Part shown: positions 1 through 49,731 of the stretch, piece after piece
Numbering within the stretch: the first letter of the stretch is position 1
Layout: every line of letters starts with the position of its first letter
Origin: Thermoproteota archaeon
GTDB lineage: Archaea > Korarchaeota > JAOZGF01 > JAOZFZ01
DNA length: 49,731 nucleotides
Reading direction: 5' to 3'
Assembly: GCA_027492035.1 (NCBI GenBank)
Contig: JAOZFT010000033.1
Location: forward strand, 1-49,731
The notes under the pieces: model-generated
Databases searched by the model: none
Seen by the model: the letters and a program-made list of their open reading frames with translations, nothing else
What the model was told of the DNA's origin: nothing
Position numbers and translations under genes: made by a program

Positions 1-153
1 TTTAAGATAGCAAATATTGGCGATCTAACAGCCAATGACATCTCTGTAAACCTCATTTTACCCGATAATACAACCGCTACTAAAACAAGATGGAAAATCA
101 ATAAATTAACGGGTGGAGAAGAAATAAGTTGCCAACGGATAAACTTCCGTTAA
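1..153 (+). CDS. 3' end of a cell-surface protein with a DUF11/CARDB-like Ig domain (partial, possibly truncated)
   Basis: My translation of frame 1: FKIANIGDLTANDISVNLILPDNTTATKTRWKINKLTGGEEISCQRINFR*. The N-x-G..A..I.V...LP...W.I..L..GE pattern is typical of DUF11/CARDB domains. Confidence 0.55.
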   Translation, partial: FKIANIGDLTANDISVNLILPDNTTATKTRWKINKLTGGEEISCQRINFR

Positions 154-231
154 ATCCTTCTCTAAAGGGGTTTTTTCGGTTCCCTTCGCGTCAATAAGCT
201 TCATTTCACGCTTCACCCAATTTAGATCGAA

Positions 232-420
232 ATGGACTTTGAAACCGCTAGGGGAATAGTTGAGAAGTACAGAGCTGGAGGGGTTATGGATAGAGATGAC
301 GCTTTAAAACTCCTTGAATATTGCGGTGAAGTTAAATGTGAGAAATGCGAGCTAAATAAACACTATAGGAAATGCCCGATAACAGTGACCCTAGGCAAAT
401 CTTTCACTCTTTTGCCATGA
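232..420 (+). CDS. small Cys-rich hypothetical protein (possible Zn binder)
   Basis: 62 aa ORF with C-x4-C-x2-C-x8-C and natural-looking composition; no clear RBS. Confidence 0.35.
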   Translation: MDFETARGIVEKYRAGGVMDRDDALKLLEYCGEVKCEKCELNKHYRKCPITVTLGKSFTLLP

Positions 421-539
421 AGCATATGCTCGGCCGAGAAACCTCTTCAAATGAGAGGTTAAGGTTAGTGAAAAACTTGTGGAATAACTGAAACTAGACA
501 CTTAAAGCCAAGGGTAGAGTTAAGGTTTAATGGTTTTTT

Positions 540-567
540 GAGTGAGCATTAGGGAGTGAGCATTAGG
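540..567. repeat. perfect 14-bp tandem duplication GAGTGAGCATTAGG x2
   Basis: Read directly at 540-553 and 554-567. Confidence 0.9.
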
Positions 568-850
568 GAATATGTTGCATTAAACACAATGCTTAATCCC
601 GCAGGCCAAAAGGTATCCCCAAACTAAATTGGATGCCTAACAAGTCCATATATACCTGAGGTTTTTAACTTCTCTTTGCACAAGGTACGGGACAGAGGCT
701 GCAACCAAATACTTGTTGACACATCTAGGACTAGGCCCCTACCTTTACGCCGTAATTCACTGGGTTGACCAAGACGGTTCAGGAACAGTAAACGGTAAAG
801 ACTTGGTAGAAACTGTTCAACAGGGAATATACCACATAACCCCAGGAAAA
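568..850 (+). pseudogene. relic of an archaeal S-layer-like/cell-surface protein C-terminal domain
   Basis: Extending the 713 ORF frame upstream gives TRYGTEAATKYLL..YAVIHWVDQDGSGTVNGKDLVETV, resembling the RYGTxAA...WxDxxGxGxV motif of archaeal surface proteins. No intact start; the sequence drifts into noise after about 850. Confidence 0.5.
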
Positions 851-1361
851 CGTAACACTCACTCCACTAAACGTAACAAAATAAAACCATTAAAAAGCCG
901 CAGAAAAAAGGAACTCCCCTTCCCTTTTTTGAAAATTTTAGGCAGATTCTTCCTTGGAAACAATGGAGTAATAGGTCTTGAAAAGGGAAAGAAAACGTTA
1001 AAGAAGCGATTGAAAGGGAAGGAGCTAATTCAAAGGTTAAAAAACTATCTAATCTTTGTTATTGATTCTATGAAATGTTTCATTTAATTTAGTGGAAAAA
1101 GGATGTTCGTAAGAATTTCTTATAAATCTAAAGGGAAAAGTGTAAAGGATATAACAGCTCCTTAACAAGCTTTCTTGTAACTTTTTAACTTTCAAGGTTG
1201 ATGAAGCATTGAAGAATCAGCGTTTCCTTGAAGATGCGGCGGGGGCTTTCCAGCACATGTCCACAAAATTTTTAAAGTATTTTCAGCTATACTTCTCTTT
1301 TCACAGTTTATTCATAAACGTTTTAATAAATCTTGTGGTTAATAGGGTAGAGGTTTTCCCT

Positions 1362-2240
1362 TTGGTTAACGATATAAAACCAGGGGAATCATTGGCTGCT
1401 TTCTTTAAAATAACTAAACCTAAACAGGCTCTCCTGCTTCTTTTCACAGCCTTTTCAACTTACATTTTAACTTTCAACCTTAAAAAAGCAAGGGTTCCAG
1501 TAGAGGGAATGACTGTTTTCTTTCCTCTTTTATTGGCTTTAATGGGCGTTGACACATTAAATAACTACTTAGACAGAGACATAGATGCTGTAATGGAGAG
1601 GACTAGAAACAGGCCCTTACCTAAGGGGGAACTAAAACCCTTAACTGCTCTACTTTATGGTTCAGCCCTAATTCTTTCAGGGTTAATTTTTTCTGCGGCA
1701 ATTAACCCAAAATTGTTCATTGTAATCTTAATAGGTTCCTTAATTGATTTATTTGCGTATACAAAGTTTTTGAAGAGAAGATCTCCACTAAATATTATAA
1801 TTGGTTCATTTGCAGGTGGAGTTCTTCCTATCTATGGTTGGTTAGCTGCCTATGAATCCTTAACTTTAACTCCCTTCCTAATAAGTTGCTTAATTATTTT
1901 TTGGACGCCTTCACACATCTGGTCCTTAGCTCTCTTTTATAAAGAAGACTACAGAAAAGTGAATGTTCCAATGTTGCCTGTAGTTAAAAGTGACAACTTC
2001 ACCATAAAAGCGATAGCTTCAACGAACATTTTAACCTTTTTAGATTCTTTAATAATAGGTGTGGAAGCCCATTTAACCATTATTTACTTTCTGGTTATTA
2101 TTGCATCAAGTTTATTTTATCTTTCCCTAAACCTGTACGGCTTATTTAATCCTTCCCTGAAAATAGCTAAATACATGTTTAAAGCATCATCTCCATTCCT
2201 TGCTGTAGTTTTAGTTTCAATAATTTGTTTTTCCTTATAA
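1362..2240 (+). CDS. cyoE: protoheme IX farnesyltransferase (heme O synthase), UbiA family
   Basis: NNYLDRDIDAVMERTRNRPLP, YTKFLKRRSPLNIIIG and CyoE-type WTPSHIWSLAL..KEDY..VNVPMLPVV; multi-TM. Start moved to TTG 1362 after GAGGT at 1350. Confidence 0.9.
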   Translation: MVNDIKPGESLAAFFKITKPKQALLLLFTAFSTYILTFNLKKARVPVEGMTVFFPLLLALMGVDTLNNYLDRDIDAVMERTRNRPLPKGELKPLTALLYGSALILSGLIFSAAINPKLFIVILIGSLIDLFAYTKFLKRRSPLNIIIGSFAGGVLPIYGWLAAYESLTLTPFLISCLIIFWTPSHIWSLALFYKEDYRKVNVPMLPVVKSDNFTIKAIASTNILTFLDSLIIGVEAHLTIIYFLVIIASSLFYLSLNLYGLFNPSLKIAKYMFKASSPFLAVVLVSIICFSL

Positions 2241-2338
2241 ATTCTCGAAAAACTCTGTCCCTATCTTTTAAATAGACTCCATAAAACCTTGTCGCTGGAG
2301 GCATTTTCTCTTTTGAAAATAAGTTAGGAGGAGGAAAG

Positions 2339-3478
2339 TTGAAAGGTTTAGGGCAGGAATTAAGGAAATACTTAAATCCATGGTTTTCTTCGCTTGAAAA
2401 CCCTTCTGAAGCCCAAATCAAACTTCTAAAAAAATTAATTAATGTTTACAAAGGAACAAGGTATGGTGAAGAACACGATGTAAAAGAGGTAGGGTCTATT
2501 GAAGACTTTAGGGAGAAATTTCCAGTTGTAAAGTACAATGACCTTAAACCTTACCTGAAAAAAGTTTATGAAGGAGAATACAACGCTATTCTTAATGAAC
2601 CTCCAGTTATTTTTATGATGACAAGAGGAACAACAGGTAAATCAAAAATTATACCTGTCACTAAGTCTGAACTTGATTTAAAAATGGAAATCAGCGGAAG
2701 AGCTTTGTTGAACCATGTTTACAGAACAAAAACCTTTGAAGTACTTGAAGGGTACGATTTAAACCTTAACTTTCCATCAAAAATTGGGGAGATAAGCATT
2801 AAAGGAAAAAGGTATAGTTGTGGGTTCAGTTCAGGGATCTACGCTATGTACAGTGCTGAAAGAAGAAAAATTAAGCTTGTGCCGGAACAGCAAGAAATAG
2901 ACAAGTTAGGGCCTAATTTAACAAGGAAAGGGTGGGAGAAAAGGTTTGAACTTGTTTATGAAAAAGCTAAAGAAAAAAAGGTGACAATGCTGATAGGAGT
3001 GGTTCAAGTTATGATTGAATTTGCGAAATACCTTAAAAGAAAACATAAACTATACCCTAAAAACGTATGGAGACATTTAAAAGTTATCAACGCCTCCAGC
3101 GCCCCGAACATTCAGACAATCTATAAAGAAAGGCTGCAAGCTTTTTATGGAAAGGTTTCAGTTGTTGAAACGTATGCTGCAACAGAAGGTGTTTTTGCGC
3201 AGCAACTTGACGCCAAGCCCTTTGTTTCCCCAAATTATGACTGCTACATTTTCGAAGTTGAAACCAGGAAAGAAGTTAAAATGCTTTATGAAATGAAGAA
3301 GGGAGAAATCGGTAAATTAATTGTTTCTTCTCTCCTTTTCCCTAGATATGACATTGGCGACCTGGTCCGTTGTGAAAGAGGAAAATACTTTGTTGTCATA
3401 GGAAGAGCTAACAAGAAAACATTAATCACCCATTACCTCAACCAATTCCTTAATTACTTCACATTAAGAAAGGAGTAG
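2339..3478 (+). CDS. GH3-family (ANL superfamily) adenylate-forming protein, short form
   Basis: T.YG..H, FREKFPVVKYNDLKPY, P-loop TRGTTGKSKIIP, YAATEG, RYDIGDLV, IGR; RBS GGAGGAGG. Confidence 0.85.
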   Translation: MKGLGQELRKYLNPWFSSLENPSEAQIKLLKKLINVYKGTRYGEEHDVKEVGSIEDFREKFPVVKYNDLKPYLKKVYEGEYNAILNEPPVIFMMTRGTTGKSKIIPVTKSELDLKMEISGRALLNHVYRTKTFEVLEGYDLNLNFPSKIGEISIKGKRYSCGFSSGIYAMYSAERRKIKLVPEQQEIDKLGPNLTRKGWEKRFELVYEKAKEKKVTMLIGVVQVMIEFAKYLKRKHKLYPKNVWRHLKVINASSAPNIQTIYKERLQAFYGKVSVVETYAATEGVFAQQLDAKPFVSPNYDCYIFEVETRKEVKMLYEMKKGEIGKLIVSSLLFPRYDIGDLVRCERGKYFVVIGRANKKTLITHYLNQFLNYFTLRKE

Positions 3479-3535
3479 TACACTTTGGTAACATAGCCTC
3501 TACATAAACAGTTTTGTTGTTGACTTAAAATTTAT

Positions 3536-4945
3536 TTAAAAAACAGGAAAAATTTGCAGGAAATGTACGTAACGTTTAAACATGTATTTCAACATGTGCC
3601 TCCATATTCTTCTCTTCCATTCGTTTCTGGAAAACAGTCCCTCCAGTAAAAAGTGAAGATTCAAGTAGGTTTCCTCGTAACATAAAGAATAAAGCCTCAT
3701 AACTTGCTTCCTTGTTAAATATTTTGTTGGCATTAAAGCATGAGCCATGTCGTATTTGGAGTAGTCCGTGACTTCGATTAAATTTTTGTTTTTGGCTTCA
3801 TCAAATAAATCGGAACCTGGGAAAGGAGTCAAGACAGTGTAAATAGGGAAATCTACACCCAGCTTTTTCATAAAATTTACTTTCTCCATAATTGTTTCAT
3901 ACTTGTCTCCCCAAGTCCCTATAATCATTAATCCTTGACAAATTATGTTATTTTGTTTAAGAAGTTTAACTGCTTTCTTAACAGTTTCTATTTTCAAGTT
4001 TTTCCTTAGAACAGAAAGTTCATTATCGGTAGCTGCTTCAACTCCTATTTGAACCATTAAATTCCCTGCTCTCCTCATTTTAGGAAGTAAATCTCTGTAT
4101 TTCACAACAAAATCAGCTCTTCCTTGATAATACCAGTTCACATCTAAACCTCTCTCCTCTATTTCACTACATATTTTTTCCATGTGCTGTTTATCCACGT
4201 TAAAACAGTCATCTCCAAACCAAATACTCTCTCTTCCATACTTCTGCGTTAACAGTTCAATTTCATCCACTACCTTGGAAGGGTCTCTTTTTCTCCATTT
4301 CCTGTGCCAGAATTTCCACTCTGAACAGAAGAAACAACTAAATGGGCACCCCCTACTTGAAAGTACAACAGAGAATTTACCTAAAACAGGGAAAAAATAT
4401 TTTTTCATGGGTAAAAGATGATAAGCAGGCATCGGTAACTCATCAAGGTTTAGAAGGAGAGAGGGGTCAGGGGTTTCATAAATTTTTCCATTTAACCTGA
4501 AAATCAACCCTTTAACATTGGATAAACTAGTTCCCTTTTCTAAGGCTTTTATTAACTTAGAAAAAATAAGTTCTCCTTCCCCTTTAACAATTAAGTCAAT
4601 TTCAGAATGTTTTTTAAGTATTTCTCTACCCATGAACGTTGCATGGGAACCACCTAGCACGGTTTTAATTTCTCTATCGACTTTTTTAACTACTTCAGCT
4701 GTCTTTAAAGCAGTGTAAAAAAAGGGGGTGATAGCGGAAACCCCTACAACGTCAGGCTTCCTTTTCTCTACTTCAGACGTTAAACTACCCCAATCAATGT
4801 TTTCAGCGTTACAGTCCAGTATCTCTACTTTGTATCCTTCCCTCTCAACCATCGAAGCCAAGTAAGCTAACCCAAGTGGAGGTGAAACATGTTTCCCCAT
4901 CAGTTCCCAGAAAGGTTTAGGAGGTTCAATAAGTAAAACATACAT
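3536..4945 (-). CDS. cobalamin-binding radical SAM protein, BchE-like
   Basis: N-terminal B12 domain (PPLGLAYLA, GGSHAT); RGCPFSCFFC CxxxCxxC; CSEWKFW..RDPSKVVDEIE; TPFPGSDLF. Confidence 0.9.
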   Translation of the reverse strand: MYVLLIEPPKPFWELMGKHVSPPLGLAYLASMVEREGYKVEILDCNAENIDWGSLTSEVEKRKPDVVGVSAITPFFYTALKTAEVVKKVDREIKTVLGGSHATFMGREILKKHSEIDLIVKGEGELIFSKLIKALEKGTSLSNVKGLIFRLNGKIYETPDPSLLLNLDELPMPAYHLLPMKKYFFPVLGKFSVVLSSRGCPFSCFFCSEWKFWHRKWRKRDPSKVVDEIELLTQKYGRESIWFGDDCFNVDKQHMEKICSEIEERGLDVNWYYQGRADFVVKYRDLLPKMRRAGNLMVQIGVEAATDNELSVLRKNLKIETVKKAVKLLKQNNIICQGLMIIGTWGDKYETIMEKVNFMKKLGVDFPIYTVLTPFPGSDLFDEAKNKNLIEVTDYSKYDMAHALMPTKYLTRKQVMRLYSLCYEETYLNLHFLLEGLFSRNEWKRRIWRHMLKYMFKRYVHFLQIFPVF

Positions 4946-4946
4946 T

Positions 4947-5327
4947 CTAGGCCCTTTTCTTAATCTTAATCAATCCCTTAAGAATCAACCACAAACCAAT
5001 CACTACAAAAATAAAAGGCCACCAATCCGTAACTCCGTAAATAAATACTAAACCTAAACCTACAAATAAAACTCCTGCAAAAATCCTTCCTGAAACAGGT
5101 CTCCTATATTCAGGAACTGTTTTTCTAATGAGTGCATCAACCAAAAACAAAATCCCTAAACCAAAAATGAAATATGCCCACCATTCACTCCAAGAAATAA
5201 CCTTTTTAGTTGCTAAGTAAAAGGTTACACCTAAAAGTAAAAGAACAAGGCCACTGAAAACTACACGCAAAGGGTCCTTCTCTCTCTTCTCCCACTCCTC
5301 CTTTTCATTTCTTTCCTTCCAAGCCAT
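4947..5327 (-). CDS. small 4-TM membrane protein (LiaF/DUF5668-like), coupled to the radical SAM gene
   Basis: Hydrophobic helices with WWAYFI and WWPFIFVVIGLWLI; GGAGG RBS; stop lies 1 nt before the next ATG. Confidence 0.75.
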   Translation of the reverse strand: MAWKERNEKEEWEKREKDPLRVVFSGLVLLLLGVTFYLATKKVISWSEWWAYFIFGLGILFLVDALIRKTVPEYRRPVSGRIFAGVLFVGLGLVFIYGVTDWWPFIFVVIGLWLILKGLIKIKKRA

Positions 5328-5755
5328 TCACACAACCTCCGCATGTAAAAAGTTCTTATTTTAAATTTTTATTTTTGTTTTCATGTTCAGAAAAATTTTT
5401 CAAAAATTTTTTGTTAATGGATTGATCTTCTTTAAAAAAGAAATAAATATTTAACGAAATTAAATTTTTTCTATGGGTTCTAAATATTCTTAAGGGAACA
5501 TGTAGCAAGTTACTAAAAAGAGCATTCTTCCCCTCTGCAATTTTTTAGCTTTTTAATTTTTTTCCCTGTCTCTTTGGAACCAGTTTTTCTCTCCTTCAAA
5601 AACTAATTTACATATTTTTTATTTTTTAACCTATAAACTGAACTATTTAATACAAAAAATTTAAAAAACAATCATGTATGTTATTATACTCCTTATTTTA
5701 CTGAACAATAAAAACCTTTAAAAAGTAAGAAGTTTTCTTTCAAAAAAGGAAGGAA

Positions 5756-7012
5756 GTGACACTTTTATGGGTGAATGTAAAAAGGGGAGTCGTAAAAAAT
5801 AGTTTCAACTTAATTTTTGACGCAGAATTACTTGAACCATTTAAAAAACAGAGAATATATGTATTGGATTCACCAAGAGAATTAGGTCAGTCATCTCCCC
5901 TCTACCCTTTTGCATCAGGCGACCAAGTATTTACAGAATACTTAGATCTTCTATTGAACAAAATACATGTAGATTTTGTGGAGATAGACAATCCAGTAGG
6001 AAGTTCAACAAAAACTAGACACGCCGTAATTGCAACATCGAAATATAAAAAAGTAGTTATTCATTTAAGAGCTCATAGTTTCGACGTTGATTATTTAATT
6101 AAAAACGTTAAAGAAGCAAGGAACGTAGCTGTTTTTACAAGTGCTAATTCAAATGATTTAAAAATGTCTTGGGAGAAACATTTTTCAGAAGTAATTAATG
6201 CTTTGACTTACTTACTTGACTCCTCTTTAAACGTAAGGTTTGCAGTAGAAAACTTTTTCGTTAACTCTAGAAACAAAAAATTAAGGAAAAAAATGTTTAA
6301 ACTCTACAAAGAAGCTGTTTATTTAGGTGTGCACGAACTGGATTTACCTGACACTAGCGGGCTTTCCAACCCTTTAGAAATGTATAAGTTAAGCCGTTGC
6401 TTAATTGAAACATTCAGAAATGAAGAAGTAACTATACACATTCATTCACATGCTTCTCCAGGACATGAACCTTTAGAAAAAGCTGTTTTTGCTTTAGCTG
6501 CAGTTTTAGCTGCAAAGAAAAAGGCATGTATTCACACAACAATTAATGGGAGAGCTGAAAGAGGATACATACCTTCTCTCGTGGATGTAACTGTTCGTTT
6601 AAAAGAGTTAGGTGCAAAAACTAAGATTAACTTTAAAGAATTACTGAACCTTTACCCTCTATATTTAAAACTTTTCTGGTGGTCCCCAGCATTTAACGGT
6701 TTACATCCGCCAATATGGCTTGACCCTTCAGTGAATGCACATTATTCAGGAACACATTACTCAAAAATACTTATGGATTCCTCTGACTACGACTCAAACC
6801 CTTTTTCCAAGTCTTCAATTAAAATTTCACACGTCAGCGGCAAACACGTAATCGCATCTTTAACTAAAAAATACTCAATAAAAACAGACAGTAAAAAGGC
6901 TTCATTGAAACTGAGAGAAATTCTTTCAACTCGAGAAGCTTTCAGGTACCTCTCTTCAAATGGGGAATTGAAAGAGTTAAGTTTACTGGAGGAAATAACT
7001 CAGGAAAGTTAA
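5756..7012 (+). CDS. highly divergent DRE-TIM metallolyase (homocitrate/isopropylmalate synthase-like)
   Basis: VLDSPRELGQ (cf. DSTLREGEQ), LPDTSG, HIHSH, HTTINGRAERG, AHYSGTH, SHVSGKH; sits upstream of lysX. Confidence 0.7.
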   Translation: MTLLWVNVKRGVVKNSFNLIFDAELLEPFKKQRIYVLDSPRELGQSSPLYPFASGDQVFTEYLDLLLNKIHVDFVEIDNPVGSSTKTRHAVIATSKYKKVVIHLRAHSFDVDYLIKNVKEARNVAVFTSANSNDLKMSWEKHFSEVINALTYLLDSSLNVRFAVENFFVNSRNKKLRKKMFKLYKEAVYLGVHELDLPDTSGLSNPLEMYKLSRCLIETFRNEEVTIHIHSHASPGHEPLEKAVFALAAVLAAKKKACIHTTINGRAERGYIPSLVDVTVRLKELGAKTKINFKELLNLYPLYLKLFWWSPAFNGLHPPIWLDPSVNAHYSGTHYSKILMDSSDYDSNPFSKSSIKISHVSGKHVIASLTKKYSIKTDSKKASLKLREILSTREAFRYLSSNGELKELSLLEEITQES

Positions 7013-7036
7013 TAAAATGGAAAGGAGGAAAAATAA

Positions 7037-7891
7037 ATGGTGAAAATAGGTTTACTGGTGGATAAAATAAGACTGGATGAAAAATTAATTCTGCAAGCAG
7101 CTGAGAAACAAAACGTAGATATAGAAATAATAGACACTTCAAATTTAATGTTAAACATTACTGATCTCCAAAGTAATGTTTATCCTGACGTAGATGTTTT
7201 CCTTCAAAGATGTGTAAGTACACTTCGAGGCCTGTACATAACACAAATCCTTGAAGCTAAAGGGTGCACTGTCATAAACGATTTTAATTCGTCTCAACTT
7301 TGCCTAGATAAAGTAAGATGCTCAATAAAACTTACACAAAACAAAATACCTACACCTAAAACTTACGTGTGTTTCACGGAAAAAGCAGGACTTGAAGCCC
7401 TTAAAAAAATAGGGTATCCGGCTATTTTGAAGCCAATAATGGGAAGCTGGGCCCGTTTAGTTGCTAAAATAAACGATGAAGAAGCAGCTAAATCAATTTT
7501 TGAAGACAGGAACATGATGGGGGTTTGGTACAGTATTTTTTACCTTCAAGAATTCATTAATAAACCAGGGAAAGATATACGTTCAACAGTTATTGGAGAT
7601 AAAGTTGTTGCGGCAATTTATCGCATAAACACTAGTGATTGGCGAACTAACACAGCAAGAGGAGCAAAGGCTGTTAAATGCGAAATAAACCCTAGACTTG
7701 AAGAATTAAGTTTAAAAGCTGCTGAAGCAATGGGGGGAGGAATGTACGGTGTAGATTTAATGGAGACAAATGGGGACTATGTTGTCCATGAAGTAAACCA
7801 CTCTTTTGAATTCAAAAATGTTCAAAGAGTAACAGGTGTGGATGTAGCCAGTGAAATAATAAAATATTTAGTTGATGTTATGAAGAAATAA
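7037..7891 (+). CDS. lysX: LysW:alpha-aminoadipate ligase (RimK-family ATP-grasp)
   Basis: KPIMGSWARLV, FYLQEFINKPGKDIR, AAIYR, WRTNTARG, EVNHSFEFKN (LysX-type rather than ArgX-type signatures). Confidence 0.85.
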   Translation: MVKIGLLVDKIRLDEKLILQAAEKQNVDIEIIDTSNLMLNITDLQSNVYPDVDVFLQRCVSTLRGLYITQILEAKGCTVINDFNSSQLCLDKVRCSIKLTQNKIPTPKTYVCFTEKAGLEALKKIGYPAILKPIMGSWARLVAKINDEEAAKSIFEDRNMMGVWYSIFYLQEFINKPGKDIRSTVIGDKVVAAIYRINTSDWRTNTARGAKAVKCEINPRLEELSLKAAEAMGGGMYGVDLMETNGDYVVHEVNHSFEFKNVQRVTGVDVASEIIKYLVDVMKK

Positions 7892-7941
7892 AAATAGGTA
7901 CTTCTCAAAATTTCAAAAATTTATAGAAAGGTTTCTTTGTC

Positions 7942-8961
7942 TTGAAGTACAAAATAGCTGTGATAGAAGGAGATGGTGTAGGCCCTGAAATAATGAATTC
8001 AGCTTTAGAGATCCTAAATACTTTAACTCTTCCATTTGAATACATAAAACTTGATGTAGGCTATAAAAAATGGATGGAAACAGGTGAAGCAATAAGTCAA
8101 GGCGACATGGATATTTTGAAAAAGTGTGACGCTACCTTAAAAGCCCCCCTTTACACTCCTTCATCAAAAGAAAAGAATTTTTCAAGTGTTACTTTAACTA
8201 TTAGGAAAGAACTTGATGTTTATGCAAACATAAGACCCATAAAAACGTTTCCAGGAATATCTCCATTCACCGGCCTTGACCTAATAATAGTTAGGGAAAA
8301 CACTGAAGGACTTTACTCTGGTGTTGAACATTCCGTCAACAACGGAGCTGTCACTGAAAGAATAATAACTAAAGCTTCATGTGAAAAAATCTGTAAATAC
8401 GCTTTCAATCTAGCTTTAAAAGAGGGAAGAAGAAAAGTAACTTGTGTACATAAAGCAAATATATTGAAAAAAACTTGCGGGTTATTTAGAGAAACCTTTT
8501 TTGAAACAGCCAAAGACTATCCTTCAATTGAAGCAGAAGAAACTCTTGTGGATGCATGTGCCTACAAATTAATTCGTAACCCTTCAAGTTTCGACGTAAT
8601 AGTTACAACCAACATGTTTGGAGACATATTATCAGATGAAGCAGCTGCTTTAACAGGTAGTCTAGGTCTCGTAGGCAGTTGCAATATAGGTGAAAAACAT
8701 GCAGTTTTTGAACCTATTCACGGTACAGCTCCTGATATTGCGAATGAAGGAGTAGCTAACCCTATAGGAATGATAATGGCTGCAAGTTACATGTGCAACT
8801 TTTTAGGGTTTAAAAATGAAGGAGAAAAAATAAGGAAGTCAGTAACAGAGGTTTTAAAGGAAAAGAAAAATTTAACCCCTGACCTTGGAGGCAAATTAAA
8901 CACTAAACAGTTAACTAATAAAATCAAGGAAGTGTTGATTCAGAAGTATTTAATTCAATAA
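7942..8961 (+). CDS. isocitrate/isopropylmalate dehydrogenase family, likely homoisocitrate dehydrogenase
   Basis: EGDGVGPEI, RENTEGLY, HKAN, TTNMFGDILSDEAA, FEPIHGTAPDIA; context with lysX. Confidence 0.85.
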   Translation: MKYKIAVIEGDGVGPEIMNSALEILNTLTLPFEYIKLDVGYKKWMETGEAISQGDMDILKKCDATLKAPLYTPSSKEKNFSSVTLTIRKELDVYANIRPIKTFPGISPFTGLDLIIVRENTEGLYSGVEHSVNNGAVTERIITKASCEKICKYAFNLALKEGRRKVTCVHKANILKKTCGLFRETFFETAKDYPSIEAEETLVDACAYKLIRNPSSFDVIVTTNMFGDILSDEAAALTGSLGLVGSCNIGEKHAVFEPIHGTAPDIANEGVANPIGMIMAASYMCNFLGFKNEGEKIRKSVTEVLKEKKNLTPDLGGKLNTKQLTNKIKEVLIQKYLIQ

Positions 8962-9304
8962 GATCTTTTTCCAAAACTTCCCTGTGTAAAGCTAAAAAAG
9001 GCTTTTTACTTGATTACTTGAACCTAACCATTGATTTTCTACTTAAAACCTGCAGAAAAAGGTACTTCTTAACTTTTTCAAGCTAGGGCAGAAAACGTAA
9101 ACTTTAAAAAATTTTTAGTGCATACTTAACGAAAAAAATGAAGCAAAGTTTACTTTTTAAGTACTTTTTCTCCTGAGTCGCTTAAAGTATTAAATTTTTT
9201 CCCTGTTCATTTTTAAGCCCTAAACTGAATGAAGCGAAGACGTGATGGAGCTTACAATTTTTTGTGTGTTCTTAACCTCTTAAACAAATAATTTTTTTCT
9301 CTAT

Positions 9305-10492
9305 GTGGTGAGTAAAATGAATAGAAACTATTTTCTTCCCTTGCTACTAAGTATTTTACTTTTCCAATTTATTCCTTTAGTTTTAGCAACCCCGAACAAC
9401 GGAGTAAGTTTAACAACTGACCTTAGAAAAATAGAGGTAAGTAAAGATCAAAGCATCCACTTAGATATTTACCTTAACAACAACGGTGAAAAAGGGGAAC
9501 TGGTAAACATTATAGTAAAGAAACCTTTAGGTTGGGAAGTAAGTTTGAAAAGTCATGGGTACGTAGTAAAAAGCATTTACTTAGATCCTAAAGAAAAAGA
9601 ATTACTTGTTTTCGACGCTTCACCTAAATTAGTTGAAGAAAACCAAACGTACACTTTCAAAATTGAAGCCCTCAATAAGGAGGGTTTAGTTGAAGACATC
9701 CTTGAAATCCAAGCAATAGTGACAAGTAAAACAGTAGGTTCAACAGGTATTTCCTTAAGTACACCCTACCCATCAATTGAAGGACCTTCAGGTAGAGATT
9801 TCGAGTTTACAGTGACTGTTAAAAACGGTGAAGATACTGAAAGAGTAATAGATTTCTCAGCTTACTGTCCCCCACAATGGCTTGTTACTTTTAAGCCTCG
9901 CTTCGAAACAAAACAGGTTCGTTCACTCTATTTCAAAACAGGTGAAACAAAAACTTTAACTGTAACTGTTTCTCCTCCGCCTAAAGTTAAACCTGGAACC
10001 TATAACGTAAAAGTTGTTGCTTCTTCAGGTCCTTTAACGCGAGAACTTAATTTAAACGTAACCATTACAGGAACCTATAAGCTTAAACTTACAACTTCAA
10101 ACGGTCTATTAAGTATGGACGCTGTCCAAGGAGAAGAGTCCTATCTCACCTTACAAGTGAACAACACTGGAACAGGGACCCTGAAAAACATTCATTTCAC
10201 ATCAGAGAAACCTGTAGGGTGGGATGTTAAGTTTGAACCTAACGAAATCCCAAGCCTGCCCCCTGAAGGATCAAGAGAAGTAAGAGTAACTGTTAAGCCT
10301 CCTTCCGACGCTATACCTGGCGACTACTTATTAACTCTCACTGCCTCATCTGAAACATATAGTTTATCAGATAGTGTAGAAATAAGGGTAACTGTTCTTA
10401 AGTCCTTGATCTGGGGCGCTGTAGGAGTAGGGGTAATAATAGCTACAATTCTTGCTTTACTTGCTATTTTCTGGCGCCTGGGTAGGCGGTGA
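9305..10492 (+). CDS. membrane-anchored secreted protein with NEW3/Ig-like repeats (COG1470)
   Basis: Signal peptide, three Ig-like repeats (NNGE/KNGE/NNTG..P.GW..PG.Y), C-terminal TM followed by GRR. Confidence 0.8.
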   Translation: MVSKMNRNYFLPLLLSILLFQFIPLVLATPNNGVSLTTDLRKIEVSKDQSIHLDIYLNNNGEKGELVNIIVKKPLGWEVSLKSHGYVVKSIYLDPKEKELLVFDASPKLVEENQTYTFKIEALNKEGLVEDILEIQAIVTSKTVGSTGISLSTPYPSIEGPSGRDFEFTVTVKNGEDTERVIDFSAYCPPQWLVTFKPRFETKQVRSLYFKTGETKTLTVTVSPPPKVKPGTYNVKVVASSGPLTRELNLNVTITGTYKLKLTTSNGLLSMDAVQGEESYLTLQVNNTGTGTLKNIHFTSEKPVGWDVKFEPNEIPSLPPEGSREVRVTVKPPSDAIPGDYLLTLTASSETYSLSDSVEIRVTVLKSLIWGAVGVGVIIATILALLAIFWRLGRR

Positions 10493-10495
10493 AAA

Positions 10496-11428
10496 GTGGC
10501 TGAAGAAAACGTTATTGAAACAGTGAACTTAACAAAAAAATATAATGGCCACGTAGTTGTAGACAGCGTCACTTTCACTATTAAGAAAGGAGAAATTTAC
10601 GGTTTACTTGGCCCCAACGGTGCAGGAAAAACAACTATTGTGCTTATGCTGCTTGGATTAACTGAACCCACATCAGGTTATTGTAAAGTATATGGTTTTA
10701 ACCCTGTTAAAGAACCTTTAAAAGTTAAAAGAATAATAGGTTACTTACCTGAAAAAATAGGTTTCTACGAGGATTTAACAGCTGAACAGAACCTCAAATT
10801 CATAACTGAACTGAACAACATAAACACTGAAGAAGCTGAAAAAAGAATTCGTGAAGCCTTGGAAAAAGTAGGTTTAAACGAATACAGGAAAATGAAAGTC
10901 AGCAAGTTTTCAAGAGGAATGAAACAGAGGTTAGGCATAGCCAGTGTACTGGTTAAAAAACCTAAGGTAGCCTTCCTTGATGAATTAACTCAAGGATTAG
11001 ACCCTAAATGGATAAATAAAACACTTGATTTATTCAGTAGTTTAAGTAAAGAAAAAGAGGTGACTATTCTCTTGTCTTCACACCTTCTTCACCAAGTTCA
11101 AAGAGTCTGCCACAGAGTTGGAATAATAAAAAACGGAAAAATAGTTGTCCAAGGAACAATAGATGAACTCAGAAAAATAGGTGGGTATTCATGGATTATT
11201 GAAGCTAACGTCCAAAAAACCAAAGAAAAATTAGTGAAGAAAATAAGTGAAATAGAAGGTGTTGAAAAGGTGAAAGTGACAGGAGAAACTTTAATAATTG
11301 AGTCAAACCGTGACTTGAGGCCTGAAATCTCTAAAGCAATAATTGAAGACGGAACCCCCCTACTTGGTTTAAAAGCGAGAGAGGTTTCCTTAAACGAAAT
11401 CTACATGAAATATTTCAAGGAGGCTTAG
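10496..11428 (+). CDS. ABC exporter ATP-binding subunit (COG1131)
   Basis: GPNGAGKT, FSRGMKQR, FLDE, SSH. Confidence 0.92.
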   Translation: MAEENVIETVNLTKKYNGHVVVDSVTFTIKKGEIYGLLGPNGAGKTTIVLMLLGLTEPTSGYCKVYGFNPVKEPLKVKRIIGYLPEKIGFYEDLTAEQNLKFITELNNINTEEAEKRIREALEKVGLNEYRKMKVSKFSRGMKQRLGIASVLVKKPKVAFLDELTQGLDPKWINKTLDLFSSLSKEKEVTILLSSHLLHQVQRVCHRVGIIKNGKIVVQGTIDELRKIGGYSWIIEANVQKTKEKLVKKISEIEGVEKVKVTGETLIIESNRDLRPEISKAIIEDGTPLLGLKAREVSLNEIYMKYFKEA

Positions 11429-11433
11429 AAGGA

Positions 11434-12327
11434 ATGGTGGGTACATACAAAGTTTTCATGAAGGAATTAACTGATCATTTAAGCAGTAAAAGGTTTTACA
11501 TAATATTTCTTATAATTTACTTGTTAGGTTTTTCAACTGCTCGCGAGGGCATCCAAAGTGTGATTTCACAAATTAAGAGAACCCAAGGCCAAAATGTTTT
11601 CCTTCAACTTTTCACCTCCTACACAGGCACAATACCGCCATTTATTTCAATAATAGCTTTTTTTGGGCCGATAATTGGTTTTGTACTTTCCTTTGACGCA
11701 ATAAACAGGGAATTTTCTACAGGAACAATTGGAAACATTTTATCACAGCCTGTACATAGAGACTCAGTTATAAACGGGAAATTTTTAGCAGGTTCGGCTG
11801 TAGTTGCGCTTATTTTTGGAAGCATAACATCTTTTGTTCTAGGTTTAGGAATACTTAACTTCAGCACCGTACCCACTGTAGACGAAATCTTAAGAATACT
11901 TACTTTCACAATGCTTAACATTATTTATTTATCTATGTGGGTTGCATTTGGTTTGCTTTACTCTGTCTATTTCAGACGTGAAGGAACCTCGGCTTTAGCT
12001 TCTATAGCTACTTGGTTATTCTTTACACTTTTTATTTACATGTTAGCTGAGGCAGCTTCAAACTTAGGGGTTTCTCCGTTTTTAATTCAAAGGTTTTCAC
12101 CTTCATTCCTTTACATAGAAGCAGCTTCTGTCCTAATGTTTCCTAAACTAAGGATTTTAGGGCCTGTTTCTATAGAGAAAATAATTGGAATGATACCTAC
12201 TCCTCTCCCATTTAGTCAAAGCCTTTTATTAGTTTGGCCCCACGTCACTAGCATAGCAGCTTTAACAATAATTATTTTTGCAGTTTCATATTTAGGGTTC
12301 ATGAGAAGAGAAATAAGATCAACCTGA
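11434..12327 (+). CDS. ABC-2 type permease (COG1277/NosY-like)
   Basis: FDAINRE..GT...LSQPV.R..VI.GK; about 6 TM. Confidence 0.88.
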   Translation: MVGTYKVFMKELTDHLSSKRFYIIFLIIYLLGFSTAREGIQSVISQIKRTQGQNVFLQLFTSYTGTIPPFISIIAFFGPIIGFVLSFDAINREFSTGTIGNILSQPVHRDSVINGKFLAGSAVVALIFGSITSFVLGLGILNFSTVPTVDEILRILTFTMLNIIYLSMWVAFGLLYSVYFRREGTSALASIATWLFFTLFIYMLAEAASNLGVSPFLIQRFSPSFLYIEAASVLMFPKLRILGPVSIEKIIGMIPTPLPFSQSLLLVWPHVTSIAALTIIIFAVSYLGFMRREIRST

Positions 12328-12406
12328 ACCCTCCCCAATTTTTCTAAGGAAGAAATGTGCAAGGTTCAAAATAAGTAAAGAGAAAAGTTTTTGTGGTTCT
12401 CTTCCT

Positions 12407-13030
12407 TTAAATTAATTTTTTAACTAATGTTGCTAAATGTACAAGCGGAACTGTTCTTTTACCTTCAACCTTAACTTTTCCTTTCAATAAATCTTTTCGA
12501 ACATCACTTGTTTGAGTTAAAATATATGCTTTACCTATTTCAAAAAGGAAATGGGCATCACTTCCAGCTGTTACGTTTTTACTGTGTTTCCTTGCATACT
12601 TCTCAGCTAACAAATTAAATTTAGACCTTACACACCTAGCATTGAAAACCTCAACCAAATCAAAAAATCTGTTGTCTTTGTCAGAGGGAAAGAAGGAACT
12701 CGACCTAAAACTGTCAAAGGGATGAGGAACAGCCACTAACCCACCTTGTTCCTTAATTTTGTCCACTACCTCCTCGACGGGACCTGGTTTAACTTTTTCC
12801 TGTAAAAAGAAACCCAGAACCTCTCCATTCTCTGTTGTTACTTCTTCACCTTTAATAATCAATAATTTCTTCTTACTTAACTTTTCAACTTCTAAAGCTC
12901 CCTTGAAGGCGTCGTGGTCAGTAATTGCTAAACCATCAATTTTTTTCTTTAAAGCAACTTTAACTATTTTTCTTGGCTCATTTGAACTATCAAAAGAGTA
13001 TTTTGTGTGGACATGCAAATCAATTTTCAA
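12407..13030 (-). CDS. PHP-domain phosphoesterase
   Basis: DLHVHT, AITDHD, GEE, PHPF, GSDAH. Confidence 0.9.
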   Translation of the reverse strand: MKIDLHVHTKYSFDSSNEPRKIVKVALKKKIDGLAITDHDAFKGALEVEKLSKKKLLIIKGEEVTTENGEVLGFFLQEKVKPGPVEEVVDKIKEQGGLVAVPHPFDSFRSSSFFPSDKDNRFFDLVEVFNARCVRSKFNLLAEKYARKHSKNVTAGSDAHFLFEIGKAYILTQTSDVRKDLLKGKVKVEGKRTVPLVHLATLVKKLI

Positions 13031-13696
13031 TTATTTTTTCACCAAAAAAGAATTCATTAAATTTCTTTATTTAGAATTCTAATGAAACATAATTTTTTAA
13101 AAATGGAAAATATTGGGAAATTATTAAAAATGTTTTAGAAAATTTTCTAAAAGTTAAAAACTACCTTCTTTCAAGGATCTTTTTTATAAAAGGCGCAAAT
13201 TCACGCCAAGTATTGAAACCTGTAAAGCAGTTAACTTTTACTTTTTTTAAACGTTAAATCATAGTACCTTTTTAAATGCTCAGACGCTGCATAAGAAATA
13301 CTTAAGCCTTATCTACAAACTTAATTGTTATTCACTTAAAACCCTTCTTTCCCCTTCCTTTAAATAAAGAAAAGGTAAAAGGCCCATAAACTCCACGAAA
13401 ATTTTTTAAAGTTTTTCACTTAAAAATAATATTTCAGTGATTCTAAAACGTATTAATGCACCCTTTTATTGAAAACTTTTTCAGCAGCTTTTGTTTAAAC
13501 AGAAACCTTTTTAAAAATAATTAATACAGCTTAACTGTCAAGAAACCGTTAAGAAATAAGCCTGTAAATTTTCCTAAAACAGAATCAAAACTTCAAGACT
13601 TCCCCTGTTTTTAAATCTGAAGTTCACCCGCCCAAAAAAAATAAAAAAGAATAAACATGTAAAATAAAGTTACTGAAGAGGTAACGGAGGATAAGG

Positions 13697-14368
13697 GTGA
13701 ACCCTGAAAAATGGGCTGAAATTCAGAAACTTCAAAAAGGAACACATTTCATGAGCCGCCTCCATAAACCATTTGAGGATTTCATAGTCTACCTTCTTTA
13801 TGATTTAAAATGGGTAAGTGCTGACCACGTTTCATTAATCACTTATGTTTTTGCAGGTTTTACTGCTTACTTGTTTGCAACAGGTTCACTTGTTCCTGCC
13901 TTAATCTTAGCTGTAATAGTTGGTGTTTTAGATGGCGTAGATGGTAAAATAGCTAGGTTAAGGAAGAAACCTACTCTTATAGGTAAACTTGAACACAGTT
14001 TCGACATGGCTTATGAACAGGCTTGGTATGCTTCATATACTTGGTGGGCTTGGAAATATTCGGGAAACGATTTATATTTCGCTTTAGGTCTTTTGTGGCT
14101 TATTTTAGACTCACTGGTGAGACATGTCTACAATGTAACATGGTTAGCCACAGGTAAATCTTTAAAGTATCAGAAGGGAGCTGCGCAAGTAATTACTAAA
14201 ATAGATGGAAGAAGAAGTGTTTATGTTCTTCACATGATCCTCTGGTACGTAATAGGAAAACCTTTACTTGCCATTTGGACAATACTGATACATTGTGCAT
14301 CTACAGTTGTTGCGTACATCTTTTTAGGTTTTAAAGCAATTAAAGAAACAACCACGCTGCCTTTTTAA
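13697..14368 (+). CDS. CDP-alcohol phosphatidyltransferase family protein
   Basis: ADHVS, LDGVDGKIAR..IGKLEHSFD; multi-TM; GGAGG RBS. Confidence 0.85.
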   Translation: MNPEKWAEIQKLQKGTHFMSRLHKPFEDFIVYLLYDLKWVSADHVSLITYVFAGFTAYLFATGSLVPALILAVIVGVLDGVDGKIARLRKKPTLIGKLEHSFDMAYEQAWYASYTWWAWKYSGNDLYFALGLLWLILDSLVRHVYNVTWLATGKSLKYQKGAAQVITKIDGRRSVYVLHMILWYVIGKPLLAIWTILIHCASTVVAYIFLGFKAIKETTTLPF

Positions 14369-14427
14369 TAAGTACTTTTTCAAGAAAAATCATGGATTCA
14401 GGAGTAAGTAAAGGCTTCTTCCCTTCT

Positions 14428-14787
14428 TCAATGTATCCTTACTTCTATCCATTCTGAAGGTGTTATTGCTTTTGTTGAATGTATGGTTTTTCTTGGATGG
14501 ACCCAAGTATCTCCCTCCTTAACTGTTTTCTCTTCTCCTCCTATTTCCAGTTTCAGTTTTCCTTTCAACACATACCCTACAGTTTCGAAGCTGTGCCTAT
14601 GTGGCGGTATGTATGCTTCTTTTTCAAAAGTTATTTTCAACATTGTTATGTTTCCTGTCTTTATCAAGGTCTTCGTTACTATTTTTCCTTCCACTTTTCT
14701 TCCTTCCACTTCCTCTATTTCTACACTGTTTTTTTCCGTGTTTACATTACTTCCTTGCTTCATTGAGTTTTCAACCCTTTTTTCCAA
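14428..14787 (-). CDS. cupin-domain protein
   Basis: PPHRHSFETVGYVLKG..GD..HP...H. Confidence 0.8.
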   Translation of the reverse strand: MEKRVENSMKQGSNVNTEKNSVEIEEVEGRKVEGKIVTKTLIKTGNITMLKITFEKEAYIPPHRHSFETVGYVLKGKLKLEIGGEEKTVKEGDTWVHPRKTIHSTKAITPSEWIEVRIH

Positions 14788-14836
14788 TGAAAGACTTTAA
14801 AAGGTTAAGTTTTTTAAAATTTTTTTGTTGCAACGA

Positions 14837-14878
14837 TAAAGAAGGTTATATAAGTTAAAAATAATTTTTTTGGAGGTG
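14837..14878 (+). promoter_or_regulatory. BRE/TATA (TTATATAA, 14846-14853) and SD GGAGGTG (14872-14878) for ltaE
   Basis: Purine-rich BRE followed by a TATA box about 30 nt upstream of the GTG start. Confidence 0.6.
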
Positions 14879-14883
14879 TTTCT

Positions 14884-15915
14884 GTGGGTTTTTTGGTGGA
14901 TTTAAGAAGCGACACCGTAACCATTCCTCCTAAGGAAATGCTTGAAACTATTTTAGAAGCTGAACTTGGTGACGACGTTTACGGCGAAGACCCTACCGTC
15001 AAAGAGTTAGAGGAGTTAGCTGCTGAAAAAATGGGAAAAGAAGCTGCTCTTTTGGTTACCAGCGGCACTCAAGCTAATTTAGTGTCTATAATGGCCCATA
15101 CAAGACATGGAGATGAAGTAATCGTAGAAGCTGAGTCTCACATCTACAATTACGAAGTTGGAGGTTTAGCTGCTGTAGCTGGAGTTATGCCCCGATTAGT
15201 TAATGGTGAAATGGGTTTTATGAAACCTGAAGATATTGAATCTGTTTTAAGGCCTGAAAACATACATTTTCCTAAAACTACTTTAGTGGCTATAGAGAAT
15301 ACACACAACAGAGCTGGAGGAACAGTTATTACCCCTAAACAAATGGAAGCAGTTAGTGAAGTAGTTAAAAGACATAGTTTGAAACTTTATGTAGATGGTG
15401 CCAGAATCTTCAATGCAGCTGTTGCTCTAAACGTTAAACCTGTGAAGCTGGTTGAAGAAGCTGACTCAGTAAGTTTCTGTTTGTCTAAAGGTTTAGCTTG
15501 TCCAGTAGGTTCCCTTGTATGTGGAAGTAAAAGTTTTGTTGAGAGAACAAGGAAAATAAGGAAAATGTTAGGTGGAGGCATGAGGCAAGCTGGAGTTATT
15601 GCTGCTCCTGGAATATATGCCTTAACACATATGGTGTCTAGGTTAAAGGAGGATCATGAGAACGCTAAAAAATTGGCTTTAGGACTTTCAAAAATGGACA
15701 GTATTTCAATTGATTTACGCAGGGTTCAAACCAACATTGTCATTTTCACTTTAGATAACTTAAGTGTTGAAAATTTTGTTTCTAGGTTAAGTGAAAGAGG
15801 AGTTAAGGTAAGTGCAATTGGTTCCCGTAAAGTTAGAATGGTTACTCATTTCGGAATTGAAAAGAAACATATTAATTACGTTTTAGATGTTGTGAAGGAA
15901 GTGTTGGAGGAGTAA
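14884..15915 (+). CDS. ltaE: low-specificity L-threonine aldolase
   Basis: DLRSDTVT, GDDVYGEDP, SGTQAN, ENTHN, DGARIFNA, CLSKGL, GGGMRQAG. Confidence 0.93.
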   Translation: MGFLVDLRSDTVTIPPKEMLETILEAELGDDVYGEDPTVKELEELAAEKMGKEAALLVTSGTQANLVSIMAHTRHGDEVIVEAESHIYNYEVGGLAAVAGVMPRLVNGEMGFMKPEDIESVLRPENIHFPKTTLVAIENTHNRAGGTVITPKQMEAVSEVVKRHSLKLYVDGARIFNAAVALNVKPVKLVEEADSVSFCLSKGLACPVGSLVCGSKSFVERTRKIRKMLGGGMRQAGVIAAPGIYALTHMVSRLKEDHENAKKLALGLSKMDSISIDLRRVQTNIVIFTLDNLSVENFVSRLSERGVKVSAIGSRKVRMVTHFGIEKKHINYVLDVVKEVLEE

Positions 15916-16159
15916 ATGTAAAATAAATTCGGTTAAAAAGTGCAACTTTAATTTTTTAAACAATGTTTTCCTCCTGAAAATCTTCCTTTCCCCCTTTTTG
16001 AAACCTACAGTGAAATATAAAAGTTTAACAAGGCTATTCTCCACTATAAAAGAAATAATTTTCACAGTTTCTTGTTTCAATGTAAAAAACCAAAACTGTT
16101 TTTCATGTCTGTAGTTTTGGAAAGTTTTGTTGCTTCACAATTCTTCGAGGTTGCCTGTT

Positions 16160-16624
16160 TTGGAGAGTTTATGTGTGCGTTTCGTTAAGGAAAAAGATTT
16201 GGGAAGTGTGTTTAAAATTGAAAAACTATGTTTCGGCTCTGAAGCTTATTCTCCCTCTTTATTTAGTTATTTTTTGACGACTGGTTTTGTTTTTTTGGTT
16301 GCTGAGTTTAAAGGCTTAATTATTGGTTACTGCGTGGCTGAAGTGAGAAACAGTGAAGGATTAATTATTTCTATTGCTGTTCATCCTAAGTATAGAGGAA
16401 TGGGTGCAGGTTCAGCTCTTTTAAGCAAGGTTTTAAGTCTTCTTGACAGCAAAAGGGTTGAGAAAGTTTTTTTGCAGGTGAAGAAAGAAAATAAAGCTGC
16501 TGTAAATCTCTATTCTAAGTTCGGTTTTGAAGTGTTAAAAGTTTTAAAAAATTACTATATGGACGGTTCAGACGCTTACTTTATGCAGCTGCTGCTTAAA
16601 CACTCCAAAACAGTAAAAGGCTGA
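16160..16624 (+). CDS. rimI: RimI/Ard1-type N-acetyltransferase
   Basis: SIAVHPKYRGMGAG, N..A..LY.KFGF, NYY.DG.DAY.M; start placed after GAGGT. Confidence 0.85.
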   Translation: MESLCVRFVKEKDLGSVFKIEKLCFGSEAYSPSLFSYFLTTGFVFLVAEFKGLIIGYCVAEVRNSEGLIISIAVHPKYRGMGAGSALLSKVLSLLDSKRVEKVFLQVKKENKAAVNLYSKFGFEVLKVLKNYYMDGSDAYFMQLLLKHSKTVKG

Positions 16625-16789
16625 AAATTTCACCTCTTAAAATATCCCTTTTCCTACTCCTCCCTGAAAGAAAACATAATTATACAGAATAAAACTTTGA
16701 AAAAGATAACCTGTACTGGTTTTTAGAGGAAAGGAGTGAAAATCTTTCAAATTTCTTGGTTAAATATAGAAAAAAAATGAAATAAATTT

Positions 16790-17362
16790 TTAAATTGAAT
16801 CTATCTTCTTTAAAAACTCATCAACGATACGGTAAGTCATTCCCCAAATAATTTCTCCCCTAAAAAGAAAAACTTTCCTTTTGGTTCCTCTATAATATAT
16901 CTCCCTTTTCCCTTGCATAAGTTCCGGGACAGAAACCCAGAAAAATGAACTAATCTCTCTTCCAATTCTAACCTTGCACCTTCCCTTAACACTGAAAACA
17001 AAAGGGGTAACTGTTAAGGAAGGCATATTCCTAGGATGAAAATTTCTTAAAACACCAAGAAAAACACCCTTTTTCGCTAAATTTATACCTGTCTCCTCAT
17101 AAACCTCCCTTAAAACTGTCCTGTAAACATTTAAATCATCCTTCTCAAACATTCCACCAGGAAAAGCTACTTGGCCAGACCAAGGATCCCTTTTGTCTTC
17201 AACCCTCTTAATAAACAACACTTCAAAAACCCCATTAACAACCCTTAACAAAACGCCAACAGCTGCTTTCTTTCCCCTTTCCTCCAACCCTTGGAAAACA
17301 GGCCTACTAAGTCTCTTTCTCAACTCCTCTAAAACCTGCTCAGCAACTTCACTGCTAACCAT
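16790..17362 (-). CDS. Nudix hydrolase, CoA pyrophosphatase family
   Basis: AAV.V, DPWSGQVAFPGG, LREVYEETG, IWGMT. Confidence 0.88.
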   Translation of the reverse strand: MVSSEVAEQVLEELRKRLSRPVFQGLEERGKKAAVGVLLRVVNGVFEVLFIKRVEDKRDPWSGQVAFPGGMFEKDDLNVYRTVLREVYEETGINLAKKGVFLGVLRNFHPRNMPSLTVTPFVFSVKGRCKVRIGREISSFFWVSVPELMQGKREIYYRGTKRKVFLFRGEIIWGMTYRIVDEFLKKIDSI

Positions 17363-17425
17363 TCCTTAAACCCCCTAAAAATCCCTAAAAATAACCATTT
17401 AAAAAAATAAACTAAAGACATTAAA

Positions 17426-17442
17426 CCAAAAAACTTTATAAA
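17426..17442 (+). promoter_or_regulatory. BRE/TATA (TTTATAAA, 17435-17442) upstream of the alpha-oxoamine synthase gene
   Basis: A-rich BRE plus consensus TATA about 30-40 nt before the start. Confidence 0.55.
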
Positions 17443-17473
17443 CTGCCACATCCACAATAAAAGGTTTGAGGGG

Positions 17474-18664
17474 ATGAAAATGGGAAACTCCAAAACAACT
17501 CAGCATTTCAAGAAAAAATACCAAGAACTTGTAGAAAAAGGAGAAACATGGGAACTTCTAAAATTGATGGGGCCAACAGGTCCAAGAGCTGTAGTTGAAG
17601 GAAAAGAAATGATAGTATTGGCTTCAAACAACTACTTAAACTTGGCAAACGACCCAAGAATAAAAAAAGCTGCTGCAGAAGCCATAGAAAAATACGGTTT
17701 CGGAGCAGGTTCAGACTGGTCCATTGCAGGCTACACGGACTTACAAGAAAAACTACACAAAAAAATAGCTGAATTCAAAGGGACAGAGGCAGGATTAGCT
17801 TTCCAAACAGGTTTTGCAGTAAATTCAGGAACTATACCTGCAGTAACAGAAAAAGGAGATGTTATATTGTCAGAAGAACTCAATCACGGAAGCATAATAG
17901 ATGGTGTAAGGCTGTCAAGAGCTGACAGAATAGTGTACAAACACTGCAACCCATCAGATCTAGAAAACCATTTAAGGAAAATAGAAGGGAAATACAGGAA
18001 CATTTTCATAGTAACAGATGGAGTGTTCTCGATGGAAGGAGACATAGCTCCAATGAAGGAAATACAGAAGTTAGCAGATGAATACGGAGCAGTGACTTAC
18101 GTAGACGACGCCCATGGTGAAGGAGTACTTGGAGAAGGGAGAGGGATAGGGGTGCATTTCAGAATAGAAAAAAGAATTGATTTCCAAATGGGAACGTTCT
18201 CAAAGGCGCTAGGGTCCTTTGGAGGCATGTTAGCAGGTGACAAAGAAGTAATAGAATATGTGCGAAACACGGCAAGAACATGGCTTCTAAGTGCAGCATA
18301 CCCACCTGCAGTAACAGCCGCCAACATAAAAGCGCTGGAAATAATTATGAAAGAACCTGAAAGAGTTAAAAGATTATGGAGCAACAGAGAATACTTCAAA
18401 AAAGAACTAGACTCAATTGGTTTCAACACAGGAAGAAGCCAAACACCAATAATACCAGTAATAGTAGGCGACACAAAAAAAGTAAAGGAGTTAGCTCAAA
18501 AATTATTTGAAGAAGGAGTCTTTGTTCTACCAATAGTTTTCCCAATGGTTCCAAGAGGAACAGAAAGAATCAGAAACCAGGTAAACGCAGACCATACAAA
18601 AGAAGACTTAAATAAAGCCTTAAACATATACGAAAAAACAGGGAAAAAATTAGGAATAATTTAA
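17474..18664 (+). CDS. PLP alpha-oxoamine synthase (glycine C-acetyltransferase/Kbl-BioF family)
   Basis: SNNYLNLA, ELNHGSIIDG, DGVFSMEGD, VDDAHGEG, GTFSKA, PMVPRG..RIR. Confidence 0.88.
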   Translation: MKMGNSKTTQHFKKKYQELVEKGETWELLKLMGPTGPRAVVEGKEMIVLASNNYLNLANDPRIKKAAAEAIEKYGFGAGSDWSIAGYTDLQEKLHKKIAEFKGTEAGLAFQTGFAVNSGTIPAVTEKGDVILSEELNHGSIIDGVRLSRADRIVYKHCNPSDLENHLRKIEGKYRNIFIVTDGVFSMEGDIAPMKEIQKLADEYGAVTYVDDAHGEGVLGEGRGIGVHFRIEKRIDFQMGTFSKALGSFGGMLAGDKEVIEYVRNTARTWLLSAAYPPAVTAANIKALEIIMKEPERVKRLWSNREYFKKELDSIGFNTGRSQTPIIPVIVGDTKKVKELAQKLFEEGVFVLPIVFPMVPRGTERIRNQVNADHTKEDLNKALNIYEKTGKKLGII

Positions 18665-19033
18665 ACAAAGATGCAACTCTTAACTTATTTCTCCATATAA
18701 ATTAAAATCAATATGTTTCCAAAACTTGAAAGTACACAGTTTAAGTTTTGTGGAACTAAAGCTTTAAAAACCTCAAATCCAGCAATTAGACTTGGTACAA
18801 AAAAGTGGAAGGTTTATCTTAAACCTGCTCTTAAATTTAATGTATTCAGCTGCAGCAGACAATTCTTTTCCACAAACAAAACAAGAGGCTGTTTTCCAGT
18901 AACTCCTTTATAAACTTCGCTTTTTTTGAGGGAGACTAGGCCAGTAACGTCCCTCACTTAAAATAATTCTCATTTAATAAATCAACTACTTAAACTACAG
19001 GTTAAAAAAGGCTTATTTTTCAAAGTATTTATT

Positions 19034-20149
19034 TCAGTTTTCCTTGAAGTAGTTTAGAACTTGTGTTAAGTAATGGTATGAGGTTTTTACTTTTCTGTAG
19101 TCTCCAAAGAAGGTTTCGTTCCATAAAACCACGTGTTCAACACCTGCTTTTTTATACCATGCTAACTTGTTTATTACTTCCTCAGGTGAACCGTAAACAT
19201 ATCTTTCTTCAAGTACTTCTTTTGGAACTAAATTTATGGCTTTTAGGGCTTCTTTTTCACTTAGTTTAGATGGAATATAGTCTCTTAACCCGTAAAAGTT
19301 TCTACCTAAAGGGTGTTGATACCCATGTTTTTCGTAAACGTAAGCTGGATAAATTAAGGCTTTAGCTTTTATTAAAGGTGAATCCATTATTTTTAAGCAT
19401 TCTTCATTGTTTTTATCGATTATTACACTTATGAAAAGGGCTTTAGTGATTTCCTCCTCCTTTCTTCCGTTTTTTGAGGCATATCTTAAAACTTTCTTTA
19501 GTTTCTCTTTATATTCCTCAACTGTTAAATCTACTGGAAGCCACCCGTCACCGTATTTTCCAGTGATTAAAAGCATTTTTTCACCTTGTCCACCAATCCA
19601 TATTGGTGGGTGTTTGTTATTGTGGGGTTGAAGGTCGAAAACTGCATCTTCCAGTTTCCAAAATTTGCCTTTGAAATAAATTTTTTCACCTGTTCCTGAA
19701 TTCTTCAGTAACTTAATTATTTTCAGCGCTTCCTCCAACTTACTTACTTGTTTAGAGTAATTTAAACCGTATGGAGTAATGTTTTCGGCTTCACCTGCTC
19801 CTAAACCTAAAATGAATCTTCCATTTGAGAAATAACTTAAAGTGACAGCTGTTTGCAGTAAATAAGCAGGGTTTCTCCTTATAGCGTCAGTAACTGATAA
19901 ACCTAAAATTATTTTGTTTGTTTGGGAAGAAACAAAGGAAATAGTGGCTGAAGCTTCAAAAAAAACGTGAGGGCTTTTTTGATATTTTGCAACGTTTGTA
20001 ATTTCAGGTTTCCAAATTGATTGAGGATACCAACCCATTAAATGGTCAGGCCACCATACAGAATCATACCCTTTCATCTCAATTTTCTTCACTGTCTCAA
20101 TTAATTTTTTCGGTGGAGAAAAAGTGGGGCCAATTACTCCTATTTTCAT
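19034..20149 (-). CDS. luciferase-like (LLM) flavin/F420-dependent oxidoreductase
   Basis: WWPDH, GRFILGLGAGE.EN..PYG, PPIWIGG.G, GDGWLP, G.PEEV. Confidence 0.88.
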   Translation of the reverse strand: MKIGVIGPTFSPPKKLIETVKKIEMKGYDSVWWPDHLMGWYPQSIWKPEITNVAKYQKSPHVFFEASATISFVSSQTNKIILGLSVTDAIRRNPAYLLQTAVTLSYFSNGRFILGLGAGEAENITPYGLNYSKQVSKLEEALKIIKLLKNSGTGEKIYFKGKFWKLEDAVFDLQPHNNKHPPIWIGGQGEKMLLITGKYGDGWLPVDLTVEEYKEKLKKVLRYASKNGRKEEEITKALFISVIIDKNNEECLKIMDSPLIKAKALIYPAYVYEKHGYQHPLGRNFYGLRDYIPSKLSEKEALKAINLVPKEVLEERYVYGSPEEVINKLAWYKKAGVEHVVLWNETFFGDYRKVKTSYHYLTQVLNYFKEN

Positions 20150-20392
20150 TTTCTTGTCTCCTTCTTAAAAAGTTAAGGTTGGAAAGTTATAAAATGGTTT
20201 TCCTTAACCTTACCTATTGCTTAAATTGTTTTCTTGGTTTTTAAAGTTATTCCTTCATTGTTTCTTTCTTGTTCTGGGCGAATTTTATCTCTGGTTACAG
20301 GAGGAAATTGTCCTTGTTTTGTTTACTGCACAAAAATCTAATTATTTTTGTGATAAAAAACATAAAGTAGTGCTTATCATTAAAGTAATAAT

Positions 20393-20953
20393 GTGATAAA
20401 AAGAGAGTTGATTAAGAACCTTTTTTAGGAAAACAAGTTTCACTGGAATCTTTAAAGGAACTAGTAGTTCCTAAGGCTAAAAAGGTTAATTTTCAATTGT
20501 GGGTTCAAAAAAGTCGGGAAAGACCTGGTATTTTTATTCTCTTATAAATAAGCTGTAACTTCCTATCTACGTTAACCTTGAAGACTTAGCTTTTTAGAAA
20601 ATTAACTACAGAAGAATTTTTCATGTAATTAAAATAGTAAATTTTCTAGAGTTAAAAAGGAAACAAAATGTAAAACCCTTACTAGAAATTTACTATTGGA
20701 AGGATTATCAAGGTAAAGAAGTTAATTTTGTTTTGAAAGAGGGTTAAGGGTGAAGCAACTTATACAGGTAACTTATGCTTCTAACAAGGGTGAAGTTGAG
20801 AGAAGGGAAATTAAAGCTTTAGTAAAAGCCAGCAAACTGCTTAAATGCAAAAACTTGCTTGTTATAACTTGGGATTTGAAAGATGAAACTGTAGTTGACA
20901 AAAGGAAGATAAGATTTATTTCTTTTTGGAAATGGCTGCTTAGACACCAATAA
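20393..20953 (+). pseudogene. internally deleted, frameshifted AAA+ ATPase (COG1373/DUF4143)
   Basis: Relic Walker A SIVGSKKSGKTWY (about 20493-20530), YVNLED, then FLELKRK..EIYYWKDYQGKEVNFVLKEG, a frameshift at about 20742, then VKQLIQVTY..REIKAL..VITWD..WKWLL. Confidence 0.8.
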
Positions 20954-21437
20954 TTTAATCTCGGTTCACGTAAAGCTTGACGTCGAAGAATGGTTTGTGT
21001 TTTTGATAATGTAAAATTATTTGAGATGGATTGGCGCGGTGGTTGCGGTCCCAAGTGTTCAATTATTGTAGAGAAGGTTTTAAGGTGTGTCAAGAACGTT
21101 ACTGGAAGAATATAACAATTTTGACCTAATACTACTCTTAATAAGCTTACTATCGAAATTAAGAGAGAACCCTACAGTGGAGAAGTCAATATTTTGCAAA
21201 GTTTGAAATTACTTTGGGTGAAGAATTAGTCGGAGCTGCTGTGAGAGTTTTATTTCATGATTGATTGTTCACGAAATAGTTCATGTTGCCTGTAGATTTA
21301 AGAAAGTGACTCCTTTAACCCTACCTTTTCAAAACCCCTTTTCCTTTAAAGGTGTTTAAGGTTTTAATTGAATCTTGGCTTTTCGTTTTTTACTGCGAAA
21401 AATTCAAGGACAACCTTGTTAATAGGGGGATTGTTGA

Positions 21438-21620
21438 ATTTCTGGAGCCAAACATGTTGTAAACCAGTATGCAAGGTTTCAATATAGCTGCAGGTACTGT
21501 TACGCGAAGTTTATGTATAAACGAAAAAGGTATGGGGAATGGGGAAGCTGGGTTGAAGCGGAAATAAATGATCCTCAACTTGTAAGAAACAAAAAAGTTA
21601 ATGGTAAAGGTTTAATTTAG
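21438..21620 (+). pseudogene. N-terminal relic of a spore-photoproduct-lyase-like radical SAM (COG1533)
   Basis: VVNQYARFQYSCRYCYAKFM..RYGEWGSWVEAEINDPQLV, a decayed NPYxGCxxxCxYCYA..WG..V..K.N motif; first Cys lost. Confidence 0.75.
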
Positions 21621-21628
21621 GTTATTTT

Positions 21629-22519
21629 TTAGGTTAGTTTAGGTAATTGTAAAATATTGTAGATTGCAAAGGAGAAACTTGTAAGCATTATTGCTAAAGT
21701 AGCTATGAATGATTTATTGTATTGTTTCTTTCTTAAAAGGTAGGTTAAAGTAGCCATTATAAACCCTACTCCGTAAGGAAACCAATTAATAATTGCCCCT
21801 AATGTAATAATTGGAATGCCGTATTTAGGTTTCAGGAGTCCTCCAAACCAAATTAACGCCCAGCTTATGAAGAATGAAAAACCTAAAACTGCTAAGCCTC
21901 CCCCTGTTCCGACATATGTGCTTAAAACCCAACCAACTATGTTAAATGTGACGGGGATGAACATTATGGTTGTGAGTGAGTAAAGAATTTTAGGGTCCCC
22001 TATTTTTCCTTTAATTGCGAAAAAGGGAAACAGGAAAGAGAAAACCAAAACAGGGGGGATAATGCAGATTTTATACAGCCAGTAAAGTCCACCTACATGG
22101 TTTATAAGGATTGATTGAACCCCTGTTAATGAAGGATAGAAAATACCTGTTTGAAAATACACTCCAGCCTCGACAAGGAATACAGCGAGAAAATAGTTAA
22201 ATGTTTCCTTAAAGTTTAATTTCTGACTTAGATTACCTAATTTAATACATAACATTGAACCTGTAAGGGTTAAAAGTGAAGATGTTTCATTTAATAGAAG
22301 CTGCCACACGGTTTCAAACAAAGCACTGTAACCAAATTTTGTGGGTGCTTCTTTCAAATACCTTAACCAGTAAAGTAGGGGGAAATGGTAAAAAGAAACA
22401 GCTGAAAGAACCATATTTGTCAATAAAGCAATGAAGTATGAAAAATAGTTTGGTTTGATTGAATGAACAAAGGAAGAAGCGTTAAAACCATTAAATTTTC
22501 CTAAGTCTTCATTTTTCAA
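21629..22519 (-). CDS. hypothetical multi-pass membrane protein
   Basis: 296 aa open frame with about 8 hydrophobic segments; no motif recognised; start uncertain. Confidence 0.6.
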   Translation of the reverse strand: MKNEDLGKFNGFNASSFVHSIKPNYFSYFIALLTNMVLSAVSFYHFPLLYWLRYLKEAPTKFGYSALFETVWQLLLNETSSLLTLTGSMLCIKLGNLSQKLNFKETFNYFLAVFLVEAGVYFQTGIFYPSLTGVQSILINHVGGLYWLYKICIIPPVLVFSFLFPFFAIKGKIGDPKILYSLTTIMFIPVTFNIVGWVLSTYVGTGGGLAVLGFSFFISWALIWFGGLLKPKYGIPIITLGAIINWFPYGVGFIMATLTYLLRKKQYNKSFIATLAIMLTSFSFAIYNILQLPKLT

Positions 22520-22752
22520 GGGTTCTGCCTTCCTGAAATTTACTCAAGGGAAAACAAGTAAGTGCCTGATTTAACTAGTTTATAAAATTTATGTCTTATA
22601 CCGCAAAAATTTAAAATCAGTAATGATTTTTCTTTATTCAACCCTTTTTTCAGGAAATGTTTAATCCCTTTTTATATATGGAAAGGTGTTGGTTTCAAGA
22701 ATAGCCTTGGATTAGTTTTGTGGGGGTTAAAAAATTTTGGAGGGGGGTTTCT

Positions 22753-23406
22753 TTGAAATTACTTAAAATGGCTAAGTTTCACTTCCTCTTCACAGTTATT
22801 TCCCTATCTTTTATGTTTCTTTTACTTGGTTGCATAGGTCAATCAAAACCTTCACTGACCCCTACTGTTGCACCTAACATTTTAAAGGGGAAAAATGTGC
22901 TTTTCATCGTTTCCTATAGTGGTTTCCGGGATGAAGAACTTAAGATACCTATGGAAATGGTTAAAGAGGCAGGTGCAGCTGTTTCAATAGCTAGTGACAA
23001 GAAAGGAGTAGCTGAAGGAGTTGGGGGAATGAAGATTGAAGTAGATTATGGTTTAAACGAAGTTCCTGTTGACAAATTTGACGCCGTAGTTTTTGTAGGA
23101 GGACCTGGCACTCCTCAACATTTATGGGGGAATAGTTACGCAGTTTCTATTGCTGAACAATCATTCAAAAAAGGTAAAATTGTTGCAGCGATTTGTTTAG
23201 CTCCTGAAGTACTTGCAGAAGCCGGAATACTTGAAGGTAGAAAAGCAACTATTTTTTACTCAGCAAAAGACAAATTAGTAGCAGCTGGAGCTGAATACAT
23301 TAACTCAAAAGTTGTTGTTTCAGATAACATAATAACTAGTAATGGCCCTGCTGCAGCTCCAGAATTTGGAGAAACAATAATTAATGCTCTTTCTAAACAA
23401 TCCTGA
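22753..23406 (+). CDS. DJ-1/PfpI family protein with N-terminal lipoprotein signal
   Basis: FRDEEL, VGGPG, AAICLAP, ITSNGP; N-terminal K-rich and hydrophobic stretch ending in LLGC; RBS GGAGG at 22739. Confidence 0.88.
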   Translation: MKLLKMAKFHFLFTVISLSFMFLLLGCIGQSKPSLTPTVAPNILKGKNVLFIVSYSGFRDEELKIPMEMVKEAGAAVSIASDKKGVAEGVGGMKIEVDYGLNEVPVDKFDAVVFVGGPGTPQHLWGNSYAVSIAEQSFKKGKIVAAICLAPEVLAEAGILEGRKATIFYSAKDKLVAAGAEYINSKVVVSDNIITSNGPAAAPEFGETIINALSKQS

Positions 23407-23640
23407 AAATTTGAAACTCCCCTTCTTTTTTATTAAGAATTTTTGGAGAAATAAGGAAAGACTTTACGAAGTTGCTAAAAAATTTTCTCTCTTTAAAAGC
23501 TTACTTTCTATTTAGGAATAAATTATGAAAAATAGGTAATTAAAAGTCTTAATTAGGCTAAACAGGCTTTTTTCTTCATGGACTGATTTCAAGGCAGTAA
23601 ACTTGACCGTTTCTCTGTGTCTGTAAAAGCAACTCTTAAG

Positions 23641-26403
23641 TCATAAAAATAGGTAATTTTTAAGTTTTTGGAGATATCCTGAAAATCTAGAACTTCCTTT
23701 TCCTATCCAAAGCTCAGGTAAAACAAGAAACAGTCCTGTTGAGGCAGTAGCTATCGTTATTAAAAACTGTGTAAAAGTTAGTTTGACGCAGTGAAAAGCT
23801 GAGTTAAGTATTGGTATGTAAGGTAAAGCTATAGTTAATGCGATGCTTGCAAAAGTGCCTACAACAAAAAACTTATTTTCAAAAGCCTTCTTTCCCATTC
23901 TCCAGACGCTGCAGCTTTCAGATCTGCAGTTCCAAACAACAAACAACTCAAACAAAGCTGCTTGAATAAAAGTCATAGTTACAGCTGTTTCGTAACTTTT
24001 AAGAACAAAATAGCCATACATGAAAAGCATTAGGCTTCCAAATGATTGAGAAATGAAAGATATAAACATGAAAAGGAACATTCCATGGAAAATGCTTTCT
24101 TCAGGGTTTCTTGGAGGCCTTTCAATCACATCTTTTTCAGGAGGGTCAAAAGCTAAAGAAACAGCTGGGGGGCCGTCTGTTACAAGATTTATCCATAAAA
24201 TTTGGACTGGAAGCATAGGTAAAGGCCATTTGGCAAGGGAAGCTAAACCAATAACTAATAACTCGTCGAAGTTGCATGAAATAAGGAATCTTATGTATTT
24301 TCTAATGTTGTCATATATTCTTCTGCCCCACATCAACGCTGTAATTAATGTTGCGTAGTTGTCGTCAAGCAATACAGCATCAGCTGCTTCTTTACTTACG
24401 TCAGTCCCTTTTATTCCCATCGACACCCCTATATCTGCCCTTTTCAAAGCTGGTGCATCATTTACACCGTCACCTGTCACTGCTACTACATGTCCCTTCC
24501 TTTTTAAGGCTTCAACTATCCTTAATTTATGGAAAGGTGAAACTCTTGCATACACCTTCACTTCCTCCACAATTTTCTCTAATTCTTCATCACTTAAAGA
24601 ATCTAATTCTTTACCAGTCATTACTTTATCTCCTTGGTTAAGTATTCCAAGTTCTTTAGCTATTGCTACAGCTGTTAGTTTATGGTCACCAGTCACCATA
24701 ACATTCTTTATACCTGCCCTTTTACATGTTTTAACTGCTTCAACAGCTTCTTTACGTGGAGGGTCAAGCATACCTTGCATACCAACAAAAACAAACCCTT
24801 CCTCAATTTTTTCCATGTCTTCATTTTTCAAGCTTGGTTTCCAGTTAAGTAAAGGTTTGTAAGCCATAGCTAAAACTCTTAATCCTTCACTAGCTAAGTT
24901 CTCATTCACTTGCAAAAGATTCTTCTTCTCCTCCTTATTTAACTCCTTAACTTCTCCTTCGGTTAATATGTATTTACATTTCTCAATAACTACTTCAGGA
25001 GCCCCTTTCATGTAAGCAACAATTCTTCCTTCTGGTTCCTTGTGGATTGTCGTCATCCTTTTCCTTTCTGAACTAAAAGGAATTTCACTTAACCTAACAT
25101 ATTCTCTATCAATCTCTTTCTTACTTATTTTTAGTTTCTTAGCTGCTTCAACAAGCGCTATCTCAGTAGGGTCCCCTTTCAGTATTTCTCCATCGGTTAA
25201 AACATTGCTGCAAAGAACCCCTATCAAGAAAAGATTCTTTAAAGCTTCAAGTTCTCTGCGGTCACCAACAACTTCAATGAGAGAAGATTCCTTCTTTTCT
25301 AAGCTTAAAAGTTTTTTGTTGACGTAAATTTTGCGCACAGCCATTTCACCCCTGGTTAAGGTTCCTGTTTTGTCCGCACAGACATAAGTTACTGAACCGA
25401 GGGTTTCAGCTGAAGCTAATCTTCGTATAACTGCGTTTTTCTTAGCTAATTCTTTTGCACCTAAAGCTAAAGTTATTGTAACAACAGCAGGTAAAGCTTC
25501 AGGAACCGCTGAAATAGCTAAAGCCACAGCAGCCATGAAAACATTCAAAACAGCTTTAAATGAAAAACCGTAATCTATTAACCCAAAAACAAAAATTATT
25601 ATACATAACCCAATTATCACTTTGCCTAACTTACTGGCAAAGTTATCAAGTTTCTTTTGAAGAGGGGTTTTCTCCTCCTTAATTTTACCCATGACCCCAG
25701 CAATTTTTCCAAGTTCCGTGTTCATCCCTACTGCTGTAACAACAGCTTTGCCCCTTCCCCTGACGACGTAAGTTCCTGTAAAAACCATGTTTTTCCTGTC
25801 AGCTACAGGTGTTTCAAGTTTAACAGGTTCTCTGGTTTTCTCTACAGGTACTGATTCCCCAGTTAATGAAGCCTCATCGGTTCTTAAACTGTAACACTCA
25901 ATTAACCTAGCGTCAGCAGGTATTCTGTCCCCCTCTTCAAGTAAAATTACGTCACCTATTGTGACTTGGTCAGCTGAAACATTACTTACATGGCCATTAC
26001 GTAGAACTCTTGCAACAGGTGCAGTTAAAATTTTTAAAGCTTCCAAGGCTTTTTCAGCCCTATATCCCTGCACAAACCCCATTACAGCTACTAACGCAAC
26101 AATCGAGGATATCGTTACTGCATCAACTGCCTCACCTAAAAGAAAAGAAATAACAGCTGCTGCTACAAGCATTAAAACAAAAACGTCTCTGAATTGGTTA
26201 AGAAACAACTTTAAAGCCTTAAACTTAACTTCTCCAACTGATATCGTGTTTAAACCGTATTTCTTAATTCTATTAACTGCTTCTTCAGCTTTTAAGCCAT
26301 ACCCAGGGTCTGTCCCAAGTTTTCTAATGGTTTCTTCAATCGTTAAAGCGTGGAAAGGCTCTCTCTGCAGCTGCTGCAAACTATCCGACATATTAATCAC
26401 CAA
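23641..26403 (-). CDS. P-type ATPase, type IIA (Ca2+-transporting, SERCA-like)
   Basis: LTGES, VPEALP, DKTGTLT, KGAPE, TGDGVNDAPALK, WINLVTDG. Confidence 0.93.
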   Translation of the reverse strand: MVINMSDSLQQLQREPFHALTIEETIRKLGTDPGYGLKAEEAVNRIKKYGLNTISVGEVKFKALKLFLNQFRDVFVLMLVAAAVISFLLGEAVDAVTISSIVALVAVMGFVQGYRAEKALEALKILTAPVARVLRNGHVSNVSADQVTIGDVILLEEGDRIPADARLIECYSLRTDEASLTGESVPVEKTREPVKLETPVADRKNMVFTGTYVVRGRGKAVVTAVGMNTELGKIAGVMGKIKEEKTPLQKKLDNFASKLGKVIIGLCIIIFVFGLIDYGFSFKAVLNVFMAAVALAISAVPEALPAVVTITLALGAKELAKKNAVIRRLASAETLGSVTYVCADKTGTLTRGEMAVRKIYVNKKLLSLEKKESSLIEVVGDRRELEALKNLFLIGVLCSNVLTDGEILKGDPTEIALVEAAKKLKISKKEIDREYVRLSEIPFSSERKRMTTIHKEPEGRIVAYMKGAPEVVIEKCKYILTEGEVKELNKEEKKNLLQVNENLASEGLRVLAMAYKPLLNWKPSLKNEDMEKIEEGFVFVGMQGMLDPPRKEAVEAVKTCKRAGIKNVMVTGDHKLTAVAIAKELGILNQGDKVMTGKELDSLSDEELEKIVEEVKVYARVSPFHKLRIVEALKRKGHVVAVTGDGVNDAPALKRADIGVSMGIKGTDVSKEAADAVLLDDNYATLITALMWGRRIYDNIRKYIRFLISCNFDELLVIGLASLAKWPLPMLPVQILWINLVTDGPPAVSLAFDPPEKDVIERPPRNPEESIFHGMFLFMFISFISQSFGSLMLFMYGYFVLKSYETAVTMTFIQAALFELFVVWNCRSESCSVWRMGKKAFENKFFVVGTFASIALTIALPYIPILNSAFHCVKLTFTQFLITIATASTGLFLVLPELWIGKGSSRFSGYLQKLKNYLFL

Positions 26404-26606
26404 AATTTTTCCCTCAGCTTTGTTCCCAACCCGATTTCACCTTCCGTATGTTTCTATCACTTTTAAGGTTAAAACTAGTTTCCTTTATTCTTTAAATTTT
26501 GTAGATGTTCCCCCCTGCTTGAAAAATTGTTCAGGTTGTAAATCTTCCTTTTTTAAAAGGAGTTTTTAAAAAGTCTATTTTTATTTAAAAAGTAAGAGGT
26601 GAAGAA

Positions 26607-27632
26607 ATGTCAGTCTTAGAAAATATCCCTAATTATGAACCCAACACTCCTCCAAAACCTTTATGCGAAATAGATTTCCTTGAAGAATTGACTTTAAACT
26701 GGGGTGAAAAATGGGGGGCTCAATCCTCAGTAGGGAAGTTAAAGAGGGTGCTTGTTCATAAACCTGGTGAGGAAGCTGCTTCACCAATCATACGCAAGGA
26801 TCCTATGTTTTTCAATTTACCAGAAGGTGTAACTAACCTTGAAAAAATGCAAAAACAACACGATATGTTGGTTGAAGCTTTAAAAAATGAAAAGGTTAAA
26901 GTAGAATATCTTGAACCTAAGAACCCCCTTATAGGAACCTACGGGGTTCCTCTTAGGTCAGCTTGTTACACAAGGGAAAGTGTAGTTATTAAGGGTGGAG
27001 CCATAATTGAAAGACCTGCACCAGCCTATAAAAAAGGTTTAGAGGTTTTTCATGCTAAGAGATTAATGGAGCTAGGTTGCCCAATTCTTTACACGGTTCA
27101 TGGTAAAGGCTGCTTTGAAGCAAGTAATTTATGGTTTATCGACCGCAAAGGTGAAAAAGTAATAATAGCCACCGGTTTAAGAACAAACATGGAAGGGATA
27201 AACCAAATTAAACCGATTCTTGAAATGAGCGGTGTAAAGGAAGTACATATCGCTCATTTACCTGGTTACCTAAAAACTAGGAAATGGCAAGTGGGAAGTT
27301 CTTCAGGAATTTTCCATTTAGACATGACTTTTGGGATGGCTGATGAAAACTTAGCTGTAATTTACCCCGGCGGTGTTGGTTACGACACAATTCAATACCT
27401 TGAAAGAAACAAAATCAACTTGGTAGAGGTCCCTGAAAAAGAACTCAGGAACTGTGCACCTAACATACTTCCAATATCGCCAGGAAAAGTTATAATTCCA
27501 TCCGGTAACCCAAAAACCAGTAAAGAATTAAGGAAGGAAGGGGTAGATGTTATAGAAGTTGAGTTGTCTGAATTTGTTAAGGGAGGCGGCGGCCCTAGAT
27601 GTTTAACCCTTGACTTAGTAAGGGACAACTAA
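26607..27632 (+). CDS. amidinotransferase/arginine deiminase/DDAH superfamily protein
   Basis: GKLKRVLVHKPG, QKQH, YTRE, FEASN, RTN.EG, FHLD, GGGGPRCLT. Confidence 0.88.
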   Translation: MSVLENIPNYEPNTPPKPLCEIDFLEELTLNWGEKWGAQSSVGKLKRVLVHKPGEEAASPIIRKDPMFFNLPEGVTNLEKMQKQHDMLVEALKNEKVKVEYLEPKNPLIGTYGVPLRSACYTRESVVIKGGAIIERPAPAYKKGLEVFHAKRLMELGCPILYTVHGKGCFEASNLWFIDRKGEKVIIATGLRTNMEGINQIKPILEMSGVKEVHIAHLPGYLKTRKWQVGSSSGIFHLDMTFGMADENLAVIYPGGVGYDTIQYLERNKINLVEVPEKELRNCAPNILPISPGKVIIPSGNPKTSKELRKEGVDVIEVELSEFVKGGGGPRCLTLDLVRDN

Positions 27633-27703
27633 GAATTTACAACCTAAAATTTTTCAGTTTTCTTGAAAAAAGATAAAGGGAGTAAATTGAGTAGGTGTGA
27701 AAA

Positions 27704-27889
27704 ATGGAGGAAAGTGAGAGAGTAATTTCAGACTTAGGCGACGCAATTGTAACTTTAATTAATCAATTGATAAGTAAGGGGTCACATGTAAAACTAAACA
27801 TAGAAAACTTATCTCTAGATTTCAGGGGAGTCAAAGTTGTTTTGAACGGTACAGTATCTCTTGACATATCTTACATTTCAAAAACTTAA
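27704..27889 (+). CDS. small hypothetical protein (61 aa)
   Basis: SD-like AGGTGTGA before the ATG; amphipathic helix followed by a beta pattern. Confidence 0.7.
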   Translation: MEESERVISDLGDAIVTLINQLISKGSHVKLNIENLSLDFRGVKVVLNGTVSLDISYISKT

Positions 27890-28330
27890 AAACGTTGCTT
27901 TCTAAACTAAAGCTGACACAGCAACACCTTTTTTTAATTGAAGAAAATCCTCTACGTAACATTTCCAGAATAGATCTTCTGGGAGAAAGTGGAAATCCAA
28001 GTATTCACACTGAGTGAAAAATTCCTGGTGTAATAGTGAAATAGGTTTCTATAGGATTTAGAATTGCAAACGAAGAATAAAGAAAAGGTAATTAGGGATG
28101 CAGGGGCTTTAAACACTTTTTTACACCAAAGAAAAATATGTTCATTGCTCATTATAGCAAATTGCTCATGTTTTTATTTTGAAGCTTTATGTGTAAAGTA
28201 TTCATTAAAATACGTTGCAGCACTCCTTTTATGTACATAACTTTTTTTTCCAGCTTACCTAAACTCCTTAATGAGAAAGGGTTTCTCAATTTTTTCAATA
28301 GTTAAGCATACCTTTTGTTAAACACTCATT

Positions 28331-28990
28331 CTAAATATTAGCAGTGGATACCCTCCTTTGCACATTACCCTTTCTAGTCTTGCTTACAGTTTTCCTTTTT
28401 GACACATAAGGGCTGCCCTCTATGAAAAATCTTAGTTTTTGGGGGAGGTCTTTCTTAACTCCTATCCTGTGACTTGCCCCAACCCTAAATTTCAACTTTC
28501 CATTCTTCAAAACAACCAAGGGACTTTTCTCATCGGTTACATCTACTTCATTAAGTTCCTTAGTTATTTTTAACGCCTTGGTTAATTTTCCAGGACCGTT
28601 GGTTAAGTTGTAAATATTCTCGGTTCCTCTGTTCTTTTTCATCACTTCCACCCCCTCTAAAGGCTGTAGAGCTCTTATTAAAACAGCTGAAGCTTCACCT
28701 TCAGGTAAAGTTACAATGTTTAGAAGCCAGTTGCCATGCACCATGTAAATAAACGTTATTCCAGGTTTTCTAAGCATTGGTTCAGAGTATTTCTTTATTC
28801 CACCATAAGCACGTGAGGCAGGGTCTTTGAAACCGTAATAAGCCTCTGTTTCAACAATAATTCCTGACAAAACCTTGTCCTCCAGCTTCCTCACCAAAAC
28901 CTTCCCAAGTAACTCCTTCGCCACAATTTTAGGGTCTCTGACATAGAACTCCCTTGGCAGAACTGGATCTTTAAAGCTCTTCCTCAACAT
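28331..28990 (-). CDS. 3-methyladenine DNA glycosylase (MPG/AAG family)
   Basis: VAKELLGK, IVETEAY, DPAS, AVLIRALQP, TNGPGKL, RIGV. Confidence 0.93.
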   Translation of the reverse strand: MLRKSFKDPVLPREFYVRDPKIVAKELLGKVLVRKLEDKVLSGIIVETEAYYGFKDPASRAYGGIKKYSEPMLRKPGITFIYMVHGNWLLNIVTLPEGEASAVLIRALQPLEGVEVMKKNRGTENIYNLTNGPGKLTKALKITKELNEVDVTDEKSPLVVLKNGKLKFRVGASHRIGVKKDLPQKLRFFIEGSPYVSKRKTVSKTRKGNVQRRVSTANI

Positions 28991-29220
28991 TTCTTCACAC
29001 CCAGGAGAAATTGTTCTTGTTCTTCAAAAAATATAAAACCTTAAAAGCCTTTAGGAATAATTTAAGGTGCATATAAGAAGCCAACTTAGGTTCAGGTTAA
29101 ATTTTTAGGTTTAAAAGGGGATGTTTAATAAATCTGGGTTAAGTTTAAGTTGCTTGTGTAGGTAAAACCTTTAAACAGTTCAAAAACTTTTCCAGAAGTT
29201 TTTTGGAGGTGTAAGGGTGA

Positions 29221-31698
29221 ATGAAACCTTTTCAGGAAGGTAAAAACTTTGCATTCCCTGAATATAAACCCCAGTATCCCAGAGAGTACCCTGTCAAACT
29301 TAAACATGTGAAAGCGGAAATTAAGTTATTCCCTGAAAAGAAAACTTTAACCGGGGCGGTGCTGTTAACTCTAGAATCTAAAAGGGATATGTTAAAAACA
29401 GTTTACTTAGACGCTGTAGATATGGAAATAAAAGAGGTTAAGGTTGACGGGGAGAAAAGGGAGTACATTTACGACGGGAAAAATTTGACGATTGAATTGC
29501 CTAAATCAGTCAATAAAGGGAAGGAAGTAAAGGTTTCAGTTATTTATGAAACAAAGCCTGTTAAGGGTGTCTATTTCATTTTGCCGGATGGAAATCACCC
29601 TGAAAGGACCTTACAAATCTACACCCAAGGAGAATCAGAAGATAACAGGTACTGGTTGCCGCTGCTTGATTACCCGAATGTGAAATCAACAAGTGAGCTT
29701 TTGATTTCCGTACCTAAAAACTTAATAGTTGTTTCAAACGGTGAATTATTAGAGGTTGAAGAGGAAGGAACCTTTAAAAAATATCATTTCAGAATGGATA
29801 AACCCCACTCAACCTATTTAATAAGTTTTGCAGCTGGAGAGTTTTCAGTAAAAAATGAAGAAGTTGACGGGGTCAAACTTGAATACTTCGTTCCAAAGGG
29901 TAAAGAAGAATTTATTCAGAGAAGTTTTTCAAAAACCCCTGACATGATAAAATTTTTCTCCGATTACACTGGGGTAAAGTATCCGTACAAGAAATACTCC
30001 CAAGTAACAGTTTCAGAGTTTATGTACGGTGGAATGGAGAACATAACAGCCACAACTTTAACAGAAACAACTTTACATGATGAAAAAGCACACATGGATT
30101 TTCGTAGCGAACCACTTGTAGCCCATGAACTTGCTCATCAATGGTTCGGTGACTTAGTTACAACTAAAGACTGGGCCAATATTTGGCTTAATGAGTCGTT
30201 TGCAACATACTTTGAAGCTCTCTACACAAGGAAGGACCTAGGAAATGAAGAATTCCTTTATGAAATGTACCAAAACCTAGATTCATATTTGAAAGAATAC
30301 TCAAAAAGATACTCAAGACCCATAGTTACAAGACTATACTCGATGCCTGAAGAAGTTTTTGATGCTCACTCCTACCCCAAAGGAGCCTTGGTTCTGCACA
30401 TGCTGAAAAACTTGGTTGGTGAGGAGAAATTCAGGGAAGCAATTAAGCTTTACCTTGAAAGATTTAAGTTTTCCAATGCTGACACTGAAGATTTCAGGAA
30501 AGTAGTTGAGGAAGTAACTGGAAAAGATATGGAGAAATTCTTTGATTACTTCATTTACAATGCAGGGCATCCAGTTATAAGTTTCTCTTACTCGTTCGAT
30601 CCTGAAAAGAAACTTTTAAAACTTTCATTTAAACAAAAACAAGGGAAGGACTCACCTGAAACCTATGAACTACCTGTTGAAGTCTTAATAAACAACAAAA
30701 AATATGTTTTTAATTTAACAGATAAGGAACAAATTTTCTACGTTAAAACGGACAAAAAACCTGGACATGTATGCGTAGATCCTGAATTTAAACTTTTCAG
30801 GGTTCTTGAACTAGAAACTTCTCAAGAAGACCTTATAAATAATTTATCTTGTGAAAGTATCGTTTGCAGGGTTGAAGGTGCAAGAGCATTAGCTAAAAAA
30901 AGAAGTAATAAAGTAGTTAAAGCTTTGAAAGAAGCAATGTTGAAAGAAAGGTTCTGGGGTGTCATTGTTGAGGAAGCGAAAGCTTTAGGTGAAATAGGTA
31001 CGGATGAAGCTTTAAATGCACTTTTAGGGGTTGAAACCAAAATTAAACATCCGAAAGCTAGAAGGGCTATTGCTTCAGCCCTTGGAAACTTTAAAGAGGA
31101 AAGGGCAGCTGAAACATTGATAAAAATTCTGAATGATGAAAATGAAAGTTACTATGTAAGGAAGGAAGCAGCTACAAGTTTAGGTAAAACAAGGTATGAA
31201 AAAGCTTTTGAAGTGCTTAGGGGGAAACTTAATGTTCCATCACATAATTACTCAATACCAAGCGGTGCTTTGCTTGGCCTGTCTGAACTTTCAACTGAAA
31301 AATCTTTAGAAATAATACTTGAATACACAAGTAAAGAAAAACCTACAACTTTAAGAGCCACCGCCACTCAATGCCTTGGCCAGTATCCTTCAAACAAGAA
31401 AGTTTACGATAAACTTAAAGAATTAGCTAAAGATGAAAACTTCAGAGTTAGAAGAGCTGTTCTCTTAGCAATAGAAACATTGATGGACCCTAAACTTCTG
31501 ACGTTGCTGGAAACAATGTATAAAACAGATTTAGACAATAGAGTAAAAAGAGGAGCTAGGGAGCTTTCAAGAAAAATAAAGGAGTTCATGGAGAAAGGTG
31601 CAGAGTACAAAAGGTTAAGAGAGGAACTGGACAAAGTGAAGGAGGAAAACAGAAGAATACTTGATAAAATCTCTTACTTAGAAACAAAAGGAACTTAA
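29221..31698 (+). CDS. M1 zinc aminopeptidase with C-terminal HEAT repeats and coiled coil
   Basis: GGMEN, HELAHQWFG-x-WLNE, YPKG; HEAT-like repeats; heptad tail. Confidence 0.92.
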   Translation: MKPFQEGKNFAFPEYKPQYPREYPVKLKHVKAEIKLFPEKKTLTGAVLLTLESKRDMLKTVYLDAVDMEIKEVKVDGEKREYIYDGKNLTIELPKSVNKGKEVKVSVIYETKPVKGVYFILPDGNHPERTLQIYTQGESEDNRYWLPLLDYPNVKSTSELLISVPKNLIVVSNGELLEVEEEGTFKKYHFRMDKPHSTYLISFAAGEFSVKNEEVDGVKLEYFVPKGKEEFIQRSFSKTPDMIKFFSDYTGVKYPYKKYSQVTVSEFMYGGMENITATTLTETTLHDEKAHMDFRSEPLVAHELAHQWFGDLVTTKDWANIWLNESFATYFEALYTRKDLGNEEFLYEMYQNLDSYLKEYSKRYSRPIVTRLYSMPEEVFDAHSYPKGALVLHMLKNLVGEEKFREAIKLYLERFKFSNADTEDFRKVVEEVTGKDMEKFFDYFIYNAGHPVISFSYSFDPEKKLLKLSFKQKQGKDSPETYELPVEVLINNKKYVFNLTDKEQIFYVKTDKKPGHVCVDPEFKLFRVLELETSQEDLINNLSCESIVCRVEGARALAKKRSNKVVKALKEAMLKERFWGVIVEEAKALGEIGTDEALNALLGVETKIKHPKARRAIASALGNFKEERAAETLIKILNDENESYYVRKEAATSLGKTRYEKAFEVLRGKLNVPSHNYSIPSGALLGLSELSTEKSLEIILEYTSKEKPTTLRATATQCLGQYPSNKKVYDKLKELAKDENFRVRRAVLLAIETLMDPKLLTLLETMYKTDLDNRVKRGARELSRKIKEFMEKGAEYKRLREELDKVKEENRRILDKISYLETKGT

Positions 31699-31747
31699 CA
31701 AAGTTCTTTTAAACTTTTCTCGGTAAAAGCTTATTAAATTTACCTTT

Positions 31748-33100
31748 TCAACTTTCCGTTTCTTTATCTGCTATTTTCAAAGTTTCATCCAAAACATCAA
31801 CTCCTTCATCAATTTGTTCCTCAGTAATTATTAACGGGGGGGCTACTATGAAGTGACTTATCCACCCAAGCAAGTAAAGTCCCTTATTTAACATTTCCTT
31901 GCTCAGTTTCGAAACCATCAAAGGTTTCAACGCTGCTTTGTCAGCTCTTGTGTTAAAAGGTTTCTTTGTTTCCCTGTTTTTAACTATTTCAACAGCCCAG
32001 AAATGACCTAAACCCCTTACATCCCCAACAGAAACATGTTCCTCCTTCAACTCTAAAAGTCTTTTCTTCAAGTGTTCACCTACCCTCCTCAAAAAGTTAT
32101 GCTTCAAAAGCTTCTTATATTCTTCAATAACAACGGGAACAGGGGCTAAAGATAATGGATGGGCAGCATAAGTGTGTCCATGAGCTAAAAATCTGTCTTC
32201 AAAGAAATCAGCTATTTCTTTTGTGGTGGCTGTTATCCCCAAAGGAGTGTAAGCGCTTGTACACCCCTTGGCAGTGGTTAAAACATCAGGCTTAACTTTC
32301 CAATGTTGAACAGCGAACCATTCATCAGTTCGCAACCAACCACTCATCACTTCATCAACAACTAAGAGGACATTGTTTTCATCAGTTACCTCTCTTAAAC
32401 GTGGGAAGTATTCTTTAGGGGGAACGATTATACCGTTTGTTCCAACAACAGGTTCAACAAAAACAGCAGCTACATTTCCTTCGTTTTTAATCATGTAATC
32501 AACATATTCAGCACACTGAATCCCACACTCAGGGTAACTTAAACCAAAGGGACATCTGTAACAGTAAGCATCAGGTGCAAAAATCACGCCTGGAACCTTA
32601 CTCATAGGTTCAGCAAACCAACGTCTAGGATCCCCTGTTAAAGCAATACTTACAGCTGTTGCACCATGGTAAGAACGATACCTAGAAATAATTTTGTACT
32701 TTCCCTCCCCAGCAAAAAACATCCTAATAATTTTAACGGCTGCTTCATTAGCTTCAGTGCCTGAAGTTGAAAAGAAAAATTTTTCAAGTCCCCTGGGCAT
32801 AACTTCAAGTAAGGCCTCCACAGCTTTACTTTTAACTTTGCAACCGAATCCCGGAGCCACGTAAGGAAGTTTTTCAGCTTGTTCCTTAATTGCTTTAATC
32901 ACTGCCTCGTTTCCATGTCCAAGGTTTAAACACATTAATTGAGAAGAGAAATCAAGGTAACGTTTGCCTTCACCATCGAAAAAATAAACCCCCTCAGCCT
33001 TTTCAATAAATAAAGGAGACTTCCAATCTCTTTGAGGCCTCCATGTTCCGTAACTATGCTCAGCTAAAACATTAACCTCTTTCCCCTTACTCACTTTCAA
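31748..33100 (-). CDS. class III PLP aminotransferase
   Basis: YLDFSS, SGTEANEAA, SYHG, DEVMSG..RT, TTAKG, HGHTY; start placed after GGAGG (33105-33109). Confidence 0.92.
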   Translation of the reverse strand: MKVSKGKEVNVLAEHSYGTWRPQRDWKSPLFIEKAEGVYFFDGEGKRYLDFSSQLMCLNLGHGNEAVIKAIKEQAEKLPYVAPGFGCKVKSKAVEALLEVMPRGLEKFFFSTSGTEANEAAVKIIRMFFAGEGKYKIISRYRSYHGATAVSIALTGDPRRWFAEPMSKVPGVIFAPDAYCYRCPFGLSYPECGIQCAEYVDYMIKNEGNVAAVFVEPVVGTNGIIVPPKEYFPRLREVTDENNVLLVVDEVMSGWLRTDEWFAVQHWKVKPDVLTTAKGCTSAYTPLGITATTKEIADFFEDRFLAHGHTYAAHPLSLAPVPVVIEEYKKLLKHNFLRRVGEHLKKRLLELKEEHVSVGDVRGLGHFWAVEIVKNRETKKPFNTRADKAALKPLMVSKLSKEMLNKGLYLLGWISHFIVAPPLIITEEQIDEGVDVLDETLKIADKETES

Positions 33101-33526
33101 ACTCCCTCCAATCTTTAACCCTCTACTTCTAAACAAATTCATTATTACCTGATTTTGGAGAAATAAAATTTGGTAAATTTGCAATTTCTTAGGAAAATGT
33201 ATAAAAATTTTACTGTTTCTTCAACAAAAACTCTTCCTTTACATAAATTAAATAAGGAATAAAAAGTCCTTAATTTCTTAGAAATGAGATGCAGAAATAA
33301 GAAGTGAAGACAGAGAAAGTAGATATAATTTTTTTTCGAAATGAAACAATATCCCTTCTTTCCAATTTTAATTGCTCCCGAAAACCTATTTCGGAAACAG
33401 TTAATCAATCAATATACTCAATAAATTAAACTTAATCAAAACTGCCAATTTTTAAAACCTACACTCTCCTTCTTTTAACGTATTTAAGCTTTTCTAGTGA
33501 ATGTTTTAAGGTGGAGGTGGTTGATT

Positions 33527-34036
33527 TTGTTGGTAGGTGTAATGTCTGACAGCCACGACCATTTACCAAACATAAGAAAGGCAATTGAAGTGTTTGTTTC
33601 TGAAAAAGTTGATTACGTATTTCATTGTGGAGACTTTATCTCTCCCTTCACAGCAAAAATTTTCAAAAAACTTAATTGTCCCGTGTTAGGGGTCTACGGC
33701 AACAATGACGGAGACAAATATACTTTAAAAGAAAAATTTAATTGTTTAAAAACAGAAATTCATGAACAACCCTATATTTTCAATATTCAAGGAAGGAAAA
33801 TAATGGTTTTACATGGCTTCCGCACCCCTGAAACAACTAAAGACATAGTTTATGGGTTAGCTGAAACAGGTAAATACAATGTTATACTGTACGGTCACAC
33901 CCACTCCTTTGATGTAGAAAAAATAAATAAAACCCTAGTTTTAAACCCAGGCGAAACCTGCGGTTACTTAACAAATCAAGGAACAATCGCTTTACTTAAC
34001 CTGGAAAAACTTGAGTTCAGAAAAATAAACCTTTAA
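33527..34036 (+). CDS. metallophosphoesterase, YfcE/MJ0936 family
   Basis: SDSHD, HCGD, GNND, HG, GHTH, NPGE; SD GGAGGTG. Confidence 0.92.
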   Translation: MLVGVMSDSHDHLPNIRKAIEVFVSEKVDYVFHCGDFISPFTAKIFKKLNCPVLGVYGNNDGDKYTLKEKFNCLKTEIHEQPYIFNIQGRKIMVLHGFRTPETTKDIVYGLAETGKYNVILYGHTHSFDVEKINKTLVLNPGETCGYLTNQGTIALLNLEKLEFRKINL

Positions 34037-34379
34037 ATTCACATTTCATTTCTAACTTAGAACAAAACACTTCATTGACTGCTTTACCTTGAACACGGAA
34101 ACTTTTAAACCTTACATCTCCATCTAACCTATTTATGACCCTCTTCAACAGAAAAATTACTGTTTATTGAAGAAAAGTGGGAAATACTGGTTTAGTTACA
34201 GAAAACTAGTAAAATAAACTGAAAATAAAATGTAAAACAGTAAATTGAGGCAATGATTTTATTGCTAAGTTCAAAAAATGCAAAATAACTGGTTTTTAAG
34301 GAAAGCTAGAGCTTTTACTACCTTTAGTAGTAAGTAGTTTCATTTTAAACAAAAAAGAGAAATGTCAAAACAGTTAAGA

Positions 34380-34424
34380 GATAAATTTATATATTGAATT
34401 TTTTCTTAAAAATTTTCTTAAAAA
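34380..34424 (+). promoter_or_regulatory. TATA (TTTATATA, 34386-34393) followed by a 12-bp direct repeat TTTTCTTAAAAA x2 upstream of the LIV operon
   Basis: Repeat read at 34401-34412 and 34413-34424. Confidence 0.45.
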
Positions 34425-34456
34425 GGAGGAAATCTATTAGAAAAAGTTAATGTAAG

Positions 34457-35710
34457 ATGGTAAAAATGAATGGAAAAACATTGTTAGTGGGGGCGGCTTT
34501 AACAATTCTTCTTCTGATGGTTGGTTGTGTAGGTCAACCGTCGACTCCTTCACCTACTCAAACAGCTTCCCCTACTCCTACTGCATCTCCAACACCTGCT
34601 CCATCTTTGCTTGTAGGAGGGTCTCTTTCATTGACAGGCGAATACGGCAGAACTGGCGAATGGTACAAGTTAGGGTACCAACTCTGGGCTGACCAGGTTA
34701 ATGCTAAGGGAGGCTTGCTTGGTAAGCCTATAAAACTTATTTTGTACGATGACCAAAGCGACCCAACAACTTCAGCTAACCTTTATGAAAAACTTATAAC
34801 AGTTGATAAAGTAGATCTTTTATTGGGGCCATATTCAAGTGCGATAGTTTTCTCTGCATCCAGCGTCTCAGAGAAACATCACATGGTTATGGTGGAAGGA
34901 GGCGGTAACGCCTTAAAAGTGTTTAGCAGAGGTTACAAATACATTTTCTTAACTTTACCGGGGCTTGCAGAAAATATAACAAAGGGGCTTTTCGACTTCA
35001 TTGCACAATTACCTTCCGACCAAAAACCTGAAACAATAGCTGTAATAAACGCAAATGATTTATTCCCCAAAGCAATAGCTTCAGGTGCTCTACACTACGC
35101 TGACAAACTAGGTCTTCAGGTTGTGTTACATGAAGAGTATCCTAAAGGCACCACAGACCTTACACCCCTCATAACTAAAATTAAAAACTTAAATCCAGAT
35201 GTTTTAGTTTGTGGAACTTATTTCCCTGACGCCACTTTAGTCGTTAAAACCCTTAAGCAGCTTAACTGGAAACCTAAAATAGTGTTTCTCACTGTAGGCG
35301 TAGCAATGCCTGAATTCTGGGATACTTTAGGCACAGATGCTCAAGGAATGATGGGGGAAAGTTGGTGGGAAGCCACGGCTCCATGGGCTGGTGTGAAAGA
35401 GTTTGTCCAAGCATTTAAGCAAAAATATGGTAAAGACCCTGACTACCACGCTGCTTGTGCCTATGCTGCAGGGCAAGTTCTTGAAACCGCTGTGAAAGCC
35501 GTTGGGAGCTTAAACCAGGATAAAATAGCAAATTACATAAGAACCCACACAATACAAACTGTTGTTGGACCGCTTAAGTTCACTGAAGCAGGCTACCCAA
35601 CCTTAGGTCCTCTCCTGGTTCAGTGGCAAAATGGGGAAAGAGTAATAATAATGCCTAAAGACGCTGCAACCGGAGAAGCTATTTATCCTTTGCCCTCAAC
35701 TTGGAGTTAA
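34457..35710 (+). CDS. LIV-family ABC substrate-binding lipoprotein
   Basis: Lipobox MVGC, Pro/Thr/Ser linker, SLTG, NAKGGLLG, YDDQSDP, LLGPYSS. Confidence 0.9.
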   Translation: MVKMNGKTLLVGAALTILLLMVGCVGQPSTPSPTQTASPTPTASPTPAPSLLVGGSLSLTGEYGRTGEWYKLGYQLWADQVNAKGGLLGKPIKLILYDDQSDPTTSANLYEKLITVDKVDLLLGPYSSAIVFSASSVSEKHHMVMVEGGGNALKVFSRGYKYIFLTLPGLAENITKGLFDFIAQLPSDQKPETIAVINANDLFPKAIASGALHYADKLGLQVVLHEEYPKGTTDLTPLITKIKNLNPDVLVCGTYFPDATLVVKTLKQLNWKPKIVFLTVGVAMPEFWDTLGTDAQGMMGESWWEATAPWAGVKEFVQAFKQKYGKDPDYHAACAYAAGQVLETAVKAVGSLNQDKIANYIRTHTIQTVVGPLKFTEAGYPTLGPLLVQWQNGERVIIMPKDAATGEAIYPLPSTWS

Positions 35711-35796
35711 GTATTTCTTTCAGCAGCTTTTTCCCTTGCTCCCCTTTCCTTTTTTTGATATTCTTTTAAAAACGAAGACAAGGGGTGGAAATTTAA

Positions 35797-36651
35797 GTGA
35801 ATCTTTTTATTCAGGCAGTAATTACTGGAGTACTTGTTGGGGGCATTTATGCATTAGTTACTTTAGGTTTAACTTTGATTTTTGGTGTTATGGACATAGG
35901 TAACGCAGCCCAAGCGGCTTTTGCTATTTTAGCAGCTTACATAGTGTATTGGTTAAGTTCTCTTTACCATGTTGACCCCTTTATAGGTATGATACTGGCA
36001 ACTGGACTCTTATTTGTAATGGGTTTTTACCTTTACAAATACATAGTGTACAAAACCTCTGGTTTAATGGCTTTCGCCCTGTTATATTTCCTTTCAATAT
36101 TTCTTGAAAGCACTATGGTATTTGTGTGGGGTAACACTTACAGAGGCATTAAAGTACCCTATCTCTCCGGCTCTCTACAAATTTACGGTTACTATATACC
36201 CTTGGACAGATTTATAGGTTTCTTAATGGTGAGCGCAGTATTAGCTATTATAGCTTATGTTTTGAAATACACCTATTTCGGAAAAGCTATAAGAGCCACT
36301 ATGCAAAATCCTTACGCAGCTGCTCTTATGGGAATAAACGTGGACAGAATTTATCAAGTAACTTTCGGAATAGGAATAGCTCTCTCCGGTATAGCTGGCG
36401 TAATTTTAGGCACAATTTATTCATTTTATCCTTCACTGCAAGGTGTATGGATAGGTCTTATGTTTGCTATAGTGGTTTTCGGCGGGATGGGAAGCTTATC
36501 AGGAACGTTAATAGGATCCATAATAATAGGAATAATTAGTTCACTTGTTGCAACTTATGTTTCTTCTGTGTGGGCTCCCCTTGTAGCTTACGTAATTCTT
36601 GTACTTACTTTATGGATTAAACCTTCAGGTATTAAAGGGAGAAAAATATGA
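35797..36651 (+). CDS. livH: LIV-family ABC permease
   Basis: YALVTLGLTLIFGV, GKAIRA..QN..AA.LMGIN, GGMGS. Confidence 0.9.
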   Translation: MNLFIQAVITGVLVGGIYALVTLGLTLIFGVMDIGNAAQAAFAILAAYIVYWLSSLYHVDPFIGMILATGLLFVMGFYLYKYIVYKTSGLMAFALLYFLSIFLESTMVFVWGNTYRGIKVPYLSGSLQIYGYYIPLDRFIGFLMVSAVLAIIAYVLKYTYFGKAIRATMQNPYAAALMGINVDRIYQVTFGIGIALSGIAGVILGTIYSFYPSLQGVWIGLMFAIVVFGGMGSLSGTLIGSIIIGIISSLVATYVSSVWAPLVAYVILVLTLWIKPSGIKGRKI

Positions 36652-37619
36652 GCTTCACAAGGTCCTTAATAAAAAAATGCCTAGTTAGTAAAAATAAAAA
36701 GTATGTTGTGTTCATCCTTACTGCACTTACCCTCTCGCTTCCCCTCTTATCAAGTGAAATTTTTTACATAGATTTCCTTCTTGTACTTTTTATGTACGCA
36801 ACGATTGCTGTAGGATGGAACATTATAGGAGGATATACTGGATACGTAAGCTTTGGACATGTTGCTTTTTTCGGTTTAGGAGCCTACACTACTGCAATAC
36901 TTCTGGTTCGATTTGGACTGTCCCCTTTCGTAACCTGCATCCTTGGAGGCGTAGTTGCAATTGTGTTTGCACTTTTAATAGGAATACCTACACTTAAATT
37001 AAAGGGTGCATATTTCGCTATAGCCACTCTTGGCCTTGGATTTGTTTTGCAGTTGCTCTTCCTTAATTTGGGGTCCTTAACAGGGGGCGGTGAAGGCCTA
37101 AGCCTGCCTTTACCTCCCTGGGACATAAAAACGTCAGTTGAAATATTTTATTATGCAATGTTTATTGTTTTTTTAGCGTCTGTACTTACTACTTACTGGT
37201 TAGAGCACTCTAGGTTCGGCTTAGCTTTAAAATGCATTAGAGATGATGAATTATCTGCTGAAACCTCTGGTATACCTACAGCTAAACTTAAAACTATGGC
37301 TTTTCTGTTAAGTGCATTTTTTCCAGCTGTTTCAGGTGGTTTGTTCTCTTACTACGCAACCTACATAGACCCGATAACTGTATTCGACCCTAAAATTTCT
37401 ATGTATGCCATTGTTTTTTCAATGTTAGGGGGGTCAGGTTCAGTCTTGGGACCAGTGATAGGATCAATAATTCTTTACAGCGTAGCTCAAACTGCTAGGT
37501 ATCTAATAACAGCACCTGGAGTTGACGTAATGGTTTTCAGTGCAATAGCGGTGGCTGTAATAATATATTTACCGGAAGGCATAGTTGGTTTTTTAAAGGG
37601 AAGAAGCGGTGCAAAATAG
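36648..37619 (+). CDS. livM: LIV-family ABC permease
   Basis: WNIIGGYTGYVSFGH, GAYFAIATL, IRDDE..A. Confidence 0.9.
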   Translation: MSFTRSLIKKCLVSKNKKYVVFILTALTLSLPLLSSEIFYIDFLLVLFMYATIAVGWNIIGGYTGYVSFGHVAFFGLGAYTTAILLVRFGLSPFVTCILGGVVAIVFALLIGIPTLKLKGAYFAIATLGLGFVLQLLFLNLGSLTGGGEGLSLPLPPWDIKTSVEIFYYAMFIVFLASVLTTYWLEHSRFGLALKCIRDDELSAETSGIPTAKLKTMAFLLSAFFPAVSGGLFSYYATYIDPITVFDPKISMYAIVFSMLGGSGSVLGPVIGSIILYSVAQTARYLITAPGVDVMVFSAIAVAVIIYLPEGIVGFLKGRSGAK

Positions 37620-37635
37620 TTTTAGGTAGGTTTAA

Positions 37636-38361
37636 ATGTCTCTGCTTAAAGTTATCAATTGCTGGAAACTTTTTGGTGGATTAAAAGCTTTACAAAACGT
37701 GAATTTTGAAGCTGATCAGGGCATCTTAGGCATTATAGGTCCCAACGGTGCAGGTAAAACAACTCTTTTTAACGTCATCACAGGGGTATATAAGCCTGAC
37801 AAAGGCAAAGTTTTCCTGAAAAACAGAGACATAACTGGTTTAAGTCCCCATACAATAAGAAGGTTAGGGATTTCAAGAACTTTTCAAATACCTCGACCCT
37901 TCATTAACGAAACTGTTTTTGAAAATGTGCTTGCAGCAGGTTTCTTTGGAAGAGTAGATAAGGTTTCTAAGAAGGAGTTAATTGAAGAAACCGAAAAAAT
38001 TTTGGAGTTTGTCGGTTTAATTGACAAAAGGGATGAAGAAGCTTCCTCATTAAATATTCATCAACGTAAACTACTTGAAATAGCTAGAGGCTTAATAACT
38101 AAACCTATACTTTTACTTGTTGATGAAATAGCTTCTGGCCTTACTCCTGCAGAAGTTGACAATGTTGTTTCTTTAATAAAGAAAGTGAATGAGAAAGGGA
38201 TAGGGGTTATTTGGATTGAACATGTTATGAGAGCTATTATGAAAGCAGCAGAAAGAATAATTGTACTAGATTATGGGAAAATTATTTCTGAAGGCTCTCC
38301 TGAAAAAGTAGCGAAGGATCCTCTTGTAATTAGAGCTTATTTAGGTGAAGAAATTGCTTGA
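37636..38361 (+). CDS. livG: LIV-family ABC ATPase
   Basis: FGGLKAL, GPNGAGKT, RTFQ, IEH, VIRAYLG. Confidence 0.92.
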   Translation: MSLLKVINCWKLFGGLKALQNVNFEADQGILGIIGPNGAGKTTLFNVITGVYKPDKGKVFLKNRDITGLSPHTIRRLGISRTFQIPRPFINETVFENVLAAGFFGRVDKVSKKELIEETEKILEFVGLIDKRDEEASSLNIHQRKLLEIARGLITKPILLLVDEIASGLTPAEVDNVVSLIKKVNEKGIGVIWIEHVMRAIMKAAERIIVLDYGKIISEGSPEKVAKDPLVIRAYLGEEIA

Positions 38362-39058
38362 AGTTAAAAACCTTGAGGTTTCTTATGGGCAATTAAAAGT
38401 TTTGTGGGGTATAAACTTCACAGTTAAAAAGGATGAAATAGTAACCATTATAGGCCCTAACGGTGCAGGTAAAACAACTACTCTAAAAACAATAATTGGC
38501 TTACTGAAAGAAGATAAAGGTGAAATCTATATTAAAGGAGAGAAGGTAAACAATTTACCTGTGCATGAGAGGGTGAAGAAAAAAATTGCTTTGGTTCCCG
38601 AAGGTTGCGAAATTTTCCCGTATTTAACAGTTCAAGAAAACCTAGACCTGGGTGCGTACTTATCTGACGCCAGAAAAAGGTACAAAGAAAACCTTGAGTC
38701 TGTTTTTAAACTTTTTCCTCGTTTGAAGGAAAGAAGGAACCAGTTGGCGGGTACTTTAAGCGGCGGTGAAAGACAAATGCTAGCAATAGGTAGGGCTTTA
38801 ATGAGCGCCCCTGAAATAGTAATGTTTGATGAACCTACACTTGGTTTAGCTCCGAACTTAGCTGTTGAAGTCTTGAAAACAATAAAAGGTCTCAACGAGA
38901 CAGGGTACACCATCCTTTTGGTGGAACAAAATGTGAAAATGGCTTTAAAAATAAGTCACAGAGGTTATGTAATAGAAAATGGAAGATTAATCCTTTCAGG
39001 CGAAGCTGATGAACTAATGCGAAATAAACATGTTAAAGAAGCCTATTTAGGGCTTTAA
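38345..39058 (+). CDS. livF: LIV-family ABC ATPase
   Basis: GPNGAGKT, LSGGERQML, DEPTLGLAP, VEQN. Confidence 0.92.
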   Translation: MKKLLEVKNLEVSYGQLKVLWGINFTVKKDEIVTIIGPNGAGKTTTLKTIIGLLKEDKGEIYIKGEKVNNLPVHERVKKKIALVPEGCEIFPYLTVQENLDLGAYLSDARKRYKENLESVFKLFPRLKERRNQLAGTLSGGERQMLAIGRALMSAPEIVMFDEPTLGLAPNLAVEVLKTIKGLNETGYTILLVEQNVKMALKISHRGYVIENGRLILSGEADELMRNKHVKEAYLGL

Positions 39059-39070
39059 TTTTTTTTCTTC
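39059..39070 (+). terminator. oligo-T archaeal terminator after the LIV operon
   Basis: T-run immediately after the livF stop. Confidence 0.45.
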
Positions 39071-39146
39071 AACTAAAAATTTTTTCTGTAAAATAAAAAC
39101 TTTTAATGTCCCTTTTTAAAAGTGTTTAAGGAAAGTTGAGAGGGAA

Positions 39147-40055
39147 ATGTTTATAGGAACCTGTTTGTCAAGTTTGAAACTTAAGAACCCTTTTGTGCTT
39201 TCTTCGGGCATATTAGGAATATCTAAAAACTTTTTTCAACAATTAAGTCCTTATGTTGGAGCTTTAACCACTAAATCAATAGGTAAAAGGGAAAGGAAAG
39301 GCAACCCAAACCCTGTTGTTGCCACGTTGAACAATTACGGATTAATTAATTGTATGGGTTTACCTAACCCTGGAATCAATTACTTCACGCAAGTCATTAG
39401 AGAAGTAAAGTCAGTAATTGACACTCCCTTAATAGTGAGTGTTTTCGGTTTTAATATGCAAGAATATGTTGAAGTTGCATGTAAAGCTGAAGAAGCAGGA
39501 GCTGACGCTGTCGAATTAAACCTTTCATGTCCCCACACTGAGGGAGTATATGAATTCTCTCAAAACAGTAAACTTGCTTATGAAACGGTGAAAAATGTAA
39601 AAAGTGTTTTGAAAATACCTGTTTTTGCTAAACTGTCTCCAAACGTGACAGACATAACCGAAATAGGTTTAGCCTGTGAGAAAGCAGGGGCTGACGCCTT
39701 AACAGCCATAAACACCATTAAATCCATGCAGATAAATGTATGGCTGAAGAAACCTGTGTTTAAAAACTTGTATGGGGGGTTGTCAGGCCCTGCCATACAC
39801 CCAATAGCTGTTAGGTGCATTTATGACTTGTACGAGAAAGTGTCGATACCTTTAATAGGAGTTGGTGGCGTAACTGATTGGTTAAGCGCTGTTGAACTTG
39901 TTTTAGCTGGTGCAAGTGCTTTAGGTGTAGGCACAGCGGTTTACCTTAAAGGAGTAAATATTTTCAAAAATTTAACGGAAGGAGTAAAGAAATACATGGA
40001 AACCGAAGGCTTCAAAAGTTTTAAAGAGATGGTGGGCTATGCACACAAAAAATAA
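39147..40055 (+). CDS. pyrD: dihydroorotate dehydrogenase, family 1B catalytic subunit
   Basis: GNPNP, N.MGLPNPG, ELNLSCPH, KLSPNVTDI, INT, GGLSGPAI. Confidence 0.95.
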   Translation: MFIGTCLSSLKLKNPFVLSSGILGISKNFFQQLSPYVGALTTKSIGKRERKGNPNPVVATLNNYGLINCMGLPNPGINYFTQVIREVKSVIDTPLIVSVFGFNMQEYVEVACKAEEAGADAVELNLSCPHTEGVYEFSQNSKLAYETVKNVKSVLKIPVFAKLSPNVTDITEIGLACEKAGADALTAINTIKSMQINVWLKKPVFKNLYGGLSGPAIHPIAVRCIYDLYEKVSIPLIGVGGVTDWLSAVELVLAGASALGVGTAVYLKGVNIFKNLTEGVKKYMETEGFKSFKEMVGYAHKK

Positions 40056-40878
40056 ACTGTTACTTAATAATTTAAGGAGAAAATTTATTGTTAAATCAAT
40101 AAATAACCTAAACCAAAACTTTGTAGAAATAAGCTTAGAATCAAGCAGTGACTTCACGGCTCCTAAACCTGGACAGTACTTAATGGTTATGTGTAGAAAC
40201 TCGGAAGAAATTCCTTTAAGTGTTTTTAAATGTGAAAACAAGAAATTAAGCCTTTTAATTAAAAAAGTAGGGTACTCCACGTCTGAATTCTTCAAATTGA
40301 AAATTGGAGATTATGTTTTAGTGAGAGGGCCATATGGAAACTTTTTCGAAACTCTAAATCATGAAAACATCTTGATGGTGGCTGGAGGCTCAGGTTTAGC
40401 TCCTCTCTATTTTCTAGCATGTGAAAGGAAAAAAGGAAACTTGGAACAAGACATACTGTTAGGTTTCAGAAACTTAAACGAAACAGTGAAACTTGGCAAC
40501 TTCAACAACACCAGCTGCTTCAACAAAGTTGTTTATTACACTGACGACGGTTCCTATGGAAAAAAGGGGTTTCCTACAGATGATTTACTTACTTACCTTA
40601 AAAGGGGAAGTTACAGTTTAGTAGTGGCTGCAGGTCCCGAAAAAATGCTTCAAAAAATCTTTCAAACATGTTTGAAAGAAGGAATAGACGCCCTTTTCTC
40701 GCTTGAAAGATATATAAAATGCAGTTTAGGGCTTTGCGGCTCCTGCATCCTAGAAGGCAGAAACAAATCCTACAGAGTCTGTGTAGATGGACCAGTTTTC
40801 TCAATTACTCAATTAAAAGATGTGGTGGACTTTGGTAAATTCAAGTATGATGAAACAGGGAGGAAAATCAACATTTAA
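40039..40878 (+). CDS. pyrK: dihydroorotate dehydrogenase electron-transfer subunit
   Basis: PGQY, RGPYGN, GGSGLAP, GPE.ML, KCSLGLCGSC..RVCVDGPVF. Confidence 0.92.
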   Translation: MHTKNKLLLNNLRRKFIVKSINNLNQNFVEISLESSSDFTAPKPGQYLMVMCRNSEEIPLSVFKCENKKLSLLIKKVGYSTSEFFKLKIGDYVLVRGPYGNFFETLNHENILMVAGGSGLAPLYFLACERKKGNLEQDILLGFRNLNETVKLGNFNNTSCFNKVVYYTDDGSYGKKGFPTDDLLTYLKRGSYSLVVAAGPEKMLQKIFQTCLKEGIDALFSLERYIKCSLGLCGSCILEGRNKSYRVCVDGPVFSITQLKDVVDFGKFKYDETGRKINI

Positions 40879-41543
40879 TTTTTTGCAAAGCCTGAATGTT
40901 GAGTCTTAACCAGTAATTCTTCACTGTTTCTTTTCTTGTTTAAGTAACCCATTATTTTCTCTTTCTCACTCTGCGAAATATACCCCTTTCTAAACATTAC
41001 CTCTACAACGTTTCTTATGCGCACCAGCGGGTAAAAAGGAACTCCTCTCCTTTTTAAAACTTCAGAAGCTAATTCTTCTCTGTCAATCACAGCTGATGCA
41101 TACTTAATTCTTAAACCGTGAGCTTCAAGCACATCAATTGTTTTAGATATACTAGCCCCAGTTGTAGCTACATCGTCAATAACAGCAACTGAGCTACCTT
41201 CTGTAAAGTCACCCTCTATCAATTTACAAGTGCCATGATCCTTGTTCTTATCCCTGATAATAATGAAAGGCAACCCTTTGTCGTAAGCTATCGCTAAAGC
41301 TACACATAAGCCCCTAACAGGTACTCCAGCAACGTACTGGGGTACACCAACCTCTTCCAACTTGTAACTCATCAAAGAAACCAAAACTTTAAAGTATCTA
41401 GGCTTAGAAGGCAGAACTCCCAAGTCAATGTAGTAAGGGCTCTTCTTCCCACTTGAAAGCTTAAACTCCCCGAAAAGCAAACTCCCAGACTTATACAAAA
41501 TATCAGCAATCAAATCAGTTATTTCTTTCTCAGGTCTCCACAA
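40875..41543 (-). CDS. pyrE: orotate phosphoribosyltransferase
   Basis: FGEFKLSSGKKSPYYID, KDHGT, VIDDVATTGAS, IDRE; stop overlaps the pyrK stop (TTAA). Confidence 0.92.
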   Translation of the reverse strand: MWRPEKEITDLIADILYKSGSLLFGEFKLSSGKKSPYYIDLGVLPSKPRYFKVLVSLMSYKLEEVGVPQYVAGVPVRGLCVALAIAYDKGLPFIIIRDKNKDHGTCKLIEGDFTEGSSVAVIDDVATTGASISKTIDVLEAHGLRIKYASAVIDREELASEVLKRRGVPFYPLVRIRNVVEVMFRKGYISQSEKEKIMGYLNKKRNSEELLVKTQHSGFAKN

Positions 41544-42059
41544 CAGCGACCCGCCTAACAGAATAGAAAAAGAAATATTTAAAATTTACTTTTTCACTCT
41601 TAAATCACCATTTAAAACATCACCCAAAAGTAAAAACCAAGAAGTCACTTCCCTTCCACAAAACACTGCTTCTACTTTGTTTGTTATAAATCAGTTCCTT
41701 TCCAAACAGGATGACACCCCTAATTTTTTAAGAGATGTATAAGTCAGTTTCTTCACCACGTTAGTTCTAAAACCTGCAAATGAAGGAGTTAAATGGTATC
41801 CTTTGATGATTAACTTAGTTTTAACATTTATTTGTCTTTCAATTCAACCTACAACTACTTTGAACTTGCACCTACTCTTTGTTTCAGTTTTTTTCAATTT
41901 CAGGCTTTTGCAGTAACTGGAGACATTATTCTGGTATATTTGGTTATGGGAAGGATGGGGATCGACATGTTGAAGAAGTATTATAAAGAAGGAAGTACCT
42001 TTGCTTTTTTAGGTTTCAGCTGTGGGGGAACACATCCCCAAAAAAAACCAAGGGGCAAC

Positions 42060-42140
42060 CTCCAACTCACCCTCTTGAATCTAACTTAACAACAAACAAA
42101 TCACCCTAACCCTTCACCAAAGGATTCTGTGTATTTCTGT
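42060..42140 (-). pseudogene. fragment of a beta-propeller (SBBP-like) repeat
   Basis: Minus strand reads YTESF/GEG/GDLFVVKLDSRG across frameshifts, matching T.SFG.G..D.FV.KLD..G. Confidence 0.4.
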
Positions 42141-42209
42141 TACTTATCTAGCAAAGTAGTGAAGTCGTTGTAGAAACAAGTTTTCACCTAGCAAATGTTC
42201 AGGATTTAT

Positions 42210-42278
42210 TCTTACATATTAATCTGTAAGATTTAAATTTTTGGTTACTATATTATTTTTATTACATGGTGGTTGTAA
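42210..42278 (+). promoter_or_regulatory. putative VapBC operator palindromes flanking a TTTAAA box
   Basis: TCTTACA-N8-TGTAAGA (42210-42231) and TTACA-N7-TGTAA (42262-42278). Confidence 0.55.
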
Positions 42279-42279
42279 G

Positions 42280-42513
42280 ATGAAATCCATTGTTTCTTCC
42301 AAGGGGCAAATCGTTATCCCTGCCAGTATCAGGGAGAAAATGGGGTTAAAACCAGGAGACATAGTTGAATTTGAACTAATAAATGGTAAACTTGTCATTA
42401 AAAAGACGGAGAATCCTTTAAGGGAAATCTTCGGGATCTCTAAGGGTTTGTTTGAGAAGAGCTCGGTTGAGCTCATCCAAGAAGTAAGGGGGGAAGATAG
42501 GGAGGAGCATTGA
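42280..42513 (+). CDS. vapB: AbrB/MazE/SpoVT-family antitoxin
   Basis: MKSIVSSKGQIVIPASIREKMGLKPGD; ATG at 42280. Confidence 0.9.
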   Translation: MKSIVSSKGQIVIPASIREKMGLKPGDIVEFELINGKLVIKKTENPLREIFGISKGLFEKSSVELIQEVRGEDREEH

Positions 42514-43016
42514 TCTACACTTTCGACAGCGGAGTTTTCCTGGGTATTGCTAATGGAGAGAAAGGCTATGAACTAGCAGTGAAAGAAGTTGAGGAAGCAA
42601 TTAAACCTGGAAATACAATAACCCTTTCAACAATCACCTTAAACGAGGTTTTAACCCCATTTCTAAGGGTAAATGAAGAAAGGAAGGGGTTAAAGATCGT
42701 TGAAACCATAAAGTCATTAAAGCCCAAGGTAAAATTCATAGATGTCAATGAGGAAATATCTTTAAGGGCAGCTGAGTATAGAGCTAAAATTAAAACAATT
42801 GAAAATCGTTTTCTAGCTTTAGCAGATTCTATCATTTTAGCAACTGCTGTTATTGCGGAATCAGACTATTTAATCACAACAGACCCAGATTTCCTTTTAG
42901 TTGACGTCGTTAACATTAAAGGCCCAGGTTTAACTTTGAAAGATTGGTTAAAGAAATATGGTTCAAGAAAAGTGAAGGAGAAAATCAAGGAAGCTGAAGC
43001 TAAAGGGAAGATTTAG
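42510..43016 (+). CDS. vapC: PIN-domain toxin
   Basis: FDSG, TLNE, LADSIILATA, LITTDPDF; 4-nt overlap with the antitoxin. Confidence 0.9.
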   Translation: MIYTFDSGVFLGIANGEKGYELAVKEVEEAIKPGNTITLSTITLNEVLTPFLRVNEERKGLKIVETIKSLKPKVKFIDVNEEISLRAAEYRAKIKTIENRFLALADSIILATAVIAESDYLITTDPDFLLVDVVNIKGPGLTLKDWLKKYGSRKVKEKIKEAEAKGKI

Positions 43017-43149
43017 CGGTTGAGTGAATAAAACACATGAAATTAAAAGGGGATTTAAAAATGGCGAAAAATGGTTTAAATGAAAAAAGCAAAGTTGCAG
43101 TTACTGGTCTCCACAAAATTTTGAGATAGGAAAAAATCTGCCTACAACA

Positions 43150-43824
43150 TTAATATTTTTCCTCTTTCCTCCTTATCATTCGGTTATGGTAACTTGTGAA
43201 AAGAGCTATGAGTGGATTATGCCCTGTAAACCTGTCCTTTACTATTAAAGTTGTTACTGGAGCCTTTGAGTGCTTGGTGAAGAGTATATCATGTCCTATA
43301 CATAAACCAACTATGACGTTGAGGTCTGTCTCTGCCTTATTTAAAAGTGTTGCTTGAAGAACAGGGTTACATCCCGCTTCAAATTCACCTGGTCTCAGTT
43401 TATATTTCTCTGGAACCCCAAGAGCTGTTTTGTCAACTGCCCCACATTTGCAGACAACACTGTAAACTTTAAACCCTCTTTCCTCAAGAACCTTTGATAT
43501 TCTTAAGGCTTCATCACTTAAACCTATACAGAAAGCTACACCTATTCTTTTATAGTTCATTTTTTCACTGAACTCAATTAATTCAAGAATTCTTGGCCTG
43601 ACAGGTATAAGTCTTCCCCTAACTACTTCATATCCTTCTTTTTCGTTAATTGTTGACTGAACATAAACTTTCCCCACATTCTCCTCTCTGTACAATTCAG
43701 TTATTGACTTAATCGTTTCAGTTTCACTTTTCATTGGACAGAAATCTGGAAGCCTTTCTTCATCTTTCACTCCTTTATAACAGTACCTAAACTTGCAGTA
43801 TGCACATTTAAGATTCATCTCCAA
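43150..43824 (-). CDS. DUF1847 family Cys-rich metal-binding protein
   Basis: AFCIGL, CKCG, CNPVLQA..LN, GLCIGHD.LF, VKDR..GHNP. Confidence 0.88.
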   Translation of the reverse strand: MEMNLKCAYCKFRYCYKGVKDEERLPDFCPMKSETETIKSITELYREENVGKVYVQSTINEKEGYEVVRGRLIPVRPRILELIEFSEKMNYKRIGVAFCIGLSDEALRISKVLEERGFKVYSVVCKCGAVDKTALGVPEKYKLRPGEFEAGCNPVLQATLLNKAETDLNVIVGLCIGHDILFTKHSKAPVTTLIVKDRFTGHNPLIALFTSYHNRMIRRKEEKY

Positions 43825-43908
43825 TTATAACACCTTTAAAACCTATATTTCCATATATTTTTCTTTATTTTGTTCTGTCATCTTCCACACCTTAAACTCC
43901 ATCTTATT

Positions 43909-44099
43909 CAAAATATCTGGCTCAACATCATCTAAACCAAGCCTGTATTTTGCTTAAGATCTGCATTAGTCTATGAATATGCCCCGTCACTTATTATTCT
44001 CTGCCCAGCTTGAGTTGCATTGAAATCAACAATGTCTATAACTCCCTGCAATTTTGGATTTTCTATTGCTATCTTCCTCAAAGCTTCTGTTAGTTTTTT
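43909..44099 (-). pseudogene. hsdM: fragment of a type I restriction-modification methylase subunit
   Basis: KLTEALRKIAIENPKLQGVIDIVDFNATQAGQRIISD / HIHRLMQILSK / YRLGLDDVEPDIL, with two frameshifts; ends just before the expected G.AYEYL. Confidence 0.75.
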
Positions 44100-44210
44100 A
44101 TTATAGCTACCCAGAACATTTCTATTTTTCTTACTTTTTTTGCAACTAATATTTTTAAAGTTCTCTTGCTCTTTTTTGGTTGTGCCTTAAGTTGGGAAGT
44201 GAGGTGTTGA

Positions 44211-44939
44211 ATGGAAGTGTCTAGGTTGTTCTTTGGGAGGGAGAGGGGGGTGATACCTGCTTGTGACGTTTCAAGTTTAAAGCAGCTTAAGGAACTTGTT
44301 CAGTTAACTTGTGAAGTGGATGGGGTTGTGGGTTACAAGGTTGGTTTTTCTTTGGCTTTGAGGTATGGTTTAAAGAGAGTTGTTGAAACTGTGAGGGAGT
44401 ATAGTGACTTACCTGTTGTTTATGACCATCAGAAAGCTGGGACAGATATTCCGAGGATGGCTGAAGGGTTCGCTGAAGTTTGCAGTGAAGCTTCTTTGGA
44501 TGGAGTAATAATTTTTCCTTTGGCTGGTCCTGAAACCTTGAAGAGTTTTGTGGAGGAGTTGGTTAAGCATGGTTTGAAACCTTTTGTAGGGGCTGAAATG
44601 ACTCATCCAAAGTATTTAGGGAGCGAGGGAGGGTTTATAATTGATGAAGCTTTAGAGAGAATTTATGTGGTTGCAGCTGAATTAGGGGTTGATTGTTTTG
44701 TTGTTCCAGGGAATAAACCGGGGAGAATAAGTTTTTACGTTAAACTGCTTAGTGGAATCGTTAAGAAGCCTGTTTTCTGCCTGCCTGGAATAGGTAAGCA
44801 GGGAGGAGATATTGTTTCAGCTTTTAAATCAACCGTGAACTTTCCCTCCTACGCCATAATTGGTTCAGCCATATACGGGGCTGAAAACATCAAGGAAGCA
44901 GCTGAAAATTTCTGCATGGAAGCCTTGAGAAAGATTTAG
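44211..44939 (+). CDS. pyrF: orotidine 5'-phosphate decarboxylase (variant motif)
   Basis: IPACD, GYKVG, YDHQKAGTDIP, MTHP, PGIGKQGG, IIGSAIY; near pyrE/pyrD. Confidence 0.82.
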   Translation: MEVSRLFFGRERGVIPACDVSSLKQLKELVQLTCEVDGVVGYKVGFSLALRYGLKRVVETVREYSDLPVVYDHQKAGTDIPRMAEGFAEVCSEASLDGVIIFPLAGPETLKSFVEELVKHGLKPFVGAEMTHPKYLGSEGGFIIDEALERIYVVAAELGVDCFVVPGNKPGRISFYVKLLSGIVKKPVFCLPGIGKQGGDIVSAFKSTVNFPSYAIIGSAIYGAENIKEAAENFCMEALRKI

Positions 44940-44987
44940 TTTTTTACTCCTAATTTTTTTTCTTTGGCAGGGAAGTTAAGGAAGGTT

Positions 44988-45941
44988 TCAGTGTCTGGAA
45001 GGCAGTTTTCTCATATAGAAGTTGTAGTTTCTGTATTTTAATGAAATTATTTTTCTTTCCCTTAACAATTTATTTAAAATTTTTTCAGGTTTCAACCCCC
45101 TCCTCTTTATTAGTTCATGAATGTAATCTTCTCTCATTGGATGGACGGAAGTTATGCTTAAAATGTCTTCCTCAACATTTCCTGTGCTCACAAACCCTGA
45201 ACCCTCGTATTCTATAAGGTATTCGGTTTTCAGTCCTTTCTTTCTGAACACGTGGTATGCCTTAATTAACTCCTTCTCTGTTGCTGGTTTAACCCATTTC
45301 TCTGCAGGTGGACGGGTTGGTGAAGCTAGAAAAGAGGTTTCAGGTTTCACTTCAGTTAAGAAATCTGCTATTCTTTCGTATTCTTCCTCTTCATCATTTA
45401 ATCCTTTCACAAGCATTGTTTCAGTGATTACTTTGCCTTTGAATGAACGTGAAAAACGTTTCATTCCCTCCACAATTTCTTCAAGTTTCAAGTCCCTATG
45501 CGGCCTGTCTATTTTCTTCCAAACATCCATTTTCACTGCATCAACTTTTAAAGAAACCAAATCTGCGTTCTTTAAATCGTTTCTCACTTTTTCGTCAAAA
45601 ATTAAGGATCCATTAGTTATGACAGCTACGGGGATATCTAATCTTTTCCTCAGTTCCTTTATTTCTTTCCCTAAATTTATGTCTAAAGTGGGCTCCCCAT
45701 CAGGGACAAAAGTTATGTAATCAATTTTTCTGTTCCCTACTTTCTTCACCCTCTTAACAACTTCTTCAACCACTTCTTTTGAGTTGTAGAATTTTTTCCT
45801 TTCAATGGTTTTCTTTACTGTACTTCCGAGTTGACAGTAAACACAACCGTAACTGCAAATTTTTGGAGGGATGTTGTTCACTCCCAACGATTTACCTAGT
45901 CTACGGGAAGGAACAGGGCCGAAAGCAAACATAGCAAACAT
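44988..45941 (-). CDS. radical SAM protein (COG0731, TYW1-related uncharacterised clade)
   Basis: FGPVPSRRLGKSLG, CSYGCVYC, GEPTL, ITNGS, RPPAE. Confidence 0.88.
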   Translation of the reverse strand: MFAMFAFGPVPSRRLGKSLGVNNIPPKICSYGCVYCQLGSTVKKTIERKKFYNSKEVVEEVVKRVKKVGNRKIDYITFVPDGEPTLDINLGKEIKELRKRLDIPVAVITNGSLIFDEKVRNDLKNADLVSLKVDAVKMDVWKKIDRPHRDLKLEEIVEGMKRFSRSFKGKVITETMLVKGLNDEEEEYERIADFLTEVKPETSFLASPTRPPAEKWVKPATEKELIKAYHVFRKKGLKTEYLIEYEGSGFVSTGNVEEDILSITSVHPMREDYIHELIKRRGLKPEKILNKLLRERKIISLKYRNYNFYMRKLPSRH

Positions 45942-46021
45942 CTCCCTAAGTTTATTCCTAAAAATTTTTCTTCAATGTTTTTATGGCTTAATTAAACATT
46001 TAAAGTATTTGTTTAATTTTG

Positions 46022-46909
46022 TTAGAGTTTAAGTAAACGCCGGAGTTTTCTTGCATAAATCTCCTCAATCTCTTTTTTGTTTGGTATAGCCTTTAATCCT
46101 TTGTCTTTCAATGAAGCAGCTGCTGCAGCCTCACCTGTCAGCAGAGAGTCTTGCAGGCTTTTCCCTTTAAGCATCGAGTAAAGCATTCCGCCCATAAAAA
46201 CGTCTCCAGCACCTGTTTCATCCACTACCTCTTTTACTTCAACCCCTGGCAGTTTAATTTCTTCTTTGGAAGTTAAGACAAAAACTCCCTCCTTTCCCAA
46301 GGTTACAATGCAAATTCTCACTCCTTCACGTAAAAACATTGAACAGGTAATTTCTGGGTTTTCATGAAATAACTTGGCTTCCTCAATACTTAGTTTAATT
46401 ATATCTACATGTTTCACAGCCTTTAAACATAAATCTCCTTTTAGAAATATTTCCTTTTCCTTGTTTAGAAACCTTGTAAGCCCTTGAGCATCAAGTGAAA
46501 TTACACCCTTAAACTTCCTCCTAATTTTCTCGATCATTTCTAAAGTTACTTCTTGGAATATTGGGCCTAAATGAATGATTTCAGCTTCTAGGAAACTTTT
46601 AGGTATTTGGTTGAAGGACAAAGGCTTACCTGTACAAACAATTTTTGACACCCTCTTCCCTTTTAGGTAATGATGTTCAAAAACAGTTGATTCCTCCATT
46701 AACCTTAAACCACTTAAATTCAGTTCCTCTAAAAAACTTAGGTAATTCCTCAAGTTTAAACCCAAATTAGCCACAACTCCTGTTTTCACACCTAGTTTTG
46801 AAGCAGTTAAACCTGTGTAGAAAGGGGTTCCACCTATGGATTCAAAAAAACTTTCACCCTTGTAAATTAAATCTTTAGAGAAGTTTCCCACCACAACCAG
46901 CTCAACCAT
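46022..46909 (-). CDS. PfkB-family carbohydrate kinase
   Basis: GG..Y, LDAQG, VTLGKEG, VDETGAGDVF. Confidence 0.9.
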   Translation of the reverse strand: MVELVVVGNFSKDLIYKGESFFESIGGTPFYTGLTASKLGVKTGVVANLGLNLRNYLSFLEELNLSGLRLMEESTVFEHHYLKGKRVSKIVCTGKPLSFNQIPKSFLEAEIIHLGPIFQEVTLEMIEKIRRKFKGVISLDAQGLTRFLNKEKEIFLKGDLCLKAVKHVDIIKLSIEEAKLFHENPEITCSMFLREGVRICIVTLGKEGVFVLTSKEEIKLPGVEVKEVVDETGAGDVFMGGMLYSMLKGKSLQDSLLTGEAAAAASLKDKGLKAIPNKKEIEEIYARKLRRLLKL

Positions 46910-47103
46910 AAACTACTACCTCAAAAAATTCTTCTTGACCCCTCTTGCAAAGGTTTTAACTGGAATTTCTTCCATTATTTTTTTAAAAGTGAAAAAATCT
47001 TTTTTACTGTTTCTCCTTTTATGAAGCCACCCAACCCTTTGTGAAACAAATACTTCCTTTGAAAAAGGGGTTGCTTAGTTTTTGAGGAAGGAGGAGGGAG
47101 GAT

Positions 47104-47904
47104 GTGATTAAGGAATTTGAAACAAGTGATAATGTCCATGTTTCTTATTTAGATTCAGGGGAGGGGCTGCCACTGTTGTTTATTCATGGATGGGCTGCAA
47201 CAAAGAATTTCTGGCGTTACCAAACAAGGTATTTCTCGAAAAAATTCAGGGTTATAGCTTTAGATTTGAGGGGTCATGGAGACTCAGACAAGTTTTTAAA
47301 CATTGATTACTCGGTTGACAGGTTGGTAAAGGATGTTTCAGAACTTTTAAACACTTTATCTTTGAAAGATTTTGTGTTAATAGGCCATAGTTTAGGGGGA
47401 GTAATAGCTTTAAAAAGTTATAAATTATACAAACAAGAAACCAAGGGTTTAGTGCTTACAGGGACACCTACTGTTTTAAATCCTGGACTTAAAGGGAGAG
47501 TTGAGTGTTTCATTTTAAAAATGCTTTTTAAACACAGAATCCTCGCTGAAAAAATCCTTACACCTAAAATGTTCAGTTCAAACGTTCCAAGTCAACTCTT
47601 AAATTTTGTAAGGGCTGAATCAGCTAAAACTCCACCGCAGATTCTGCTAAAAATTTTGGAAGGAAACAGAGGTGTAAACGTTAAAGGAATCCTTGAAGAA
47701 ATAGAGAAGCCTGTCCTCATCTTAGTAGGCAGTGAAGACTCGGTGGTCAAACCTAAGAACCAGTTAAGGATGAAGGAAATGCTTAAAAAAGCTGAGTATA
47801 TAGAAATTAAAGGTGCAGGACATAACGTAATGCTTGAAAAACCAGAAAAATTTAATGAAGCAGTGAAGAATTTTTTGGAGCATTTGAAAATCGGAAGAAA
47901 TTAA
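47104..47904 (+). CDS. alpha/beta hydrolase
   Basis: FIHGW, DLRGHGDS, GHSLGG, GSED, AGH. Confidence 0.9.
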   Translation: MIKEFETSDNVHVSYLDSGEGLPLLFIHGWAATKNFWRYQTRYFSKKFRVIALDLRGHGDSDKFLNIDYSVDRLVKDVSELLNTLSLKDFVLIGHSLGGVIALKSYKLYKQETKGLVLTGTPTVLNPGLKGRVECFILKMLFKHRILAEKILTPKMFSSNVPSQLLNFVRAESAKTPPQILLKILEGNRGVNVKGILEEIEKPVLILVGSEDSVVKPKNQLRMKEMLKKAEYIEIKGAGHNVMLEKPEKFNEAVKNFLEHLKIGRN

Positions 47905-48077
47905 TTGCTTCACTTAAAAACCTGAATAAACAACGGAACATGGTGAATTTGTTTTCTTTCCTAGTTTTCTAGGGAAGAAAAATAACATGTTTTAAGGAAA
48001 CAGTTTTCCAAAATAACTTTTGCTATTTTGCATAAACAAATTTAATGGTATTCAAATTGAATAGAAGAGGAAGGGGC

Positions 48078-48758
48078 ATGGTAAAGTTAAATATGAACTT
48101 TATCAGGGATTTACAAAGAAGATTTGAAGCAATCCCAACCTTTTCTGCTTTACTTTACAATGCTTTAGCAAGGAGGATCCTAGCCAAGCCTGAAACAAAA
48201 ATAGCTGAAGATATAGCTAAGAAAATAAAGAAAGGGACTGTTCTTGATTTAGGCTCAGGAACAGGTTACTTGTCGATAGAGATTGCGAAGAGGGTGCCGA
48301 ATCTTCAAGTTTACGGTATAGATTTAAGTGTAAAAATGGTTGAGATTGCAAAAAGTTACGCAAGAAATATAAGAAATGTTAAGTTCTTCCTCGGCAATGC
48401 CGCAAAACTTCCTTTTGGGGAAGAATCAATTGATTTTATTGTGAGTACAGGTTCTCTCCACCATTGGAGAAAACCAGTCAAAGTGTTTAATGAATGTTAC
48501 CGTGTTTTAAAGGAAGGTAAGGAGGCATGGATATATGATGGATGTCCTGACGCCTTAAAAATTGCAATTAAGGAAAAAAGGAAAGAGTACGGACTCCTAA
48601 GTTATGTAATATTGACTAAGATTACTGGAGTCCATGGGTTTACTAAAGAGGAGTATAGAAACAAGATTAAGGATATTTTAGAACAAACTAGGTTTAGAAA
48701 AAGTTACCAAATGGAATTGTTAGACATATGGATGAAAATTAAACTTGTAAAGGCTTGA
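48078..48758 (+). CDS. class I SAM-dependent methyltransferase
   Basis: VLDLGSGTG, GIDLS, GNAAKLPF, SLHHW, RVLKEG. Confidence 0.88.
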   Translation: MVKLNMNFIRDLQRRFEAIPTFSALLYNALARRILAKPETKIAEDIAKKIKKGTVLDLGSGTGYLSIEIAKRVPNLQVYGIDLSVKMVEIAKSYARNIRNVKFFLGNAAKLPFGEESIDFIVSTGSLHHWRKPVKVFNECYRVLKEGKEAWIYDGCPDALKIAIKEKRKEYGLLSYVILTKITGVHGFTKEEYRNKIKDILEQTRFRKSYQMELLDIWMKIKLVKA

Positions 48759-49110
48759 GACATCTATCCATTTACAGGCCTTTCTTCAAGCATTAAAGTT
48801 TCACCAGAGTTTATTTAGTGGATACTTCAAAAATTTTCCAGTAAGTAAATTTTACTTTAAAACCTGAAATTTCTGGTTTAGTGTCTAATTATCGGCTTCT
48901 CCCTTTCTTTATCAATAAATATAGGAATAGTTGAAAAAACTTTGTTATTCTCTCCAAAAATCTTACTCTGTATCCTTTTTTACTAACTCAACTTTCCTTT
49001 TCTTCTATTTTGAACCTGAAAAATTATTTAAAGCAGTTGGTTTTATGGAGGCAGCGTTAGGGTCCACTGTTGCTTTTAACTCTAAAATAAAACATTCGAA
49101 AAGGCCAGGT

Positions 49111-49731
49111 TTAGATTCTCTTTAGGAAGTAGTAAAGAGTTAATTGATGTCTTAAACGGTTATAAACTTCGCTTTTCTTTAACCATTTATTTATTGGTGT
49201 TTTAAGTCTTTTATTGAGTAAATTGATGGCTTCCTTCATTTTTTCAAATCTTAAAGGTTTCTTTTTGAAAGCTAAACGACTTATTTCCCTAAACCTCCAT
49301 ACTCCCAATGGTATCCATTCTTTGTAAACTTCTAGAAAAGCTATTACCGCTGCTTGTTTCTTTATTTTGTTTAGGAACTCCAGTACAGGAAGTTTAACTG
49401 CGTAGTATGCACCTGTTATGTTTCCAGCGTATTTCTTTCTCCCCTTTGTTAATTCGTAATCTGAGTAAATTACTGGGTTGTTTGAAACAAGCCATGTTTC
49501 CATTGCTTCAAACATCCAAGGTGAAGGGGCTATTAAAAACTGGACATTGTTTCCCAAGGCTTCATGTCCAAAAATTAAATATTCACTTATTTCAGGGTGG
49601 TCAAGTATTTTCTTGCGTAAATTTTCAGATAGGATGCTGTCCACTGCCGTTATGCTCCATTCAGTTGGAACAATTTTCCTTTTATTCTTTAAACCAAGTA
49701 AACCAAGCGAGAATATTCTTGTTATTTGTGT
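49111..49731 (-). CDS. nre: archaeal Nre DNA repair protein (5' part lies beyond the window)
   Basis: Frame stays open to the window edge: FSLGLLG..RKIVPTEWSITAVD, GRKKYA..GAYYA, PLGVW..RE, C-terminal PIP-like QLTLYYF. Confidence 0.85.
   Translation of the reverse strand, partial: TQITRIFSLGLLGLKNKRKIVPTEWSITAVDSILSENLRKKILDHPEISEYLIFGHEALGNNVQFLIAPSPWMFEAMETWLVSNNPVIYSDYELTKGRKKYAGNITGAYYAVKLPVLEFLNKIKKQAAVIAFLEVYKEWIPLGVWRFREISRLAFKKKPLRFEKMKEAINLLNKRLKTPINKWLKKSEVYNRLRHQLTLYYFLKRI

What the first reader, a model, noticed from the sequence alone, without database searches (positions are those of the whole stretch)
1362..5327. Candidate undescribed tetrapyrrole/lipid tailoring locus: heme farnesyltransferase + GH3 ligase facing BchE-like B12 radical SAM + membrane partner
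Seen: two convergent gene pairs, cyoE->GH3 and membrane protein->radical SAM, with no heme-copper oxidase, ctaA or hem/ahb genes anywhere in the 50 kb. Known: CyoE prenylates the heme vinyl group, GH3/ANL enzymes adenylate carboxylates to make amides or thioesters, and BchE oxidises a porphyrin propionate side chain anaerobically. Inference: the three chemistries could all act on one porphyrin, giving a novel prenylated and conjugated heme or an O2-independent route to a modified heme. Convergent orientation means chance adjacency is possible.
Basis: partly seen in the sequence, partly recalled or inferred. Interest (0 to 1): 0.8.

Follow-up and report, generated by a model that had tools for sequence, protein, structure and literature searches.

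The report
Membrane-linked GH3 ligase and radical SAM cassette
Three of the four genes (a short GH3-type ligase, a small membrane protein and a B12 radical SAM enzyme) form a conserved, uncharacterised cassette found in many anaerobic archaea and some bacteria, while the neighbouring heme-prenyltransferase gene is only a chance neighbour and nothing links the locus to heme.

Summary
The cyoE-like gene is not linked. None of 160 related GH3 loci has a cyoE-like gene nearby. The closest relative genome keeps the cyoE orthologue beside DNA-repair genes, without the other three genes. One relative (G026) has the other three without cyoE. The genome (93% complete) has no match to COX1, CtaA, cytochrome bd, ALAD or PBG deaminase, so a heme or tetrapyrrole substrate is unlikely.

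The other three genes form a real module. A roughly 375-aa GH3-like adenylating enzyme keeps all three nucleotide motifs but ends at the hinge, so it has no C-terminal domain. It sits next to a small LiaI/LiaF-like membrane protein in nearly every locus examined, in three different gene orders. In one GH3 subclade, which includes the window, a specific BchE-like B12 radical SAM orthologue joins them. Paralogues of that enzyme never do.

Best guess (inferred, not shown): a membrane-docked amide-forming ligase and an O2-independent tailoring enzyme act on one membrane-associated carboxylate.

Verdict: an undescribed variant of known enzyme kinds, of moderate interest.

The parts
1362..2240 (+). 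Heme O synthase-like UbiA prenyltransferase (cyoE/ctaB-like). It is a neighbour and not part of the conserved cassette. The longest ORF starts at 1209.
   Evidence: TIGR01473 227.1 bits against cut-off 210.3; PF01040 160 bits. Orthologue in G001 at 60% identity in an unrelated neighbourhood. Absent from 160 GH3 loci.
2241..2338 (+). 98-bp spacer before the GH3-like gene, with an A/T-rich TATA-like stretch and a GGAGGAGG ribosome-binding-like run just before the TTG start. This suggests the gene may have its own promoter.
   Evidence: Read directly from the sequence. The promoter function is inference only.
2339..3478 (+). Short GH3-like adenylate-forming ligase (379 aa). It corresponds to the N-terminal ANL/GH3 domain only and ends about 23 residues after the hinge 'GR'.
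   Evidence: PF03321 100.5 bits. Nucleotide motifs are invariant in 24 homologues. AF2 model pLDDT 93.1. Foldseek top hits are plant GH3 amido synthetases, TMq 0.72-0.76 and TMt about 0.5. The profile alignment ends at the GH3.15 'FVGRQK' hinge.
3479..3535 (.). 57-bp convergent intergenic spacer between the GH3-like stop and the radical SAM stop.
3536..4945 (-). BchE-like class B (B12-binding) radical SAM enzyme (469 aa) with cluster motif CPFSCFFC. It belongs to the orthologue group that travels with the GH3-like gene.
   Evidence: PF02310 86.3 bits and PF04055 65 bits; TIGR02026 306 bits, below the 481 cut-off. Orthologues score 538 bits or more on profile A2 and paralogues 375 or less. AF2 pLDDT 93.2; fold matches AprD4, TsrM, OxsB, MgmA, CysS and TokK.
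4947..5327 (-). Small membrane protein (126 aa): short Glu/Lys-rich N-terminal tail, four TM helices with WW motifs, and a basic 'YRRP..GR' loop. It is LiaI/LiaF-TM-like and sits directly upstream of the radical SAM gene (1 nt between stop and start).
   Evidence: PF22570 21.1 bits, below cut-off 27. Atlas nearest clusters are LiaI-LiaF-like TM, score 0.95. Family members lie next to GH3-like genes in 80 of 80 and 69 of 80 loci. Alignment A4.

Best explanation
The real unit is a three-gene cassette. The cyoE-like gene beside it is an unrelated neighbour.

Shown: a short GH3-type adenylating enzyme is genetically coupled to a small LiaI/LiaF-like membrane protein across Bathyarchaeia, Methanomethylicia and some Chloroflexota-labelled genomes. 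The enzyme has intact ATP/AMP motifs and no C-terminal lid domain. In one GH3 subclade, which includes this window, a specific BchE-like B12 radical SAM orthologue is also coupled to them.

Inferred mechanism:
1. The membrane protein exposes its charged N-terminal tail, its basic loop and its C-terminus to the cytoplasm. It docks the lid-less ligase, and where present the radical SAM enzyme, at the membrane surface.
2. The ligase adenylates a carboxylate on a membrane-associated molecule and joins it to an amine, making an amide. This is what plant GH3 enzymes and bacterial OlsH do.
3. The radical SAM enzyme then carries out an oxygen-independent C-H functionalisation on the same molecule. This could be a desaturation or oxidation next to the masked carboxyl group, as BchE does next to a methyl ester, or a methylation.

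The substrate is unknown. A lipid or lipid-like acid is my leading guess. A heme or other porphyrin is unlikely in this organism.
For: Cassette membership:
- GH3-first sampling of genomes (best 80 of 591 relatives): a memb-like protein touches the GH3 gene in 80 of 80 loci by iterated profile. It is convergent within a few bp in 72 and directly upstream on the same strand in 8. By single-sequence phmmer the count is 23 of 80.
- GH3-first sampling of metagenomes (best 80 of 548): memb-like in 69 of 80. Eight of the 11 misses have contigs ending within about 360 bp of GH3.
- Independent blastp clustering of neighbours in 159 loci: the memb cluster is in 134 loci at a median offset of 3 bp. The next most frequent neighbours beyond the two membrane proteins occur in 32 loci or fewer.
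- Radical SAM orthologue adjacent in 2 of 80 and 14 of 80 loci.
- All radical-SAM-linked GH3 sequences fall in one clade of 25 leaves: 14 linked, 7 on contigs too short to judge, 4 unlinked; FastTree support 0.83.
- Radical-SAM-first finds: L089, G026 and G376 all have GH3-like adjacent. 77 paralogue loci and 16 further paralogue loci have none.
- Three gene orders keep the trio together: the window has GH3> <rSAM <memb; most loci have GH3> <memb <rSAM; G026 has <GH3 rSAM> memb>.
- Flanking genes of 16 trio loci are not conserved.

Enzyme features:
- Invariant T95 R96 G97 T99 G100 K103, Y279 T282 E283 G284, R336 Y337 D341 and G355 R356, aligned to GH3.15 motifs.
- Fold matches the GH3 N-domain.
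- No GH3_C on the protein, none found in G000 or in 5 relatives, and no longer fused forms.

Precedents:
- OlsH, the characterised bacterial GH3-like enzyme, N-acylates ornithine with fatty acids using ATP (PMC12493201, abstract and passages).
- BchE in vitro oxidises next to a methyl ester and forms an alpha,beta-unsaturated ester by-product (PMC13598231, passages).
Against: - No experiment or direct computation shows binding between the proteins, membrane localisation of the ligase, or any substrate.
- GH3 and memb are mostly convergent, so they are not co-transcribed.
- In one genome (G044) the radical SAM orthologue lies on a different contig from GH3 and memb, with no GH3 nearby.
- Two or three metagenome loci with room downstream (L203, L208, perhaps L207) show no clear memb gene.
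- The memb profile was iterated on the same ORF set. It covers low-complexity Glu/Lys-rich and TM sequence, which can inflate scores.
- ANL enzymes normally need their C-terminal domain (recalled knowledge), so the short form might not be a conventional ligase.
- The cassette occurs in records labelled both archaeal and bacterial. That argues against a substrate specific to archaeal ether lipids.
- Similarity to OlsH is weak (51.4 bits against cut-off 620).
Confidence: 0.4

Rival explanations
1. The small membrane protein is itself the substrate. The lid-less ligase has an open active site and ligates something to, or cross-links, carboxylates or lysines of the Glu/Lys-rich cytoplasmic tail. 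The B12 radical SAM modifies a residue of the same protein, as the MCR-modifying B12 radical SAM enzymes do.
For: The pairing of enzyme and small protein is obligate. The tail is rich in Glu and Lys in all members, and a juxtamembrane 'EKW(R)RDP' motif and a 'YRRP.FGR' loop are conserved in the trio clade. One of the structural neighbours of the radical SAM model is MgmA, a protein glutamine methylase.
Against: No acceptor residue is conserved across the whole family, and the two-TM Bathyarchaeia forms lack the 'DP' motif. GH3/ANL enzymes are known for small-molecule carboxylates (recalled). The structural matches do not discriminate between substrates. The genes are usually convergent rather than in a precursor-enzyme operon.
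Confidence: 0.15
2. One reading: cyoE, GH3, radical SAM and membrane protein act together on one porphyrin to make a prenylated, conjugated or anaerobically oxidised heme.
For: The cyoE-like protein passes the heme o synthase model. The radical SAM's best named relative is BchE, which acts on a porphyrin propionate ester. The cyoE and GH3 genes are co-directional, 98 bp apart.
Against: cyoE-like genes are absent from 160 of 160 GH3 loci. G001 has the cyoE orthologue without the cassette, and G026 has the cassette without cyoE. No ALAD, PBG deaminase, COX1, CtaA or cytochrome bd was found in a 93%-complete genome. The radical SAM scores 306 against a BchE cut-off of 481. True BchE-type loci from phototrophs are only 31-34% identical and lack GH3 and memb.
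Confidence: 0.03
3. Signalling or stress module. The GH3-like enzyme makes a small amide conjugate as a signal, as plant GH3s do with hormones. The LiaF/LiaI-like membrane proteins sense or transduce envelope stress.
For: The membrane protein resembles LiaI-LiaF TM regions. Many members carry an N-terminal zinc ribbon. A second related membrane protein accompanies the pair in 88 of 159 loci.
Against: No regulator, kinase or DNA-binding gene is conserved next to the pair. The LiaF-TM match is below the Pfam cut-off.
Confidence: 0.1
4. Corrinoid handling. The ligase re-forms an amide on a salvaged corrinoid side chain, and the B12 radical SAM is linked because of its cofactor.
For: The genome lacks ALAD and PBG deaminase yet encodes at least three B12-binding radical SAM genes, so it must import corrinoids. 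Corrinoid maturation involves amide formation at carboxylates (recalled knowledge).
Against: No cobalamin salvage or transport gene is conserved near the cassette. Most GH3-memb loci have no radical SAM at all. This is pure analogy.
Confidence: 0.04
5. No functional link at all: the three genes are neighbours by inherited synteny.
For: Most sampled loci come from one class, Bathyarchaeia, and kin share gene order.
Against: Adjacency survives three different gene orders, variable flanks and records labelled as different phyla and domains. Radical SAM paralogues never show it.
Confidence: 0.03

Closest known systems
Plant GH3 acyl acid amido synthetases (JAR1/GH3.11, GH3.5, GH3.6, GH3.12, GH3.15)
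   Same: Same N-terminal fold (Foldseek E about 1e-16, TMq 0.72-0.76). Same three nucleotide-binding motifs. Presumably the same two-step chemistry, adenylation then amide formation (inferred).
   Different: About 375 aa instead of 550-610. The chain stops just after the hinge, so the C-terminal domain that closes the active site is missing. It is obligately paired with a small membrane protein. Sequence identity is only 13-18%.
OlsH, GH3-like lyso-ornithine lipid synthetase of planctomycetes (PMC12493201)
   Same: A prokaryotic GH3-family enzyme. It makes a membrane lipid by ATP-dependent N-acylation of an amino acid (abstract and passages). This is the only functional precedent found for a prokaryotic GH3.
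   Different: OlsH is a 526-aa soluble two-domain protein partnered with the alpha/beta-hydrolase OlsI. The window protein scores 51.4 bits against the OlsH model cut-off of 620, has no C-domain, and has different partners.
BchE, cobalamin-dependent anaerobic Mg-protoporphyrin IX monomethyl ester cyclase (TIGR02026; PMC13598231)
   Same: Full-length similarity (residues 5-459 on model positions 4-459, 306 bits). B12-binding plus radical SAM architecture. Possibly similar chemistry next to a masked carboxyl group (inferred).
   Different: Below the family cut-off of 481. 31-34% identical to BchE-type proteins of phototrophs. No chlorophyll or tetrapyrrole genes around it or in the genome. Linked to GH3 and memb instead.
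B12 radical SAM enzymes that tailor membrane lipids (HpnR, HpnJ, ladderane-associated TIGR04072; archaeal GDGT methylases and the desaturase Ted, bioRxiv 10.1101/2025.10.20.683597)
   Same: Same enzyme class. Second-tier NCBIfam hits: HpnR 177.8, HpnJ 162.5 and TIGR04072 147.3 bits. Bathyarchaeial B12 radical SAMs are known to modify lipid tails anaerobically (abstract and section 9 part 1).
   Different: None of these models is passed. [quoted passage not shown] I could not compare sequences with Ted directly.
LiaI/LiaF-type small membrane proteins (PF22570, PF18917)
   Same: Similar TM hairpin pattern. The nearest Atlas clusters carry these families (score 0.95). LiaI is known as a membrane anchor for a soluble partner (recalled).
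   Different: The Pfam score is below cut-off (21.1 against 27). It has a Glu/Lys-rich tail and often a zinc ribbon. No Lia/Psp partner genes are nearby.

Membership tests
Heme O synthase (CyoE/CtaB, TIGR01473), for ORF 1362-2240 | Score above the curated equivalog cut-off | tested here: met
   227.1 bits against 210.3. Two narrower heme o synthase models are not passed: NF003349 at 209.4 against 246, and NF003348 at 139.7 against 285.
Heme O synthase (CyoE/CtaB, TIGR01473), for ORF 1362-2240 | Occurs with its substrate supply and its client enzymes (heme synthesis; heme-copper oxidase or heme A synthase) | tested here: not met
   No COX1, CtaA, cytochrome bd, ALAD or PBG deaminase in G000 (93% complete). 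COX1 in 0 of 5 relatives, although 4 of 5 have cyoE-like genes.
Heme O synthase (CyoE/CtaB, TIGR01473), for ORF 1362-2240 | Farnesylation of heme B | not testable with these tools
   Needs an enzyme assay or heme extraction.
GH3 acyl acid amido synthetase, for ORF 2339-3478 | GH3 N-terminal domain with the three nucleotide-binding motifs | tested here: met
   PF03321 at 100.5 bits against 23.6. Motif residues are invariant in 24 sequences and aligned to GH3.15.
GH3 acyl acid amido synthetase, for ORF 2339-3478 | GH3/ANL N-domain fold | tested here: met
   AF2 pLDDT 93.1. Foldseek top 20 hits are all plant GH3 structures.
GH3 acyl acid amido synthetase, for ORF 2339-3478 | Mobile C-terminal domain (GH3_C) forming the active site with the N-domain | tested here: not met
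   The protein ends about 23 residues after the hinge. No PF23572 on the protein. None found in G000 or 5 relatives. No longer fused homologues.
GH3 acyl acid amido synthetase, for ORF 2339-3478 | ATP-dependent conjugation of an acyl acid to an amine | not testable with these tools
   Inferred from motifs only.
OlsH lyso-ornithine lipid synthetase (NF052613) | Score above the equivalog cut-off | tested here: not met
   51.4 bits against 620.
BchE anaerobic cyclase (TIGR02026), for ORF 3536-4945 | Score above the equivalog cut-off | tested here: not met
   306 bits against 481.35.
BchE anaerobic cyclase (TIGR02026), for ORF 3536-4945 | Bacteriochlorophyll or tetrapyrrole gene context | tested here: not met
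   None in the window. ALAD and PBG deaminase not found in the genome.
Class B (cobalamin-binding) radical SAM, for ORF 3536-4945 | N-terminal B12-binding domain plus radical SAM core with a CxxxCxxC motif | tested here: met
   PF02310 at 86.3 bits and PF04055 at 65 bits. C200, C204 and C207 are invariant in 23 sequences. Fold matches TsrM, OxsB, CysS, TokK, MgmA and AprD4.
LiaF-TM / LiaI-LiaF-like TM (PF22570, PF18917), for ORF 4947-5327 | Score above the Pfam gathering cut-off | tested here: inconclusive
   21.1 bits against 27. Language-model neighbours carry these families at score 0.95, in 57% and 31% of members of the top cluster.
Known anti-phage defence systems (PADLOC) | Any component matching a defence model | tested here: not met
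   Only a generic 58-bit hit of the radical SAM to candidate PDC-M51A. GH3-like, memb and cyoE-like gave no hit.

The most novel reading that the evidence does not exclude
The lid-less GH3-like enzyme uses its membrane-protein partner in place of the missing C-terminal domain. It builds a so-far unknown class of amide-linked membrane conjugates in anaerobic archaea, for example amino-acid-bearing lipids, which the literature I read states are absent from archaea. In the radical-SAM-bearing subclade, a BchE-like enzyme then desaturates, oxidises or cyclises the conjugate next to the amide carbonyl without oxygen.
Probability: 0.12. Interest if true: 0.8.

Novelty: new variant of a known kind. 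Interest (0 to 1): 0.55.

Why it matters
- Bathyarchaeia and their relatives are among the most abundant uncultured archaea in anoxic sediments, and most of their membrane and cofactor chemistry is inferred rather than known.
- The protein search found 2,421 homologues of this short GH3-like protein. It has an obligate membrane partner and no published function, so it is a clear, cheap target: two or three small genes can be expressed together and the products read by LC-MS.
- A minimal GH3/ANL enzyme that works without its lid domain would also interest enzymologists.
- The result removes a tempting but unsupported annotation, 'novel heme tailoring locus'. It also flags that heme-O-synthase-like genes in oxidase-less archaea need another explanation.

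Tried and rejected
- Single-protein scan for GH3 loci found no confirmed relative. I repeated it with alignments.
It could not give an unbiased orthologue sample.
- A whole-phylum search of 401 Chloroflexota-side genomes gave only 2 with the orthologue, and only 4 candidates per genome were scored.
- Complex prediction of GH3-like with the membrane protein: no verdict (score 0.09, mark 0.32). This is no evidence either way.
- The look-up of sequencing runs: none was listed, and no RNA holder was listed.
- Search for longer, fused GH3 forms found none. This is weak evidence by the tool's own note.
- The maximum-likelihood tree with treekit did not finish in time, so I used FastTree instead.
- Amphipathicity of the hydrophobic C-terminal helix of the GH3-like family was inconclusive. 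Hydrophobic moment percentiles ranged from 0.19 to 1.00 across 24 sequences.
- Fold search of the radical SAM model gave generic class B matches and could not discriminate a substrate.
- The PADLOC defence library gave no meaningful hit.
- Side lead on a cyoE-like paralogue next to a Ta0216-family B12 radical SAM: adjacent in G001 and 2.4 kb apart in G020. In G000 the two orthologues are on different contigs and the UbiA paralogue's visible neighbours are other genes. This gives no support for a cyoE-radical SAM link in this genome.
- Literature searches for a described archaeal short GH3 or a GH3-radical SAM pairing returned nothing on this cassette. The terms were 'OlsH / ornithine lipid / GH3', 'GH3 / Bathyarchaeota / radical SAM' and 'GH3 / acyl acid amido synthetase / archaea / prokaryotic GH3'. 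The library lacks most subscription journals, and bioRxiv supplements were closed.

Full report
**1. What is in the sequence.**
The interval holds four ORFs:
- 1209/1362..2240 (+)
- 2339..3478 (+)
- 3536..4945 (-)
- 4947..5327 (-)

Family scans name them as follows.
- ORF 1 is a UbiA-family protein. It passes the heme o synthase model TIGR01473 (227.1 against 210.3 bits) but not two narrower heme o synthase models.
- ORF 2 is a GH3 N-terminal-domain protein (PF03321, 100.5 bits) with a weak AMP-binding match.
- ORF 3 is a B12-binding radical SAM protein. Its best named relative is BchE, at 306 bits over its full length, well under the cut-off of 481.
- ORF 4 is a 126-aa four-helix membrane protein that reaches no family cut-off.

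The two pairs converge, with 57 bp between the stops. The membrane gene's stop lies 1 nt from the radical SAM start, so these two are almost certainly co-transcribed. The rest of the window is ordinary metabolism and transport, with no oxidase, ctaA, hem or ahb gene.

**2. Is the cyoE-like gene part of it? No.**
- I collected 80 genome loci (the best of 591 confirmed relatives) and 80 metagenome loci (the best of 548) around homologues of the GH3-like protein, each with up to 7 kb on each side. A cyoE-like ORF (phmmer E <= 1e-5) was present in 0 of 80 and 0 of 80.
- The only genome of the same family, G001, has the cyoE orthologue (60% identity). Its neighbours there are HerA-, Mre11- and Rad50-like genes.
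- G001 has no GH3-like match and only a 34%-identical radical SAM paralogue.
- Conversely, G026 has the GH3-radical SAM pair and no cyoE-like match.
- The 98-bp spacer before the GH3-like gene carries a TATA-like stretch and a ribosome-binding-like run. This fits a separate transcript, but that is only an inference.

**3. Is a tetrapyrrole substrate plausible? Hardly.**
- The genome is 1.87 Mb in 42 contigs, 93.29% complete. It gave no match to COX1, CtaA, cytochrome bd subunit I, ALAD or PBG deaminase, while the control genomes rang as expected.
- Absence from an incomplete genome is not proof. Still, two independent markers of the tetrapyrrole trunk pathway are both missing.
- Among five relatives, none has COX1 and only G001 has ALAD, yet four have cyoE-like genes.
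- The cyoE-like protein is therefore an orphan. One 60% relative is followed by a drop to 39% or less among 9,127 homologues, some of about 600 residues that match only with their C-terminal half.
- What it prenylates here is open. That is a separate small puzzle.

**4. The real unit.**
*GH3-like and the membrane protein.*
- The GH3-like protein belongs to a large family: 2,421 proteins with E <= 0.001 among 4,498 candidates. The best 120 are 320-427 aa long.
- Where a source names the organism, it is Bathyarchaeota/Bathyarchaeia, Methanosuratincola or Chloroflexota.
- In the 80 genome loci, an iterated profile started from the window's membrane protein finds a relative touching the GH3 gene in 80 of 80. 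It is convergent with a gap of a few bases in 72 and directly upstream on the same strand in 8. Single-sequence phmmer sees 23 of 80.
- In the metagenome set the count is 69 of 80, and eight of the eleven misses are contigs that end within about 360 bp of the GH3 gene. L203 and L208, and possibly L207, are real exceptions.
- The iterated profile could be inflated by low-complexity and TM sequence. I therefore also clustered all neighbouring ORFs by blastp. The membrane-protein cluster is in 134 of 159 loci at a median offset of 3 bp. A second, related membrane protein of about 178 aa is in 88 loci. Every other neighbour cluster is in 32 loci or fewer.

*The radical SAM.*
- Its orthologue is adjacent in 2 of 80 genome loci (L011, L024) and 14 of 80 metagenome loci.
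- These are the GH3 sequences closest to the window's. In a FastTree LG+gamma tree of 156 GH3-like sequences rooted on G026, all linked ones, including the window, fall in one clade of 25 leaves. That clade has 14 linked, 7 on contigs too short to judge and 4 unlinked (support 0.83). The 93 other judgeable loci lie outside it and are unlinked.
- Starting from the radical SAM instead, profile A2 separates orthologues (538-829 bits) from paralogues (375 bits or less).
- The orthologues found that way (L089, G026, G376) all have the GH3-like gene next door.
- 77 + 16 paralogue loci have none.
- One genome (G044) carries the orthologue on a different contig from its GH3-memb pair.

*Gene order and flanks.*
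- Most loci have GH3> <memb <rSAM.
- The window has GH3> <rSAM <memb.
- G026 has <GH3 rSAM> memb>. Its memb is a 65-aa two-helix form with the same charged N-terminus.
- Flanking genes of 16 trio loci share nothing else.

Persistence through rearrangement, variable flanks and records labelled as different phyla is the standard signature of functional coupling.

**5. Anatomy of the parts.**
*GH3-like protein.*
- The AF2 model is confident (pLDDT 93.1).
- Its best PDB matches are plant GH3 amido synthetases (TMq 0.72-0.76, TMt about 0.5), followed by PaaK-type ligases.
- The P-loop-like motif (T95 R96 G97 T99 G100 K103), the 'YxATEG' motif (Y279 T282 E283 G284) and the 'RYDIGD' motif (R336 Y337 D341) are invariant in 24 homologues. 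They align to the corresponding GH3.15 motifs.
- The chain ends about 23 residues after the 'GR' hinge, in a single hydrophobic helix.
- No GH3_C domain is on the protein. None was found elsewhere in the genome or in five relatives. There are no longer fused forms (weak evidence).

*Membrane protein.*
- It has a Glu/Lys-rich N-terminal tail, preceded by a CPxCG...CPxCG zinc ribbon in many Bathyarchaeia members.
- It has two or four TM helices with WW motifs and a basic 'RRP' segment after helix 2.
- By the positive-inside rule, all soluble parts face the cytoplasm (inference).
- Its nearest language-model neighbours are LiaI-LiaF-like TM proteins (0.95), in line with a sub-threshold Pfam hit.

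*Radical SAM.*
- It has the B12-binding domain and an invariant CxxxCxxC motif.
- The confident model (pLDDT 93.2) resembles AprD4, TsrM, OxsB, MgmA, CysS and TokK about equally. The fold therefore does not name a substrate.

**6. How it most likely works.**
Shown: the three genes are coupled, the ligase has an intact nucleotide site and no lid, and the partner is a small membrane protein with cytoplasmic tails.

Inferred:
- The membrane protein docks the ligase at the membrane.
- The ligase adenylates a carboxylate of a membrane-associated molecule and forms an amide.
- Where present, the BchE-like enzyme performs an oxygen-independent C-H functionalisation on the same molecule.

Two precedents make this coherent.
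- OlsH is the characterised bacterial GH3-like enzyme. It makes a lipid by ATP-dependent N-acylation of ornithine with fatty acids (PMC12493201; abstract and passages).
- BchE oxidises the carbon chain next to a carboxyl group masked as a methyl ester, and in vitro it forms an alpha,beta-unsaturated ester (PMC13598231; passages).

Bathyarchaeial B12 radical SAM enzymes are also known to tailor lipid tails anaerobically (bioRxiv 10.1101/2025.10.20.683597; abstract and section 9 part 1).

Points against a purely archaeal-lipid substrate and against certainty:
- The cassette also occurs in Chloroflexota-labelled records.
- No binding or substrate evidence exists.
- The similarity to OlsH is weak.

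I put the module's reality at about 0.9 and this particular mechanism at about 0.35-0.4. The rivals are the membrane protein as substrate (0.15), signalling (0.1), corrinoid handling (0.04), heme tailoring (0.03) and no link at all (0.03).

**7. Comparison with known systems and novelty.**
- The GH3-like protein works like a GH3 enzyme but fails one defining feature, the C-terminal domain. I therefore file it as a new short variant, not a typical member.
- The radical SAM is a class B enzyme, but it is not BchE.
- The membrane protein is LiaI/LiaF-like at best.
- My three literature searches found no description of this short GH3 form, of its membrane partner or of the trio. The library lacks most subscription journals, and I could not see bioRxiv supplements.

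Verdict: the finding is real. It is re-interpreted as an undescribed membrane-linked GH3 ligase and radical SAM cassette. The heme reading is rejected. The cassette is a new variant of known kinds and of moderate interest.

Noticed in passing
window 1362-2240; G001:C203 (L186 3719-4576); G020, G023, G002 matches: Heme-O-synthase-like genes occur in a lineage with no detectable heme-copper oxidase. COX1 was found in 0 of 6 genomes including G000, and cyoE-like genes in 5 of 6. In G000 there is also no ALAD, PBG deaminase, CtaA or cytochrome bd. Their substrate in these anaerobes is unexplained.
   Followed up: partly
G001:C146 (L188 6421-7461 + and 7561-9297 -); G020:C53 (L189 5360-6286 + and 8675-10429 +); G000:C31:67066-68061 and G000:C20:1-1173: A second heme-O-synthase-like UbiA paralogue lies next to a TIGR04190 (Ta0216-family) B12 radical SAM of about 580 aa in G001. 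A cyoE-like gene lies 2.4 kb from the same radical SAM family in G020. In G000 the two orthologues are on different contigs, and the radical SAM is cut by a contig start.
   Followed up: partly
G000:C24:20377-24711 (L288): A second BchE-like B12 radical SAM paralogue (about 365 bits on profile A2) sits between a SPASM radical SAM and a third radical SAM gene. Matches at E <= 1e-100 occur in 16 of the 43 genomes held for the phylum, including G000, and all but two of them (the cassette orthologues in G000 and G026) are paralogue-level.
   Followed up: partly
L012 8745-9275 +, L014 8592-9113 + and 86 other GH3 loci: In 88 of 159 GH3 loci, a second four-helix membrane protein of about 178 aa with no Pfam family lies beside the first membrane gene, mostly on the opposite strand. 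The profile started from the window's membrane protein picks it up. The window's genome has no copy.
   Followed up: partly
window 5756-8961: A lysine-biosynthesis-type cluster. It has a very divergent HMGL-like (homocitrate/isopropylmalate synthase-like) gene, at 74 bits against a cut-off of 413, with a doubtful GTG start. It also has LysX (327.7 bits, above cut-off) and a homoisocitrate/isopropylmalate dehydrogenase.
   Followed up: no
G023:C15:3500-3853 and 4146-4514 (L007, L008): The GH3-like gene of this relative appears as two separate open frames of 168 and 138 aa. It is probably broken or frameshifted.
   Followed up: no
G376:C66:21101-22489 (L271): The radical SAM orthologue in this Chloroflexota-side genome carries one in-frame TAA, although the GH3-memb-radical SAM arrangement is intact.
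   Followed up: no
L015 and about 30 related Bathyarchaeia loci: In one sub-lineage, the GH3-memb pair is flanked by an eIF-2B-like gene, a RuBisCO large-subunit-like gene and a nucleoside-phosphorylase-like gene on one side. On the other side are GT2, PMT-type and GT87 glycosyltransferases.
   Followed up: no
window 713-1087 +: A 124-aa ORF with no family match and an odd, lysine-rich composition. It may not be a gene.
   Followed up: no
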